A stretch of DNA of 64,000 nt from Polyangiaceae bacterium. Lineage in GTDB: Bacteria; Myxococcota_A; Polyangia; Polyangiales; Houyiibacteriaceae. The notes below the pieces were generated by a model, which did not search any database, had not been told where the DNA came from, and was given only the letters and a program-made list of their open reading frames with translations. The stretch spans positions 3,057-67,056 of the forward strand of contig JALVDI010000486.1 in NCBI GenBank assembly GCA_027009115.1. Direction: 5' to 3'. The first letter of the stretch is position 1. The number at the start of each line of letters is the position of its first letter. Positions 1-64,000 of the stretch are shown one piece after another. Both the position numbers and the translations under genes were made by a program.

Positions 1-640
1 TCCAGAGGTCGATGAGGAGCCGCTGCATCTCCTCTCGCGTCTGGGCGTCGAGCGCCCCGAAGGGCTCGTCCATCAGGAGGATGCGGGGACGGAGGACGAG
101 GGCCCGGGCGAGGGCGACCCGCTGGTTCTGGCCTCCGGAGAGCTGGGATGGCCGCAGCTCGGCTTTGTCGGCGAGCCCCACGGCTTCGAGCATCTCTTGC
201 ACCCGAGTCTCCTGCTCGGCTGGTGGCACCCGCGCTCGCCAGAGCTTCAGGCGGAAGGGGAACGCGACGTTCTCGTAGACGGTGAGATCGGGCCGGTTGG
301 CGTAGCGCTGAAACACCATGACCGCTTCGTCGTGAGGCCCGTTGCAGGGCACCCCTCCAATACGCACCTCGCCGCTCGTTGGCGACTTGACGCCGATGGG
401 GCGTACGCCACCAAGCAGCCGAAGGAGCGTCGACTTACCGCAGCCCGACGGCCCGAGCAGCATGTTGATCGTCGGTGCGTTCAGCTCCAAGTCGATGCCG
501 TCGAGGATGCGTTGCACCCCCTCGCCATCCGGGCGCGGGTACTCCTGCACGACTTGCGAGACAGTCACGTCGAGGAATGAAGCGGGCTCTTCGTTGGGCG
601 CGCGGTCGTTGGTCCTCTCTGCCTGCTGGGCCTCGCTCAT
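1..640 (-). CDS. ABC transporter ATP-binding protein (TauB/SsuB nitrate-sulfonate-taurine type); 3' end cut by window edge
   Basis: My reverse-strand translation from ATG 640-638 reads MSEAQQAERT.... It carries Walker A LLGPSGCGKSTLLRLLGG, the ABC signature LSGGQNQRVALARAL and Walker B ILLMDEPFGALD. The start overlaps the permease stop (TAATG). It is absent from the ORF track because no stop lies inside the window. Confidence 0.9.
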   Translation of the reverse strand, partial: MSEAQQAERTNDRAPNEEPASFLDVTVSQVVQEYPRPDGEGVQRILDGIDLELNAPTINMLLGPSGCGKSTLLRLLGGVRPIGVKSPTSGEVRIGGVPCNGPHDEAVMVFQRYANRPDLTVYENVAFPFRLKLWRARVPPAEQETRVQEMLEAVGLADKAELRPSQLSGGQNQRVALARALVLRPRILLMDEPFGALDAQTREEMQRLLIDLW

Positions 641-1431
641 TACTCGGACTCCCAAGGATAGAGGGCGCGCTTGAGGGCTCGCATCAGCGAGTAGGTCACC
701 AGCGCCAGGGCGATGATCACCCCGATGCCCACGAACACCTTGTCCATGGCGCTCTGCCGGCGCGCGATGCTGATGAGCTGTCCGAGCCCCCGGTCGGCGT
801 TGACGTATTCGGCGACCGTGATGTAGGTCCACATGACGCTTACTGCCACGATGATCGCGTCCATGATCCGCGGCTTGGCCATGGGGTAAACGGCGTGGCG
901 GACCGCCTCCCAGGGGGTCGCTCCCAGGTCTCGCGCGGCGATCCAGTGTTGTTGGCTGACCGCCTGCATGGCGTCACGCACCATCGGCACGAGGAAGACC
1001 ACCGCGCCGATGAAGAGGAAGACGATCTTCATGGTTTCGCCGATGCCGAGCCACATGACGAGGATCGGCAAGATGGCGACGACCGGCGCCGAGCGCAGCG
1101 GGTCCACAAGGGGCGAGAGGAAGGCGTTGATGCGAGGTTCGGCGCCCATGAGGATGCCCATCGGCACGCCGATCGCGACCACGAGCACGCTGGCCACGAA
1201 CACGCGTAGTAGCGACCAAGTCGTCGCCTGGAGCAAGAGGCTTTCGCCGCGTTCCGGGTCCCAAGCCAGGCGGGCGAAGGCGGCCCCGCATTGGACGATC
1301 GAGGGGAGCTTGCTCGGCGGAACCAGTGAGCCGGCGGTCAGCACCGTCCAGACACCGAGCACGAGGGCGACAGAAGCGAAGCCGTAGGCGCGCCGCTGTC
1401 TGGCGGGGAGCGGGTCGTAGGGGTTCCACAT
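640..1431 (-). CDS. ABC transporter permease (TauC/SsuC-like, binding-protein-dependent type)
   Basis: Lies in ORF 640..1731. The likely true start is M101 (MWNPYDPLPARQRR, ATG at 1431-1429), because the upstream part is Arg/Ser-rich and overlaps the neighbouring gene. It has multiple hydrophobic helices and an EAA-loop-like AARDLGATPWEAVRHAVYPMAKPRI. Confidence 0.85.
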   Translation of the reverse strand: MWNPYDPLPARQRRAYGFASVALVLGVWTVLTAGSLVPPSKLPSIVQCGAAFARLAWDPERGESLLLQATTWSLLRVFVASVLVVAIGVPMGILMGAEPRINAFLSPLVDPLRSAPVVAILPILVMWLGIGETMKIVFLFIGAVVFLVPMVRDAMQAVSQQHWIAARDLGATPWEAVRHAVYPMAKPRIMDAIIVAVSVMWTYITVAEYVNADRGLGQLISIARRQSAMDKVFVGIGVIIALALVTYSLMRALKRALYPWESE

Positions 1432-1450
1432 GCGGCGCGGACTTCCTGCG

Positions 1451-3139
1451 TCAGTCGTTCGAGGCGGCGTGGCGCTGGAGGATGGCGACGCGCGTCGCGC
1501 GGTTTCGTGCGCGGCAGTCGTCGAGGGACTCGCCTTCTTCGGGGGCGCTCTCATCGCAGAGGGGCTTGTCCGGCCCGTTGCCCACGATAATGAAGCGCTC
1601 CGGGCGGAACTCCCACTGGGTGACGAGATAATCGACGACGGCCTGCGCGCGCTCCCGAGAGAGCCGAAGGTTCGTCGCGCGGCGACCCGTCGAGTCGGTG
1701 TTGCCCGAGACCTCGAAGTACGCCGAGCCATGGCTCTCGATGAGCGGGACGATTTCGTTGTCGATGGTGCGCTGGGCGCGCCGCGTGAGATCCGCCGAAC
1801 CCGAGGCGAAGTTCACCATGACCGGCCGGGTGACGACAGGTACCTGCGTCTGCGCCTGGACGGCCTGAGCGACCTGATCTCGCTCCTGTGTGGAGAACTC
1901 GAACTGTGGCCTCTGCGCGACCTCGCGTGCTTGTGGGGCGGCCTCCATGAGGGCGCGGATGTACTTGTACTCGAAGGACTCCTGGGGCGGGATGACGGGG
2001 CTGTTGGGGTTCGCGAGGGCTCCTGCCTCACGGTAGATGCGGTCGAAGCGTCGATAGACTCGCTCGTAGTGGTTCGTTCCGCCGGCGAGCCCGAGGATGC
2101 GGAGGTTGTCTTCGAGCCCCGTCCACACCAGGTTAGAGAAGAGCCCTTTGACGAAGTCGCGGCCCTCGTCGCGGGCGAGTTGAGCGAAGAACTCTTCGGT
2201 CTGCACGAGGGCCTCGACGGCACCGTCGGGGTCGTTGCGGGCGGCGTCGACGCCCTCCATCCAGCTCTTGACGAAGGCTTGGATCGCCGGCTCGTTGGCC
2301 GGGTCGTCGAGCACGCGCTTGTCGCAGACGATCACGTCGTAGATCAGGTTCGTCGCCACCCGGGTGGAGTAGATCACGTGCGCGCCGGGGATGTTCTTGA
2401 GGGCGAGGGAGAGGTCGGGATCCCAGAGCACCGCAGCGTCGGCGCTTCCGGACTCGAGGGCCGCGCGGACGCCGGCCAGTCCTTCGTCGGGGTTGATGAA
2501 GACGTAGTTGATCCGCGACTTCTGGCGTGCCGTGAGTGACGAGTTCTCAATGGCGTCGATGGTCATGCCGTGGCTGGGCGTGAACTGCAGCAGTGCGACG
2601 CGCTTGCCTACCAGGTCCTCCACACGCCGGATGGATGGATCGCGGGCGATGATCGCGTCGGCTCCCTGGGTGTTGTCGACGACCATGATGGCGCGGCCGT
2701 CCAGCCCGTTGTTGCGAAGGTTGGGTTGCTCTTGCGCCCAGAAGTCGCTCGTGCGCCATGCGCAATGGGCAGCACCGGACTCGAAGATGGTCGCGAGCGT
2801 CGGGATGTCGTCCTGGATGACGAACTCCACGTTCACGCCGTTGCGGGCCATGATCGAGCCCGGCCGCGTCGTCAGTGATTTGCCGTTCGCGTAGAGGGCG
2901 GGCGCGTAGCCGTGAAAGCTGACGATGGAGACCTTCAGAGGGTTCGTAGGAGAGCCGACAGGGCCGCCGGCCTCGCCGGTTCCGGTGCTCGCGGTGCCTG
3001 CCTCGCCGCCATCGGCCCCTTCTCCCTCGCCGCCGAAGCGGTCCTTGAGGCCCAGGTGCCACGCGGCAGCGCCGGCTGCGGAGAGGATGATGAGGACGAT
3101 GAGTCCCTTTGCGACAGGAGTGAGGCGTGCCTTTGCCAT
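1451..3139 (-). CDS. Membrane-anchored NMT1/TauA-like substrate-binding protein fused to a C-terminal OmpA-like peptidoglycan-binding domain
   Basis: Lies in ORF 1451..3520. The likely start is MAKARLTPVAKGLIVLIILSAAGAAAW (ATG 3139-3137), which gives one TM helix. This is followed by a Gly/Glu linker and an SBP-like body (VALLQFTPSHGMTIDA, AAVLWDPDLSLAL). The C-terminus is OmpA/MotB-like (VNFASGSADL...VSGNTDSTGRRATNLRLSRERAQAVVDYL...NRATRVAIL). Confidence 0.75.
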   Translation of the reverse strand: MAKARLTPVAKGLIVLIILSAAGAAAWHLGLKDRFGGEGEGADGGEAGTASTGTGEAGGPVGSPTNPLKVSIVSFHGYAPALYANGKSLTTRPGSIMARNGVNVEFVIQDDIPTLATIFESGAAHCAWRTSDFWAQEQPNLRNNGLDGRAIMVVDNTQGADAIIARDPSIRRVEDLVGKRVALLQFTPSHGMTIDAIENSSLTARQKSRINYVFINPDEGLAGVRAALESGSADAAVLWDPDLSLALKNIPGAHVIYSTRVATNLIYDVIVCDKRVLDDPANEPAIQAFVKSWMEGVDAARNDPDGAVEALVQTEEFFAQLARDEGRDFVKGLFSNLVWTGLEDNLRILGLAGGTNHYERVYRRFDRIYREAGALANPNSPVIPPQESFEYKYIRALMEAAPQAREVAQRPQFEFSTQERDQVAQAVQAQTQVPVVTRPVMVNFASGSADLTRRAQRTIDNEIVPLIESHGSAYFEVSGNTDSTGRRATNLRLSRERAQAVVDYLVTQWEFRPERFIIVGNGPDKPLCDESAPEEGESLDDCRARNRATRVAILQRHAASND

Positions 3140-3191
3140 GGGGTCGGTCCTTGTCTGATGGGTCGTGTCGGGTGGAACGGTCGGCGACCGC

Positions 3192-3932
3192 TCACGGGGT
3201 GTCGCGTTCGAGCGCGAAAGTGGCGGGAAGCACGCGCAGGCGCTCGATCTCGGCCTTGATGCGCGCGATTTCACGCACCGTCGCCGCCTCCGCCGCTTCG
3301 ACCTTCCCGTCGATCTCGGCCTTCTGCGCGGCGATCTGGGCGGTCTCGAGCTGGAGCGTCTGCTCGAGCTCCAAGATCTTCTGGCGGATGGTCTCCGTCG
3401 CCTGCGCGAGGTAATCGTCGCGGGTCTGCTTCTCTTGTTCGGCCGTCTGGCGAATCTGGCCGAGCTGGTCTTGAATCTGGGCGGCCAGGTTCTCGAGCAC
3501 GGTGATCTTGCGCTGGGCATCGAGCACTGCGTCGGCGATGGTCCACTCGTCGTCGGCCGCGTCCATGGCGAGCACCGCCGCCTTGCGCGTTGCGGGGTCC
3601 ATCGCCCGCAGGCCGTCGAGCACGCGCAGCAGCTTTTCCGCCGAATAAGGCGCCTCGGGAACCTTCGCGGTGGCGTAGATCTCCTCGAACGGTCGGTCCT
3701 CGACGATGCCGGACGCGCTCGTGGAGGGGGCCGCAGGCGGCGCGGTCGGAGCGGTCGGGGGAGGCGAGGGGACCGACGCCGGAGGGCTCTGCTTCGCCTC
3801 CTCGGCGAGGATGCGGTCGATCTCGTCCAGGGACATCTCGTCGGCCGCCTCGCTCGCGACCTTTGCTTCCTCCTCTTCGGTGAGCTCGACGAGCTTCATC
3901 TTGGAGAGGGCCTTGAGAAATTTGTTCGCCAT
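3192..3932 (-). CDS. Hypothetical coiled-coil protein (acidic N-terminus, Pro-rich linker, long heptad-like C-terminal half)
   Basis: 246-aa ORF with high third-position GC, lying first in the ABC operon direction. The C-terminal half (QIQDQLGQIRQTAEQEKQTRDDYLAQATETIRQKILELEQTLQLETAQIAAQKAEIDGKVEAAEAA) looks coiled-coil. I recognise no enzymatic motif. Confidence 0.6.
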   Translation of the reverse strand: MANKFLKALSKMKLVELTEEEEAKVASEAADEMSLDEIDRILAEEAKQSPPASVPSPPPTAPTAPPAAPSTSASGIVEDRPFEEIYATAKVPEAPYSAEKLLRVLDGLRAMDPATRKAAVLAMDAADDEWTIADAVLDAQRKITVLENLAAQIQDQLGQIRQTAEQEKQTRDDYLAQATETIRQKILELEQTLQLETAQIAAQKAEIDGKVEAAEAATVREIARIKAEIERLRVLPATFALERDTP

Positions 3933-4191
3933 CGGCGTCGGCGAGCATCCCCCGCTTGACGCTGTCGATCAAGGCTGTCGGCGGGCTTGGCGGGGCCGGT
4001 GGGGCCTGCCCGGTGGCCGCGCGGTTCGTTCGTTGCTAGAGCGCATCTCAAACACGATCGTCGATCGATCCGTGGACTGGGCGGGACCGGTGGCGCATCC
4101 GAGAGGCGAGGGAATGTCGAGCATTCTTGAGCTGAGAGGATGGCGGCAGAGGGCGTACGCAGGCCGCGGAGCGGCGAGGAGGGGTTTTGAG

Positions 4192-4887
4192 ATGGGCTCT
4201 GGGGCACCAGCCGTGGACACGAAGGTCACCGACACCGAGGGACGCGACGAGCGCCGGACCTCCGACATCCCCCGGAGCCACAAGGCCCTCGCCCTGTGTC
4301 TGGCCGCGACGGCTGCGCTGACCGCCCTCGACCTCTGGAGCAAGAGCTGGGCTCTGGAGACCCTGAGCACCGAACGCATCGGTCAGGCGCCGCCAGTCTG
4401 CGAGGCCGACGAGCAGGGCTACACGACCATGCAGCGAGGGCGGGGAGAGCCCATCGTCCTGGCGCACGATTGGCTCGAGCTCCGCTACGCCGAGAACTGC
4501 GGCGCGGCCTTCGGGCTCCTGCGCAACGCCTCGGCGACCCTGCGGCACGCGGTCTTCGGATTGGCTGCCGTCGCCGCGAGCATCGCGCTGTTGGTGATGT
4601 TCGCGCGGGGGCGCGGGGGCCCAGCCTTCGCGGCCGCGGTCCCCTTCATCGTCTCCGGTGCCATCGGCAACCTCGTCGACCGTCTGCGCTACGGCTACGT
4701 GGTCGACTTCATCCGGGTCCACTGGGACCGCGAGATCCTATGGATGCGCGAGTGGCCAACCTTCAACGTGGCCGACATCACGATCACCATCGGTGTCCTC
4801 CTGCTCCTCATCGACGGATGGCACGAAGGTCGCCGCCAAAAGAAGGGCGAGGTCGCGGAGCCGGCGGCGCGCCCGTCGAAGAGCTAA
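4192..4887 (+). CDS. lspA: Lipoprotein signal peptidase (signal peptidase II)
   Basis: Motifs NCGAAFGLL, GAIGNLVDRLRYGYVVDFI and WPTFNVADITITIGVLLLL. The start is placed at ATG 4192, preceded by GAGGAGG; the ORF-track start at 3706 is an upstream extension. ATG 4114 is an alternative. Confidence 0.85.
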   Translation: MGSGAPAVDTKVTDTEGRDERRTSDIPRSHKALALCLAATAALTALDLWSKSWALETLSTERIGQAPPVCEADEQGYTTMQRGRGEPIVLAHDWLELRYAENCGAAFGLLRNASATLRHAVFGLAAVAASIALLVMFARGRGGPAFAAAVPFIVSGAIGNLVDRLRYGYVVDFIRVHWDREILWMREWPTFNVADITITIGVLLLLIDGWHEGRRQKKGEVAEPAARPSKS

Positions 4888-4915
4888 CGGCCCGCGCCCG
4901 CATCGACCGTGGTGG

Positions 4916-4949
4916 ATCGCGGTCGCCCTGCGTGGCGCAGGGCCGCGAT
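4916..4949. terminator. Strong hairpin between convergent lspA and lgt (candidate bidirectional terminator)
   Basis: ATCGCGG-tcg-CCCTGCG tgg CGCAGGG-CCGCGAT forms two 7-bp stem segments with a 3-nt bulge. There is no clear U-tract. Confidence 0.35.
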
Positions 4950-4997
4950 GAAGCCTTGAAGATTCTCGAGGTGCGATGCGCTGCGCATGGGGAGAGG

Positions 4998-5948
4998 CTA
5001 GCCCGTGTTGGCCAGGCGAAGTGCCCGGCGGCGTAGGCGGCTCCAGGCCACGGCGACGAGGGCCAGGAAGAACAGCCCGATCAGCTGAGAGGTCGACAGT
5101 CCCAGCAGCGCCCCCCGGTCGTCGTCCCGAAGGTACTCGAGGCCGAAGCGGAGGACCGCGTAGAGACCCAAGAAGGTCAGCATCACCTGACCGTCGAAGC
5201 GCTTGCGTGGTCGCACCAGGAGCATCCCGACCGCCGCGATCAGAAGGCAGCCGAAGGCTTCGTAAAGTTGCGTCGGATGAACCGGAAGCGAAGGCTCCGA
5301 GGGCCACGCGAGCAGGCCGCGTTTCCACTGGGACTCGCTCGCCGGGCTCCACGGCGGGAAGCGGACGGCGGCCCAGAAGCTCCCGTTGGTCGTCTTGCCA
5401 AAGCAGCAACCTCCGAGGAAGCAGCCCATGCGGCCGAAGAAGAGGCCGAGGGGGATCGTCAGGCCGACGAGGTCGACGCCCTTGAGGACCGGGAAGCCCT
5501 CCTTGCGGAGAAAATGGATGCCGTAGGTCCCGGCGGCGATGAGGCCGCCGTAGTAGGCGAGGCCGCCCCGCCAGAAGGCGGCCCAGGCGAGGCAGTCGCG
5601 GGCCCGCGGGCGACATACGCCCGCCGCCTCGTCCCAGAGACCTTGGATCTGTGCGCAACGTCCTTCGGTGACCTGCCAGGCGACGCGCTCGGGGGCTGTG
5701 CAGAGGTGGACGTAGTCCCAGAAATAGCCGTCGGCGAGGACGTGCAGCAGCCGTGCCCCGACGACGCCCCAGAGGAGCGCGAAGAGACCGAGGTCGATGA
5801 TGGTGTCCGCGTCGAGCTGCATGCGCTTGGCCTGCCGCGCCGCCAAGAAGATCGCGAGGCCGAAGCCGACCATGAGCATCGCGAAGTAGGCCGGGAGCGG
5901 CTGGCCGAAGAGCTCGAAGAGCGTCGGAAGCACACCCTGATCTACCAA
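4998..5948 (-). CDS. lgt: Prolipoprotein diacylglyceryl transferase
   Basis: 316 aa and polytopic. Motifs GGLAYYGGLIAAG, FGRMGCFLGGCCFGK, HPTQLYEAF and LRFGLEYLRDDDRG are typical of Lgt. Confidence 0.9.
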   Translation of the reverse strand: MVDQGVLPTLFELFGQPLPAYFAMLMVGFGLAIFLAARQAKRMQLDADTIIDLGLFALLWGVVGARLLHVLADGYFWDYVHLCTAPERVAWQVTEGRCAQIQGLWDEAAGVCRPRARDCLAWAAFWRGGLAYYGGLIAAGTYGIHFLRKEGFPVLKGVDLVGLTIPLGLFFGRMGCFLGGCCFGKTTNGSFWAAVRFPPWSPASESQWKRGLLAWPSEPSLPVHPTQLYEAFGCLLIAAVGMLLVRPRKRFDGQVMLTFLGLYAVLRFGLEYLRDDDRGALLGLSTSQLIGLFFLALVAVAWSRLRRRALRLANTG

Positions 5949-6015
5949 GCGGCCGTCGCCGCGTCACTCGATGGATCACCGCGAGCAGAGGAGAGCTCTC
6001 GGTGTTCGGGCGGGC

Positions 6016-9000
6016 TCAGGCCTCCTCGGGCCGGAGACTGAAGCGGAGGCCGTCGCCGGATACTTCGGCTTCGTGGAGCCGGCCCTCGCCGAGGCCGCGC
6101 TCGAAGCGGCTCGCGAGCGTCTCGGCGGCGATGGTTTCGGCGTGCGCAGCGATCGCCTCGGCCAGCTCACCGTCCGCCTCCCAGCCGACGTGCACCCGGG
6201 CGCCGATCGGGAGGTCCATCTCCTTGCGCGCCTTGTTGATGCGGTTGATGACCTCCCGTGCCAGCCCCGCGCGGTGCAGCGCGGGGGTGATCTGGGTATC
6301 GAGCACCACGACGTGGCCCTGCTCCTCGGCCGCGGCGAAGCCTGCCTTGGCGACGAGGCGCACCTGGATGTCGTCGGGGCCAAGCTCGAAGCGTTCGCCG
6401 CCGAGGGCGAGGACGACGCTCCCCTTGGTGCGCAGCTGGGCATAGAGCGCGGCCCCGTCGGCGGCGGCGAGGGCGGCCTTGCAGGCGGGCAGGTGCTTGC
6501 CGAGGCGCGGGCCGAGGGCGCGGAAGTTCGGCAAGAGCTGATAGTCGACGTAGGTCTCCAGCTCGTCGGTGAAGGCGATCTCCTCGACGTTGAGCTCGTC
6601 GCGGATGATCCGCTCGAAGCGCTGAATCGTCACGCGCTCCATCTCGTCGGCGACGGCCACGATAGCCTTGCTCAGGGGCTGGCGGACCTTGAGCTTGGTG
6701 TCTGCGCGCACCCGTAGACCCGCGGCGACGACGGCGCGGGAGAGCTGCACCGCTCGTCGCAGGGATTCGTCGACGCGCTCGACGCTCGGTTCGGCGAAGG
6801 CGGCGAGGTGTACCGAGCGCGGCGCCTTCGGGATGCGCGTGGCGACCAGGTTCTGGAAGATGGCTTCGCTCATGAAGGGGACGAAGGGCGCGATCAGCTT
6901 CGTCGTCTCGACGAGGACCTCGTAGAGCGTCGCGAACGCCGCGGCCTTGTCGGCGCTCTCGCCCTGGGCCCAGAAGCGGGGCTTGCTCCGGCGCACATAC
7001 CAGTTGCTGAGGGCGTCCACGAAGCCCTCGATGTGGCGGACGGCGAGGTGGCTCTTGTAGTCGTCGAGCTCTCGGCGCACGGAGCGGACCGTGTGGTCGA
7101 GCTCGGCCAATACCCAGCGATCCATGGGAGGCCGCCCGCCGACGGCCGGCCGCGGCGCGGTCGGATCCCAGCCGTCGATGTTGGCGAGCTGGACGAAGAA
7201 GGCGTAGCTGTTCCAGATCTTCAGAAGGAACTTGCTGATCGCCTCCTTCGTGGCGCGGTCGAAGAAGCGCGTGTTCTGACCGGGAACCGTCGCCGAATAG
7301 AGGGCCCAGCGCACCGCGTCCGCTCCCGCCGACTCCATGAGCTCGAGGGGGTCGGTGTAGTTCTTGAGCGACTTGCTCATCTTGCGGCCTTGCTCGTCCG
7401 TGAGCAGGCCCAGTACCACGCAGTTCTTGAAGGGGTGAGGATACTTCTCTTCGTCGAAGAGCAGCGTGCTGATCGTCATCAGCGAGTAGAACCAGCCGCG
7501 GGTCTGGTCGACGGCTTCGGTGATGAAATCCGCGGGGAACGCTTTGTGGAACTTCTTGCGCTGCTCCTTGACGTGCGGGTACCCCCACTGCGCGAAGGGC
7601 ATGCACCCGCTGTCGAACCAGCAATCGATCACCTCCGGAACCCGCCGGTAGACGCCCGGCTTGCCGCGCTCGGTCCAGGTGACGTGGTCGATCCATGGCT
7701 TGTGGACCATGAGGTGGTCGGCGAGGGAGCGGTCGCGGCGCTGCGCCTCGTAGAAATGGTCGAAGGCGCGCGGGTTCCTCTCGAGGATCTCCTCGACGGA
7801 TCCGACCGCGACGACGTCCCCGGTCTCGTCGTTGACCCAGATCGGCAACGGCGTGCCCCAGAAACGCTCGCGGCTGAGCGCCCAGTCCACGTTGCCCTCG
7901 AGGAATTGGCCGAAGCGGCCGCGCTTGATGTGCTCGGGCTCCCAGTGAACGTGTTCGTTGTTCTCTTGGACTCGGTGAATCTCCTGGGTCGTGCGGACGA
8001 ACCAACTCTCCCGCGCGTATTGGATGAGAGGGTCTTCCATGCGGCGCCACGAGAACGGGTAGTCGTGGCGGTAGACCTCCTCCTTGAAGAGCAGCCCGCG
8101 CGTCCGGAGGTTCCGGATGATGTCCCGGTCGGCGTCCTTGCAGAAGCGACCGGCGAAGTCCGTCACCTCCGGTGGGAAGGTCCCGTCGGGCCGCAGCAAC
8201 TGGAGCCACCCGAGCCCCTCGCTCTTGCAGGCCGCGAAGTCGTCCTCTCCGAACGCGGGGGCGAGGTGGACGAGCCCCGAGCCCGAGGCGAGCTCCACGA
8301 AGTCGGCCGCGATGACCCGATGCGCCGGGCCGCCCTCGGGCTCCACGTAGCGGAAGGGTGGTTCGTACTCGGTACCGACCCACTGCTGGCCCTTGCGGCG
8401 CTCCAGAATCTCGTGCGGGCGATCGCCCAAGAGGTTGGCGGCGCGCGCTTCGGCGAGAACGAGCTTGCGGCCGTCGTCCAGCCGCACGGTCAGGTAGTCG
8501 GCGTCCGCCTTCACCGCGAGGGCGATGTTGGACGGGAGGGTCCAGGGCGTCGTCGTCCAGGCCAAGAAGCTCGTGTCCGGCATGCCCTTGACGGGGAAAC
8601 GCACGGTGATCGAGGGGTCATCGACCTGCTTGTAGCCTTGGCCCACCTCGCCGGCGGAGAGCGCCGTGCCGCCCTGAGGCCACCACCACACGACCTTGTG
8701 CCCCTTGTAGAGGAGTCCCTTGTCGAAGAGCTTCTTGAGGGCCCACCAGACGCTCTCGACATAGCTCTTGTGGAAGGTGACGTAGGCGTCCTCCAGGTCC
8801 ACCCAGAAGCCGATGCGGCGGGTCATCACCTCCCACTCGTGGGTGTACTTGAAGACGCTTTCGATGCACTTCTTCGTGAACGGCTCGATCCCGAAGTCGG
8901 CGATCGCCTGGCGGCCGCTGATGCCGAGCTCCTTCTCGACCTCCACCTCGACCGGCAGGCCGTGGGTGTCCCAGCCGGCGCGCCGCGGCACGTGGAAGCC

Positions 9001-9225
9001 GCTCATGCTCTTGTAGCGCAGGAAGACATCCTTCATCACGCGGGTGAGGACGTGCCCCGCGTGCGGCATCCCATTCGCTGTCGGAGGCCCTTCGTAGAAG
9101 ACGAATGGGGGCTTCTTCTTGCTCTGCTCGAGGACCTTCGCGAAGATGCGCTCGTCGTCCCAGAACCTCTGGACCTCTTTGTCGAGCTGGGGGAAGGAGA
9201 CCTGCGGAGACACGGGGTCGAACAT
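6016..9225 (-). CDS. ileS: Isoleucyl-tRNA synthetase (long, type-2-like form)
   Basis: 1069 aa. It has a class I HIGH-region variant PPTANGMPHAGHVLTR, the KMSKS loop KMSKSLKN and WDTHGLPVE. Confidence 0.97.
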   Translation of the reverse strand: MFDPVSPQVSFPQLDKEVQRFWDDERIFAKVLEQSKKKPPFVFYEGPPTANGMPHAGHVLTRVMKDVFLRYKSMSGFHVPRRAGWDTHGLPVEVEVEKELGISGRQAIADFGIEPFTKKCIESVFKYTHEWEVMTRRIGFWVDLEDAYVTFHKSYVESVWWALKKLFDKGLLYKGHKVVWWWPQGGTALSAGEVGQGYKQVDDPSITVRFPVKGMPDTSFLAWTTTPWTLPSNIALAVKADADYLTVRLDDGRKLVLAEARAANLLGDRPHEILERRKGQQWVGTEYEPPFRYVEPEGGPAHRVIAADFVELASGSGLVHLAPAFGEDDFAACKSEGLGWLQLLRPDGTFPPEVTDFAGRFCKDADRDIIRNLRTRGLLFKEEVYRHDYPFSWRRMEDPLIQYARESWFVRTTQEIHRVQENNEHVHWEPEHIKRGRFGQFLEGNVDWALSRERFWGTPLPIWVNDETGDVVAVGSVEEILERNPRAFDHFYEAQRRDRSLADHLMVHKPWIDHVTWTERGKPGVYRRVPEVIDCWFDSGCMPFAQWGYPHVKEQRKKFHKAFPADFITEAVDQTRGWFYSLMTISTLLFDEEKYPHPFKNCVVLGLLTDEQGRKMSKSLKNYTDPLELMESAGADAVRWALYSATVPGQNTRFFDRATKEAISKFLLKIWNSYAFFVQLANIDGWDPTAPRPAVGGRPPMDRWVLAELDHTVRSVRRELDDYKSHLAVRHIEGFVDALSNWYVRRSKPRFWAQGESADKAAAFATLYEVLVETTKLIAPFVPFMSEAIFQNLVATRIPKAPRSVHLAAFAEPSVERVDESLRRAVQLSRAVVAAGLRVRADTKLKVRQPLSKAIVAVADEMERVTIQRFERIIRDELNVEEIAFTDELETYVDYQLLPNFRALGPRLGKHLPACKAALAAADGAALYAQLRTKGSVVLALGGERFELGPDDIQVRLVAKAGFAAAEEQGHVVVLDTQITPALHRAGLAREVINRINKARKEMDLPIGARVHVGWEADGELAEAIAAHAETIAAETLASRFERGLGEGRLHEAEVSGDGLRFSLRPEEA

Positions 9226-9246
9226 GGCCGCTGTCTACCATGGTCC

Positions 9247-9269
9247 GGTCGCGATCCAAGGGTCGCGAT
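9247..9269. promoter_or_regulatory. Two copies of GGTCGCGAT spaced 14 bp apart in the 84-bp ileS/folD divergent intergenic region (candidate operator)
   Basis: Exact 9-bp direct repeat at 9247-9255 and 9261-9269. Each copy contains the palindrome TCGCGA. Confidence 0.25.
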
Positions 9270-9309
9270 GCCCCTTTCGTTGCCGTGGAGGCTCTGGTAG
9301 TCAGCGGCC

Positions 9310-10158
9310 ATGGCGCTCCTCGACGGCAAGGCGATCGCGAAGAAAGTCCGCGCGGAGGCGGCGGAGCGAGCCGCGGCGTTTCTTGCGCGGCACGGTCGCC
9401 GGCCTGGGCTGCATGTCGTCCTCGTCGGTGACGATCCGGCCTCGCAGGTCTATGTGCGCAACAAGGAGCGCGCGGCGGGCAAGGCGGGCCTCGAGGGCAA
9501 GGTCCACCGCCTGTCCGCCGACACCCCCCAGGGCGACGTCGAAGCGCTCGTCGGCGAGCTGAACGCCGACCCGCGTATCGATGGAATCCTGGTGCAGCTC
9601 CCCCTGCCGGCGCATCTCGACGCCCAGGCGGTGATCGACCGCATCGACCCGGCCAAGGACGTCGATGGGCTCACGCCTCAGAGCGCCGGGCTGCTCGTGG
9701 ACGGACGCCGAGGTTTGCGTCCGTGCACGCCGAGCGGCTGCATGCGGCTGCTGCACGAAGCGAAGGTGCCCCTCGCCGGGCGTCGGGCGCTGGTCATCGG
9801 TCGCAGTCTGCTCGTGGGCAAGCCGGTGGCGCTGATGCTCCTGGCCGAGAATGCGACGGTGACGATCGCGCATTCGCGCACGGAGGACCTCGCCGCGCGG
9901 GTGGCGGAGTCGGACGTCGTCGTCGCGGCCGTGGGGCGCCCGGGGCTCGTGCGTGGGGCGTGGATCAAGCCGGGGGCGGCGGTTCTCGACGTCGGGATCA
10001 ACCGCGGCGCGGACGGGCGTCTCCGAGGCGATGTGGAGTTCGAAGCGGCGCGGGAACGGGCGGGGTGGATCACCCCAGTGCCTGGCGGGGTCGGGCCGAT
10101 GACCATTGCCATGCTGCTGAGCAACGCCGTGACCGCCGCGGAATGGAGGGAGAGCTGA
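9310..10158 (+). CDS. folD: Bifunctional methylenetetrahydrofolate dehydrogenase / methenyl-THF cyclohydrolase
   Basis: 282 aa. Motifs LVGDDPASQVYVRNK, GRSLLVGKPVALML and PVPGGVGPMTIAML. Confidence 0.95.
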   Translation: MALLDGKAIAKKVRAEAAERAAAFLARHGRRPGLHVVLVGDDPASQVYVRNKERAAGKAGLEGKVHRLSADTPQGDVEALVGELNADPRIDGILVQLPLPAHLDAQAVIDRIDPAKDVDGLTPQSAGLLVDGRRGLRPCTPSGCMRLLHEAKVPLAGRRALVIGRSLLVGKPVALMLLAENATVTIAHSRTEDLAARVAESDVVVAAVGRPGLVRGAWIKPGAAVLDVGINRGADGRLRGDVEFEAARERAGWITPVPGGVGPMTIAMLLSNAVTAAEWRES

Positions 10159-10730
10159 TGGCTGCGAAGAAGACCGCCGCGGAGAAGACCGCCGCGAAGA
10201 AGACCGCCGCGAAGAAGACCGCCGCGAAGAAGACCGCGCCGGCCCTCACGGGGCGCAAGCCCCCCGCGCTCGGCAAGAAGGCGCCGGACTTCTCCCTCGA
10301 ATCCACCGAGGGGCACCCGATCTTGCTGAGCGATTACCGAGGCAAGTGGGTCGTTCTCTACTTCTACCCGAAGGACAACACGCCGGGCTGCACCCTCGAG
10401 GCCAAGGCCTTCCGGGATGCGGCCAAGCGACTGGCGAAGCTCGGGGCGGTCGTGCTCGGCGTCAGCAAGGACAGCGTCCGGTCCCACGAGCGCTTCCGCG
10501 ACAAGTACGAGCTTGGGTTCCCGCTGCTCAGCGATCCCGAGCAGAAGGTGCTCGAGGCCTACGGTGCCTGGGGCGAAAAGAGGAACTACGGGAGGGTGTA
10601 CCAGGGCATCATCCGCAGCACCTTCCTCATCGATCCCCAAGGCAGGCTCGTGCGGGCCTGGCCCAACGTCCGCGTGGCGGGCCACGTCGACGAAGTGCTG
10701 GACGCGCTGGAGGAAGAAGCCTCGCGGTGA
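10158..10730 (+). CDS. bcp: Thiol peroxidase / peroxiredoxin Bcp with an N-terminal Lys/Ala-rich repeat extension
   Basis: ATG 10158 overlaps the folD stop (TGATG). The peroxiredoxin core includes APDFSL, WVVLYFYPKDNTPGCTLEA (peroxidatic Cys) and GVSKDSV. The first ~38 aa are MAAKKTAAEKTAAKKTAAKKTAAKKTAP. No in-frame start codon exists between that tail and the catalytic domain. Confidence 0.9.
   Translation: MAAKKTAAEKTAAKKTAAKKTAAKKTAPALTGRKPPALGKKAPDFSLESTEGHPILLSDYRGKWVVLYFYPKDNTPGCTLEAKAFRDAAKRLAKLGAVVLGVSKDSVRSHERFRDKYELGFPLLSDPEQKVLEAYGAWGEKRNYGRVYQGIIRSTFLIDPQGRLVRAWPNVRVAGHVDEVLDALEEEASR
10167..10241 (+). repeat. Tandem 15-bp repeat (about 5 units, AAGAAGACCGCCGCG) encoding KKTAA
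   Basis: Read directly from the sequence. Units start at 10167, 10182 (GAG variant), 10197, 10212 and 10227 (degenerate). Confidence 0.9.
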
Positions 10731-10804
10731 AACGAGCCTCGGCGGGCGCTTGTGACAAAGCGCACGGGCGAGCAACCCGGGGAAGTCGCCTGTGCCGCCG
10801 GCCG

Positions 10805-10834
10805 TTGACAGCCGTTCCCCGGCCCCGCTAGTTT
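10805..10834 (+). promoter_or_regulatory. Candidate sigma70-type promoter (TTGACA-N18-TAGTTT) upstream of the Cys-rich lipoprotein gene
   Basis: TTGACA at 10805-10810 and TAGTTT at 10829-10834, about 58 nt upstream of ATG 10892. Confidence 0.35.
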
Positions 10835-10891
10835 GCATTCTCACTTGTACGGGTCGTGCGCAGTCGCCGCGCGGCGCCGTCCGGAGGATCC

Positions 10892-11950
10892 ATGGCTTGT
10901 TTCCGCATTGTCTGTCTGTGCCTGCTGACCGCTCTCGCCCTTGGTTGCGGTGATGACGACCGCACCACTCGGGACGGAGGAAGCGGCGCGTGCACGCCCG
11001 CCTGCTCGGCCGGGACGCTCTGCTGCGGGAGCCGCTGCGCCAACCTGAACACGGACCCGATGAACTGCGGCGGCTGCGGGATGGCCTGCCTGCCGGGTCA
11101 GAGCTGTTCGAGCGGCACTTGCACCGGCACTCCGGTCGACGGTGGTGGCGTCGACAGCGGCGGAAGCTCCATGTGCACTCCAAGCTGCAGCTCGTCGCAG
11201 CGTTGCTGCGGAACTTCGTGCGTCAACCGGGAAGGGCCGGCCGGGGTCCTCGACGCGCGGAGCGACTCGAGCTTCGCCAACTGCAACGGCTGCGGGCTTG
11301 CCTGCGATGCGGACCGCGCGAGCCGCTGTGGGACGCAGTTGGGCATGAGCGGTCCGCCGCAGTGTCTGTGTGGGAACAACCTCCAGTGCCCGGCCGGTCA
11401 GGCCTGCGTGACGAACGACATGGGGACCTTCATCTGCGCCGACCTCAACTTTGATCCGATGAACTGCGGGGCGGTGGGCAACCGCTGCGCGGAAGGGGAG
11501 AGCTGCATCAGCGGCGTCTGCCAGTGCGGTTCGACCGGCGCGAGCTGCGCCGCGGGACAGGCCTGCTGCGGCGGCGCGTGCATCGATACGCAGACCGATC
11601 CGATGAACTGCGGTGCCTGCGGCAACGTCTGCGGCGCCGGTTCGACTTGCACCGGCGGCATGTGCGGTTGTGGCGGCGGGCCCGCCTGCCGGCCGCCCAC
11701 GCCGGGGATGTTCGGCGCCGGCGGTGATCCTGGGGAGAGCTGCTGCGGCGGCGTCTGTGTTCCAAACACGAACGAGAGCTGCGCTTGCGAGGCCTGCACC
11801 GGCGACGACACCTGCCAGATCGCCGGCGGCGGGATCATCCCCGGAATGGGAAGCGGCGAGGCGACGGTTTGCTGCGGCGGCGTGGAGGTGGCGCTGCTGG
11901 GTTGCGGCGGCGGGCTCGGCGGCCTGGACGGCGGCTTGCCGTTCCCCTGA
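10892..11950 (+). CDS. Secreted Cys-rich repeat protein, probable lipoprotein (Stig1-like / myxobacterial Cys-rich repeats)
   Basis: ATG 10892 is preceded by GGAGGA. The signal peptide MACFRIVCLCLLTALALGC is lipobox-like. About 15% of residues are Cys, and modules recur: NTDPMNCGGCGMAC, NCNGCGLAC, NFDPMNCGAVGNRC, QTDPMNCGACGNVC. Confidence 0.75.
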   Translation: MACFRIVCLCLLTALALGCGDDDRTTRDGGSGACTPACSAGTLCCGSRCANLNTDPMNCGGCGMACLPGQSCSSGTCTGTPVDGGGVDSGGSSMCTPSCSSSQRCCGTSCVNREGPAGVLDARSDSSFANCNGCGLACDADRASRCGTQLGMSGPPQCLCGNNLQCPAGQACVTNDMGTFICADLNFDPMNCGAVGNRCAEGESCISGVCQCGSTGASCAAGQACCGGACIDTQTDPMNCGACGNVCGAGSTCTGGMCGCGGGPACRPPTPGMFGAGGDPGESCCGGVCVPNTNESCACEACTGDDTCQIAGGGIIPGMGSGEATVCCGGVEVALLGCGGGLGGLDGGLPFP

Positions 11951-12003
11951 GCCCAGGCGCCCCAGAGAGGGTTCACCTCAGGCCCGCCTCGGGACCAGGC
12001 GGC

Positions 12004-13266
12004 TCAGGTGATCATCAGCACGAAGACGACCAACATGAGGAGCGCGAAGGCGGCCAGCAGAGTGCCGCCGATCGCGACGGCCCGCCGGTCCCAGCTCCGC
12101 AGCGCTTCGTCGTGAAGCTTCAGCTCTCGCTGCAGCTGGGCGACGTGGTCGTCGGCCTTCACCGCAGTCGCCGCTTCCAGCACACCCATGGGGACCCGCG
12201 CATCCCGGGCGCGCCTGCCGAGCTCCGCCAGCCGGCGTTCGGCTTCGCTCGTCGCCTTTCCGACGGACGCTTCGGCTGCGAGGATGCTTCCGGTAAGCTC
12301 TCGATCGAGGTGGCGGCGGGTGGCCTGGTGGCGGCGGAGCTGCTCGAGGCCCGCGGCGAGGCGGCTCTGCACGTCCCGAAGCTCGCCGGCTTTGGCGTCC
12401 ACTTTCTCCTGTTGGAGGGCGACCTCTGCCCGGCGCGCCTCCAGGGAGGCCTGCAGGGGGGAGGCATCCGGCGCGTGGCGTAGCTCGATCTTCACCCGAT
12501 CGAGAGCTGCGGTCCGGCGGCGGAGCTCGTGGCTGAGCACGTCCAGCTCCGCGCGGAGCTTGGCTTCGCGGTCGCGGAGCGGCGCGACCATGGCCTCGGC
12601 GCGCGCGATCTCTTCGTCCAGCCGGCGTTTCTCCGCGTCGGCTTCGGCTCGGGTGCGCTGCGCGAGGCTGCGCTGCGAGTCCGTCGCGCCCAGGGCGCGC
12701 TGGGCCTGTCCAGCGAGCTCCGCGAGGCCGTGGGTGTCCAGGTCGGCGCGCTGGTGCTGCAGCAAGGCCCGGCCCAAGGCCGCGTGGGTCGCCAGCACGC
12801 GGCGCTGGGCCGTCTCGAGGCGCTCTGCGAGCCGGCGGCGACTCTGCCAGAGGTCCTTGGCGCGCAGGGCGACGTGGACCGTGTAGGGCAGAGCCAGCAG
12901 CGGGTTGCGGGGGGGCTCGCCGAAGCCGGCGAGGGCGGCCGCTTCGGCCTTGCGGCGCGCCGCCTCTCGGATGGCCTCGGGGGAGGTTGCAGCAACGTGA
13001 GTCGCCCCAGGAACCGGGCCAGGTGCCCCGACGGCAGGCATCGGGCCCGGCGTTGGCTCATGCACCGGTGGCTGCGGTACGGGCGCGAGCTCGAGGGGGG
13101 CGAGGTCGGCGCTCGGCGGTTCCAGCGGGTCGTCCCCCAAGGTGGACGGCCCCGAGGGCATCTTCGGCGCAACATTGGCCGAGGGGTCGGCGAGCTCGAG
13201 GGGCGGCAGCTCCGCCGCGTCGCGGAACGGGTCGAAGGGATCGTCGTCGCCGAAGGAGGTCGTCAC
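12004..13266 (-). CDS. Hypothetical tail-anchored coiled-coil protein
   Basis: 420 aa. The N-terminus is Pro/acidic (LPPLELADP, LAPLELAP) and is followed by about 250 aa of Arg/Ala/Glu/Leu-rich predicted coiled coil. There is a single C-terminal TM helix, AIGGTLLAAFALLMLVVFVLMIT. Confidence 0.65.
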   Translation of the reverse strand: MTTSFGDDDPFDPFRDAAELPPLELADPSANVAPKMPSGPSTLGDDPLEPPSADLAPLELAPVPQPPVHEPTPGPMPAVGAPGPVPGATHVAATSPEAIREAARRKAEAAALAGFGEPPRNPLLALPYTVHVALRAKDLWQSRRRLAERLETAQRRVLATHAALGRALLQHQRADLDTHGLAELAGQAQRALGATDSQRSLAQRTRAEADAEKRRLDEEIARAEAMVAPLRDREAKLRAELDVLSHELRRRTAALDRVKIELRHAPDASPLQASLEARRAEVALQQEKVDAKAGELRDVQSRLAAGLEQLRRHQATRRHLDRELTGSILAAEASVGKATSEAERRLAELGRRARDARVPMGVLEAATAVKADDHVAQLQRELKLHDEALRSWDRRAVAIGGTLLAAFALLMLVVFVLMIT

Positions 13267-13349
13267 CGGCCTTCATCATACGGGATCGTGGGCCTGGTCA
13301 GGGCGTCGATTGACACCCTGACGACCCCCTGATAGCCCCCGAAGCCCGC

Positions 13350-14588
13350 GTGAGCCCTGAATCGCCCGATAGTGATGCGCCCGCCGAGAGCGACGAGCCT
13401 CCGACCTCGCCGGAAGGATCGTGTGGCGAGGCCGCGGGTTCTGCCGCCGCCGCGGACGCGCCCCAGGCGCCGGCCTATCCGCCGGACGCGCCGATCCCCG
13501 TCGACCCCAATTTTCGCATCGAGCTGCCGGGCTTCGAGGGGCCCCTCGACCTGCTTCTCTACCTCATCAAGAAGCACGAGCTCGACGTGCTCGATCTTCC
13601 CATCGCGTTCATCACCGAGCGCTACATCGAGTACCTCGGCTTGATGGAGGAGCTGAACCTCGACGTCGCGAGCGAGTACCTCGTGATGGCGGCGACACTC
13701 GCGCACATCAAGAGCAAGGGGCTCCTGCCTCGTCCGCCCCAGGACCAGGACGAGGAGGAAGAGGACGAGCTCGATCCACGGGCAGAGCTCATCCGCCGCC
13801 TGCTCGAGTACCAGAAGTACAAGCGCGCCGCCGAGGCCCTCGGGTCTCGCGGTATTGCCGGGCGTGACGTCTTTCCAAGGGGTATCCCGACGGCCAAGGC
13901 CGAGGGCCCCGCCCCCCTGGCGCCTTTCAGCGTGTTCAAGCTGATCGACGCCTTCCAGGCGATCGTCAAGCGCAAGAAGGGCACGATCTCCCTCGAGGTC
14001 GACGCTGAGCGCGTCACCATCCAGGAGCGCATCACGCAGATCGTGGAGTCGTTGCGTCGGACCGAGCGGACTCCGTTCGAGCGGCTCTTCGAGGGGAGCG
14101 TGACGACCTACGACCTCGTCGTGACGTTCCTGGCTCTGCTCGAGATGGCGAAGATGCGCCTCGTGAAGATCTACCAGGACGGTCCGACCGAGCCCATTTA
14201 TCTGGAGGCGCGGGTCCTCGATGCCGACGCGGTTCAGCAGACCATCGCTCACGCCGGGGCCGACTTTGGCGAAGAACCGGTGCGCCCGTTCGGGGCCGAG
14301 GAGGGGAAGGACGAGCCGGAGCCGAACGCGGTTGAGGAGGACGACGAGGCCGAGGCCGACGAGGCAAGCGAGGACGACGAGGCCGACGAGGCCGACGACC
14401 AGGACGAGTACGAGGGGGACGGTTTCGCTGGGGCGGGCGGCCTTGGTGCGGCGCCTGAGACCGAAGCCTCAACGCAGACGCGGGGAGCGGGCGCGCACCG
14501 CCGGGACGAGGAGGGCGCCGCCGGTGCGCTGCTTTCCGCCGAAGCGCTTGAAAACGAGACCGATTCGGAGCAAGACCGCCGCTCGTGA
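13350..14588 (+). CDS. scpA: Segregation and condensation protein A (kleisin) with long acidic C-terminal extension
   Basis: The core reads FEGPLDLLLYLIKKHELDVLDLPIAFITERYIEYL...EYLVMAATLAHIKSKGLLP...FLALLEMAKMRLV. GTG start at 13350; the exact start is uncertain. Confidence 0.85.
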   Translation: MSPESPDSDAPAESDEPPTSPEGSCGEAAGSAAAADAPQAPAYPPDAPIPVDPNFRIELPGFEGPLDLLLYLIKKHELDVLDLPIAFITERYIEYLGLMEELNLDVASEYLVMAATLAHIKSKGLLPRPPQDQDEEEEDELDPRAELIRRLLEYQKYKRAAEALGSRGIAGRDVFPRGIPTAKAEGPAPLAPFSVFKLIDAFQAIVKRKKGTISLEVDAERVTIQERITQIVESLRRTERTPFERLFEGSVTTYDLVVTFLALLEMAKMRLVKIYQDGPTEPIYLEARVLDADAVQQTIAHAGADFGEEPVRPFGAEEGKDEPEPNAVEEDDEAEADEASEDDEADEADDQDEYEGDGFAGAGGLGAAPETEASTQTRGAGAHRRDEEGAAGALLSAEALENETDSEQDRRS

Positions 14589-15583
14589 TGGGGACGCAGA
14601 GGACCGACACCGCCGAGCCCGAGAGCGAGGCGGGAGGGCGCGAGGAGCCCGCCGAGAGCCCGGCCGCGTGTGCCCAGGGGGCCGAGGTCGAGGCTCGCAG
14701 CGCCAACGAGGAAGCGTCGTCTCCCGAGCAGGGCGAGCCGGAGCGAAGTGAGCCCGAGGCCTCGGTGGGAGGGGAGAGCGCCGCCGGCCTGGGGCCTGGC
14801 GCGGGCGATGGTGACGAGGCAGCGGTCGACGTACCCGGACCCGGTCTCGAACGTTCTGTCGCCATCCGGGATTCGCACCTCAAGAGCTTGGTGGAGAGCT
14901 TGATCTTCGTCGCCGATCGTCCCGTGCAGCCCAAGCGGCTCGCGCGCGCGACACGAAGCCGGCCGTCGGATATCGAAGCGGCCCTCGCGGAGCTCGAGAG
15001 CGACTACCGGGACCGAGGGATCAACCTCGTGCAGGTCGGCACCGGCTGGCAGTTCCGTTCGTCCGCGATCAACGCCGCGTTCGTGCGGGACTTCGTCTCG
15101 CGCACGCCGGTGCGGCTGACCCGTGCGCAGATCGAGACCCTCGCCATCGTGGCCTATCGGCAGCCGGTGACGCGCCCGGAGGTCGACGAGATCCGCGGCG
15201 TTGACTCGGGGTCGGCCCTGAAGGTCCTCCTCGACCGGGGCCTGTTGAAGATCCTGGGACGCAAGGAAGAGCCCGGGCGCCCGCTGCTCTATGGGACGGC
15301 GCCTTACTTCCTGGAGTTTTTTGGGATGAAGAGCCTCGCCGAGCTCCCGACCCTCAAGGAGTTCAGCGAGCTAACCGACGAGAGCAAGGACATTTTCGAG
15401 CGCACGCTCGGCGAGCCCCTCGACCTCGGGAGCGTCGAAGAGGCAGCCAGGGCTGCCGAGGAAGACGCCCAGGCCGAGCTGCTGGACGAAGCTGAAGATC
15501 CGGAAGAGGGGGACGACTCAGTGGCCCGCCCTGAAGCCGACGAAGACGACGAAGACGACGAAGACGACGAAGACGACGACTGA
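14588..15583 (+). CDS. scpB: Segregation and condensation protein B with acidic N- and C-terminal extensions
   Basis: ATG 14588 overlaps the scpA stop (TGATG); GTG 14585 is an alternative. The core reads [13 protein letters not shown]...[43 protein letters not shown]. The tail is [16 protein letters not shown]. Confidence 0.85.
15542..15580 (+). repeat. Tandem 9-bp repeat (GAAGACGAC x4) encoding the EDD tail of ScpB
   Basis: Read directly from the sequence at 15542-15577, plus a terminal GAC. Confidence 0.8.
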
Positions 15584-15603
15584 GCTCGCCGCACGGACTC
15601 ACG

Positions 15604-16590
15604 ATGACCTTTCAAGAACTCATCCTCGCCCTCGAGCGGTTCTGGGCCGACCACGGCTGCGTGGTGGGCCAGCCCTACAACTCCGAGGTCGGAGCCGGCA
15701 CGTTCAACCCGCACACCTTCCTTCGCGCCATCGGCCCCGAGCCCTGGAACGTCGCCTATGTCGAGCCCTCCCGTCGTCCCACCGACGGACGCTACGGCGA
15801 CAACCCGAACCGGCTGCAGCAGTTCCACCAGTACCAGGTCATCCTCAAGCCGTCGCCGATCGACATCCAGGACCTCTACCTCGAGTCGCTTCGGGCCATC
15901 GGCACCGATCCGCTCCATCACGACATCCGCTTCGTCGAGGACGATTGGGAGTCTCCGACTCTCGGCGCCTGGGGCCTTGGCTGGCAGGTGTGGCTGGACG
16001 GCCTCGAGATCAGCCAGTTCACGTACTTCCAGCAGTGCGGCGGCATCGACTGCAAGCCGATCAGCGGCGAGCTGACCTACGGTCTCGAGCGGATCGCGAT
16101 GTACCTCCAGGACGTCGACGACGTCTATGACCTCGTCTACTCCCGGAGTGGGGCGGGCACCGTCTACTACGGCGATCTCTTCAAGCGGGCCGAGTGGGAG
16201 TGGTCCACCTACAACTTCGAGCGCGCCGATGTGCCTCTGCACAAGCGGCTGTTCGACGATTGCGAGGCGCAGTGCATGCGGATGCTGGGGCTCCGCGCCG
16301 AGAAGGGCAAGGGCGGTAGCCTCGCGTGGGAACCCTGGGCGGATCCCGAACAGAACGCCGACGCGCCGCTTCAACGGCTCGTGCTGCCCGCCTACGACTG
16401 CGTCATCAAGTGCAGTCACTACTTCAACGTGCTCGACGCCCGGGGCGCCATCAGCGTGACCGAGCGCCAGCGCTACATTGGGCGGGTTCGGCACTTGGCC
16501 CGGGCTTGCGCCGAGGCCTGGTACGCGCAGCGTGAGGCCCTCGGCTTTCCGCTGCTTCGCCCAGCGTCGGCCGCCGACCGCGCCTCGTGA
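15604..16590 (+). CDS. glyQ: Glycyl-tRNA synthetase alpha subunit
   Basis: The N-terminus [36 protein letters not shown]...[29 protein letters not shown] is highly characteristic of GlyQ. Confidence 0.97.
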
Positions 16591-17432
16591 GAGTGGGGGC
16601 CGTCGAGGGCGGCGGCACGACCTTCGAGGTCGCTGTCGGGTCCTTGGCGGAGGGGGCGGTGCGCGAGGAGGAGCGTACGAGCATCCCGACGCGCGAACCG
16701 AGGGAGACGCTCTCGGCGGTGGTCGCGTGGCTTGCTCGCCGCGACGTGCGCGCCGTGGGTGTCGCGAGCTTCGGCCCGCTCTCGCTGCCCGCCGGACGAG
16801 TGCTGGGCACGCCCAAGCCCGGCTGGGAAGGCACCGAACTGCGGCAGGCGCTCGCGCCCCTGGGCGTGCCCGTCGCGCTCGAGACGGACGTCAACGCCGC
16901 CGCCCTGGCCGAGCAACGGTGGGGAGCGGCACGCGGTCAGCAGGTCGCGGTCTACCTGACCGTTGGCACCGGCGTCGGCGGTGGGTTGGTGGTCGATGGC
17001 GAACCGGTGCACGGCGCCATGCACCCGGAGATGGGCCACCTCGCCAGCGCCTACCCAGACCGCTTCACCGGGGTGTGTCCTTACCACGGCGCTTGCATCG
17101 AGGGCCTGGTGAGCGGGCCCGCCATTGCCGCCCGGACCGGAGCCGAGCCTGCCTCGCTTCCGGACGAGCACCCGGTGTGGGAGACGGTGGCGGCGCACCT
17201 GGGCGAGCTTGCCGCCGCCGTGATCCTCACGACCGCCGCCGGCTGCGTCGTGTTCGGCGGCGGTGTCGTGCGAGGGCGACCCTTCGTGCTCCGCGGCGTC
17301 GAAGCGTCGATGCGCCGGCGGCTGGCGGGCTATCTTCCCTGGGCCGCCGAAGCCTCTCCCATTCGTCGGGCGATGCTCGAGCGCCCGGGGCTCTGGGGCG
17401 CCTTCGCTCTCGCTACGCGTGGGACCCGTTGA
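16587..17432 (+). CDS. ROK-family sugar kinase (fructokinase/Mak-like)
   Basis: GTG 16587 overlaps the glyQ stop (GTGA). It has the N-terminal ATPase motif [30 protein letters not shown] and the ROK Zn motif HPEMGH...[11 protein letters not shown]. Confidence 0.8.
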
Positions 17433-17466
17433 GCGCGGGCGCGGTGGGTGTTAGCACCAGCCGCGC

Positions 17467-19542
17467 ATGCCGGATTTTCTGCTTGAGATTGGCGTCGAAG
17501 AGCTCCCCTCCTCTTTTGTTCGCTCGGGCCTTCGGTCGATGGAGGCCGCGGCGCGCCGTCTGCTCACCCAGCATCGCCTCGAGGCGGAGGTCGGCGTCGC
17601 TGGGACGGCCCGACGCCTCGCGCTTCAGCTACGGGGCTTGCCCAAGGCGCAGCCGCCGCGTGAGGAGACGCTCCAGGGGCCACCCTGGGCGGCGGCTTTC
17701 AAGGACGGCGAGCCGACGCGCGCGGCCCTCGGTTTCGCGAAGAAGCACGGAGTCTCCGTGGGTGCCCTCGAGAGGGTCACGACGCCGAAGGGCGACTACG
17801 TTTCGGTCCACATCCGGGAGGAAGGGCGCCCCACCGGCGCCGTGCTCGGGGAGCTCCTCGCTGAGCTCTGTGGGCGAATCACCTTCCCCAAGACCATGCG
17901 CTGGGGGGAAGGGGAGTTCGCCTTCGGACGTCCCGTCCACTGGATCGTCGCGTTGCTCGACGACGCGGTGGTGCCCTTCGAGTTCGCCGGCGTGGCTTCG
18001 GATCGTCAGACCCGTGGTCACCGCTTCCTCGCTCCTGAGTCGTTCCCCCTCGCGGACGCTGGAGACTACGCATCGGCGCTGGCGAGCGCCCACGTGGTCG
18101 TCGCCACCGACGCGCGTCGGGCGCGGATGCTCGAGTTGCTGACCCGTGCGGCCGAAGAGCTGGGAGGCGTTCTCGCCGAGGACCCTTTCCTCGTCGAAGA
18201 GTGCGTCTCCCTTGTCGAGGAGCCGTTCGTCGTGCCTGGGAGCTTCGAGCCAGGGTTCCTGGAGCTACCCGACGAAGTGGTCGTCAGCGTGATGCGCGAC
18301 CACCAGCGCTACTTCGCCGTGCGTTCTTCCGATGGCGCGCTGCTTCCGCGCTACCTGAACGTCGTCAACACCGCCGCCGACCCCGAACGCATCGCCAAGG
18401 GCAACGACCGTGTGCTGCGCGCGCGCCTCAAGGACGCTCAGTTCTTCGTCGCCGAGGATCTCAAGGTCGTGGAGGCCTCCGGTTTCGCGCCCTGGCGCGG
18501 GAAGCTCGACTCCGTCGTCTTCCAGCGCAAGCTCGGCACCGTCGGCGCGAAGGTCCAGCGGATCCAGTCGCTCGCCAGAGAGTTCGCGCCGCAGGTGGGC
18601 GTCGACCCCGCCGACGCCGAGAAGGCCGCCGACCTCTGCAAGGCCGATCTCGAGTCGCTGATCGTCTTCGAGTTCCCGGAGCTCCAAGGGACGATGGGTC
18701 GCTTCTATGCCGAGCGGGTGGGCGTCGAGGCGCCCGTCGCTGCGGCCATCGAGGAGCACTACCAGCCGGCGGGCGCGCAGGACGAGGTTCCGCCATCGGC
18801 TCTGGGTGCCCTCCTCGGCGTCGCCGACCGCGTCGACACCCTCGTCGGATGCTTCCTCATCGGGCAGCAGCCCAAGGGCAACGCCGATCCCTTCGGGCTA
18901 CGGCGGGCGGCGTTGGGGATCGTGCGGATCGCTTTCGAAGGCGCCATCGATGTGGATCTCGAAGGCTGGGTTCGGGCGTCCGCCAAGCAATACGGCGCAC
19001 TCGCTGAGGGGAAGGAGGAGGCGCTGACGGCCCTGCGCGAGTTTTTCGACGCCCGGCTTCGAGTGTGGCTGAAGGACCGCTACCCCCGAGACCTCGTCGA
19101 TGCATGCATCAGCGCCTGGAGGACCGAGGCCGGCGGGCGTTCCTTGAGGGATCTGCGCGACCGCATCGTGGCCCTCGAGCGGCTTCGGGACACGGCGCAC
19201 TACGGGCCCCTCGCGGTGGCGTTCAAGCGGGCGCACAACATCACCAAGGAGGTGCAGGGCGGCCCGGTCGACCCGGCCTTGTTGCTCGAGCCAGCGGAGC
19301 GAGAGCTGGCGCGGGTCTTCGCCGAGGTTCAGCCCAAGGTCGACGAGCGCACCGAGGCAGGAGACTATGCTGGGGCGCTGCAGCTCGTCGCCGAGCGCCT
19401 CAGGGACCCCATCGATACGTTCTTCGAGGGGGTCTTCGTGATGGTCGACGACGCCCGGTTGCGCGACAACCGCCTGTCGTTGCTCAAGGGCATCGCGGAC
19501 TGCGTGAACCGAATCGTCCACTTCCACCTGCTGCAGGCCTGA
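17467..19542 (+). CDS. glyS: Glycyl-tRNA synthetase beta subunit
   Basis: 691 aa. The N-terminus is MPDFLLEIGVEELPSSF. The length and its position after glyQ fit GlyS. Confidence 0.95.
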   Translation: MPDFLLEIGVEELPSSFVRSGLRSMEAAARRLLTQHRLEAEVGVAGTARRLALQLRGLPKAQPPREETLQGPPWAAAFKDGEPTRAALGFAKKHGVSVGALERVTTPKGDYVSVHIREEGRPTGAVLGELLAELCGRITFPKTMRWGEGEFAFGRPVHWIVALLDDAVVPFEFAGVASDRQTRGHRFLAPESFPLADAGDYASALASAHVVVATDARRARMLELLTRAAEELGGVLAEDPFLVEECVSLVEEPFVVPGSFEPGFLELPDEVVVSVMRDHQRYFAVRSSDGALLPRYLNVVNTAADPERIAKGNDRVLRARLKDAQFFVAEDLKVVEASGFAPWRGKLDSVVFQRKLGTVGAKVQRIQSLAREFAPQVGVDPADAEKAADLCKADLESLIVFEFPELQGTMGRFYAERVGVEAPVAAAIEEHYQPAGAQDEVPPSALGALLGVADRVDTLVGCFLIGQQPKGNADPFGLRRAALGIVRIAFEGAIDVDLEGWVRASAKQYGALAEGKEEALTALREFFDARLRVWLKDRYPRDLVDACISAWRTEAGGRSLRDLRDRIVALERLRDTAHYGPLAVAFKRAHNITKEVQGGPVDPALLLEPAERELARVFAEVQPKVDERTEAGDYAGALQLVAERLRDPIDTFFEGVFVMVDDARLRDNRLSLLKGIADCVNRIVHFHLLQA

Positions 19543-19545
19543 ACC

Positions 19546-22227
19546 ATGAGACACGTCTTTCTGTTCGATGCGGAGCCGAGCGACGGCGACCTGAGGAGTC
19601 TCCTCGGCGGCAAGGGTGCGGGCTTGAGCGAAATGACGCGTCTGGGGATCCCGGTCCCGCCAGGCTTCACGCTGGACACTCGCGTGTGCGCGCATTTCCG
19701 CCGCAGCGGTGGCGAATACCCGGAGGGGCTCCCGGCGCAGGTCGACGAAGCGCTGGCGGCGGTCGAAGAGAAGGTCGGCCGACGTTTCGGTGACGCGGCC
19801 AACCCGCTGCTGCTCTCCGTGCGCTCGGGAGCCGCCATCTCGATGCCCGGCATGATGGACACGATCCTCAACCTCGGGCTCAACGACGAGACGGTCCAGG
19901 GGCTCGCTCAGACGAGCGGGGACCGCCGCTTCGCGTTCGACGCCTACCGGCGCCTGCTCCAGATGTACGGCGACGTCGTCCTGGGGGTCCCTCACGCCCG
20001 CTTCGAGGAGGCTCTCTCCGAGCTCAAGGGCGAGGCCGGGGACCGGGCGATGCTCGATGCGGACCTGTCGGCCGAGGCGCTCGAGACCCTCGTCGGGCGC
20101 TACCAGGAGCTCATCGCGAGCGCCGGGCGGCCTTTCCCCCAGGACGTCCACGCCCAGCTCTGGGGCGCGATCGAGGCGGTCTTCGGCTCCTGGGACAATC
20201 CTCGCGCCGTCCGTTACCGCAAGATGCAAGGGATCCCTGAGGACCTGGGCACGGCCTGCAACGTGCAGGCGATGGTCTTCGGCAACATGGGCGAGACGAG
20301 CGGGTCCGGGGTGGCGTTCACGCGCAACCCCTCGACCGGGGAGAAGATGCTCTACGGCGAGTTCCTCCCCAACGCCCAGGGCGAGGACGTCGTCGCGGGC
20401 ATCCGCACTCCCCGACCGCTGACGGCCGCTGCGGCGCTGCCGGGGCAGGAGTCGCTGAGTCTCGAACGCTCGATGCCCGAAGCGTTCGCCGCGATCGCGC
20501 ACCACTGCGCGACCTTGGAGGCCCACTTCGGCGACATGCAGGACGTCGAGTTCACGATCGAGCGGGGTCGGGCGTACATCCTCCAAACCCGGCGTGGCAA
20601 GCGCACGGCGCAGGCGGCGGTGCGCATCGCCGTGGACATGGTTGGCGAAGGAGCCATCGATCGCGATCGTGCCCTGTTGCAGGTCGAAGCCGACAGCCTC
20701 GAGCAGCTGCTGCACGCCCGCTTGCCCTCTCCCGAGGAGCTCGCGGCGCAGGGGGTGCTTCCGTTGGCCTCGGGGCTCCCCGCGAGCCCGGGCGCGGCGA
20801 CCGGCGAGGTCGTGTTCGACGCGGACGAGGCCGAGCGCAAGGCCGCAGAGGGCCGCGATGTGATCCTCGTTCGACGCGAGACGAGCCCCGAGGACATTCA
20901 CGGCATGAAGGCGGCGCGTGGGATCGTCACGGCCACTGGCGGGATGACCTCCCACGCCGCGGTGGTGGCCCGCGGCCTCGGCAAACCTTGCGTCGCCGGC
21001 GTCGGCAGCCTGCACGTCGACTACGGGCGCCGAATCATGACCTTCCGCAAGGTCGACGGTTCCGCGACGACCCTCGAAGCCGGCGCGACGCTGACCCTCG
21101 ATGGCACCCACGGCAAGGTCTACGCGGGCGCCCTCGACGTGGTGGCCGCTGCGACGATCCCCGAGCTCGAGACGCTCCTGTCGTGGGCGGACGAGGCCCG
21201 CGTGCTGAGGGTGCGCGCCAACGCCGACACGCCCCGCGCGGCCCGCAGCGCCCGCAGCTTCGGTGCGGAAGGGATCGGACTGTGCCGCACCGAGCACATG
21301 TTCTTCGCCGAGGAGCGCCTGGAGGCTGTGCGGTGCATGGTGCTCGCTCCCGACGAAGGCACCCGAGAGCGGTGGCTCGAGCGCATCGAGCCGATGCAGC
21401 GAGACGACTTCGAGGGGATCCTCGAGACCATGGACGGGCTCCCGGTCACGGTGCGGCTTCTCGACTGGCCGCTGCACGAGTTCCTCCCGAAGAACGACGC
21501 CGAGCTCGAATCGGTGGCCGCGGCCCTCGGCGAACCGGTCTCCCAGGTGCGCGAGCGCGCCGAGGCGCTCGGTGAGGTGAACCCGATGCTCGGCTACCGC
21601 GCGGTGCGCGTCGGACTCACCATCCCGGCCATCGTACGGACGCAGGTTCGCGCTCTCGTCGAGGCGACAGCTCGGCGCCGGGCGAGCGGAGGCGATCCGC
21701 GCCCGGAGATCATGATCCCCGTCGTCTGCGCCCATGGAGAGCTGGTCGCCATGCGGCGCATCGTCGAGGCCGAGATCGAGGCGACTCGTGCGCGCGTCGG
21801 TGAGCTCGGTCCCATCCCTGTTGGCACCATGATCGAGCTGCCGCGCGCCTGCCTCGTGGCGGACCGCCTCGCCGCCGACGCCGACTTTTTCTCCTTCGGG
21901 ACCAACGACCTCACGCAGACGACGTTTGGGATCAGCCGGGACGACGCCGCCCGTTTCCTGCCGGCCTACATCGACACGCTGGGCGTGCTCGAGGACGACC
22001 CCTTTGCGCACCTCGACGAGGAAGGAGTCGGTGCGCTCGTAGCGCTCGCCTGCGAGCGTGGCCGCAGGACGCGCCCGCAGCTTGGGCTCGGCATTTGCGG
22101 CGAGCACGGCGGAGATCCTCGTTCCATCGCGTTCGTGGCGCGGCTGGGCCTCGACTACGTCTCCTGTTCTCCGCCGCGGCTACCGATCGCGCGCCTGGCT
22201 GCTGCGCAGGCGGCCCTCCGCGCCTGA
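19546..22227 (+). CDS. ppdK: Pyruvate, phosphate dikinase
   Basis: 893 aa. It has the phosphohistidine loop GGMTSHAAVVARG, GLCRTEHMFF and FSFGTNDLTQ. The start lies 3 nt after the glyS stop. Confidence 0.97.
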   Translation: MRHVFLFDAEPSDGDLRSLLGGKGAGLSEMTRLGIPVPPGFTLDTRVCAHFRRSGGEYPEGLPAQVDEALAAVEEKVGRRFGDAANPLLLSVRSGAAISMPGMMDTILNLGLNDETVQGLAQTSGDRRFAFDAYRRLLQMYGDVVLGVPHARFEEALSELKGEAGDRAMLDADLSAEALETLVGRYQELIASAGRPFPQDVHAQLWGAIEAVFGSWDNPRAVRYRKMQGIPEDLGTACNVQAMVFGNMGETSGSGVAFTRNPSTGEKMLYGEFLPNAQGEDVVAGIRTPRPLTAAAALPGQESLSLERSMPEAFAAIAHHCATLEAHFGDMQDVEFTIERGRAYILQTRRGKRTAQAAVRIAVDMVGEGAIDRDRALLQVEADSLEQLLHARLPSPEELAAQGVLPLASGLPASPGAATGEVVFDADEAERKAAEGRDVILVRRETSPEDIHGMKAARGIVTATGGMTSHAAVVARGLGKPCVAGVGSLHVDYGRRIMTFRKVDGSATTLEAGATLTLDGTHGKVYAGALDVVAAATIPELETLLSWADEARVLRVRANADTPRAARSARSFGAEGIGLCRTEHMFFAEERLEAVRCMVLAPDEGTRERWLERIEPMQRDDFEGILETMDGLPVTVRLLDWPLHEFLPKNDAELESVAAALGEPVSQVRERAEALGEVNPMLGYRAVRVGLTIPAIVRTQVRALVEATARRRASGGDPRPEIMIPVVCAHGELVAMRRIVEAEIEATRARVGELGPIPVGTMIELPRACLVADRLAADADFFSFGTNDLTQTTFGISRDDAARFLPAYIDTLGVLEDDPFAHLDEEGVGALVALACERGRRTRPQLGLGICGEHGGDPRSIAFVARLGLDYVSCSPPRLPIARLAAAQAALRA

Positions 22228-22553
22228 GCGCTACGGGCATTCGGGCGGCGGCGCGGCCCTCGGCGACCGTGCCTGACCAAGAGTCCGCCTCAGGATCGAC
22301 CGTGGCCGATCGCGCTGGCGAGGACGCCCTGCGTGATGCAGCCGGGCGAGGAAATCTGGAAGCTTCTCGAGGCGCGATGCGTCGTGCAGGGGCCGTACCC
22401 AAGGCAGGAGCCCTAGGAGGCGTCAGAGCTCGTGCGGGGCCGCACCTTGACGAGCGCCCGACCTCGGCCGATGATCTCCCAGGACTCGGCCTTCCGGCAT
22501 AGGTAGAAAATCTTTGTGATCACGTACTTTCTTGGCGACCGGGGGAGAACACC

Positions 22554-24107
<1,554 letters not shown>

Positions 24108-24210
24108 GAGGAGCCAAGGGCGCTCCGGCGCCGGGTCCGGAGCCGGTCGATGACACGTTCGTCGAGCCGCGCTCCTCGCCGAACGCCCGGGCCGGGCCCT
24201 TGCGCCGACC

Positions 24211-25041
24211 TCAGAGGCCGCCGAGGCGGCTGAAGGTCAGCACGTGCCGCTCGTTGACCCGCACGGTCCCTGGCGTGGCGCCGAGGGTGGGCTCGACGAC
24301 GGTGCCGTGGACCAGCCCGGACCACGGCGCGCCCGAGTCTGCGCGACCCCAGACGAGCTCGTTTTGGAACGCCGTGATGCCCGCCGAGGTCGTGTCCGTG
24401 ACCAGGCGAGAGCGGTAGCCGATGACGAAGTCGCCCCAGTGGTGGCGATGGCGACGGCGGCGGTGTCCGGTCTTGATGTAGTACTCGCCCCAGGCGATGG
24501 AGCTTCCCGCCGGGGCGACGGCGCCGGCGGACTCACCCCCGAGCGGGTAGTCGACGAGGAAGGTGAGCGAGCAGCCGCCGTCGTGGACTTCGAAGCCCCG
24601 CCGCGGAATGACCATTCCCGAGGCCACGTGCGCGCGCAGGTCGATGCGGGGGTCTCGGTAGTAGCGCCGGAAGTAGATGCGGCCGATGTTGGCGGGGTCC
24701 ATCGGGTCGACGCCGAAGCGCCGGATGAAGTAGTCGCGAGCGATCATCTCCATGGCGTCCACATCGGCGGGCGAGCGGCCCATGATCTCGCTCTGGAAGT
24801 AGCCCCCGTCGCACAGACCTTGGAAGCAACCGGGGACGTCCGGGTTGGGCACGGTGGGGTCGTACTCGCCGTTCGCGATGAAGCTCAGGTACCCGGTAAA
24901 GCCCGCGGGCGGGAAGACCATCACGGTCGTCGCCGTCGCCCGGTCGCTCGGGAGCGCGATCGCCCCCGCTACCAGCGCGGCCACCAGAAACCCACCTCGA
25001 AGCGCCGATCGATCACCCATCTCAACCCTCCCAGCCGTCAC
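24211..25041 (-). CDS. Hypothetical secreted protein
   Basis: 276-aa ORF with a signal-peptide-like N-terminus (GGFLVAALVAGAIALPSDRATA); a start at M8 (25020) is possible. It contains the basic/His patch HRRRRHRHH. I recognise no family. Confidence 0.55.
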   Translation of the reverse strand: MTAGRVEMGDRSALRGGFLVAALVAGAIALPSDRATATTVMVFPPAGFTGYLSFIANGEYDPTVPNPDVPGCFQGLCDGGYFQSEIMGRSPADVDAMEMIARDYFIRRFGVDPMDPANIGRIYFRRYYRDPRIDLRAHVASGMVIPRRGFEVHDGGCSLTFLVDYPLGGESAGAVAPAGSSIAWGEYYIKTGHRRRRHRHHWGDFVIGYRSRLVTDTTSAGITAFQNELVWGRADSGAPWSGLVHGTVVEPTLGATPGTVRVNERHVLTFSRLGGL

Positions 25042-25276
25042 GAGTCGTCCCGTGAGAGCCCCGCGCCCTCACTCCAGCGTGACGAGGGTACGTCCGGGTT
25101 GGGTCTTCTGTCCACGGCGAACCCTCGATGCACGCTCCGGGTGCCGCGCTAACATTCGGAAATTACATGCAAATTTGGGCATCGGCTTCATTGCGCAAGT
25201 TTCGTGCACCCCCGGGGAGCGAGGCGCGCCCTCGCCCCTGGAGACTCTCGGGCGTGCGCGTTGCCGCGTCCGGACG

Positions 25277-26776
25277 ATGCGACTACGTTCCGCCGCCATG
25301 AGGCCCACGGCCCGACCTCCCGGCATCCTCTTGCTCGTCGCGGCCCTCCTTGGGGGGTGCACCAACGAAGGGGAGCCGCCGCCGGTCGGGCGGCTCGTGT
25401 TCCCCATCGCGCTCGGCTTGTCGCCGAGCGGGGAGCATCTCTTCGTCGCGAATTCGAACTTCGATCTCCGCTACAACGCGGGGTCTCTGCAGAGCTACGA
25501 CGTCGACGTCCTCAACCAAGAGCTCGATCGGGCGTGCCGCGATGTGCCGCCCTCCGAGCGCGACGCGTGCGGGATCATCCCCGAAGAGGACGTCCGCGAC
25601 GATTTGACGGAGGCCATCCGGCCGGTGCAGGGCCTCCTCGTCGATCAGGTCCGGATCGGCTCCTTCGCCGACGGCATGGCGGTCGCACCCTACGGCGACG
25701 CCGCTCGCGTCTACCTGCCTGTTCGCAGCGACGCCAACCTGACTTACGTGGACGTGGTTGGCGGTCAGTTCGACTGCGGCCCGGGAGCCCCCGACGAATT
25801 GGGCCGTCGCTGCGACGACGCGCACCGTCGCGGGGAGGACGAGGCCGCGACCCTCCGTGGCATCGAGCTGCCGGCGGACCCCGTCGGGGTCGCTGTTGGG
25901 CCGCTGGCGGACGTCGTCAGCCCCGATCGGACGGCGCCCGAGGGGAACTACGTGCTGTTCGCGCACCGGGATGGCCGTGCCAGCCTCTTTTTCGACGAGC
26001 CCGAGGGCGACAGCACGGCGCCTGTGTTGGTGCACACCCTCAGCGGGCTTCCATCGGAGCTCGTGGATATCACCGTCGACCCGCGCACCCGCGTGGCCTG
26101 GGCGCCGAGTGCGCGAGAGCCGGTGCTCGCCCGCGTCGGTATCGCCTTCGACGGGGCGACCCGGGAGCCTGATCGGAGCTTCCTCTTCGACGCCGGCGGC
26201 GCTTACCTCTCCGGCATCGACACCGGCTCGGCCTCCCGCGGGGACACGCGCTTGTTGCGCTTCGATCCGCGGCCGGAGGTCGAGCGGGCGTATATCCTCG
26301 CGCGCCGTCCGCGGGCCCTGCTCATCGCCGACACCTCGGACGCGAGCGCGGCGGTGCCCGTGCTCGATGTCGTTCCGGTGGGCTTCGGTCCCTCCCGTCT
26401 GGAGATCGCGACCATCGACGTCTCCGATCCGGAGGACGACGCGAGTCCCCCGATGCTTCGCACGCTGGCGTTCGTGAGCTGCTTCGATACCCGTGACCTC
26501 TACGTGATCGACGTCGATCTGGGGGAGCTCGTCGGGATCGTACGCAGCCTCGGAGGGCCTTTTGAGTTGGTCGTCGATCCGGGGCGCGGCAAGCCCTCCG
26601 AGGGAGGCTACGGTCCCCGCGTCTACGTGGCCGACTTCCGAACGTCGGTCGTTCGTGTCGTGGACCTCGGGCCGATGGCCGCGTGCCTGCGGGGCGCCAC
26701 CCCCGACGATGGCGAGTGCTCGCCCCAGCTCCTCGGGGTCGTGGGTCGGCCGGTCGCCGTTCGCGAGCTTCGCTGA
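25277..26776 (+). CDS. Hypothetical lipoprotein, probable beta-propeller-like repeat protein
   Basis: The start is ATG 25277 (or 25298); the ORF-track start at 24845 is an extension. The signal/lipobox-like sequence is ILLLVAALLGGC. Strand-like motifs recur: HLFVANSNFD, RVYLPVRSDANLTYVDV, DLYVIDVDLGELVGIV, RVYVADFRTSVVRVVDL. Confidence 0.65.
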   Translation: MRLRSAAMRPTARPPGILLLVAALLGGCTNEGEPPPVGRLVFPIALGLSPSGEHLFVANSNFDLRYNAGSLQSYDVDVLNQELDRACRDVPPSERDACGIIPEEDVRDDLTEAIRPVQGLLVDQVRIGSFADGMAVAPYGDAARVYLPVRSDANLTYVDVVGGQFDCGPGAPDELGRRCDDAHRRGEDEAATLRGIELPADPVGVAVGPLADVVSPDRTAPEGNYVLFAHRDGRASLFFDEPEGDSTAPVLVHTLSGLPSELVDITVDPRTRVAWAPSAREPVLARVGIAFDGATREPDRSFLFDAGGAYLSGIDTGSASRGDTRLLRFDPRPEVERAYILARRPRALLIADTSDASAAVPVLDVVPVGFGPSRLEIATIDVSDPEDDASPPMLRTLAFVSCFDTRDLYVIDVDLGELVGIVRSLGGPFELVVDPGRGKPSEGGYGPRVYVADFRTSVVRVVDLGPMAACLRGATPDDGECSPQLLGVVGRPVAVRELR

Positions 26777-26794
26777 ACCCAAGTCGTGAGCTTC

Positions 26795-29377
26795 ATGCGC
26801 GTATACCTGCTTGTGTCTCTGCTGGTGCTGGGGTTCGGCTGTCGCCAGAACCCCACCGTGGTCGTCCCCCCGAGCTTTGAGCGTCCGGGCGCGGTGGCCT
26901 TCTTCTGTGTCGATGTCGGCTCGTCGTCGATCGTGCCGCTCGCCGAGTGCGAGGGGTTGGACGGCGTGAGCACCGAGGATCGGGCGCTCACCGCGTTGGT
27001 CGCTCAGACGGCCAGTGGAGAGGTCGCTTCCGTCGACCTGCGTCTGGACCGCATCATTGACGCGGACCTACGCGTGCCCGGGTTCACCTTCAAGCGGGTC
27101 GGCGAGGTGCCCACGGCGATCGTCGTCAACCCGCTCAACCCGGTCGTCACCTACGTCGCGAGCTTTGGCTCGCGTCGCGTCGAGTACTACGACACCGCGG
27201 ATTTCCGCGAGGACGTCGACCGCGGCGCCGGCCTCGCAGCAACCGCGACGCCGTGGGTGGAGCTCCCCGACGGACCGACGGACTTGGTCCTTTCGCCGGA
27301 CGGTGCCGCCCTGTACGCAGCGCTGCCGACGCTGGGGGCCGTGGCGATCCTTCCGATCAACCCAGACGGAAGCCTTGGGACCCTCGACGCGCCGGACGAC
27401 CCGAGCGCCTACACCCTGGTCCCGGTCACGGCACCCGATCCCCTGCCGGTGGCGACCGCCGCCCGGCGCGCGCCTTTCGATGCCCGCCCGGTGGCTTGCT
27501 CCGAAGGGGAGGACCCTCGCCCGCTGGGCGTGCTGTGGACCGGCCAGAGCTGCGTCGCGCTCGAGGGGTGTGGGTGCGAGGGCGCCGACTGCGACGCGCT
27601 CTTCCAGGACGCTGGCGGGCTGGCCGCGATCGACCGCTGTCGGAGCGCTTTCCCGACCTATGAGCGGGTGTGTCCCACCAACATCGAGCTGCGCCGCCCC
27701 ACCCTCGAGACGCCGACGCAGGTGATGCCCGCGCCCGGAACCCCGCCGGCGCCGATGGGTTTGGAGCTCGACGGCGACACCTTGTTGGTGCTCGATCAAG
27801 CGCTGCCGCTCATCCACCGCTTCTCCGCAACGTCCGCCGCGCTGACACCCCTCGAACCCTTTGCGCCCGGTGTCCCCGTGCGAGACGTGGCGTTGACTCC
27901 AGAGGTTCCGCGGATTGTTGGCGGGGACGCCTCGGACGTCGAGCGCTTCCTCTACGCCATCGACGCGACCGACGGCAGCGTGTTGGTGCTCGACGCCCTC
28001 GAGGGCTCGCCGACTTTCGGTGCGGTGCTCCCGGTGCATGGGGGCGCCGGCGCTCCGGATCGGGTTCGCCTGTTGGACCGCGCGCGTACGATCGAAGTCC
28101 TGACGCCCGGGTTCCCCGGCGCGTACTGCGACCTGGAGGCACCGGAAGCGGCCGCCGCCCCCGACCGACTTCGCGGCGTCTTCGTGGCGGCCGGGCTGGG
28201 GAACGGGCTCGTGGAGATCGTCGACGTGCACGACCTCGACGCGACCTGCCGCGGCGGCGACACGAACTGCGAAGGGCCGCCGGTCGCCTCGGACGTGCGC
28301 GTGTTCATCCGCCGCCACGCGCCGAGGATCGGGAGCTACGTCACCACGGCGGCGGCGACCATCGGGACCCCGACCTTCAGTCTCGAAGGAAACACCGGGC
28401 GCCTCACGAACACGGGCGCGTCGGAGAGCGGCGGTCCGGGGCTCGAGCCGGGCACCTGCCCTCCTTTTTTCGCTGAGGCCTTCCCGAACGCGGCGGGGGC
28501 GATGCCGCTGATTTGCTCCGTCGCCGAGCCGTGGTCGGCGCGTCAGGAGCGTTGGCAGGCGACCTGGGAGGGGCCCATCCCGGGTGCTCGGAGCGGCTTC
28601 GCGCACTTCGGTGCCGACGACCGAACCATCGAGTTGGGCAGCGTTCGGTTTTGCGCCCGCGGCGTCCTCGGGCGGGACGACGTGGCCGGCGCCGGCCTCG
28701 ACGAGGCGGAGCCCGAGTTCGGCTATGGGGGCGATCAGCTCTTGGTCGTGAGCGATCCGCCGGACTCGAAACGCGACGACCCCACCTGCGAGCCCTTCTT
28801 TCTCGACGAGAACGGTGCCCGCGAGGAGCTCCCGATGGAGATCGTCCAGTCGATGCAGGAGCGTGTGGTCGTCGCCGAGATCCCCGAGCGGGTGCGACGC
28901 TGCTACACGAACGACGACGGCGTGAGCGTGCTCTTCGAGGTCGAAGCGCGGGTTCGTCGCGCCTTCGCCGTCGTGGGTACCCGGAGCGGATTCGTCCATC
29001 GCGTGGAGGCGGACGAGACCGGTCGCTGTTTCATCGACCGGGTCGGTCAGCCTGTGATCCAGGGAGAGCCGCAGACCTTCCGCAACGCCCGCGCCTTCAA
29101 CGAACGCCCCTACCTCAACCCGTGGGTCTCGTTCACCATCGCGAACGCTGGGGGGCTCATTCGCGGTGACCGCTCGCAGCTCTCGTTCAACCTCGGCAAC
29201 GTGCCGCCGGCGCTCGTGGCGGACGTCGGCACCCGCGGCCAGTCGCGGGTGTCAACGGTCGTCACGGGGCTCCACTACAGCCCCACCGACGAGCGCCTGT
29301 ACGCCGTCGACGCCAACGCCGACGCCCTGGTGCAGTTCACCTTGGCGCCCCTGAGCTTCGAGGACGTCTTCGAATAG
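26795..29377 (+). CDS. Hypothetical large secreted protein / lipoprotein (about 860 aa)
   Basis: ATG 26795 gives [16 protein letters not shown]; GTG 26786 is an alternative. Repeats resemble the upstream gene: [51 protein letters not shown]. It starts 19 nt (ATG 26795; 10 nt if GTG 26786) after the previous gene. Confidence 0.65.
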
Positions 29378-29427
29378 GAGTGAGCCGGGCGTACGCTCGG
29401 CGGGACGCGGAGGAGAGCCGCCGCAGC

Positions 29428-32088
29428 ATGACGAAGGCCAAGGGTGACAAGAGGGGCGGCGGGCGGGCGAAGAAGAAAGCCCATACGCCCGTCATGCAGC
29501 AGTACATGCGCTGCAAGGAGCAGTACCCGGACGCGCTGATTTTCTTCCGCCTTGGGGACTTCTACGAGATGTTCTACGAGGACGCGCTCCGCGCCGCGGA
29601 ACTGCTCGGCATCACCCAGACGTATCGCGGCACGGGGCCCGATGGGGAGCGCATCCCGATGGCGGGTGTTCCGCACCATGCGGCCGCGGGGTACCTCGCC
29701 AAGCTGCTGCAGCTTGGCCAGAAGGTTGCGATCTGTGAGCAGATGGCGGACCCGAAGACGGTCAAGGGGGTGGTCCCGCGCGAAGTGGTGCGGGTCGTTA
29801 CCCCCGGGCTCTGTCTGGAGGAGGACGCCCTCGACGCGCGCTCGGACAACTACCTCGCGGCCCTCGCCGCCGACTCCGATACGGAGGCCGTCGGGCTCGC
29901 CGCCCTGGAGATTTCGACGGGCCAGTTGCGGACGGCGTTGCTCCCGGACACGGCGTCGACCCTCGCCGAGATCGTGCGCCTCGAGCCGCGGGAGCTCCTC
30001 CTGCCCGACGAGGGGCTCGAGGAGCTCGAGGCGACAGTCCGCTCGAGCTCGACGGCGGTTGTGCACCGCGCAGCGGAGCCTGCGGCCGAGGGGGTGCTCG
30101 AAGAGGTGCTCGGCGAGGAAGCGATCGCGCTTCAGGCGGGGCACGCGGCCGTTCGTCGCGCCGCGGCTGCGGCGTTGAGCTACGCGCGCTCGACTCAGCC
30201 AGGGGTACAGCTCGTCATCCAACGGGTCGGGGCTTACGACCCGAGCGAGCAGCTCGTGATGGACGAAGCGGCGGTGCGCAATCTGGAGCTTGTTCGGACG
30301 ATCGGCGGTGAGCGGAAGGGTTCCTTGCTGCATCTGCTCGACGCCACGAAGACGGCCATGGGCGCACGCTTGCTCCGCCGCCGGCTGTTGGCGCCGCTGA
30401 CCGACGTGCGGGCGATTCGTCGCCGGCACGACGCCGTCGAGGCGTTCCTGGTGGACGAGGGCCTGCGGCGGGAGGTGCGCCTGGCGCTCGCTCAGGTCGG
30501 CGACTTGGAGCGCATGGCGACGCGCGCCGTGATGGGGGTGGCGACGCCGCGGGACCTCGGGGGGATCCGGGACGCCCTCGGCCGGGCCCGAGAGTTGGCG
30601 GCGCTCCTGACCGAGGCCGCGGGACGATCCACCGACGAGACGCTCGCGAAGCTCGTCCCTCGGGATGTCCTCGGGGAGTTGCAGGCCGCTTTGGAGGCGA
30701 GCCTCGTCCAGGAGCCGCCGGCGAGCGCGCGGGACGGAGGCATCGTCGCCGAAGGCGTCGACCCGGACCTTGACGCGCTCCGGGCCCTCAGCAGCCGGAG
30801 CAAGGATGTGGTCCTGGAGCTCGAGCAGCGCGAGCGGCGTCGTACCGGCATCGCGTCGCTGAAGGTGAAGTACACCCGCGTCTTCGGCTACTACATCGAG
30901 GTCACCAAGGCGAACCTTGGCGCGGTGCCCTCGGACTACGTGCGCAAGCAGACGGTGGCGAACGCGGAACGATACGTGACCGAGGAGCTCGCGGAGCTGC
31001 AGGAGCGTATCCTCGGAGCGGACGAGCGGGCCAAGCAGCTCGAGGCCGCTCTCTTTGAGGAGCTTCGGGCTCGGGTCGCGTCGGAGGCTCACCGGCTCCG
31101 GGGTTTGGCCGAAGAGCTCGCCGCCTTGGACGTCCACGCGACCCTGGCGGACGTGGCCCATCGCTTCGGCCACTGCCGGCCGGTGGTGGACTCGACGACG
31201 CGCCTCGAGTTGGTCGAGGGCCGTCACCCCATCGTCGAGCGCCTGGTTGCGCAGGGAAGCTTCGTGCCCAACGACGTCACCCTCGACACCGAAGGGGAGC
31301 GTCTGATGATCCTCACGGGGCCGAACATGAGCGGCAAGTCCACCGCCATGCGGCAGGTCGCGCTGGCGGTTGTGCTCGCGCAGGCCGGGGCTTTCGTGCC
31401 GGCAACACGCGCTCGCATCGGGATCGTCGACCGTCTCTACACGCGGGTCGGAGCCAGCGACAACCTCGGCGAGGGCCAGAGCACGTTCATGGTCGAGATG
31501 CGCGAGGCGGCATCGATCCTTCGCGGCGCGACGGAACGCTCGCTGGTGATCCTCGACGAGATCGGCCGGGGCACCAGCACCTACGACGGCCTCGCGATCG
31601 CGTGGGCCATCGCCGAGCATCTGCACGACGCGGTGCGCTGCCGCGGCATGTTCGCGACCCACTACCATGAGCTGTGCGAGCTGGCGGTCACGCGGGAAGG
31701 GGCGCGCAACTACAACGTCGCGGCCAAGGAGTATGGGGACGAGGTCGTCTTCCTCCACAAGCTCGTGCCCGGCGGCGCCAACCGCAGCTACGGCATCGCC
31801 GTGGCGCGGCTCGCGGGGGTGCCGACTTCCGTGCTCGAGCGTGCCAAGACCATCCTCGCCGACCTCGAGGCGGGCGCGGCGCTTCCTTCGGGAGCGCACG
31901 CGCGGATGCGCGCCCTCGACGCCGATGGGCGAGCGCAGCTCGAGCTCTTTGCTGCCTCGCCAGCGCCTGCTCCCACGGGACCCAGTGAGGTGGAGCGGGC
32001 GCTCGCCGAGATCGACATCGATCGGCTTCGACCCATCGACGCTCTGATGGAGCTTGCGCGGCTCCGGCAGATGCTGGACGAGCCCTGA
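29428..32088 (+). CDS. mutS: DNA mismatch repair protein MutS
   Basis: Motifs [30 protein letters not shown], Walker [14 protein letters not shown] and [21 protein letters not shown] 29428 is preferred (GGAGGAG lies upstream); GTG 29380 is the ORF-track alternative. Confidence 0.95.
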
Positions 32089-32152
32089 CTCGGGCGCCGG
32101 GCCTCGTCTCCGAGGCGTGTGCAAGGCTGCGAATGGTGACTACCCTGGGCCC

Positions 32153-33223
32153 ATGCCCGACCGCGATACCCTGGAGCGCCTGCTCGAAGAGATCGAGTCC
32201 GCCGACGAAGCCCTCGCGCGGGCGCTCGACGCTCGGGCCCGAGCCTCCTTGGCGATCGCGGAGGTGAGGGCGGCCAACCCCGATCTCTTCGTTCGGGTGC
32301 CGCGGGACGCCGCGGTCGTCGCACGTCTCGTGGAGCGCCTCGAGCTCTTCCCGGCAGAGGCTGCCGCGGCGGTGGCGCGGGAGGTGCTCGGGGGCTGCGC
32401 GAGTCTCGTGGCCCCGCGGCGAGTGATGTACCTCGGCGAGCCCGGTGGCTTCGCGCATCTTGCCGCGCGCCGCCGCTTCGGGAGCGTGGCGACCTACGCC
32501 GGCGCCTCCTCGGCGCGGGAGGTGCTCGACGCGATCGAGCGCGGGCGGAGCGAGTTCGGGGTGCTGCCCCTCGAGACATCGAGCGACGGAGCCGTGACCG
32601 CCACTCTGGTGGGCCTGGAGGCGAGCGCCGCGCGCATCGGGGGGGAGATCTCGATCGACGCCTCCTACCACCTGCTGTCGGGATCCGGGAAGCGCACCGA
32701 CGTGGAGAAGGTCTACGGCGCGCACGACGCCCTGGCGGCCTGCCGTCGTTTCCTGCGCGCGGAGCTTCCGCACGCCACGGTCATCGACGTGCCGAGCATC
32801 GAGGTTGCCGCCGAGCTCGTGCAGGGCGACGCGGGAGCGGCCATCGTCGGCACGGAGCTTCTCTGCGACCTCTACGACCTTCGTGTCGCCGCGGAGGCCA
32901 TCGAGGACGAGCACGGCGTGCACACACGCTACGCCATCGTGGGTACGGAGCTGCCCTCGCGCACAGGCGAGGATCACACCATCGTCGCGGTAGCCGTTCA
33001 CGACGCGCCCGGGGCCCTCTACGAGACCCTCAAGCCCTTTGCTTCGCGCGGGGTCAACCTCACGCGCCTCGAGTCGAGGCCGACGCCCCAGTGGCGCTAT
33101 CTCTTCTTTCTCGAGATGGACGGGCACGTCACCGATCGTCCCGTGGTCACGGCTCTCGAAGAGCTCCGATCCATCAGTCGCTACGTGAAGGTTCTTGGGA
33201 GCTACCCGCGCGCGGGCCTCTGA
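32153..33223 (+). CDS. pheA: Chorismate mutase / prephenate dehydratase (P-protein) with ACT domain
   Basis: The start is ATG 32153. Prephenate dehydratase motifs include VMYLGEPGGFAHLAA and TRLESRPT with an ACT-like C-terminus. The N-terminal ~90 aa is helical and chorismate-mutase-like, but that part of the call is weak. Confidence 0.85.
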   Translation: MPDRDTLERLLEEIESADEALARALDARARASLAIAEVRAANPDLFVRVPRDAAVVARLVERLELFPAEAAAAVAREVLGGCASLVAPRRVMYLGEPGGFAHLAARRRFGSVATYAGASSAREVLDAIERGRSEFGVLPLETSSDGAVTATLVGLEASAARIGGEISIDASYHLLSGSGKRTDVEKVYGAHDALAACRRFLRAELPHATVIDVPSIEVAAELVQGDAGAAIVGTELLCDLYDLRVAAEAIEDEHGVHTRYAIVGTELPSRTGEDHTIVAVAVHDAPGALYETLKPFASRGVNLTRLESRPTPQWRYLFFLEMDGHVTDRPVVTALEELRSISRYVKVLGSYPRAGL

Positions 33224-33275
33224 GGGCGGCCGGCGCTTGCGCAGGCCCGGCGTCGGCGGCCATGCTCCGCGGCTG

Positions 33276-34361
33276 ATGGACCCTCTCGTACCGCCCCGCG
33301 TGTCCCGGATGATTCCCTATGCTCCGGGCAAACCTCTTGAAGAGCTGGAGCGCGAGCTCGGGATTCGCGACGCGGTCAAGCTCGCTTCGAACGAGAACCC
33401 GGTGGGGCCGTCTCCCAAGGTCGTCGAGGCGCTCGGTCGTGCGCTCGCATCGGTGAGCTTCTATCCCGATGGGGCCGCTTTTGCGCTGCGCTCGGCGCTC
33501 GCGGCGCATCACGGGGTCGACCTCGACGAGATCTGTCTGGGCAACGGCAGCAACGAGCTCATCGATCTGCTCTGCCGCACCTTCCCCGGCCCGGACGACC
33601 ACGCGGTCTTCGGGCGGCCCAGCTTCGTCTGCTACTGGCTCGGCTGCACCGCCGCGGGCGTGCCGTTCACGGAGGCTCCGCTCCGAGAGGATCTCGCATG
33701 GGACGTCGACGCCCTGCTCGCGTCCGTCGAGCCACGGACGAAGCTCCTCTTTCTCGCCAACCCGAACAATCCGACGGGCGCCTATGTCGCGCGGCAGGAG
33801 CTCCATCGCTTGCTTCGGGAGCTCCCGCCGCGGGTGGTGTGCGTAGTGGACGAGGCGTACGTGGAGTTCGCGGACGCGGACGACTACGCGAGCGCTCTCG
33901 AGCTTCGGGACCTGCGCGAGCGGCTCATCGTCCTGCGGACGTTCTCCAAGGCCTATGGTCTCGCGGGTCTCCGGGTGGGCTACGCCATCGGGCCCAGGGC
34001 GCTCATCGACGGGCTGCAGCGCATGCGCGCCCCGTTCAACGTGGGGTCTTTGGGGCAGCTCGCCGCCCGGGTCGCTCTGGAGGATCCCGAGCACGTCCGT
34101 GCCTACGTGGAGCTCAACCGCCGGGAGCGGGCGCGGGTTACCGCGGGTTTGCGCGAGCTTGGCCTCTCCGTGGCGCCTTCTCAGGCGAACTTCGTCCTGG
34201 TGGACGTCGGACGGCCGGGCCAGGAGCTCTACCAGGCGCTGCTACGCAAGGGGGTGATCGTGCGTCCGATGCCGCCGCCCATCGACCGGCACCTGCGCAT
34301 CTCCATCGGGACCGCCGCGATGAACGACCGCATGCTCGCTGCGATGGCGGAGGTGCTCTGA
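33276..34361 (+). CDS. hisC: Histidinol-phosphate / aromatic aminotransferase (HisC family)
   Basis: The start is ATG 33276. Motifs KLASNENPVGPSP and the PLP-lysine context TFSKAYGLAGLRVGY. Confidence 0.85.
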   Translation: MDPLVPPRVSRMIPYAPGKPLEELERELGIRDAVKLASNENPVGPSPKVVEALGRALASVSFYPDGAAFALRSALAAHHGVDLDEICLGNGSNELIDLLCRTFPGPDDHAVFGRPSFVCYWLGCTAAGVPFTEAPLREDLAWDVDALLASVEPRTKLLFLANPNNPTGAYVARQELHRLLRELPPRVVCVVDEAYVEFADADDYASALELRDLRERLIVLRTFSKAYGLAGLRVGYAIGPRALIDGLQRMRAPFNVGSLGQLAARVALEDPEHVRAYVELNRRERARVTAGLRELGLSVAPSQANFVLVDVGRPGQELYQALLRKGVIVRPMPPPIDRHLRISIGTAAMNDRMLAAMAEVL

Positions 34362-35341
34362 TGCGCCCTTGGCTCTGCATGCTGGGGCTCCTGGCGGCCT
34401 GTGGTGGGGCGACGCCGCAGCCGGACACGCCCCAGTCGCAGCCCGAGCCGGTGGTTGCCGCGCCCACCCGCCCAGACCCGGTGGCGCTGCTGCCGCGCGA
34501 GACCGTGGGGGTCGTCACGGTCGACGTCCCGTTGCTTCGCGCGTCGCCACACTGGCCCGTGCTTCGGGATCTCTATGCTTCGAGCCTGTCGGAGGCCCCC
34601 GAGCGCAGGCGCGCCCTGGACGAGTTGCTCGAAAAGGCGGAGCGCGTCGAGCAGGCGCTCGTCGCCGGGGGCGGCAGCGTCCCGATCGAGCTCGGCGCCG
34701 TCGTCGTCCAGGGGCGCTTCGAGCGAGGGGACGGTGCACGCCTGCTGGCGCAGCTGGCCGATGAGCGCGCCGCGGCTCGGATGAACCCGGTGCAGGTCGA
34801 AGGGAGGCCCGGTCTCGGGGACGGGGAGGCGGCCCTCGTCGAGGTGGATCAGGGGCTCTACCTCGTCGGGCCCTACCGCCGAATCCGCCCCCCGCTTCGA
34901 TCGCCGGAGCGGCCCCCTGCCCTCGGGGGCTCCGTGGTGCGGGAGCTTCTGGCGCAGGTTCCCGCCGAGGGAGCGGCCCTTCACGGCTGGCTGGACGTTC
35001 CGGGCGGCGTCGATTCTCTCCCGGTTCCGGCCTGGGTGCACGAGATCCTCTCGGTGGTCGAGGCCGTGGCGGCGCGGGTGGATCTCTCGGCGGGCCTGGA
35101 CGCCCTCCTTCGGGCGCGGATGAGCTCGCCGGCGGCCGCCGACCGGGTGGCGAGGGAGCTCAGCGCGAAGGTCGACACGCTGGCGCCGTCCATGATCGTG
35201 CGCGCGCTTGGCTTGGACTCGGTTTTTTCTGCGCTCGAGCTCAACGCCGCGGGAGGGGACGTCGTCGTGCGCCTCCAGCTCGGGGTCGATGAGCTCGCGC
35301 CGATCGTCGAGTGGCTTGCGCGTGTCGCCGAGGCGCGATGA
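34361..35341 (+). CDS. Hypothetical lipoprotein embedded in the aromatic amino-acid operon
   Basis: ATG 34361 overlaps the hisC stop (TGATG), and its own stop overlaps the aroA start (ATGA). The lipobox is MRPWLCMLGLLAAC followed by GGATPQPD. There is no Rossmann GxGxxG and I recognise no enzyme motif. Confidence 0.6.
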   Translation: MRPWLCMLGLLAACGGATPQPDTPQSQPEPVVAAPTRPDPVALLPRETVGVVTVDVPLLRASPHWPVLRDLYASSLSEAPERRRALDELLEKAERVEQALVAGGGSVPIELGAVVVQGRFERGDGARLLAQLADERAAARMNPVQVEGRPGLGDGEAALVEVDQGLYLVGPYRRIRPPLRSPERPPALGGSVVRELLAQVPAEGAALHGWLDVPGGVDSLPVPAWVHEILSVVEAVAARVDLSAGLDALLRARMSSPAAADRVARELSAKVDTLAPSMIVRALGLDSVFSALELNAAGGDVVVRLQLGVDELAPIVEWLARVAEAR

Positions 35342-36687
35342 GGCTGCGCGTCCGCCGGGGCCCAGCGTTGAGGGGCCGGGTTCGCGTGCCCGGGGACAAG
35401 TCCATCGGGCATCGGGCGATCCTCCTGGCGGCGCTCGCGCGCGGGCGCTGCGTGGTCCGCGGGCTCTCCGGGGGCGCCGACAACCTTTCGACGCTCGCGG
35501 CCATAGGCGCGATGGGCGTGCGGACCTCTCGGGAGGGGGATGCACTCCGGGTCGAGGGCGTGGGGCTGCGGGGGCTGAGGATGCCCGCCAAGGTCATCGA
35601 CTGCGGCAACTCGGGGACGACCATGCGGCTCCTGGCCGGGCTGCTCAGCGGCCAGCGTTTCGGCGTCCGCCTCGTGGGCGACGAATCCCTGAGCCGCCGG
35701 CCCATGGGGCGCGTGGTCGGGCCGCTGCGAGCGCGGGGCGCGCACATCGGGGGCACGACTGCGGAGGGCCGGCCGGCGACCGAAGGCGCCCTCTATCCCC
35801 CGCTCTCGATCGCGCCCCTCGTCGACGGAGAGGCGCTGCTGGGCCTCGAGTACGAGATGCCCGTCGCGAGTGCCCAGGTGAAGAGCTGCCTGCTTCTGAG
35901 CGGACTCTACGCCGCGGGACCCACCGCGCTCAGCGAGCCGGTGGTGAGCCGCGACCACACCGAACGCATGCTGATGGCTCTTGGCGTCCCCCTTCACACC
36001 GCCGGTGCCGCCGTGTACCTGGACCCGAGCGAGTGGGGCGGCGGTTGGGATGGGTTCTCGTGGATGATCCCCGGGGACCTCTCGAGCGCGGCGTTTGTCC
36101 TGGCGGCGGCGTCCATGGTTCCCGGTAGCCAAGTCGTCGTCGAGGGGGTGGGGGTGAACCCGACCCGCACGGGCCTGCTGGACATGCTGCGCTTCATGGG
36201 GGCCCGCGTCGACCTTGCCCGCCGGTCCGAAGGGGTCCCGGGGGAGCCCACCGCAGATCTGGCGATCGCCCACACGCCGCTGCGCGGCGCCCTCTTGGGT
36301 GGCGAGCTCTTGGTGCGGATGATCGACGAGGTCCCCGCGCTCTGCGCGATGGCCGCGACCGCCCGCGGCTGCACGGAGATCCGCGACGCCCAGGAGCTCC
36401 GCGTGAAAGAGACGGACCGCGTCGCTGCAATGGCCGCGGTCCTGGACGCCTTTGGGGTACCTTCGGAGGAGCTCGAGGACGGGCTGGTCGTGACCGGAGG
36501 CGGCCCGCTGCGCCCGGCGCGGGTCCACAGCCGCGGTGATCACCGTGTGGCCATGGCCGCGGCGTTGCTCGGCCTGGTGGCGGAGGGCGAGACGGTCGTG
36601 GAGGGAGCCGAGTGCATTGCGACGAGCTTCCCCACCTTCGTCCCGACCCTGCGCGCTCTGGGCGCTGTCATCGAGGAGGAGTCGTGA
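35338..36687 (+). CDS. aroA: 3-phosphoshikimate 1-carboxyvinyltransferase (EPSP synthase)
   Basis: Motifs VPGDKSIGHRAILLAAL, CGNSGTTMRLLAGLL and RVKETDRVAAM. Confidence 0.95.
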   Translation: MRLRVRRGPALRGRVRVPGDKSIGHRAILLAALARGRCVVRGLSGGADNLSTLAAIGAMGVRTSREGDALRVEGVGLRGLRMPAKVIDCGNSGTTMRLLAGLLSGQRFGVRLVGDESLSRRPMGRVVGPLRARGAHIGGTTAEGRPATEGALYPPLSIAPLVDGEALLGLEYEMPVASAQVKSCLLLSGLYAAGPTALSEPVVSRDHTERMLMALGVPLHTAGAAVYLDPSEWGGGWDGFSWMIPGDLSSAAFVLAAASMVPGSQVVVEGVGVNPTRTGLLDMLRFMGARVDLARRSEGVPGEPTADLAIAHTPLRGALLGGELLVRMIDEVPALCAMAATARGCTEIRDAQELRVKETDRVAAMAAVLDAFGVPSEELEDGLVVTGGGPLRPARVHSRGDHRVAMAAALLGLVAEGETVVEGAECIATSFPTFVPTLRALGAVIEEES

Positions 36688-37382
36688 GAGGACGTAGCCG
36701 TCCGGTGGTCGCGATCGATGGCCCCGCCGGGGCCGGAAAGAGCACCGTCGCCCGCGCTGTGGCCGATGCCCTCGGCTTCGTCTTCGTCGACACCGGGGCG
36801 CTCTACCGAGGGCTGGCCCTCGCGGCTTCCGAGCGCGGCGTCGACTGGGAGGATGGCCCCGCCCTGGCGAAGCTCGCCGGAGAGCTCGATCTCTCCTTCG
36901 GGCCCGAAGGGCACCTCCGCATCGACGGCGACGATCGGGACGACGAGATTCGGACTCCGGAGATGGCGCAGGGGGCCAGCAAGGTCAGCGCCCACCCGGA
37001 GGTGCGGGCGGCGCTGCTCGGTGTCCAGCGGGCTCTGGGCGCGGACGGCGGCGCGGTCCTCGAGGGCCGGGACATCGGCACCGTCGTGTTTCCAGACGCC
37101 GAGGTGAAGGTCTTCCTCACGGCGGCTCCCGATGAGAGGGCGCGGCGTCGCCAGAGGGACCTGGCCGAGCGCGGCGTGGAGGCGGACTTCCAAGATCTCC
37201 TCGCTTCGATCCGCGAGCGTGACGAGCGCGACGTGCACCGGGCCGTGGCTCCCTTGCGACCGGCGGAGGACGCCTGGGTGCTCGACAGCACCGGGCGGAG
37301 CCTCGAGGAGGTCGTCGAGCGGGTCGTCGCGCGTGTCCGCAGCGTGGGCCAGGGCCCCGAAAACTCAGGGCGAGCGACCTGA
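36684..37382 (+). CDS. cmk: Cytidylate kinase
   Basis: GTG 36684 overlaps the aroA stop (GTGA). It has the P-loop VVAIDGPAGAGKSTVA and DTGALYRG. Confidence 0.9.
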   Translation: MRGRSRPVVAIDGPAGAGKSTVARAVADALGFVFVDTGALYRGLALAASERGVDWEDGPALAKLAGELDLSFGPEGHLRIDGDDRDDEIRTPEMAQGASKVSAHPEVRAALLGVQRALGADGGAVLEGRDIGTVVFPDAEVKVFLTAAPDERARRRQRDLAERGVEADFQDLLASIRERDERDVHRAVAPLRPAEDAWVLDSTGRSLEEVVERVVARVRSVGQGPENSGRAT

Positions 37383-37400
37383 GGGGCCACCGGCGCGCGG

Positions 37401-37429
37401 TTGACACGTCGAGACCCGACTGCTAACTG
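37401..37429 (+). promoter_or_regulatory. Candidate rpsA promoter (TTGACA-N17-TAACTG with TG extended -10)
   Basis: TTGACA at 37401-37406, then TGcTAACTG at 37421-37429. It is followed by a ~130-nt lower-GC leader that begins with the hairpin CCCCCG-cgtg-CGGGGG (37436-37451). Confidence 0.35.
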
Positions 37430-37561
37430 GTCGCTCCCCCGCGTGCGGGGGCTCCCTTGGCTCGCTCCACTGATGGCGCGGGCTTCATCTGTATCTCTAG
37501 CCGGGTCAGGCTTGCGTTTCTCTCCGCAGGGCAGAACGCGACCTCGGACCCGCCCAAAAGT

Positions 37562-39337
37562 ATGACTACCGAAACCATCGAAACCCAAGAGGCCCCTCCA
37601 GCGGACAGCTTTGCCGCGCTGTTCGAAGCCTCCACGACGCGCACGGACCAACTGCGCGAAGGCGACATCGTCGCCGGCACCGTCATCAAGGTCGGCAAGG
37701 ACTCCGTTGTCGTCGACATCGGCTACAAGTCCGAGGGTGTCATCGGCATCCACGAGTTCGTGGACGAGAACGGCAACATCAATGTCAACGCCGGTGACCA
37801 GGTCGACGTCCTCGTCGAGGCCAAGGAGAACGAGCACGGCCTCGTGCTGCTTTCCAAGGAGAAGGCGGACAAGCTCAAGGTGTGGGACGAGATCAGCGCC
37901 GCGTGCGAGCGCGACGAGCTGATCAGCGGGACGATCACCCAGCGGGTGAAGGGGGGGCTCAGCGTCACCATCCGCGGCGGCGTCAAGGCCTTCCTGCCCG
38001 GCTCGCAGGTGGACCTACGTCCGGTCCGCAACCTCGACAAGCTCATCGGGCAGACCTTCGACTTCAAGGTCATCAAGTTCAACAAGAAGCGCGGCAACAT
38101 CGTGCTCTCGCGGCGCGTTCTCCTCGAGAAGGAGCGCGACCGGCTCAAGGCCAAGACCCTCGAGAACCTCCAGGAGGGGCAGATCGTCACCGGGACCATC
38201 AAGAACATCACCGAGTACGGTGCGTTCGTGGACCTCGGCGGCATCGACGGTCTCCTTCACATCACGGACATGTCCTGGGGGCGGGTCAACCACCCCTCGG
38301 AGATGTTCACCGTCGGCGACGAGGTCACCGTCAAGGTCCTCAAGTACAACCCCGAGACGGAGCGCGTCTCCCTGGGCCTCAAGCAGATGCAGGAGGATCC
38401 CTGGAACACGGCGGCCGAGATCTTCAAGCCGGGCACCCGCGTCAAGGGCAAGGTCGTGTCCCTCACGGACTACGGCGCCTTCGTCGAGCTTCAGCAGGGG
38501 GTCGAGGGCCTCATCCATGTCAGCGAGATGACCTGGACCAAGCCCAAGCATCCGTCGAAGATCCTCGAGATCGGTGAGGAGATCGAGACCATCGTGCTCG
38601 ACATCGATGTGCAGAACAAGCGCATCTCCCTCGGCCTCAAGCAGCTCGAGCCCGACCCCTGGAGCATCTTCACCCAGAAGTACAACCCGGGCGACATCAT
38701 TCAGGGCAAGGTTCGCTCGATCACCGACTACGGCGTCTTCATCGGCATCGAGGACGGCGTCGACGGAATGGTCCACAAATCGGATCTGAGCTGGACGCAG
38801 CGCGTCGGGAACCCGGCGGACGTTTACAAGAAGGGCGACGAGGTCGAGGCGATCATCCTCTCCATCAACCATGAGGAGCAGAAGGTCAGCCTGGGTATCA
38901 AGCAGCTCTACGAGGACCCCTGGACCTACATCCCCGAGCGCTACCCGGAGGGGACGGTGCTCGAGGTGCGGGTCATGACGGTCAACGACTACGAGGCGAT
39001 GGTCGAGCTCGAGCAGGGGGTCGAAGGCTTCGTGCCCCGTGCCGAGGTCAGCTCCGATACCTCCGTGGACCCGGGCGACATCCTCAAGCCTGGGGAGATC
39101 TACAAGGCCGTCGTCATCCGGGTGGACACCGAGGACCGCCGGCTTCTTCTCTCCATCAAGAGCGCCGACAACAAGGAGCTCGACGAGAAGATGAAGTTCG
39201 TCGCGGAGAAGCAGGCCACCCGGGCGAAGTCCGCGGGGCCCTCGGGGCGGCCGAGCGCCAAGCTCGGCGACCTCCTCAAGGACAAGCTGGGCAGCATCGC
39301 CGCTTCGGCGGAACAGGGCTCTTCCGAAGAGGAGTGA
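37562..39337 (+). CDS. rpsA: 30S ribosomal protein S1
   Basis: The start is ATG 37562; the ORF-track start at 37457 is an extension. There are six S1-domain repeats, for example GDIVAGTVIKVGKDSVVVDIGYKSEGVI and GQIVTGTIKNITEYGAFVDLGGIDGLLHITDMSW. Confidence 0.95.
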   Translation: MTTETIETQEAPPADSFAALFEASTTRTDQLREGDIVAGTVIKVGKDSVVVDIGYKSEGVIGIHEFVDENGNINVNAGDQVDVLVEAKENEHGLVLLSKEKADKLKVWDEISAACERDELISGTITQRVKGGLSVTIRGGVKAFLPGSQVDLRPVRNLDKLIGQTFDFKVIKFNKKRGNIVLSRRVLLEKERDRLKAKTLENLQEGQIVTGTIKNITEYGAFVDLGGIDGLLHITDMSWGRVNHPSEMFTVGDEVTVKVLKYNPETERVSLGLKQMQEDPWNTAAEIFKPGTRVKGKVVSLTDYGAFVELQQGVEGLIHVSEMTWTKPKHPSKILEIGEEIETIVLDIDVQNKRISLGLKQLEPDPWSIFTQKYNPGDIIQGKVRSITDYGVFIGIEDGVDGMVHKSDLSWTQRVGNPADVYKKGDEVEAIILSINHEEQKVSLGIKQLYEDPWTYIPERYPEGTVLEVRVMTVNDYEAMVELEQGVEGFVPRAEVSSDTSVDPGDILKPGEIYKAVVIRVDTEDRRLLLSIKSADNKELDEKMKFVAEKQATRAKSAGPSGRPSAKLGDLLKDKLGSIAASAEQGSSEEE

Positions 39338-39367
39338 GCGCGGCGGGCCGAGGCCCGCAGGGAAAGA

Positions 39368-39398
39368 AGCCGGCCGCCTTCGGGCGCCGGCTTTTTTT
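39368..39398 (+). terminator. Rho-independent terminator after rpsA
   Basis: AGCCGG(C)CGCC ttcg GGCGCCGGCT forms a ~10-bp GC stem with one bulge, followed by TTTTTTT. Confidence 0.7.
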
Positions 39399-39478
39399 CT
39401 GTGCCTGTCGCGCTGTGGCCAGGATGTCAGCGAGGGGAGTGTCTCCGTTCCCATCGGCTGGCGCGAAGAGGGTATAGG

Positions 39479-40900
39479 ATGACGCTCGTGAGCGACGCGA
39501 GTGAAGCTTCGGACGGGGAGGCGCCAGTGCGCGACGCCGCGCCTCCCCCAGCCGCCCGACGCACTGTGGCGCGGGCGAGGGAGGGCGTCGACGAGGGCCG
39601 ACGACGTCGCCTCCTCTTCTTCGGTGTCTGGGGCGCCCTGCTCCTGGGAGTGCTCGTCGTTTTCCGAGGCGTCTTGCGTCCGTTTTTCTTCGCGGTCGTC
39701 GTCGCCTACGTGCTCGCCCCCGTCGTTCGCTGGCTCGAGGCGCGCCCGGTCCGCGGCCGTACCGCGCCTCGCTGGGTCGTCGTAGTCGCGGTTTACCTGG
39801 TGCTCCTCGGAGCGATCGTAGGCTTTGCTGCGGTGGGTGTGCCGCGGCTGGCCGCGGAGGTGCAGAAGCTCGCTCGCGAGCTACCGGAGGCCGTCACCAC
39901 CGTTCGAGACGAGTGGCTGCCGACCCTCGAGGCGCGGTTCCGGGCCGCCATGCGGGAGTATTCGGACCCCGAGGGATCGCCCGAGCCTGAACCCGACGCG
40001 GTGGCGGCGGCCGAGAGCCACCGCCGCCGGAGCCTCCGCGTGGTGCCCGCCGCCGATGGCGGTTGGGAGGTCCGCTTACCTGAGGAGGGTTGGGTTTTCG
40101 AGCCTCGGGGGCAGGGCTACCGGCTCGTTGAGGCGCGACCTCGGGAGCAGGCCCAGGGCGATTTGGGCCAGGCGCTGACGGAGGCCATCGAGCGTTGGAG
40201 CGACGACACGCGCGCGACCGCTGCGACGATCCTCCAGACGGCTCAGACGGTGATCCGTACAGTGGTCAAGGGCGTCTTCACGTTCTTCATCGTCCTGATG
40301 ATCTCGGCCTACCTGCTCGTGACGAGCGAACGCATTCTGCTGTTTTTTCGCTCCCTGTGGCCCCGGCGCCGGCGCCGCAACTTCGACCGCCTCGTCCTGC
40401 GCATCGATCGCGGGCTCTCAGGGGTCGTGCGCGGACAGCTCGTGATCGCCCTCGTCAACGGGTTGCTGACGGGCGTCGGGCTGTACGTGCTCGAGGTCCG
40501 CTACTGGCCGGTGCTGACGCTCATCGCCACCCTCCTCTCGGTCATCCCGATCTTCGGCGCAATCCTGAGCACCGTCCCCGCGGTGATCATCGCGCTTCAG
40601 CAGGGGCCATGGGTCGCCCTCTTCGTGGCTGCCTGGATCGTCGTCATCCACCAGATCGAGGCCAACCTCCTCAACCCCAAGATCATGGGGGACGCCGCTC
40701 AGGTGCACCCGGTGCTCGTGGTCTTCGCGCTTTTGGCGGGCGAGAGCCTCTTCGGTCTCACGGGGGCCCTGCTCGCCGTCCCGGTACTCAGCATCACCCA
40801 GAGCCTCTTTCTGCACTATCGCGAGGTCATGCTCGGTGTGCCGGCCCCCAGCCGTTCCAGGCAGAGGCGTGCACCGCGCGCCAGGCGTGCGCGCTCCTGA
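39479..40900 (+). CDS. AI-2E family transporter (PerM/UPF0118-like membrane protein)
   Basis: The start is ATG 39479. The protein is polytopic. Its C-terminal half (GLSGVVRGQLVIALVNGLLTGVGL...SVIPIFGAILSTVPAVIIAL...IVVIHQIEANLLNPKIMG) is typical of this family. A large soluble insert follows TM3. Confidence 0.8.
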   Translation: MTLVSDASEASDGEAPVRDAAPPPAARRTVARAREGVDEGRRRRLLFFGVWGALLLGVLVVFRGVLRPFFFAVVVAYVLAPVVRWLEARPVRGRTAPRWVVVVAVYLVLLGAIVGFAAVGVPRLAAEVQKLARELPEAVTTVRDEWLPTLEARFRAAMREYSDPEGSPEPEPDAVAAAESHRRRSLRVVPAADGGWEVRLPEEGWVFEPRGQGYRLVEARPREQAQGDLGQALTEAIERWSDDTRATAATILQTAQTVIRTVVKGVFTFFIVLMISAYLLVTSERILLFFRSLWPRRRRRNFDRLVLRIDRGLSGVVRGQLVIALVNGLLTGVGLYVLEVRYWPVLTLIATLLSVIPIFGAILSTVPAVIIALQQGPWVALFVAAWIVVIHQIEANLLNPKIMGDAAQVHPVLVVFALLAGESLFGLTGALLAVPVLSITQSLFLHYREVMLGVPAPSRSRQRRAPRARRARS

Positions 40901-40990
40901 CAGGCCGCCCCAGCGGCGACCGTAAGGGCTCGCGGTTGGGAGGGCATCGCCGGACGGTGCCGAGCTCCATTTGCCTGTTCGGTGGTCGGC

Positions 40991-42679
40991 TCAGATCAGT
41001 GGCCCTGAACCTGCGGGCACGAGGATGATCACCTCCCGCTCGTCGAGATCGGCGACGCCGTTGCCGACGACGAGGATCTTCGCCAGGAAGATCTGCGCGG
41101 TCGCCAGGGGCGCGACGGTGTCGTTGAGGAAGCGCACCCGGAACTCGACGGTCGTGCCCGGTGTGACGCCGTAGAAGTTGCGGTCGTCCCGGCGGATCAC
41201 GTCCTCGCTCAGCTCGATGCCCGCTCCGTCGTAGGCGGCGAGGGGGGTGATCTCCTTGATCATGGTGGTGGCGTCGATGCCGGGGCTGCGGTCGGGGATG
41301 TCGCGGCCGTCCTCGGTGCGGGTCGAGATGTCCTGAGGCGTCTCCGTCGCCAGCCGCGCGATCGCGTCGGCGATGGAGTCGGTGAGACCGGAACCGTCGC
41401 CCCCGATGCTGAACACCAGGGGGCTGCCCGCCGCGTCGACCGTGCCGGTCAGGCGCGCCCATTCGGTCATCTGCTGAAGGGCCGTCGGCGAGTCGATCTC
41501 CTGGCCGCTGACAATGCCGAAGACGCGCGCGCCAATGCCGAGGAGCGCCGCCGTGGTCTGTTCCGTGGTGTGGGGCGTACTGCCTGGAGGGAACGCCGAG
41601 GGGTCGTAGGTGCCCTCACCCCCGGAGGTAAATGGCCCGTTCTTCGAGGATGTGTCCGTAATCGGGATGAGGATCGGCAACGCGCCGGGGCGGAAGCAGG
41701 GGTAGCCGAAGCGCCTCCCAGGCTCGTCGGGCACCATCGGGCAGTTCTGGGGCGGGACCCAAGGGGCGATGCCCTCACCGGTGGCGGCCTGGTAAAGCGC
41801 CTCGGTGCTGGAGGCCCAGTTGGCGCCCCCCATGTCCGCCTCCAGCATGGCCACCGATCCGAGCATCGCGCTGCGGTCGGTGTCGATGGTGCTCGTGAGG
41901 TCGAAGGGGAGGTCGCCGCGGGGGCCGTCCGCGCACGCTTCGATCCCCAGGACCGTCATGCACGGTTCCAGTCCGCCGAAGCCAGCGAAGCGGCCGAAGC
42001 CGACGCCGACATCGGGGATCGCCATGACCATGCGGTCGACCAGGCCGCTGAGGCCGGCCTTGAGGTTGCCGACTTCGCCGCTCATCGAGCCGGTGGCGTC
42101 CATCATGAAGAAGACGTCCGCCTTGCGGAGGGTCGTTCCGAAGCGGAGCGTGCGCAGTTCTTCGTCGCCGCCGAAGGGCAGCACCACGAAGAAGTCGTCG
42201 GGGTCCACCGTGTCGCTGGGGTCGAGGGGGTCGTGCATGGTCGCGATCTCGGCAGCGTCGGGGAAACCGTCGCCGTCCGAGTCATCGCTCAGCGGGTCCG
42301 TGAAGTAGGTCTCACGCTCCTCCCGGTCGCCCAGCCCGTCGTTGTCCGAGTCGTTGTCGAGGAAGTCGGGGAAGGAGTCGCCGTCGGTGTTTCGTGCCTC
42401 GCACCCCCCACGCATCCCCGACTCGGTGGCATCGTCGATGCCGTCGCCGTCCGAGTCCAGGTCCATGGAGTTGGGGATGGAGTCGCCGTCGATGTCGGAG
42501 GTGCCCTCGAAGTCGTCCCAGAGTCCGTCTCCGTCGGAGTCGACCTCGCTCTCGCAGCGTCCCACCACGCTGCTGTCAGGGGAGCCCCCGTCGGAGCGGG
42601 TAGGGCGGTCGTCGTCGCCGCAGCCGACGACCAACGAAGCGCAGAGGAGAGGCAAGGAGAGCGCACGCATGGGCGCCAA
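40991..42679 (-). CDS. Lipoprotein with thrombospondin type-3 Ca-binding repeats and a von Willebrand factor A domain
   Basis: The signal/lipobox is [15 protein letters not shown]3-like repeats include [52 protein letters not shown] and [10 protein letters not shown]. The vWA MIDAS motif is [16 protein letters not shown]. Confidence 0.8.
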
Positions 42680-42759
42680 GGTATCCGAGCGTTGTGCAGT
42701 CTTCGGACAGGTGTGTGAGCCGCCTCACGGCGCGAGGGCGAGGCTGCGGTCCAGGAGCG

Positions 42760-43518
42760 TCAGCGCAGGCTCACGACGACCGCCGTGATGTTGTCCCGGC
42801 CGCCGCGTTCGTTGGCCATCTCCACGAGCCGCTGGGTCGCCACCTCCGGACCCAACCCGAGGATCCGTGGGAGCTCCTCGTCCTTGACGTAGCCGTGCAG
42901 TCCGTCGCTGCACAGGAGGTAGCTGTCGCCGCTCTTGCACTCGAAGAAGCGGGTGTCCACCTGGACGTAGTCGCGCGAGCCCACCGCCCGCGTGATCACG
43001 TTGCGGTGCGGTGAGACCGCCGCTTCTTCTTCGGTGATGATGCCCTGCTTGAGCTGCCAGGCGACGAGGGTGTGGTCTTCGGTCAGGGGCGATGCCTTCC
43101 CGTCGCGGACCATGTAAACGCGGCTGTCGCCGACCTGCGCCGTGATGCCGAAGCGGCCACAGATGGCCAGCGCGGAGAGCGTGGTGCCCATGCCTTGCCG
43201 GTCGGGATCGTGCTGCGCGATGCCGAAGACCATGTAGGTGGCCGCCTGAACGGCGCTTTCCAGGACGCGAATGGCTTGGCGAACCGCGTCTTCGCTTGTG
43301 TCGCCGGCTGCCAGACGCTCCAGGGCGGAGGTGCCCCTGCGCACCATGCCATGTACGGTGTCCACGGCCTCTGCGCTGGCGATCTCGCCGGCGGCGTGGC
43401 CTCCCATGCCGTCAGCGACGACGTAGAGTCCGAGGGCGTCGTCGAAGAAGAACGCGTCCTCGTTCACCTGACGCCTGCGGCCGATATCCGTCAGTCCTGC
43501 GCCAAACCGCTGGAACAC
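42760..43518 (-). CDS. PP2C-family Ser/Thr protein phosphatase
   Basis: Motifs TDIGRRRQVNEDAF, YVVADGMGGHAAGEIAS, LLCSDGL and GGRDNITAVVV. Confidence 0.9.
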   Translation of the reverse strand: MFQRFGAGLTDIGRRRQVNEDAFFFDDALGLYVVADGMGGHAAGEIASAEAVDTVHGMVRRGTSALERLAAGDTSEDAVRQAIRVLESAVQAATYMVFGIAQHDPDRQGMGTTLSALAICGRFGITAQVGDSRVYMVRDGKASPLTEDHTLVAWQLKQGIITEEEAAVSPHRNVITRAVGSRDYVQVDTRFFECKSGDSYLLCSDGLHGYVKDEELPRILGLGPEVATQRLVEMANERGGRDNITAVVVSLR

Positions 43519-43710
43519 GCTCCTCTACCCACCTCACCCGGCGCAGCCCGCCGGCCCGACGGAGAGACTACAACGTCCCCCGCTGCCTACAACCACTCTT
43601 CTACCCGCCTTTTTGAGCGAGTTGGTGCAAAAATGTCGACCCGCTTTCCGGAGGGTGGCGGCGGGTTCGGAACAGGGGAGGGGTGTTGGGGGTTGAATAG
43701 CCGGGTCGTC

Positions 43711-44817
43711 ATGCTCATCTCTACCCATGTGCGCACCGTCTCCCTCGTCTTCTTTGCGAGTGTCCTGACCCTGTCCGCTGGGCTGGCGAGCGCCCAGGCG
43801 CCCCGGGAGCTCACGGAGCGGCGCCGCATCGAGATCGCCGAGCGCCTGCAGCGCTCGACGGTAGTGGTCCGGGTCGGCCGCGCAGGGGGCTCGGGGTTCA
43901 TCGCGACCCGCGAGGGGTGGGTCGTGACCAACTTGCACGTGGTCCGCGGTGGCCGCGGTCCCATCACCGTGCGCCTGAGTGACGGGCGAACGATGCGGGC
44001 CCGCGTCCTCGCCCTCGATCGGGAGCACGACTTGGCGCTGCTGGAGCTCCCCCAGGCGCCGAACCTTCCGCCGCTTCCGCTCGGCGATCCGGACGCGGTG
44101 CGTGTGGGCCAGACCGTGCTGGCCTACGGCAGCCCCTTCGGTCTGGATGGGACTCTGACCCAGGGCATCGTGAGCGCTCGGCGGGACCTGCCCGGGCCGG
44201 CGGGTCCCCTCCGGGGCATCATCCAGACCGACGCGCCGATCAACCCAGGCAACTCCGGTGGTCCCCTCGCGAACTCGCAGGGGCAGGTCATCGGCGTCAA
44301 CACCGCGATCCTCAGCCGCACCGGTGGCTCCCACGGCATCGGATTCGCGATGCCCTCGAACTACGTGCGGGAGCTCATCGCGCGGGTGCGGAGCCAGACG
44401 ACGCCTCCGCTCGCTCGGCAGGGTCCGAGGCAGGGTCCGCCGGCGGCCGCTCGGGCGCCTTCGCCGCTGGGGGACGTCTGGGTCGGCATCATCGGTGACG
44501 ACTTCGACATGGGCGGGGTTCGAGGCGTCCGCATCCGGGAGGTCATTCCGGGCGGCCCTGCGGCCGACGCGGGGCTCCGCGGCCTGCGCGATCCTCCTCC
44601 GCCGCTGGTGCGGCAACTCGGCGTGCCGTGGACCGGGCACATCATCGTCGCGGTCGACGGCCGTCCGGTGCGGAACCTCGGGGAGCTCAAGGAGGCCCTG
44701 GCGGGCCGGCAGCCGGGGGAGAGGGCTCGGCTGTCGCTTCGGGTAGGGCCGGCCGCCGTTCAGGGGGAGGCGCTCGTGTCCCTCGAGGCGCCGCCGGCAC
44801 GCCTCCCGATCCCGTGA
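43711..44817 (+). CDS. HtrA/DegP-family serine protease with PDZ domain
   Basis: The start is ATG 43711, giving the signal peptide MLISTHVRTVSLVFFASVLTLSAGLASAQA; ATG 43633 is an alternative. The triad contexts are VVTNLHVV, HDLALLEL and GNSGGPL. The PDZ-like stretch is VRIREVIPGGPAADAGL. Confidence 0.85.
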   Translation: MLISTHVRTVSLVFFASVLTLSAGLASAQAPRELTERRRIEIAERLQRSTVVVRVGRAGGSGFIATREGWVVTNLHVVRGGRGPITVRLSDGRTMRARVLALDREHDLALLELPQAPNLPPLPLGDPDAVRVGQTVLAYGSPFGLDGTLTQGIVSARRDLPGPAGPLRGIIQTDAPINPGNSGGPLANSQGQVIGVNTAILSRTGGSHGIGFAMPSNYVRELIARVRSQTTPPLARQGPRQGPPAAARAPSPLGDVWVGIIGDDFDMGGVRGVRIREVIPGGPAADAGLRGLRDPPPPLVRQLGVPWTGHIIVAVDGRPVRNLGELKEALAGRQPGERARLSLRVGPAAVQGEALVSLEAPPARLPIP

Positions 44818-44865
44818 GCTCGCTGGCGCGGTAGCTCCCGCAGTCGACGGAGCTAGGGTCTGCCG

Positions 44866-46134
44866 ATGCGCGCCCTGAGCGAGACGGTGGTCCGAGCTCT
44901 CGAAGACGGCGAGCTCGATCGGGTATGGGGCCTGCTGGAGCCCCACGCGGCGTCCCTCGGCGACGATCCCGAGCTGGCGCTGGCGTGGCTCCGCGCCCTC
45001 GAGCACGCGCCCTCGCGGCCGACGCTCCAGGACGAGGTCCGGCGGGCCGTTGGCGGTGGCGAGGACCCACGCCGGGTGGTCGCTGCCTGTGCAGCGCTGA
45101 ACGCCGCCGCCCAACTCCGACCCCTCGATTTGCCGCCGCTGCCCGAGGGGCCCGCGGCGCAGGCTGCGCGCTTGGCCGAGCAGGCTCTGGCGCGGGATCC
45201 TTCCGGCCCGTTGGCTGGCTATCTGTGGATCAACCGGGCGAACGCCTTGCGCGCTCTGGGACCCGAGGAGGACGGGCGGGCTCAGCGCGCCTACGCCGAG
45301 GCGCTCGCTCGCGACGACCGCGGCTGGTGGCACTTCGACCTGGCCGTGCTCCACAAGTGGCGCGGGCGATGGGAGGCGTCGCTGCAGGCCAGCCTCGCGG
45401 CCCGGGAGCGCCTGGGCGCCGTCCGTCCCGTGTGCTGGAACATCGCCCTGGCGGCCACGGCGCTCGGTGACGGGGGCCGTGCGCTCGAGGCCTGGCGTGC
45501 CCTTGGCTTCGATCCACGCTTGGGCGAAGGGAGCGGCCTGCCCTTCGTCGAGGGGATCCCCCCGTTCCAGGTTCGGGTACCGAGCCGTCCGAGTGGCTTC
45601 GGCCTCGGGGAGCCGGAGGGCGAGCAGTTCGAGCTCGTGTGGGTGCAGCCCATCAGCCCCTGCCACGGCGTGCTGGCCTCTCCGACGTTCGGGGACGCGC
45701 CGGTGGACTATGGCGACGTGGTGCTGTGGGACGGTGCGCCGGTCCTCTTCGACCCACCCTGTTTCCCACTGCTCGAGATCCTCCGCCGCGGCGACGAGCG
45801 ACGGCTCCGCTTTCTGGCCCTCGCCAGCGCTGGGGAGGTCGAGGAGGTCGCCGGCGCCCTCGGGGAGCTTGGTGTCCAGGCTTTCGCGCACCCTCGGGGC
45901 CGAGCGATCGAGGGCCAGCAGCTCATCGTGGGCAAGCTCGTCGCCGCGGCCACGCTGGACCTCTCCGAGCTCCGCCGAAGGTTCGAGGCGGCTCTCGATG
46001 CGGCGGACGGGGCTCGCTGGGCGGTTCCGGATCTCTACGAGCTTTGTGGCGACACCAAACGCGCAGGGCGCGAACATCAGCGATGGCGGGGCCTGGCGCG
46101 GGCCGCTGTCAAGCGTGGTTTCCTCGAGCCATGA
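44866..46134 (+). CDS. Hypothetical protein (helical/TPR-like N-terminal half, unknown C-terminal half)
   Basis: 422-aa ORF with high third-position GC. Its stop overlaps the next gene's start (ATGA). I recognise no catalytic motif. Confidence 0.5.
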   Translation: MRALSETVVRALEDGELDRVWGLLEPHAASLGDDPELALAWLRALEHAPSRPTLQDEVRRAVGGGEDPRRVVAACAALNAAAQLRPLDLPPLPEGPAAQAARLAEQALARDPSGPLAGYLWINRANALRALGPEEDGRAQRAYAEALARDDRGWWHFDLAVLHKWRGRWEASLQASLAARERLGAVRPVCWNIALAATALGDGGRALEAWRALGFDPRLGEGSGLPFVEGIPPFQVRVPSRPSGFGLGEPEGEQFELVWVQPISPCHGVLASPTFGDAPVDYGDVVLWDGAPVLFDPPCFPLLEILRRGDERRLRFLALASAGEVEEVAGALGELGVQAFAHPRGRAIEGQQLIVGKLVAAATLDLSELRRRFEAALDAADGARWAVPDLYELCGDTKRAGREHQRWRGLARAAVKRGFLEP

Positions 46135-46916
46135 GCGACGCGCCGCTGCCTTCCCAGGAGCACCTGTGGGAGGGGCTGCCGCCCCTCGGGGAGGGCGAGG
46201 TCCATCGCCGTCGCGAGCTGACCTATCTGGTGTTCGCTGGCTTCTTCCTCGGCACCCTCGCGATGCTCAACATCCTGGGGATCACGCGCTTCGTCGACCT
46301 GGGGTTCACGGTGGCCGGCGAAAGCGTCCTGGTCGCCGTGGGCGTGCTGCCGTACCCCATCACGTTCTTGTGCACCGACCTCATCTCGGAGCTCTTTGGG
46401 CGCCAGCGGGCGTCCGCGCTCGTCTGGATGGGTCTGGTCCTGAACCTCTGGGTGGCGGCGATCCTCTGGATCGGCGGCGCTCTCCCGGGGTTCGATCTGG
46501 GCTCCGACCGAGAGCCGCCCCTCTATCTCTTCACCGAGCTGCGGCGGACGACCTTCGCCGCCATCACCGCCTCGATGGTGGCCTATCTGGCCGCTCAGAT
46601 GGTCGACGTGCACCTCTTCCACTTCTGGAAGCGCCTCACCCGTGGGAAGCACCTGTGGCTGAGGAACAACGGGTCGACTCTCGTGAGCCAGCTCGTGGAC
46701 ACGGTCGCTGTGATTCTTGTCACACACTTCCTTGCCGGGGGCTTGCCGATCGACGCGGGCCGTCCGCTCTGGTCCCAACTCGGGGCCTACGTCGCGGCGG
46801 GCTATGCTTTCAAGGTCCTCGCGGCGCTCCTCGACACCGGACCGTTCTACCTTCTGGCCCGCGCTCTGGCGCGCTACCTTCGCTTGCCACCGCCGTCCGA
46901 GGAAGCGAGCCTCTAG
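46131..46916 (+). CDS. VUT/YhhQ-family membrane protein (queuosine-precursor transporter-like)
   Basis: The start is ATG 46131. The family-typical motif is LPYPITFLCTDLISELFG. There are about six TM helices. Confidence 0.8.
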   Translation: MSDAPLPSQEHLWEGLPPLGEGEVHRRRELTYLVFAGFFLGTLAMLNILGITRFVDLGFTVAGESVLVAVGVLPYPITFLCTDLISELFGRQRASALVWMGLVLNLWVAAILWIGGALPGFDLGSDREPPLYLFTELRRTTFAAITASMVAYLAAQMVDVHLFHFWKRLTRGKHLWLRNNGSTLVSQLVDTVAVILVTHFLAGGLPIDAGRPLWSQLGAYVAAGYAFKVLAALLDTGPFYLLARALARYLRLPPPSEEASL

Positions 46917-46987
46917 GTTCCGGCGGTCGCCGGTCCGCTTGGTCGGCGGCTCCGCGTTCTCGTCGTTCGTCGCAGTGAGGTGTTGGA

Positions 46988-47596
46988 ATGAGTCGCCGCG
47001 TAGCACTTTGGGCGTTGGTCCTCGTGGGCGTTCTGATGGGTTCGTCCGCGGGCGCGACGGTGATGGTCGAGGTGCCGCTGGAGGACATGGCCCGTGACGC
47101 GGCCGTGATCGTCCGCGCGCGGGTCGTCCATACGGGTACGCAGATGGTGATGCGTGATGGGAGCTTCGACCCGTACACGGTCACGACGCTCCAGGTGCTC
47201 GAGGGGATCAAGGGCGCGGGGGAGGCTGAGCAGCTCCTCGTTCGCGAGCTCGGGGGGACCTATCGCGGTGGAGGGATGTGGATCGATGGTACGCCGCGCT
47301 ACGCCTTGGGCGAAGAGGTCGTGGTGTTCCTCGAGCACGACCCGATCGACGCGACCTACTTCCGAACGTACGCGATGAGCCAGGGCAAGTTCGTCGTCCT
47401 CCACGGCTTGCCCGGCGTCCCGGCGGCGGTCGCTCGGGACACGCGGGCGGTCGCCTTCGCACGGTGGACCGACGGTCGGATGACCCTCTCGCACGGGGGG
47501 CGAGAGGTGATGCAGCTCGAGGCGTTCCTCGATTTGCTTCGGGGCGTCGTTCGTCTCGACGCGCCGGCACGAAGCTCGGTGGGAGGTGCGCGATGA
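46988..47596 (+). CDS. Hypothetical secreted protein, translationally coupled to the downstream metalloprotease
   Basis: The signal peptide is MSRRVALWALVLVGVLMGSSAGA. The protein is 202 aa and looks beta-rich. Its stop overlaps the next start (ATGA). Confidence 0.55.
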   Translation: MSRRVALWALVLVGVLMGSSAGATVMVEVPLEDMARDAAVIVRARVVHTGTQMVMRDGSFDPYTVTTLQVLEGIKGAGEAEQLLVRELGGTYRGGGMWIDGTPRYALGEEVVVFLEHDPIDATYFRTYAMSQGKFVVLHGLPGVPAAVARDTRAVAFARWTDGRMTLSHGGREVMQLEAFLDLLRGVVRLDAPARSSVGGAR

Positions 47597-49236
47597 GCCG
47601 GCGGGCGATGGTCTTGGGTGGAGCGATCCTGATGGCGTCGCTGGCTGGCGAGGTGCGGGCGTGGGAGTGCCTGTCCGGGAGCTGCCCCACCTGGTGCGAG
47701 CAACCCGTGCCTTACGGTTTGACGCGCGCTTCGAGCGATCTGGGGGATGGAACCACGGAGACGGAAGTTCGCCGGGGCATGGGGGACTGGACGCTCCGGA
47801 GCTGCACCCGCTTGTCCTCGAACTACACCGGGCGCAGCAGCGCGGTCGTGGGGGCCGGCGACGGGCGCTCGGTCATCGGCTGGGTCGAGTCGGGTTGGCG
47901 TCACAGCGGCAGCGCCATCGGCGTTACGGGGCCCCGCTGGGACGGGCGCAACTGCATCCGCGAGGCGGATATGGAGATGAACGGCGTCAACTTCTCGTGG
48001 GTCACCAGCTCAGGCCGCGGGTCCAGCGTCAACGCCTACTCGATCGTCTTGCACGAAGGCGGCCACTACTACGGACTGGGCCACTCGAACGATCCCAACG
48101 CGACGATGTACTTCGCCTACACCGGGGGCATCGACGCGCTCAACGCGGATGACGAGGGCGGCATCTGCACGCTTTATCCAGGCGATGGCCCGGTGGATTG
48201 CACGGTCAGCGGCTGCCCCTCCGGACAGGAGTGTGTCGGCGGGGAGTGCCGACCGGTCATGGGGGATGGGACGCTCTGTTCGCCTTGCACGTCCGATGCG
48301 GAGTGTGGCGGCCCCCGCGACTTCTGCATCGGGTACCCGAGCGGCGGGGCCTTCTGTGGTCGTGCCTGCACCTCCTCGGAAGATTGTGGCGCCGGCTTCG
48401 TCTGCGCCGGCACCAGCGGCGGCGTCTCCCAATGCGCCGGTTTCGACGGCAGCAACTTCACGTGCGCCGGCGGCGGTCCGGCGCCCGCGGGGTGCACCAA
48501 CGACTCGCAATGCGGCGCCGGCGAGCGCTGCAACACGGCCACCGGTGCCTGCGAGCCGCGTCCGGCGGATCGGGCTGCTCTCGGCGAGAGTTGCGAGAGC
48601 GACGATGAGTGCAACTCGGGCCTCTGCGCCACGACCGCCGCGGGGCAAGTCTGCGCCCAGTCCTGCGATGGGTTCGATACCTCGTCGTGCCCGAGCGGCT
48701 TCTATTGCGACGGCGAGGCCTTGGGCGTCTGTGGGACGGGGCTGTGCCTCAGGGGGACGGCCGGTGCTGCGGGCCTCGGCGCAAGCTGCACCGCGGACAC
48801 GGACTGTGCGTCGCTGATGTGCGACGGCGCGATCTGCGCGTCGCCGTGCCGGCCGGACGCGGCGGTCAACAGCTGCCCGATGGGCTACGTGTGCCGACCG
48901 GGCGCGGCGGCGGGGTGCGGGGCATGCCGCGCGGAGGCGGATCTCGCCGCTCCTGGCGAGTTCTGCATGACCAACGAGGATTGTGCTTCGGGGCTCTGCG
49001 CCGTGGCTTCTGACGGAGATCAGTTTTGCACCGACTTCTGCGACAGCGCCGCCGACTGCCCCGAGCTGTTCTCCTGCGTGCCCGTTGGGGACACGAACGT
49101 GTGCGTCCCGCCGGCACCCCGGGAGGACGGCGGGGGCTGCGGCTGCGTCACGGCGGGTGCTGGGAGCCGCTCGGTTCCATGGCTGCCGCTGTTGATCGCA
49201 GGGCCTGCTTGGGTGTGGTGGAGGCGTCGGCGTTGA
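47593..49236 (+). CDS. Secreted metzincin (matrixin-like Zn metalloprotease) with Cys-rich repeat stalk and MYXO-CTERM-like C-terminal sorting tail
   Basis: It has a signal peptide, the zinc motif VLHEGGHYYGLGHS (HExxHxxGxxH) and a Met-turn candidate NATMYF. About 300 aa of Cys-rich repeats follow (CTSDAECGG, CESDDECNSGLC, CTADTDCASLMC, CMTNEDCASGLC). The C-terminus is GGGCGCVTAGAGSRSVPWLPLLIAGPAWVWWRRRR. Confidence 0.8.
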   Translation: MSRRAMVLGGAILMASLAGEVRAWECLSGSCPTWCEQPVPYGLTRASSDLGDGTTETEVRRGMGDWTLRSCTRLSSNYTGRSSAVVGAGDGRSVIGWVESGWRHSGSAIGVTGPRWDGRNCIREADMEMNGVNFSWVTSSGRGSSVNAYSIVLHEGGHYYGLGHSNDPNATMYFAYTGGIDALNADDEGGICTLYPGDGPVDCTVSGCPSGQECVGGECRPVMGDGTLCSPCTSDAECGGPRDFCIGYPSGGAFCGRACTSSEDCGAGFVCAGTSGGVSQCAGFDGSNFTCAGGGPAPAGCTNDSQCGAGERCNTATGACEPRPADRAALGESCESDDECNSGLCATTAAGQVCAQSCDGFDTSSCPSGFYCDGEALGVCGTGLCLRGTAGAAGLGASCTADTDCASLMCDGAICASPCRPDAAVNSCPMGYVCRPGAAAGCGACRAEADLAAPGEFCMTNEDCASGLCAVASDGDQFCTDFCDSAADCPELFSCVPVGDTNVCVPPAPREDGGGCGCVTAGAGSRSVPWLPLLIAGPAWVWWRRRR

Positions 49237-49364
49237 TGTAACGACTCGTGGGGGTGGACGACGGTATCCGCGAAGGGCCCGCGTCATGAGTCCCGGAGCG
49301 CGGCGACCTCCCCCTTCGTCGAGTCCTCGGCGGAGGGCCCCGCCGCGCCGCCCCGTACGTCCCC

Positions 49365-51101
49365 ATGTCCCGCCCGCTTCGGAGCTATCTGCGCCCGTAT
49401 CGCCGCCGCCTCGGCTGGGGGATCGTGTGGTTGCTGCTGACGAACGGGGCGGACAAGACCATCCCTTGGTTGCTTCAGGGGGCCGTGGACGGTCTTCGGG
49501 AAGGACGGCTGGAGCGGGTCCGTGGCTACGCTCTTGGGGTGGTCGCCCTCGCCGCGGGGTTGTGGATCGTGCGCACCCAGTCGCGGGTGCTGATGTTCAA
49601 CGTCGGCCGCGACGTCGAGTACGACCTGCGCAATGAGCTCATCCGGAACGTGCACCGTCTCGGGCCGCGCTTTTTTCAGCGGGTGCCGACCGGTGACGTG
49701 ATGAGCCGCGCGACCAATGACCTCGCGCAAGTTCGGCTCCTGGTCGGCTTCGGGGGCCTCAACGTCGTCAACTCGCTCTTCGCCTTCGCCGGTGCCATCG
49801 GTTTGATGCTGGTCCTCAGCCCGGAGCTGACCGCCTGGGCTCTCGCGCCCTATCCGTTCCTCGTCCTGCTCACGAAGGTATTCGGGGGAGCGCTCTACCG
49901 ACGAAGCCGCGAGGCGCAGGCGGCGTTGGGGAAGCTGTCGGACGTAGCTCAGGAGAACCTGGCCGGGGTCCGACTCGTGCGCGGCTATGCGTTGGAGGAC
50001 CATGAAGTCGCGCGCTTCGAGAAGGCCAACGAGCGCGCGGTGCGGGCGAACATGCGGCTGGTCGTGCTGCGCGGGTTGATGTGGCCGCTGCTGACGCTCG
50101 TCGGCTCCAGTGCGGCGCTGATCGTGTTGTGGCGTGGGGGGGCGATGATCGTCGCCGGCGAGCTGACCGTCGGTGAGTTCGCGGCCTTCAACGCTTACCT
50201 CGCGCAGCTCGTGTGGCCGACTTTGGCGTTCGGCTATTTGCTCGGGGTGCTGCAGCGCGGTCGAGCGTCCTACGCGCGCGTCCGTGAGCTCCTCGACGCG
50301 CCGCCGGAGGTCTCCAGCGTCTCGGAGCCCCGGCCCTTGCCCGCCGTGGGGGCGGTACAGGTGCGGGGCCTGCGGATCCTCTACGGCGACCGACCGGCCC
50401 TCGACGGGGTGAGCTTCGAGGTGGCAGCGCGCGGATCCGTCGCGATCATGGGGTCGGTCGGGGCCGGCAAGAGCACGCTGGCGGCGGCGCTGCCGCGGCT
50501 GGTGGACACCCCCGCCGGGAGCGTCTTTCTCGACGGAGTGGACGTGACCGAGGCCGATCCGCGGGAGCTCCGCCGGACGGTGGGCTACGCTCAGCAGGAT
50601 CCTTTCCTCTTCTCGACGACGATCGAGCGCAACATCGCTTTCGGTCTCGACGACCCGGACGCCACGGATGCGCACGAGCGCGTGCGGCGCGCCGCAGCGG
50701 AGGCAGCCGTTCTGGAGGAGATCGAGAGCCTGCCCCAAGGTTTCGAGACCCTCGTGGGTGAACGTGGGGTTCAGCTCAGCGGTGGGCAGAAGCAGCGGGT
50801 CGCCCTCGCACGGGCGCTGCTTCGGGAGCCGGCGGTGCTCGTCCTCGACGATCCCCTCAGCGCGGTGGATGCCCGCACCGAGCGAGCGATCCTCGAGGCC
50901 CTCGACCGGGCGGGAGAGGGGAGGACGCTGGTCTTGGTCACCCACCGGGTCGCGGCCGCATCGCGCGCCGACCGTGTCGTGGTCCTCGACGAGGGGCGGG
51001 TGGTCGAGCGCGGCACCCACGACGAGCTCGTCGCGCGGGGCGGGCTCTACGCGCGTCTCGCGGCTCGCCAGCGACTCGAGCAGGAGCTGGGGGCGCTGTG
51101 A
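49365..51101 (+). CDS. ABC exporter, fused permease/ATPase (MdlA-like half transporter)
   Basis: It has a six-TM N-terminal half, Walker A GSVGAGKSTLAAAL, signature LSGGQKQRVALARALL and Walker B VLVLDDPLSAVD. Confidence 0.9.
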   Translation: MSRPLRSYLRPYRRRLGWGIVWLLLTNGADKTIPWLLQGAVDGLREGRLERVRGYALGVVALAAGLWIVRTQSRVLMFNVGRDVEYDLRNELIRNVHRLGPRFFQRVPTGDVMSRATNDLAQVRLLVGFGGLNVVNSLFAFAGAIGLMLVLSPELTAWALAPYPFLVLLTKVFGGALYRRSREAQAALGKLSDVAQENLAGVRLVRGYALEDHEVARFEKANERAVRANMRLVVLRGLMWPLLTLVGSSAALIVLWRGGAMIVAGELTVGEFAAFNAYLAQLVWPTLAFGYLLGVLQRGRASYARVRELLDAPPEVSSVSEPRPLPAVGAVQVRGLRILYGDRPALDGVSFEVAARGSVAIMGSVGAGKSTLAAALPRLVDTPAGSVFLDGVDVTEADPRELRRTVGYAQQDPFLFSTTIERNIAFGLDDPDATDAHERVRRAAAEAAVLEEIESLPQGFETLVGERGVQLSGGQKQRVALARALLREPAVLVLDDPLSAVDARTERAILEALDRAGEGRTLVLVTHRVAAASRADRVVVLDEGRVVERGTHDELVARGGLYARLAARQRLEQELGAL

Positions 51102-52915
51102 GGGATGCGAGCCCGCCGGGGCGGCTGCTCGTTCCCGCTGCCGCCGAGCCGGAGGTCGAGGACCGCCGCGATCTTCGCCTCTTGCGCCGGTTGCTTCCCT
51201 ATATGCGGCCGCAGTGGCGGCTCTTCGTTGCGGCCCTCGTGCTCATGCCCGTGGCGTCCGTGGCCGGGCTCTTCCAGCCGTGGCTGATCAAGCGCGCGAT
51301 CGACGTGGCGATCGTCGCCGACCAGGCGGGCGCGCTTCGAGGCATCGTCGCGCTCTTTGCCCTGGCCATCGCCCTCGAGTTCTTGGCGCGCTTTGCGCAG
51401 ACCTATCTCATCCAGCTCGCGGGGCAGCGCAGCACGGCCCGGCTTCGCTCGGCGACCTTCGCCAAGCTCCAAGAGCTGCCCGTGGCCTACTTCGACCGAA
51501 CCCCCGTCGGGCGCGTCGTGACCCGGGTCACCAACGACATCGACAGCTTGACGGAGTTCTTCGCGTCCGGCGCAGTGACGGCCATCACCGACGTGATCAC
51601 CCTGGTGGGGATCGTCGTCTTCATGCTGGCGATCGACTGGCAGCTGAGCCTCGTCGCCTTCTGCGCGCTGCCCCCGTTGGCCCTGGCGGTTCGTTACTTT
51701 CGTCGTTACGCACGGGAGGCCTACCGCAGTATCCGGGTGCACCTCGCGCGGCTGAACGCTTACCTCGCCGAGCAGGTGCAGGGGGTGCAGGTCGTGCAGG
51801 CCTATGGGCGGGAGGAGGACTGCGCGACCGAGTACGAGCGCATCAATGCGGCCTACCGGGACTCCAACTACCGCTCGATCCGCTACGACGCCTTGCTCTA
51901 TTCGGTCGTCGAGAGCGTCTCGGCGGCCTCGGTCGCGCTCGTGCTGTACTTCGCTGCCGTACGGGCGGGCTGGTCGCCTTCGGGCGCGGTCGTTTACGTC
52001 GGCACCGTCGTAGCTTTCTACGATTACATCCAGCGCTTCTTCGTGCCGATCCGGGATCTCGCCACGAAGTTCACGATCCTTCAGTCGTCGCTGGCGGCCG
52101 CCGAGCGGGTCTTCGGAGTGCTCGACCTCGAGGAGCGCGACGCGCCGAAGCTTCCGGCCGCCAGCGCCCGGCTCGGCGCCGAGGGCGAGGCCGTGCGTTT
52201 CGAAGGCGTGTGGTTTGCGTATCGCGAAGGACACCCGGTGCTCCGCGGAATCGACCTTGCGATCCGTCGCGGTGAGCGAGTCGCGATCGTGGGTGCGACG
52301 GGCTCCGGCAAGTCCACTCTGATGTCGCTGCTCCTGCGGCTGTACGAGCCACAGCGGGGCGCGGTTCGGGTCGAGGGAGACGACGTCCGGGGTCTCGATC
52401 GGCATGCGCTGCGGCGCCGCTTCGCGATCGTCCCCCAAGATGTCTTTCTCTTCGCCGGTACGCTGCGGGACAACCTCGCGCTCGGCGATCCTTCCCCCGA
52501 CGACGGGCGCATCCTTGCCGTCTTGGACCGCGTTGGCGCGCGAGCTCTCGTCGAGAAGCGGGGAGGGCTGGACGGGCGCGTCGAAGGACGTGGGGCCAAT
52601 TTCAGCGCCGGAGAGCGGCAGCTGATCGCCTTCGCGCGGGCCCTCTACCGCGACGCTCCGCTGCTCTTGCTGGACGAGGCGACGGCCAACGTCGACAGCG
52701 AGACGGAAGCGGCGCTGCAGCGGGCGGCTTACGAAGTGATGCGCGGGCGGACCGCGCTGATCATCGCCCACCGCTTGTCGACCGTCGAGGGCGCCGACCG
52801 GATCGTCGTGCTCCACCGCGGGCGAATCGCCGAAGAGGGGACGCACCGGGAGTTGCTGGCTCAGGGGGGGCTCTATGCCCGCCTTCACCGGCTGCAGACG
52901 GCGCCGGCGGCGTGA
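51098..52915 (+). CDS. ABC exporter, fused permease/ATPase (MdlB-like half transporter)
   Basis: GTG 51098 overlaps the previous stop (GTGA). It has Walker A GATGSGKSTLMSLL, a signature variant FSAGERQLIAFARALY and Walker B LLLLDEATANVD. Confidence 0.9.
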   Translation: MRDASPPGRLLVPAAAEPEVEDRRDLRLLRRLLPYMRPQWRLFVAALVLMPVASVAGLFQPWLIKRAIDVAIVADQAGALRGIVALFALAIALEFLARFAQTYLIQLAGQRSTARLRSATFAKLQELPVAYFDRTPVGRVVTRVTNDIDSLTEFFASGAVTAITDVITLVGIVVFMLAIDWQLSLVAFCALPPLALAVRYFRRYAREAYRSIRVHLARLNAYLAEQVQGVQVVQAYGREEDCATEYERINAAYRDSNYRSIRYDALLYSVVESVSAASVALVLYFAAVRAGWSPSGAVVYVGTVVAFYDYIQRFFVPIRDLATKFTILQSSLAAAERVFGVLDLEERDAPKLPAASARLGAEGEAVRFEGVWFAYREGHPVLRGIDLAIRRGERVAIVGATGSGKSTLMSLLLRLYEPQRGAVRVEGDDVRGLDRHALRRRFAIVPQDVFLFAGTLRDNLALGDPSPDDGRILAVLDRVGARALVEKRGGLDGRVEGRGANFSAGERQLIAFARALYRDAPLLLLDEATANVDSETEAALQRAAYEVMRGRTALIIAHRLSTVEGADRIVVLHRGRIAEEGTHRELLAQGGLYARLHRLQTAPAA

Positions 52916-53101
52916 GAGGCCGGCGGATGCGGGCCGCGGACCGCCTGCGCCTGGAACCTCGCCGAACTCCCCCAAGGTCCGTCGGTGCTTCTGGGTGCCA
53001 GGGCCCTTCCACCGCGATGGATCGCGCACTAGACTGAAGCCGAGGGCCGTTGCTCTCGCAGAGGACGCCCTTCGAGCGGGCGGCACGCCTCACCCAAGGC
53101 A

Positions 53102-56100
53102 GTGGAACAAGCGCCGGTCGTCTACGGAAAATACCAGCTGCTCGAGCTCCTCGCTCGGGGGGGCATGGCCGAGGTGTTCAAGGCCAAGTCTCACGGCGTC
53201 GAGGGCTTCGAGAAGGTCCTCGTAATCAAGAGGATCCTCGCGGAGTTGGGGGAGAGCCCCGAGTTCGTCGAGATGTTCATCAACGAGGCGAAGATCGCCG
53301 TCACGCTCTCGCACGCGAACATCGTGCAGGTCTTCGATCTCGGCAAGGCCGACGACACTTACTTCATCGCCATGGAGTACGTTGCGGGCGCTGACCTGGC
53401 GACGGTGCTGCGCCGGGCCCGGAGGTACGGCAAGCCTCTTACGCCAGAGCTGGCGGTCTTCGTCGTCAGCGAGGTCGCCAAGGGGCTGGATTACGCGCAC
53501 CGTCGGCGCGACGTCGACATGAGGCCGCTGCACATCGTTCACCGCGACGTCTCGCCGCAGAACATCCTGCTCAGTTACGAGGGGGAGGTGAAGCTCACCG
53601 ACTTTGGCATCGCGAAGGCGCGTACGTCCGTGCCCGATGGGACCGAGCGGGGAGTTCTCAAGGGGAAGTACGCCTACATGGCGCCGGAGCAGGCACGCGG
53701 CGAGGATGTGGACGCCCGCACCGACCTCTTTGCTCTCGGCACGGTGCTCTACGAGGCGCTGGCCGGCCGCAATCCCTTTGCTCAGTCCTCGACCTACGAG
53801 ACCCTGCAGCGGGTCCGCGAGGGGCGCTACGAGCCCCTGAGGAGTGTCGCGCCGGAGGTCTCCGAGGAGCTCGAGGCCATCGTTCACAAGGCGATGAGCC
53901 CCGACGTCGAGGACCGGTACAGGGACGCGGGGAGGTTCTACGAGGACCTCATTCAATACCTTTACGCGAGCGGCGGCCGCGTCGGAGCGCACGATCTCGC
54001 CAGCTACCTGGACGCGCTTCGGAGCGCTTCCGAGGGGCGGCGTAGTCAGGTCGCGACGGACGCCGGACTGCGGGCTGCGTTCGACATGGACACGGCGGTC
54101 GGTCGGCTGGGGACCGGAGACGTGACCCCGGCGGAAGTGCCGTCGGCTCGAAGCGCCTCGGGCAGGCCCACGACCGGCGCGCGGCACCCCGCGCAGACTC
54201 CGGCGGCGCGTCCTCAGGCGGAGCGGCGGGACGTGACGGCCCTCGCGGTCCGGGGAGCGGATGCGAGCGTTTCTATCCGTCGGTTCGGGGGTGAGCTCGT
54301 TGTCGAGGAGGGGGATTCGGCGATCGCCCTCTTTGGGCGGGTGAACCCGGATGGACGAGACAGCGAGCACGCGGCGCGAGCGGGCCTGGCCCTGCTGCGA
54401 GCGACGCCCGCTGCGTCCGTCGCCATCCACGGAGGACGCATCCTCGTCGACGTTCGAGGGGAGCTCCAGCGGGACGCGGCGTACGAGCGGGTCGTGGGCG
54501 AGGTCCGGGCGCTCCTGCAGGGGGCTTCCGGTCGCGTCGTGGCCAGCCGTTCGACCCGCGAGGCGCTCAAGCGCTACTTCGAGTTGCGGCCCTGCGGCGA
54601 CACCTTCGAGGTGGTCGGCGAGCGCAACCTCACCGAGGCGCTTGGCCGTTTCGTCGGTCGCCGCGAGGTCCTCCGCCGCATGGGAGAGATCTTGGCGCTG
54701 GCCAACAAGGGCAAGCAATGCCTGGTGGCGGTGGTGGGCGAGGGGGGCATCGGGAAGAGCCGGCTCATGCTCGAGACGATGCGGCGGCTCCGCACGGGCG
54801 GGCACAGCGTCGGCATGTACGTCTGCAAGGTCCCCAGGCACAGCCGCGACGTCCCGCTCTCGGCGACCCAGGAGATGCTGCGGGTGCTCCTCGGTATCGA
54901 AGACTTCGACGGCGAAGAGGAAGTGCGCGAGAAGGTCCTCCGTTTCCGAGAGCTGGGTTTGCCCAAGGCGGAGCTCGACGCCGTGCGGGCCACCCTGGGC
55001 CTCGGCGCTGGGGAAGGTGCCCCTGCAGGGGGGCGGGGGCTCTTGGTGTCGGCCATCGCGCGCATCGCTCTGAAGCTGGCCGAGGATCGGCTCACCGTCT
55101 TCGCTTTCGACGACTTCGACGGCGTCGACGACGAGAGCCTGGAGATCCTCCAGGGGCTCGTCAAGGCCCCGGGCAACGCTCGCGTCGTGGTCATGGTGGC
55201 GCATCGCCCGGACGAGCGTTTCGCCTGGGACGCTTACCCGGGCTTCTTCGAAGTGGCCCTCGGTCCCCTGGAGGATGACGACATCGCGCGGTTGACGGCC
55301 GCGCGACTCGGTGTCGACGAGGTGCCCATGGAGCTTCTGCGGGAAGTCAGCGTCAAGAGCGCGGGCAACCCGCTCTACGCCGAGGAGTATCTTCAGGCGC
55401 TCCTCGATGCCGGGGCGATCGAGGCATCGGACGGCAAGGTCGAGTATCGAGCGGATGTCGCCGTCGAGGTGCCCAAGACGCTCCGTGGCATCGTGGCGCA
55501 GCGGCTGAGCCGCGTGACTCCGGCGGAGCGCCACCTGCTGCAGATCGCGGCGCTGGTTGGCGGGCGCTTTCACGACGCGCTCTTGACGCGGGTGGTGCAG
55601 GAGACGGAGACGGTCGTGGCGGACGCCGTCGAGGCGCTGGCCAGCCGCGGCATCTTCGTGCGCACGGGGGTTCGCGAGTACGCCTTTGCGCACAGCTTGA
55701 TCCCCGAGGTCGTCAAGGCCGGTCTCCCACTCGACGCCCGCCGCGAGATCCATGCGGCGATCGGGCGAGCGCTCGAGGACCTCTACCCGAATCACGTCGA
55801 CGAGCTCTCCGAGCGCCTCGCGTACCACTACAAAGAGGCTGGCGAGCGGGACCGAGCCCTCGATTTCCTCGTGCGCGCCGCCGACCGCCTCGAGGCGGAG
55901 CACAAGCTCGCGGGTGCGGTCGGGTTCCTCGGGCGCGCCGTGGAGATGCTCGCCAAGGCGCCGAACCCCGACCGCGACCGGATGCTCCAACTCTATCGGC
56001 GCATTGGGGATTCGTGCCTTCGGAGCCGCGAGCTCGAGGCAGGGCTGGAACACATCGACGGGGCCCTGGAGCTCGCCGAGGGCTTGGGTCGTGAGGAACA

Positions 56101-57007
56101 CGTCGCGCGCTTTTCGCTGATGAAGGGGCAGTACCTGGCGCTCTCCATGCGCTTCACCGAGGCCCAGCCCTGGTTTGAGCGGGCGCGTCAGCTCGCCATG
56201 TCGGTCGGGGACCGTGACCTGGTCCGCGACGTGATCACGGCGCTCGCGGACGCCTCCGTGCGCAACGGGGAGTACACGCGCGCGGTCGCCCTGTTCGAGG
56301 AGGCGCTGGCCCTGGCCACGGAGGCCAAGGATCGCCACGCGCAGATTCGGTGCCTCATCCCCTTGGCACACGCCTTCGCCGGGACAATGGACCAGAGTGC
56401 TGCCCTCGAGGCGCTCGCGGAGGCGCGGGGCCGGATGGGGCCGCACTCGGACCGCATCGTCGAGTGCGAGCTCTGGAAGAGCGAGGCACTGGTTCACTAC
56501 TACCTGGGCAACACCGCCCGTGCCTTGGAGGCCGGGTACAAGGGGCTGGAGTTGGCCAAGGAGTACGGGTTCGCTTACGAGGCCGCCGTGAACGCCCACA
56601 ACATCGGCGAGTTGCACTTGCGCGAGGGGGATTTCAAGCGGTCGTTCGCGATGCTCCACTACAGCTACGACGTCGCCAAGGAGCACGGCTTCGTCAAACT
56701 TCAGTACGGCAACCTTCGCGTGCTGGGTTTCATCGACGCGGTCAAGCTCGGCAACCCGGCCGGGCGTGACCGCATCGTCGAGGCGTACACCTACGCCCAG
56801 CGCCACGGCTTCGTGTGGGACGCGGTGCAGGCGCGCTACATGCTGGCCGTCGTCGACGCCACCCTTGGGCGTCTCGAGGATGGGCGGCGAGGTCTGCGTG
56901 AGGTTCGACAGCTCGCCACCCGCTACGGCATGTCGCACTACGAGCGGGCCGCCGAAGAGGCGCTTGAAGCCATCGAGGCGGGGCGCGACGTGCCCATGCC
57001 TCATTGA
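53102..57007 (+). CDS. Multidomain Ser/Thr kinase: Hanks kinase + degenerate cyclase-homology-like domain + P-loop STAND/AAA ATPase + TPR-like helical repeats
   Basis: GTG start at 53102. Kinase motifs are GGMAEVFKA, HRDVSPQNILL, DFGIAK and APEQ. The cyclase-like stretch ERRDVTALAVRGADAS lacks the metal-binding Asp context. The P-loop is VVGEGGIGKSRLMLE and the Walker B-like motif is VFAFDDFD. About 450 aa of helical repeats follow. Confidence 0.85.
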   Translation: MEQAPVVYGKYQLLELLARGGMAEVFKAKSHGVEGFEKVLVIKRILAELGESPEFVEMFINEAKIAVTLSHANIVQVFDLGKADDTYFIAMEYVAGADLATVLRRARRYGKPLTPELAVFVVSEVAKGLDYAHRRRDVDMRPLHIVHRDVSPQNILLSYEGEVKLTDFGIAKARTSVPDGTERGVLKGKYAYMAPEQARGEDVDARTDLFALGTVLYEALAGRNPFAQSSTYETLQRVREGRYEPLRSVAPEVSEELEAIVHKAMSPDVEDRYRDAGRFYEDLIQYLYASGGRVGAHDLASYLDALRSASEGRRSQVATDAGLRAAFDMDTAVGRLGTGDVTPAEVPSARSASGRPTTGARHPAQTPAARPQAERRDVTALAVRGADASVSIRRFGGELVVEEGDSAIALFGRVNPDGRDSEHAARAGLALLRATPAASVAIHGGRILVDVRGELQRDAAYERVVGEVRALLQGASGRVVASRSTREALKRYFELRPCGDTFEVVGERNLTEALGRFVGRREVLRRMGEILALANKGKQCLVAVVGEGGIGKSRLMLETMRRLRTGGHSVGMYVCKVPRHSRDVPLSATQEMLRVLLGIEDFDGEEEVREKVLRFRELGLPKAELDAVRATLGLGAGEGAPAGGRGLLVSAIARIALKLAEDRLTVFAFDDFDGVDDESLEILQGLVKAPGNARVVVMVAHRPDERFAWDAYPGFFEVALGPLEDDDIARLTAARLGVDEVPMELLREVSVKSAGNPLYAEEYLQALLDAGAIEASDGKVEYRADVAVEVPKTLRGIVAQRLSRVTPAERHLLQIAALVGGRFHDALLTRVVQETETVVADAVEALASRGIFVRTGVREYAFAHSLIPEVVKAGLPLDARREIHAAIGRALEDLYPNHVDELSERLAYHYKEAGERDRALDFLVRAADRLEAEHKLAGAVGFLGRAVEMLAKAPNPDRDRMLQLYRRIGDSCLRSRELEAGLEHIDGALELAEGLGREEHVARFSLMKGQYLALSMRFTEAQPWFERARQLAMSVGDRDLVRDVITALADASVRNGEYTRAVALFEEALALATEAKDRHAQIRCLIPLAHAFAGTMDQSAALEALAEARGRMGPHSDRIVECELWKSEALVHYYLGNTARALEAGYKGLELAKEYGFAYEAAVNAHNIGELHLREGDFKRSFAMLHYSYDVAKEHGFVKLQYGNLRVLGFIDAVKLGNPAGRDRIVEAYTYAQRHGFVWDAVQARYMLAVVDATLGRLEDGRRGLREVRQLATRYGMSHYERAAEEALEAIEAGRDVPMPH

Positions 57008-57013
57008 ACGGCG

Positions 57014-58018
57014 ATGACGATGGGACCGGCCTGGCGCATCGGAACGGAGCACCTGGAGCAGGCGCGTGGCGTGGTCCGCCGCTACGCGACGCAGACGCCT
57101 CTCGTTGCAGCGACCGCCATCGACCCGCGGGTGTGGTTGAAGCTCGAGTGCCACCAGCACACGGGGTCCTTCAAGGTCCGCGGAGCGCTCACGCGGCTGT
57201 CGGTGCTCACCGACGAGGAGCGGGGGCAGGGGGTGGTCGCGGCCTCCGCCGGCAACCACGGGCTCGGGGTGGCCTACGCTGCCCGGAAGCTGGGCGTCCG
57301 CGCGAAGGTCTTTGTTCCCCCGGGGACACCGGCGGTCAAAGTCGAGGGGATCGGCGCCCTTGGCGCGGAGGTCGTGGTGGGCGATACTCCCGGCTACGAC
57401 GCCGCCGAGGAGGCCGCGCGCCGGGAGGCGAGGGCCCGCGGTTGCGTCTTTATCTCCCCTTACGACGACCCCTGGGTCGCGGCCGGCAACGGCGGGACGG
57501 TCGGGTTGGAGATCTTCGAGTCCATTGGCTCTCCGGACGCGGTCGTCTGTCCCGTCGGTGGCGGTGGCCTGATCTGCGGGCTGGCCGCGGCCCGCGACGC
57601 AGGGGGGCGCGACGTCGACCTCGTCGGTGTCAACACGGAGGCCTCGCCGGGGATGTTCCGCTCCTTCGAGAAGGGCGAGGCCGTCGAGACCTTGCCGCCG
57701 GCGCCGACCCTCGCCGAGGGCCTCGAGGGCGGCGTCCGGCCCACGACCTTCCTGCTGGCGCGGGAGGCGAGGGTCCGGATGGAGCTCGTGGCCGAGGACG
57801 AGATCGCCGCGGCGATGCGCTGGGCCCGGGACGTGCTCGGCACCCCCGTGGAAGGTAGCGCCGCGGCGGCCATTGCCTGGGTTCGCCGCTGCGTCGCCCG
57901 GCTCCCCGGGGACGCGCCCATTGTGGTCGTGGTCAGTGGCGGCAACGTGGATCCCGCGCGGCTCGGCGGCCTCGGATGCCGCCCTCCACCCTCGGCGCTC
58001 AGGCGGCGCTCGGGGTGA
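57014..58018 (+). CDS. PLP-dependent serine/threonine dehydratase family enzyme
   Basis: The PLP-lysine motif is HTGSFKVRGA, with SAGNHGLGVAYAA and the Gly-rich loop CPVGGGGLICG. It starts 7 nt after the kinase stop. Confidence 0.8.
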   Translation: MTMGPAWRIGTEHLEQARGVVRRYATQTPLVAATAIDPRVWLKLECHQHTGSFKVRGALTRLSVLTDEERGQGVVAASAGNHGLGVAYAARKLGVRAKVFVPPGTPAVKVEGIGALGAEVVVGDTPGYDAAEEAARREARARGCVFISPYDDPWVAAGNGGTVGLEIFESIGSPDAVVCPVGGGGLICGLAAARDAGGRDVDLVGVNTEASPGMFRSFEKGEAVETLPPAPTLAEGLEGGVRPTTFLLAREARVRMELVAEDEIAAAMRWARDVLGTPVEGSAAAAIAWVRRCVARLPGDAPIVVVVSGGNVDPARLGGLGCRPPPSALRRRSG

Positions 58019-58562
58019 GATAACCCTCGGCCAGCGCGTAGCCCCGGAGCGCGCTGCGGAGCAGTCGGCGGCCCCGGTGGAGCCGCGACATCACCGTGCC
58101 GACAGGGCAGCCGATGCGGGCGGCGGCTTCTTTGTACGATTCGCCGCGGATGTCGACGAGCTCGACCACCTCGCGAAAGGGCTGCGGCAGGGCGGCCAGG
58201 GCCTCCACCACTTCGTCGCTGAGCTCCTCGGTCAGTGGACTCTGGGCGTTGGGCGGCCGCGTGCCCGCGCACCAGTGGGGGCCAGCGATCGCCGACTGCG
58301 CCACTTCGCCGAGGACTTCGCGCTCGCGCTTGCGGCGGCGGTAGGTGCTCGCGAAGGTGTTGAAGAGAATACGGTGCATCCACGCCCGCGGGTTGGTCCC
58401 TGCCTCGAAGCGATCCCAGAAGGCCCACGCACGGCTCATGGCCTCTTGCAGCACGTCGTCGGCTTCCGCGCGCGAGCGGGTGAGGCGCACGGCGGCGCCG
58501 TAGAGCTCGCGGACGTGTGGAGCGACGCTGGCTTCGAAGGATGCTCTCTTGCCCTGGTTCAT
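57999..58562 (-). CDS. ECF-type RNA polymerase sigma-70 factor
   Basis: The start is ATG 58562-58560 (MNQGKRASFE); the ORF-track start at 59534 is a spurious extension. Region 2 is DDVLQEAMSRAWAFWDRFEAGTNPRAWMHRILFNTF. Region 4 is SYKEAAARIGCPVGTVMSRLHRGRRLL. Confidence 0.85.
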   Translation of the reverse strand: MNQGKRASFEASVAPHVRELYGAAVRLTRSRAEADDVLQEAMSRAWAFWDRFEAGTNPRAWMHRILFNTFASTYRRRKREREVLGEVAQSAIAGPHWCAGTRPPNAQSPLTEELSDEVVEALAALPQPFREVVELVDIRGESYKEAAARIGCPVGTVMSRLHRGRRLLRSALRGYALAEGYLTPSAA

Positions 58563-58585
58563 CGAAAACCTCCGGCGTCCGATGC

Positions 58586-58602
58586 AGCAAGGGGGGTGCC
58601 AC
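58586..58602 (-). promoter_or_regulatory. Sigma54 (-24/-12) promoter candidate for the ECF sigma gene
   Basis: The minus strand reads GTGGCAC-CCCCC-TTGCTG, matching the consensus TGGCAC-N5-TTGC exactly in both blocks and in spacing. The predicted start site is about 13 nt before the ATG, leaving the leader CCGGAGGTTTTCG with an SD. Confidence 0.55.
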
Positions 58603-58623
58603 GTCGGTTTCGATGCGTCCTGC

Positions 58624-58656
58624 CGCGGTGGATGCGCGGTGGATGCGCGGTGGACG
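58624..58656. repeat. Three tandem 11-bp repeats (CGCGGTGGATG x2 plus CGCGGTGGACG) upstream of the sigma54 promoter candidate
   Basis: Read directly from the sequence: 58624-58634, 58635-58645 and 58646-58656. The period is one helical turn. They lie 23-55 bp upstream of the -24 element. Confidence 0.8.
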
Positions 58657-58729
58657 GGCGCTCGCCGATCGCGGTCCTGCCACGTTGTCTCCAGGCAGCC
58701 ACGCCGGCGTGTCAGCCTGTCAGCGAGCC

Positions 58730-59610
58730 TCAGTGGCCCGTGCGGATCCCTTCGCCGGCGCGGGCGATGGCGTGGCTCATGGTCGGCGTGTTCTTGGCGA
58801 CGCCCACTTCGCCGCGCGCGCTGACCAGGATGAGCCCTCCGCGCCCGCGCCCGCGGCTCGCGAGCTCGACGAGGGCTCGCTCCGCGGCCTGTTGGGCGTT
58901 CGCTTCGTCGAGCAGCTCGCAGGCGCAGCGAGCCAGGCAGACCCGAAGGATGGCTTCGCCGATGCCGGTGGCTGAGCAAGCTCCGGCGCGGTCGTCGGCC
59001 CAGGTGCCGGCCCCGGGAACCGGCGTGTCGCCGACGCGCCCGGGGGCTTTGCCCACGGTCCCACCGGTGCTCGTCGCCGCCGCGACCGCGCCGGCCCCGT
59101 CGAAGGCGACCGCGCCGACGGTGCCCCCCGCCCAGCCCTCGCCGACCTGTCCGGCACGCCACCTTTCGAGGCGCCGGCGCGCTTCGTCGGTGACCATCGT
59201 CCCAGGTGCGGCGGGTTGGAAACCGCGGGCGCGGGCGAAAGCGTCGGCGCCGGCAGCACAGAGCAGGACGTGGCGGTCTTCCTCGAGGAGGGCCCGGGCG
59301 ACGCGGATGGGGTGAGGGTAGGGCGGCAGCGCGGCGACGCCCGCGACCCGCAGGTCGGCGCCGTTCATCAAGGCGGCGTCCAGCTCGAGATCCCCGGCGC
59401 TGTTGAGCGAGCCGCCGGTGCCTGCGTTGTAGCGTGGGTCGGCTTCGAGGACCTCGACGGCGCGCTGGGCCGCGTCCAAGGCGGAGCCCCCTTCCAGCAG
59501 GACGCGCAGCCCCTCGGCGGCAGCCCGGTCGCATCCCGCGACGTGAGCCTCGATGCGTTCGGGCGCCACGCGGCCCGCCCCGCCGTGGACGACGACCACC
59601 GGGGCCGTCA

Positions 59611-59611
<1 letters not shown>
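58730..59611 (-). CDS. Isoaspartyl peptidase / L-asparaginase (Ntn-hydrolase, Asparaginase_2 family)
   Basis: Motifs VVVHGGAG, NAGTGGSLN and the autoprocessing nucleophile context GGTVGAVAFD, plus ATSTGG. Confidence 0.85.
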
Positions 59612-60591
<980 letters not shown>

Positions 60592-60597
60592 GATGTT

Positions 60598-60620
60598 GCC
60601 TCCCGACGGGAGGCTTTCTT
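60598..60620 (+). terminator. Hairpin plus T-rich tract between glnB and glnA (terminator/attenuator candidate)
   Basis: GCCTCCC gac GGGAGGC (7-bp stem) is followed by TTTCTT. It lies 7 nt after the glnB stop. Confidence 0.45.
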
Positions 60621-60644
60621 CCTGACTGGGGAAAGCGAGGAACG

Positions 60645-62069
60645 ATGAGCGAGATCAAGACGCCGCGAGAGGTCATCGAGCTGGCTCGGGCGAAGGGCGC
60701 GGTCATGGTGGACCTGCGCTTTATCGACATGCCCGGCGTTTGGCAGCACACGACCGTCCCCATCCACCGTCTCGACGAAGCTGCGTTCGAGGACGGGTTC
60801 GGATTCGATGGGTCGTCGATTCGCGGCTACCAGCCGATCAACGCCTCGGACATGCTGATTCTCCCGGATCCCACGTCGGCGAAGATGGATCCCTTTACTC
60901 AGCACCCGACGTTGGTGCTGATCTGCGACATCGTCGACCCCATCACGCGCGAGAGCTACGCCCGCGATCCGCGGTACATCGCCAAGAAGGCGGCGGCCTA
61001 CCTCAAGCAGACCGGGATCGCCGACACCGCCTACATCGGGCCGGAGGCCGAGTTCTTCGTCTTCGACGACGTGCGCTACGCGTCGACCCCGAACGCCGCC
61101 TTCTACGAGGTCGACTCGGTGGAGGGGGCCTGGAACAGCGGGAGGGGCGATCGGCCCAACCTCGGCTACAAGATCCCGCACAAGGGCGGCTACTTCCCGG
61201 TGATGCCAAGCGACACGCTCATGGATCTGCGCACGGACATCTGCCAGATCCTGATGGAGCTGGGCTACGAGGTGGAGGTGAGCCACCACGAGGTCGCGAC
61301 CGGCGGCCAGTGCGAGATCGATACGAAGTTCCTCGATCTGTTGTCGATGGGCGATCAGCTCATGTGGTTCAAGTACGTGGTCAAGAACGCGGCCCGCAGG
61401 GCCGGCAAGGTTGCCACGTTCATGCCCAAGCCGATGTACGACGACAACGGCAGCGGGATGCACGTCCATCAGTCGCTCTGGAAGGACGGCAAGCCCTTGT
61501 TCGCGGGCGACGGGTACGGGGGCCTGAGCCAGACGGCGCTCCACTACATCGGCGGGCTGCTCAAGCACGCGCCGGCGATTTGCGCGCTCACGAACCCCAC
61601 GATCAACAGCTACCGTCGCCTCGTGCCGGGCTTCGAGGCTCCCGTCAACCTCGCCTACAGCTCGCGCAACCGCAGCGCGTCGATCCGCATCCCGACTTAC
61701 TCGCAGTCGCCCAAGGCCAAGAGGCTCGAGGCGCGCTTCCCCGACAGCTCGGGCAACCCCTACCTCGCGTTCAGCGCCTTGCTCATGGCAGGGCTGGATG
61801 GAATCCAGAACCAGATCGACCCCGGCGATCCCTTTGACAAGGACCTCTACGCGCTGTCGCCGGAGGAGCTCGAGGGCGTCCCCACGGTGCCTGGGACGCT
61901 GGCCGAGGCTCTCGATTGCCTCGAACGGGACCACGAATTCCTCTTGCAGGGGGACGTCTTCACCAAGGACGTCATCGAGGAGTGGATCGCCTACAAGCGC
62001 GAGAACGAGGTCGCGGTCTTCGCGCAGCGGCCGACGCCCCTCGAGTACGAGCTCTACTTCGCCACCTGA
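60645..62069 (+). CDS. glnA: Glutamine synthetase, type I
   Basis: 474 aa. Motifs [42 protein letters not shown] and SIRIP. A Tyr sits in [10 protein letters not shown], the position of the adenylylation site. Confidence 0.97.
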
Positions 62070-62177
62070 GGGCGCGAGCCGACAGGCCGCGACCCGATCC
62101 GTCCGTCGTGGCCCCCTCCGCGGGGATTGCCTCGGGCGCTCGGTGTCGCGGCGGTCCGGCGCCCTGTCGTTGCGGCG

Positions 62178-62207
62178 TTGACGTCGCGAGGTCGCCTCGG
62201 ATAGCAT
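62178..62207 (+). promoter_or_regulatory. Candidate sigma70-type promoter for psd (TTGACG-N18-TAGCAT)
   Basis: TTGACG at 62178-62183 and TAGCAT at 62202-62207, about 63 nt upstream of ATG 62270. Confidence 0.35.
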
Positions 62208-62269
62208 CGGCGAGCCCCGAATCCCTCGAATTGCCCCGAACTTACCGGGGTTTGTGGGCCTCTTGCTCC

Positions 62270-63127
62270 ATGATCGACGTAGCTCGCCTGACCGCGGACA
62301 CGCTCAGGATCCTCCCTCGTAAGCGGATCAGCCGCGTGCTGGGGCGGCTCGCCGACCTCCGGGCGCCCGGACCGCTCCTCCAGCGGGCGATCGACCTCTT
62401 CGTCCGAAGCTACGACATCGACTTGAGCGAGGCGGTCGTGCCTCCCGGCGGGTTCAAGAGCTTCGACGAATTCTTCACGCGCCGGCTGGTGGAGGGAGCG
62501 CGCCCCATCGACCTCGATCCCGCTGCGGTCGTCTCCCCGGCGGACGGGCGCCTCGAAGACCTCGGAGAGATCGATCCCGACGGGACGCTCCTGGTCAAGG
62601 GGCGCCCCTATCGGGTCGCGGAGCTGGTGGATGAGCCGGGGGCGGTGGCCGCCTATGCCGGCGGGTCGTACTTCATCGTCTACCTCTCGCCCCGGGACTA
62701 CCACCGCGTTCACGCTCCCGCCTCGGGGCGGGTGGCGCGCGTCCGCCACATCCCGGGGACCCTCTTCCCGGTCAACTCCATCGGGCTCGAGCACGTCCCG
62801 CGGCTCTTCGCGGTCAACGAACGGGTGGCGATCGTGCAGCAGACACGGTTCGGTGAGCTGACCACGGTCATGGTCGGCGCCATCGGCGTCGGCCGCATCA
62901 GCGTTTCCTTCGATCCCGAGGTGCACACGAACCGCGGCCGCAGTCCGGGCGTGCGGAGGTACGCCGACGGTCCGCCGATCGAGCGGGGAGCGGAGATCGG
63001 TGTCTTCCATCTTGGCTCGACGGTGATCGTCTTCGTACCGCCCCACGAGGGCGCGCGCTTCGAGGTCGAGGCGGGGAGCGCGGTGCGCGTGGGACAGGCG
63101 GTTCTTCGGATCGGCGAGGGCGCATGA
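62270..63127 (+). CDS. psd: Phosphatidylserine decarboxylase proenzyme
   Basis: The start is ATG 62270. Motifs YLSPRDYHRVHAP, VGAIGVGRI and the self-cleavage site FHLGSTVIVF. Confidence 0.9.
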   Translation: MIDVARLTADTLRILPRKRISRVLGRLADLRAPGPLLQRAIDLFVRSYDIDLSEAVVPPGGFKSFDEFFTRRLVEGARPIDLDPAAVVSPADGRLEDLGEIDPDGTLLVKGRPYRVAELVDEPGAVAAYAGGSYFIVYLSPRDYHRVHAPASGRVARVRHIPGTLFPVNSIGLEHVPRLFAVNERVAIVQQTRFGELTTVMVGAIGVGRISVSFDPEVHTNRGRSPGVRRYADGPPIERGAEIGVFHLGSTVIVFVPPHEGARFEVEAGSAVRVGQAVLRIGEGA

Positions 63128-64000
63128 GCGACGACGACGAAGTCTCGTTCACGCCTCGCCGCTCGCGTCGCAAGCGCCGGGCCTTGCGCGTCCCCGTCGA
63201 CGAGGTGCCCCGCCGGAGCGCCGTGAGCTCGCTGCCCCCGGCTTCGGAGCCGGCGACGCCGCGACGTGGCGATGAGACCGTGCAGGTGGAGATCGAGCTC
63301 CCTGCCGGCGAGGCCGCCGAGCTCCCTGCCGGCGAGGCCGCCGAGCTCCCTGCCGGTGAGGCCGCCGAGCTCCCTGCCGGCGAGGCCGCCGAGCTCCCTG
63401 CCGGTGAGGCCGCCGAGCTCCCCAGCGAGCCGACGCAGCCCGCAGCGCGGGAGCTCCGCGATGAGCCTGTCCAGGCTGGCATGGTGGAGGCGGAGGCGGA
63501 GGTCGCGCTCGGGATCGACGCGGCATCTCTCGAGCAGGACCTGGAAGCCCTCACGCCGGACGAACCGTCGCCGCCGTCGGCAGAGATTCTGGCCGACCTG
63601 GCGGCGGAGGAGCTCGCCGAAGAGCTGGCCGAGGAGCTGGAGGGTTACGATCCCGAGGCGGACCTACCGGTGCCCGGGCCGAAGACCGAGCCTCCACCGC
63701 CCGGGGCGGAGGGGTCTGTGATCATCCGCGGGACGCTCCGCGTGGACTCCTCCGTGCCGCTGCCGGCCGAGGGAGAGGCACCTGTCGAGGAGGTGCCCCT
63801 GCCGTCGACCGGTGAGTTGGCGGGCGAGCCGACGATGCCCGGGGTCTCCCTCGACGAATTGGAAGAGTCCGCTTCGGGCGCCCAAGCGGAGGCCGGCGAG
63901 GCCGCCGAGCATCCGGAGCTCGAGCTCGAGGAGATCGAGGAGGACGGCGTCGAGGAGCCTCTTTCGACGGAGCTCGACCTCGACGACGTCGAGCTCGAGG
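63124..64000 (+). CDS. Hypothetical highly acidic repeat protein; 3' end beyond window
   Basis: This is my own translation; the gene is not in the ORF track because no stop lies in the window. ATG 63124 overlaps the psd stop (ATGA). It begins [24 protein letters not shown]..., then ELPAGEAA x5, then a Glu/Leu/Pro/Ala-rich sequence that stays open to position 64000. Confidence 0.6.
   Translation, partial: MSDDDEVSFTPRRSRRKRRALRVPVDEVPRRSAVSSLPPASEPATPRRGDETVQVEIELPAGEAAELPAGEAAELPAGEAAELPAGEAAELPAGEAAELPSEPTQPAARELRDEPVQAGMVEAEAEVALGIDAASLEQDLEALTPDEPSPPSAEILADLAAEELAEELAEELEGYDPEADLPVPGPKTEPPPPGAEGSVIIRGTLRVDSSVPLPAEGEAPVEEVPLPSTGELAGEPTMPGVSLDELEESASGAQAEAGEAAEHPELELEEIEEDGVEEPLSTELDLDDVELE
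63295..63414 (+). repeat. Five tandem 24-bp repeats (GAGCTCCCTGCCGGCGAGGCCGCC) encoding ELPAGEAA
   Basis: Read directly from the sequence. Copies 1, 2 and 4 are identical. Copies 3 and 5 differ only by a synonymous GGC>GGT. A sixth partial copy starts at 63415. Confidence 0.95.

Follow-up and report, generated by a model that had tools for sequence, protein, structure and literature searches.

A conserved sigma-54-type promoter motif and a helically spaced upstream element in front of an ECF sigma factor gene in Myxococcota

The sigma factor gene described here lies on the minus strand of a 64-kb stretch of DNA, which was analysed as a whole and is referred to as the window. The region has a G+C content of about 70%, and the features around the gene are listed in Table 1. 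The only domains that Pfam identifies in the 187 amino acid protein are Sigma70_r2 (residues 15-79) and Sigma70_r4_2 (residues 116-168). Sigma-2 and sigma-4 domains alone, in a protein within the expected length of about 170-220 amino acids, are the hallmark of the ECF (group 4) sigma factors, and the protein also passes the cut-off of the general sigma70-ECF model TIGR02937 (75.6 against 42.9 bits). The best match to a more specific NCBIfam model is to SigH_actino (TIGR02947); at 137.8 bits this is below the cut-off of 251.55, and the score does not place the protein in ECF12. The start codon of the gene is supported by alignment with the proteins P0002 and P0003.

Table 1. Positions of the genes and sequence elements at the sigma factor locus, numbered from the first letter of the window.
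Feature	Coordinates	Strand	Remarks
PALP (PLP-dependent, serine/threonine-dehydratase-like) gene	57014..58018	+	Pfam PALP; convergent, overlaps the 3' end of the sigma gene by 20 bp
ECF (group 4) sigma factor gene, 187 aa, protein ending in ...LTPSAA	57999..58562	-	Pfam; ATG at 58562-58560
Shine-Dalgarno sequence GGAGG	58569..58573	-	6 nt before the ATG, 2 nt after the predicted start near 58575
Putative sigma-54 -24/-12 element TGGCAC-ccccc-TTGCT	58586..58601	-	GG at 58600-58599, GC at 58588-58587
Three tandem 11-bp units CGTCCACCGCG, CATCCACCGCG, CATCCACCGCG	58624..58656	-	Spacer between the 47-bp element and the promoter
47-bp upstream element GCTGACAggCTGACACGccggCGTGGctgcctggaGACAACGTGGCA	58678..58724	-	Candidate enhancer (upstream activating sequence); dyad CACG-N4-CGTG at 58700-58711
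Asparaginase_2/beta-aspartyl-peptidase-like gene	58730..59611	-	Pfam and NCBIfam; TGA stop at 58732-58730, 5 bp from the 47-bp element

The sigma gene faces a PALP gene, as an earlier note on this DNA had stated in naming a convergent PLP enzyme as its downstream neighbour. Several NCBIfam dehydratase models match the PALP protein, all of them below their cut-offs. The gene is co-transcribed with a gene for a Ser/Thr-kinase/STAND/TPR protein, and many of the orthologous loci also have a PALP gene close to the sigma gene, its orientation differing from locus to locus. Its identification as CysM, which would have given a link to the cysteine pathway of the SigH-like kind, was considered and rejected, the best matches being the serine/threonine dehydratase models that fall below cut-off. 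On the other side of the sigma gene, beyond the asparaginase gene, are a conserved ORF of 148 amino acids and then the divergent glnB and glnA genes. A link to nitrogen metabolism was looked for upstream of glnB-glnA, where no sigma-54 site scores 8/10 or more. The sequences upstream of the conserved ThiF/rhodanese and PALP neighbours were also searched for a common ECF-type motif, and only sigma-A-type promoters of the form TTGACn-N17-CATAnT were found there.

The sigma family is large and well conserved in Myxococcota, with named homologues in Sandaracinus, in Polyangiaceae and in metagenome-assembled genomes labelled 'Myxococcota bacterium'. No anti-sigma gene is conserved beside it, either in the window or in the orthologous loci. 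In distant orthologues there are co-directional downstream genes that might have encoded an anti-sigma factor; these are signal-peptide or lipoprotein genes, they are not conserved in the family and they are absent from the window. The proposal of the earlier note that this is an orphan sigma factor under transcriptional control fits these loci, in which the downstream genes are unrelated lipoprotein or metabolic genes. The protein ends in Ala-Ala, as do 105 of its 120 best homologues (88%), compared with 10 of 70 actinobacterial relatives. Six of nine myxobacterial loci that are more distant encode a protein ending in AA, and the same six carry a sigma-54-like motif, two of these motifs having been found with the search pattern and four by visual inspection of the upstream sequence; the other three loci have neither. 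By analogy with sigma-AntA, the Ala-Ala tail may be a ClpXP degron.

About 40 nt upstream of the ATG of the sigma gene, the sequence TGGCACCCCCCTTGCT (58601-58586, minus strand) reads as a sigma-54 -24/-12 element. The GG at -24 and the GC at -12 are exactly 10 bp apart and lie within TGGCAC-N5-TTGCW, the arrangement expected of a sigma-54 promoter. TGGCAC-N5-TTGC (58587-58601, minus strand) is the only exact match to this string on either strand of the 64 kb, where dinucleotide shuffles give an expectation of 0.08 and at least one match occurs in 8 of 100 shuffles. With one mismatch allowed there are two matches against 2.5 expected, which is unremarkable; only the exact match is therefore unusual, and a single window provides modest evidence. 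A scan of the window anchored on GG and GC gave no second 10/10 site and just one site of 9/10. The transcription start is predicted near 58575, 12 nt from the C of the -12 GC (58587), and leaves a leader of 13 nt. These observations bear out the earlier note, which had placed the motif, the GGAGG, the ATG and the upstream repeats where we find them on the minus strand, had counted a leader of the same length containing GGAGG and had estimated about 0.1 chance matches per window.

Other signals were searched for in the same region. A consensus scan of 57900-60700, which includes the sigma intergenic region, found no sigma-70-type promoter. The only terminator predicted in the same interval follows glnB and there is none between the asparaginase stop codon and the ATG of the sigma gene, and read-through transcription may therefore contribute to expression. 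A search of 58400-58900 against Rfam gave no match at E <= 1, which makes a known RNA element unlikely. A six-frame search of the 64-kb window for activator signatures (GAFTGA, ESELFG and Walker A) and for the RpoN box found none of them, and the presence of sigma-54 in the source genome is presumed from its phylum.

Orthologous loci were gathered by exact-protein look-ups, one genome scan and one metagenome DNA-pattern scan. They represent about 20 Myxococcota lineages, in which the sigma protein has 47-78% identity to that of the window. Among the matches listed in the scan of genome contigs with the sigma protein alignment, most were actinobacterial SigH-like loci and few were orthologues; the former were used as negative controls.

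A GG-N10-GC motif is found at the same place upstream of every orthologous sigma gene examined. It takes the form TGGCAY-N5-TTGCW in 11 lineages (the window, L001, L081, L083, L084, L089, L091, L103, L107, L121 and L122). Variants with one to three mismatches that keep GG-N10-GC, such as TGGCAT-N5-GTGCT, TGGCCC-N5-TTGCA and CGGTAT-N5-TTGCA, occur in a further nine (L087, L096, L092, L126, L102, L104, L105, L106 and L124). The orthologues in these two groups have 51-78% identity, and the motif is also present in L002 and L003, the orthologues with 47-50% identity. In L001, L081, L091, L121 and L122 the arrangement downstream of the motif is shared as well, with about 40 nt between the -24 box and the ATG and a GGAGG following the box. 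The strict pattern was absent from all 79 other loci examined, which are actinobacterial SigH-like loci or more distant homologues, and control loci totalling 1.3 Mb contain a loose version of the motif at a frequency of 0.058 per kb. When the loci are aligned on the motif, information is confined to TGG....TTGCW, with both flanks and the N5 spacer close to zero. Such a pattern is the one to be expected of a sigma-54 site, in contrast to conservation of the sequence in general.

The gene upstream of the motif varies. In most lineages it is yjeF, in L083 it is a divergent PALP gene, elsewhere there are small ORFs, in the window there is the asparaginase gene, and in L081 the asparaginase gene has decayed to a remnant of 61 amino acids next to an intact promoter module. 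The promoter module therefore belongs to the sigma gene, and the asparaginase gene is outside the conserved module. The phylogenetic footprinting that the earlier note had proposed as a check finds the motif, with its GG and TGC, at orthologous positions in about 20 lineages while its flanks are not kept, in agreement with the assignment made there, and the reading of the motif as a sigma-54 promoter is strongly supported by this conservation.

A second conserved element lies further upstream. The minus-strand sequence at 58724-58678 is GCTGACAGGCTGACACGCCGGCGTGGCTGCCTGGAGACAACGTGGCA, and the block common to all orthologues is GcTGACAnnCTGACACGnnnnCGTGGn(9)GACAAcgTGgCA. Across 18 lineages this 47-bp block has a fixed length, no insertions or deletions and sharp 5' and 3' edges, and it contains about 51 bits of information. 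In the window it scores 62 bits, against -11 bits for the next best site. The core of the block in the window is the dyad TGACACG-N4-CGTGGC; in L002 and L003 it is TGACACG-N4-CGTGTCA, a perfect palindrome of the 7-4-7 form. The half-site recurs once more, in inverted orientation, as the CGTGGCA at the 3' end of the block, about two turns of the helix downstream of the centre of the dyad. There are three TGACA units in the block, one of them flanking, and these units resemble a -35 hexamer. The block lies 78-114 bp upstream of the -24 box, and its centre is about 100-135 bp upstream of the predicted start. In L038 there are upstream repeats of the TTGCCCAA type, as against the GACACG-type element found elsewhere. 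The element lies inside the interval covered by the earlier note and was not described in it.

A metagenome collection was scanned with an 18-base pattern from the core of the block, and 27 loci matched. The full block is present in 12 of these, each of which has a sigma-54 motif, the sigma gene or both downstream. In the remaining 15, which are unrelated, mostly coding DNA, neither the 5' TGACA unit nor the promoter is present. On this evidence the 47-bp block is specific to this one sigma gene family. A literature search for the motif strings of the dyad found no published binding site with the sequence of the 47-bp element.

The distance between the 47-bp element and the promoter changes in steps. 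Spacing was taken as the distance between the first base of GACACG and that of the -24 box, and the 18 lineages were taken as independent. The values are 78, 79, 80, 89, 89, 89, 90, 90, 99, 100, 100, 100, 101, 102, 103, 111, 112 and 114 bp, which fall into classes of about 79, 89.5, 100.5 and 112 bp; none of the 18 lineages has a spacing of 81-88, 91-98 or 104-110 bp. A Rayleigh scan gave a best period of 11.2 bp with R = 0.83, a value reached in none of 100,000 uniform simulations over the same period range, a comparison that overstates the significance as the lineages are related. On a neighbour-joining tree of the sigma proteins there are at least six independent changes of length class, each of about 11 or 22 bp, and a count of about six events corresponds, as a rough estimate, to p = 0.01. 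For DNA loops in vivo an apparent helical repeat of about 11 bp per turn has been fitted (PMC3001091), and the best period of 11.2 bp is in line with it. Within the spacer, A/T content is modestly raised over the stretch 10-32 bp upstream of the -24 box, where most lineages carry GAAA/TTTC tracts; a bend or an IHF-type site may lie there.

We propose that sigma-54 RNA polymerase would wait as a closed complex at the -24/-12 promoter, and that the complex would be opened by an ATP-dependent enhancer-binding protein encoded elsewhere. This protein would bind the 47-bp element, which carries the dyad, the CGTGGCA half-site and the flanking TGACA unit, and the intervening DNA would loop to join the bound activator and the promoter. 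The length of the spacer would then change only in steps of about 11 bp, because looping needs both sites on compatible faces of the helix. The sigma factor, having no partner anti-sigma factor, would have its level set by regulated synthesis and probably also by rapid turnover through the conserved C-terminal Ala-Ala tail. We give this explanation as a whole, with its sigma-54 promoter, 47-bp enhancer, looping across a phased spacer and anti-sigma-free sigma factor, a probability of roughly 0.7.

The alternative that survives best concerns the nature of the 47-bp block, which could be a repressor site or another kind of operator, or a second promoter upstream of the sigma-54 promoter, for example an autoregulatory one of the ECF type. 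A different kind of regulator could bind the block, the three TGACA units look like -35 hexamers, and ECF sigma genes are commonly autoregulated; hrpL is under autogenous control at its own sigma-54 promoter (PMC5263251; PMC8999054). Against this, no conserved -10-like element is found at a workable distance from any of the TGACA units, nothing resembling the TTGACn-N17-CATAnT of the sigma-A promoters of the neighbouring ThiF genes in the same genomes is present in the block, and the consensus scan described above is equally negative. The stepwise helical phasing of the block relative to the -24 box speaks for joint action through a loop, and the distance of the block from the predicted start is in the usual range for activator sites. 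We therefore consider an operator or second promoter unlikely, and prefer to read the block as a candidate enhancer.

The earlier note had interpreted the three 11-bp units in the spacer, from their one-turn periodicity, as an array for an enhancer-binding protein or an accessory factor. In such a model the bound units would be one turn apart and share a face of the helix. Tandem Repeats Finder detects 2.8 copies of an 11-bp unit, with 100% matches, at 58624-58654, and the third unit, CGTCCACCGCG, carries the array on to 58656. The array is thus perfect, repeats every 11 bp and is situated 22-54 bp upstream of the -24 box, all of which would suit such a role. At up to one mismatch the window also contains eight occurrences of the exact unit, compared with an expectation of 3.8, but the excess comes solely from the three tandem copies and the unit is not a dispersed motif in the window. 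Units of the CATCCACCGCG type are absent from all orthologous spacers, including those of the close relatives L121 (78% identity, for the part of the spacer that its contig covers) and L081 (73%). The repeats are not conserved in any orthologue and are therefore unlikely to be the activator site. They are direct repeats that lack dyad symmetry, they are at roughly -48 to -81 from the predicted start, in the part of the DNA that must bend if a loop is to form, and a different, highly conserved block sits further upstream. A protein-bound array is for these reasons a quite improbable explanation, and the units instead occupy a spacer of variable length.

The repeats most likely represent a lineage-specific duplication that has added about two helical turns to the spacer while preserving its phase. 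The spacing is 112 bp in the window and 89 bp in the sister lineage L081, a difference of 23 bp, and the window holds two extra 11-bp copies. L089, the second lineage with a long spacer (111 bp), has a decayed 11-bp tandem, GGCCTGCCTTG followed by GGCCTGCCGGT. Taken together, these observations lead us to read the repeats as the record of a phase-preserving expansion. The contig of L121, the closest relative, ends before the upstream element, and L121 thus does not fix the ancestral number of copies. In the proposed mechanism a recent duplication in tandem would have produced the units at 58624-58656 and lengthened the spacing to 112 bp from about 89-90 bp, and the units would not themselves be bound. 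The emphasis of the earlier note on a unit of about one helical turn holds for the phasing of the spacer and fails for binding.

The least probable explanation is that the sigma-54-like motif has no function and that transcription of the sigma gene comes from the asparaginase operon by read-through, or from a promoter that escaped recognition; the missing terminator and a chance rate of about 8% of shuffled windows for one 10/10 match speak for it, but the motif is kept in place in about 20 lineages whatever gene lies upstream, and in L081 the module has outlasted the asparaginase gene.

The closest functional precedent that we find for the sigma gene of the window, by analogy, is hrpL of Pseudomonas syringae and Erwinia (ECF32), which has a sigma-54 promoter activated by HrpR/HrpS and no anti-sigma factor (PMC8999054; PMC5263251). 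Like HrpL, the window sigma would be an ECF sigma factor that has no anti-sigma factor and is controlled through transcription from a sigma-54 promoter, in a cascade from sigma-54 to an ECF sigma factor; the resemblance is functional only. The hrpL systems belong to Gammaproteobacteria whereas the present family belongs to Myxococcota, the upstream elements differ, and the best named relative of the window sigma is actinobacterial SigH and not HrpL. Genes for type III secretion or for an activator were found in none of the orthologous loci examined, and there is no linkage of the HrpR/HrpS kind. The Ala-Ala C-terminus conserved here is not reported for HrpL in the sources consulted.

A C-terminal Ala-Ala is known from sigma-AntA of Streptomyces albus (ECF282), which has no anti-sigma factor, is regulated transcriptionally and has a proposed Ala-Ala ClpXP degron (PMC8999054; PMC7826278). 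Like sigma-AntA, the window sigma is an orphan ECF sigma factor ending in Ala-Ala (...PSAA), for which control of synthesis would be combined with proposed proteolysis. The two differ in that sigma-AntA is actinobacterial and is controlled by a LuxR-type regulator, as opposed to the sigma-54 promoter suggested here. ECF282 is 100% actinobacterial and its AA dipeptide is confined to one subgroup (PMC7826278), in contrast to the 88% of the best homologues that carry it in the present family.

In sequence, the closest named family is SigH/SigR (ECF12, TIGR02947). The window sigma has about 45% identity to its actinobacterial homologues, and the motifs GTVMSRLHR and RAWMHRIL are common to both. 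A zinc-binding anti-sigma gene of the RsrA/RshA type, the neighbour that would be expected in ECF12, is not found downstream here, and the sigma-54 motif is missing from the actinobacterial loci.

The architecture of the upstream region resembles that of NtrC at glnAp2 and NorR at norV, where a GG-N10-GC promoter is preceded, at about 100 bp, by a compact group of several dyads or half-sites. NtrC binds the consensus TGCACC-N5-GGTGCA, which is unlike the TGACACG-N4-CGTGKCA found here. We know of no report of strict cross-species quantisation of spacer length in looped systems of the NtrC or NorR type. At looped sigma-54 enhancers the activator oligomerises and looping follows, NorR at norV using three GT-N7-AC sites (PMC2831303), a sequence that also differs from the present dyad. 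Myxococcota are rich in sigma-54 activators according to a 2025 survey of sigma-54 regulons that covers Polyangia (PMC12316311). The main text of this survey has no match to 'ECF' or 'RpoE'.

The features described above may be parts of a module present in a large part of Myxococcota. In such a module a SigH/SigR-like ECF sigma factor that has dispensed with anti-sigma control would act as a 'pulse' device, produced through a dedicated activator, a sigma-54 promoter and the 47-bp element, and removed through its Ala-Ala degron, with a spacer that changes in steps of about 11.2 bp by tandem duplication of 11-bp units. We put this wider generalisation forward tentatively, at slightly less than an even chance. 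If it is true, the spacer ladder would amount to a natural measurement, taken over many lineages, of the helical repeat by which enhancer looping is constrained in vivo, and the family would provide a second, phylogenetically remote example after hrpL of a cascade from sigma-54 to an ECF sigma factor. It would do so in Myxococcota, where sigma-54 and its activators are unusually abundant and their targets are mostly unknown. The comparison defines a precise cis-module, consisting of the -24/-12 box, the 47-bp candidate enhancer and a rule for the allowed spacings, which could be used to fish out the cognate activator. The ladder is comparative evidence that in vivo the looping between activator and promoter would be limited by helix face, at a repeat of close to 11 bp, and tandem duplication of a one-turn unit would be one way in which such spacers grow. 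Finally, the Ala-Ala tail suggests a general design for ECF sigma factors that lack an anti-sigma factor, in which regulated synthesis would be combined with constitutive turnover.

The sigma gene is usually found in the order prkA ... pdxJ-yjeF-sigma, as in the homologue-bearing loci L084, L085, L089-L092, L122, L124 and L126. Often a PALP gene follows it in these loci, together with a ThiF/rhodanese (MoeZ-like) gene. In the window lineage the sigma module has moved to a site where glnB-glnA and an asparaginase gene are its neighbours. A Ser/Thr kinase gene and, 6 bp after it, a PALP gene run towards the sigma gene in the window, in convergent orientation, and this pair is kept in the sister lineage (L081) and in the closest relative (L121). 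The linkage of the kinase-PALP pair to the sigma gene is lineage-specific. Ser/Thr kinases are known to regulate some ECF sigma factors.

Features of the sigma gene, its neighbours and related loci
Feature	Location	Strand	Remark
C-terminal codons (Ala-Ala) of sigma gene	window 57999-58004
Ser/Thr kinase, then PALP gene	window 53102-58018	+	kinase 1301 aa; AAA_16 STAND-type and TPR domains
glnB (P-II) and glnA (glutamine synthetase)	window 60253-62069	+	divergent to ORF148-asparaginase-sigma string
Distant sigma orthologues	L038 ~3800-4000; L039 ~3900-4000		Myxococcales MAG and Nannocystaceae ST9
ThiF/rhodanese-gene promoter regions	L089 4600-4737; L084 5534-5621; L122 1377-1505; L091 ~8400-8541

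In L081 the asparaginase gene is cut down to a 61-aa N-terminal remnant (3608-3793) with 59% identity to window 58730-59611. The 148-aa ORF upstream of the asparaginase gene (window 59611-60057), for which a Pfam search gave no match, is 79% identical between the window and L081. The DNA upstream of glnB-glnA in the window contains no sigma-54 candidate of at least 8/10. The asparaginase coding sequence also holds a short CCGCGC x 2.8 tandem (window 58839-58855), probably mere GC-rich low complexity.

In both distant orthologues the ATG is preceded at 16 nt by TGGCGN-N5-TTGCT. A different upstream repeat set, the TTGCCCAA/TTGGGCAA dyads, replaces the GACACG block (the conserved 47-bp upstream element) in L038, where the activator may have been swapped and the sigma-54 promoter retained. 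Another long-spacer lineage, L089 (111 bp), has an imperfect 11-bp tandem in its spacer at ~3899-3920, GGCCTGCCTTG then GGCCTGCCGGT, which is a parallel to the 11-bp repeat of the window.

An Ala-Ala C-terminus is present in 105 of the 120 homologous sigma proteins (88%), compared with 14% of actinobacterial SigH-like relatives. Among the nine distant myxobacterial loci compared, this tail goes with the sigma-54-like promoter: six have both and three have neither. By analogy with sigma-AntA, it is a possible ClpXP degron.

The ThiF/rhodanese genes of L089, L084, L122 and L091 share a clear housekeeping-type promoter, TTGACn-N17-CATAnT, a handy local reference for how sigma-A promoters look in these high-GC organisms.
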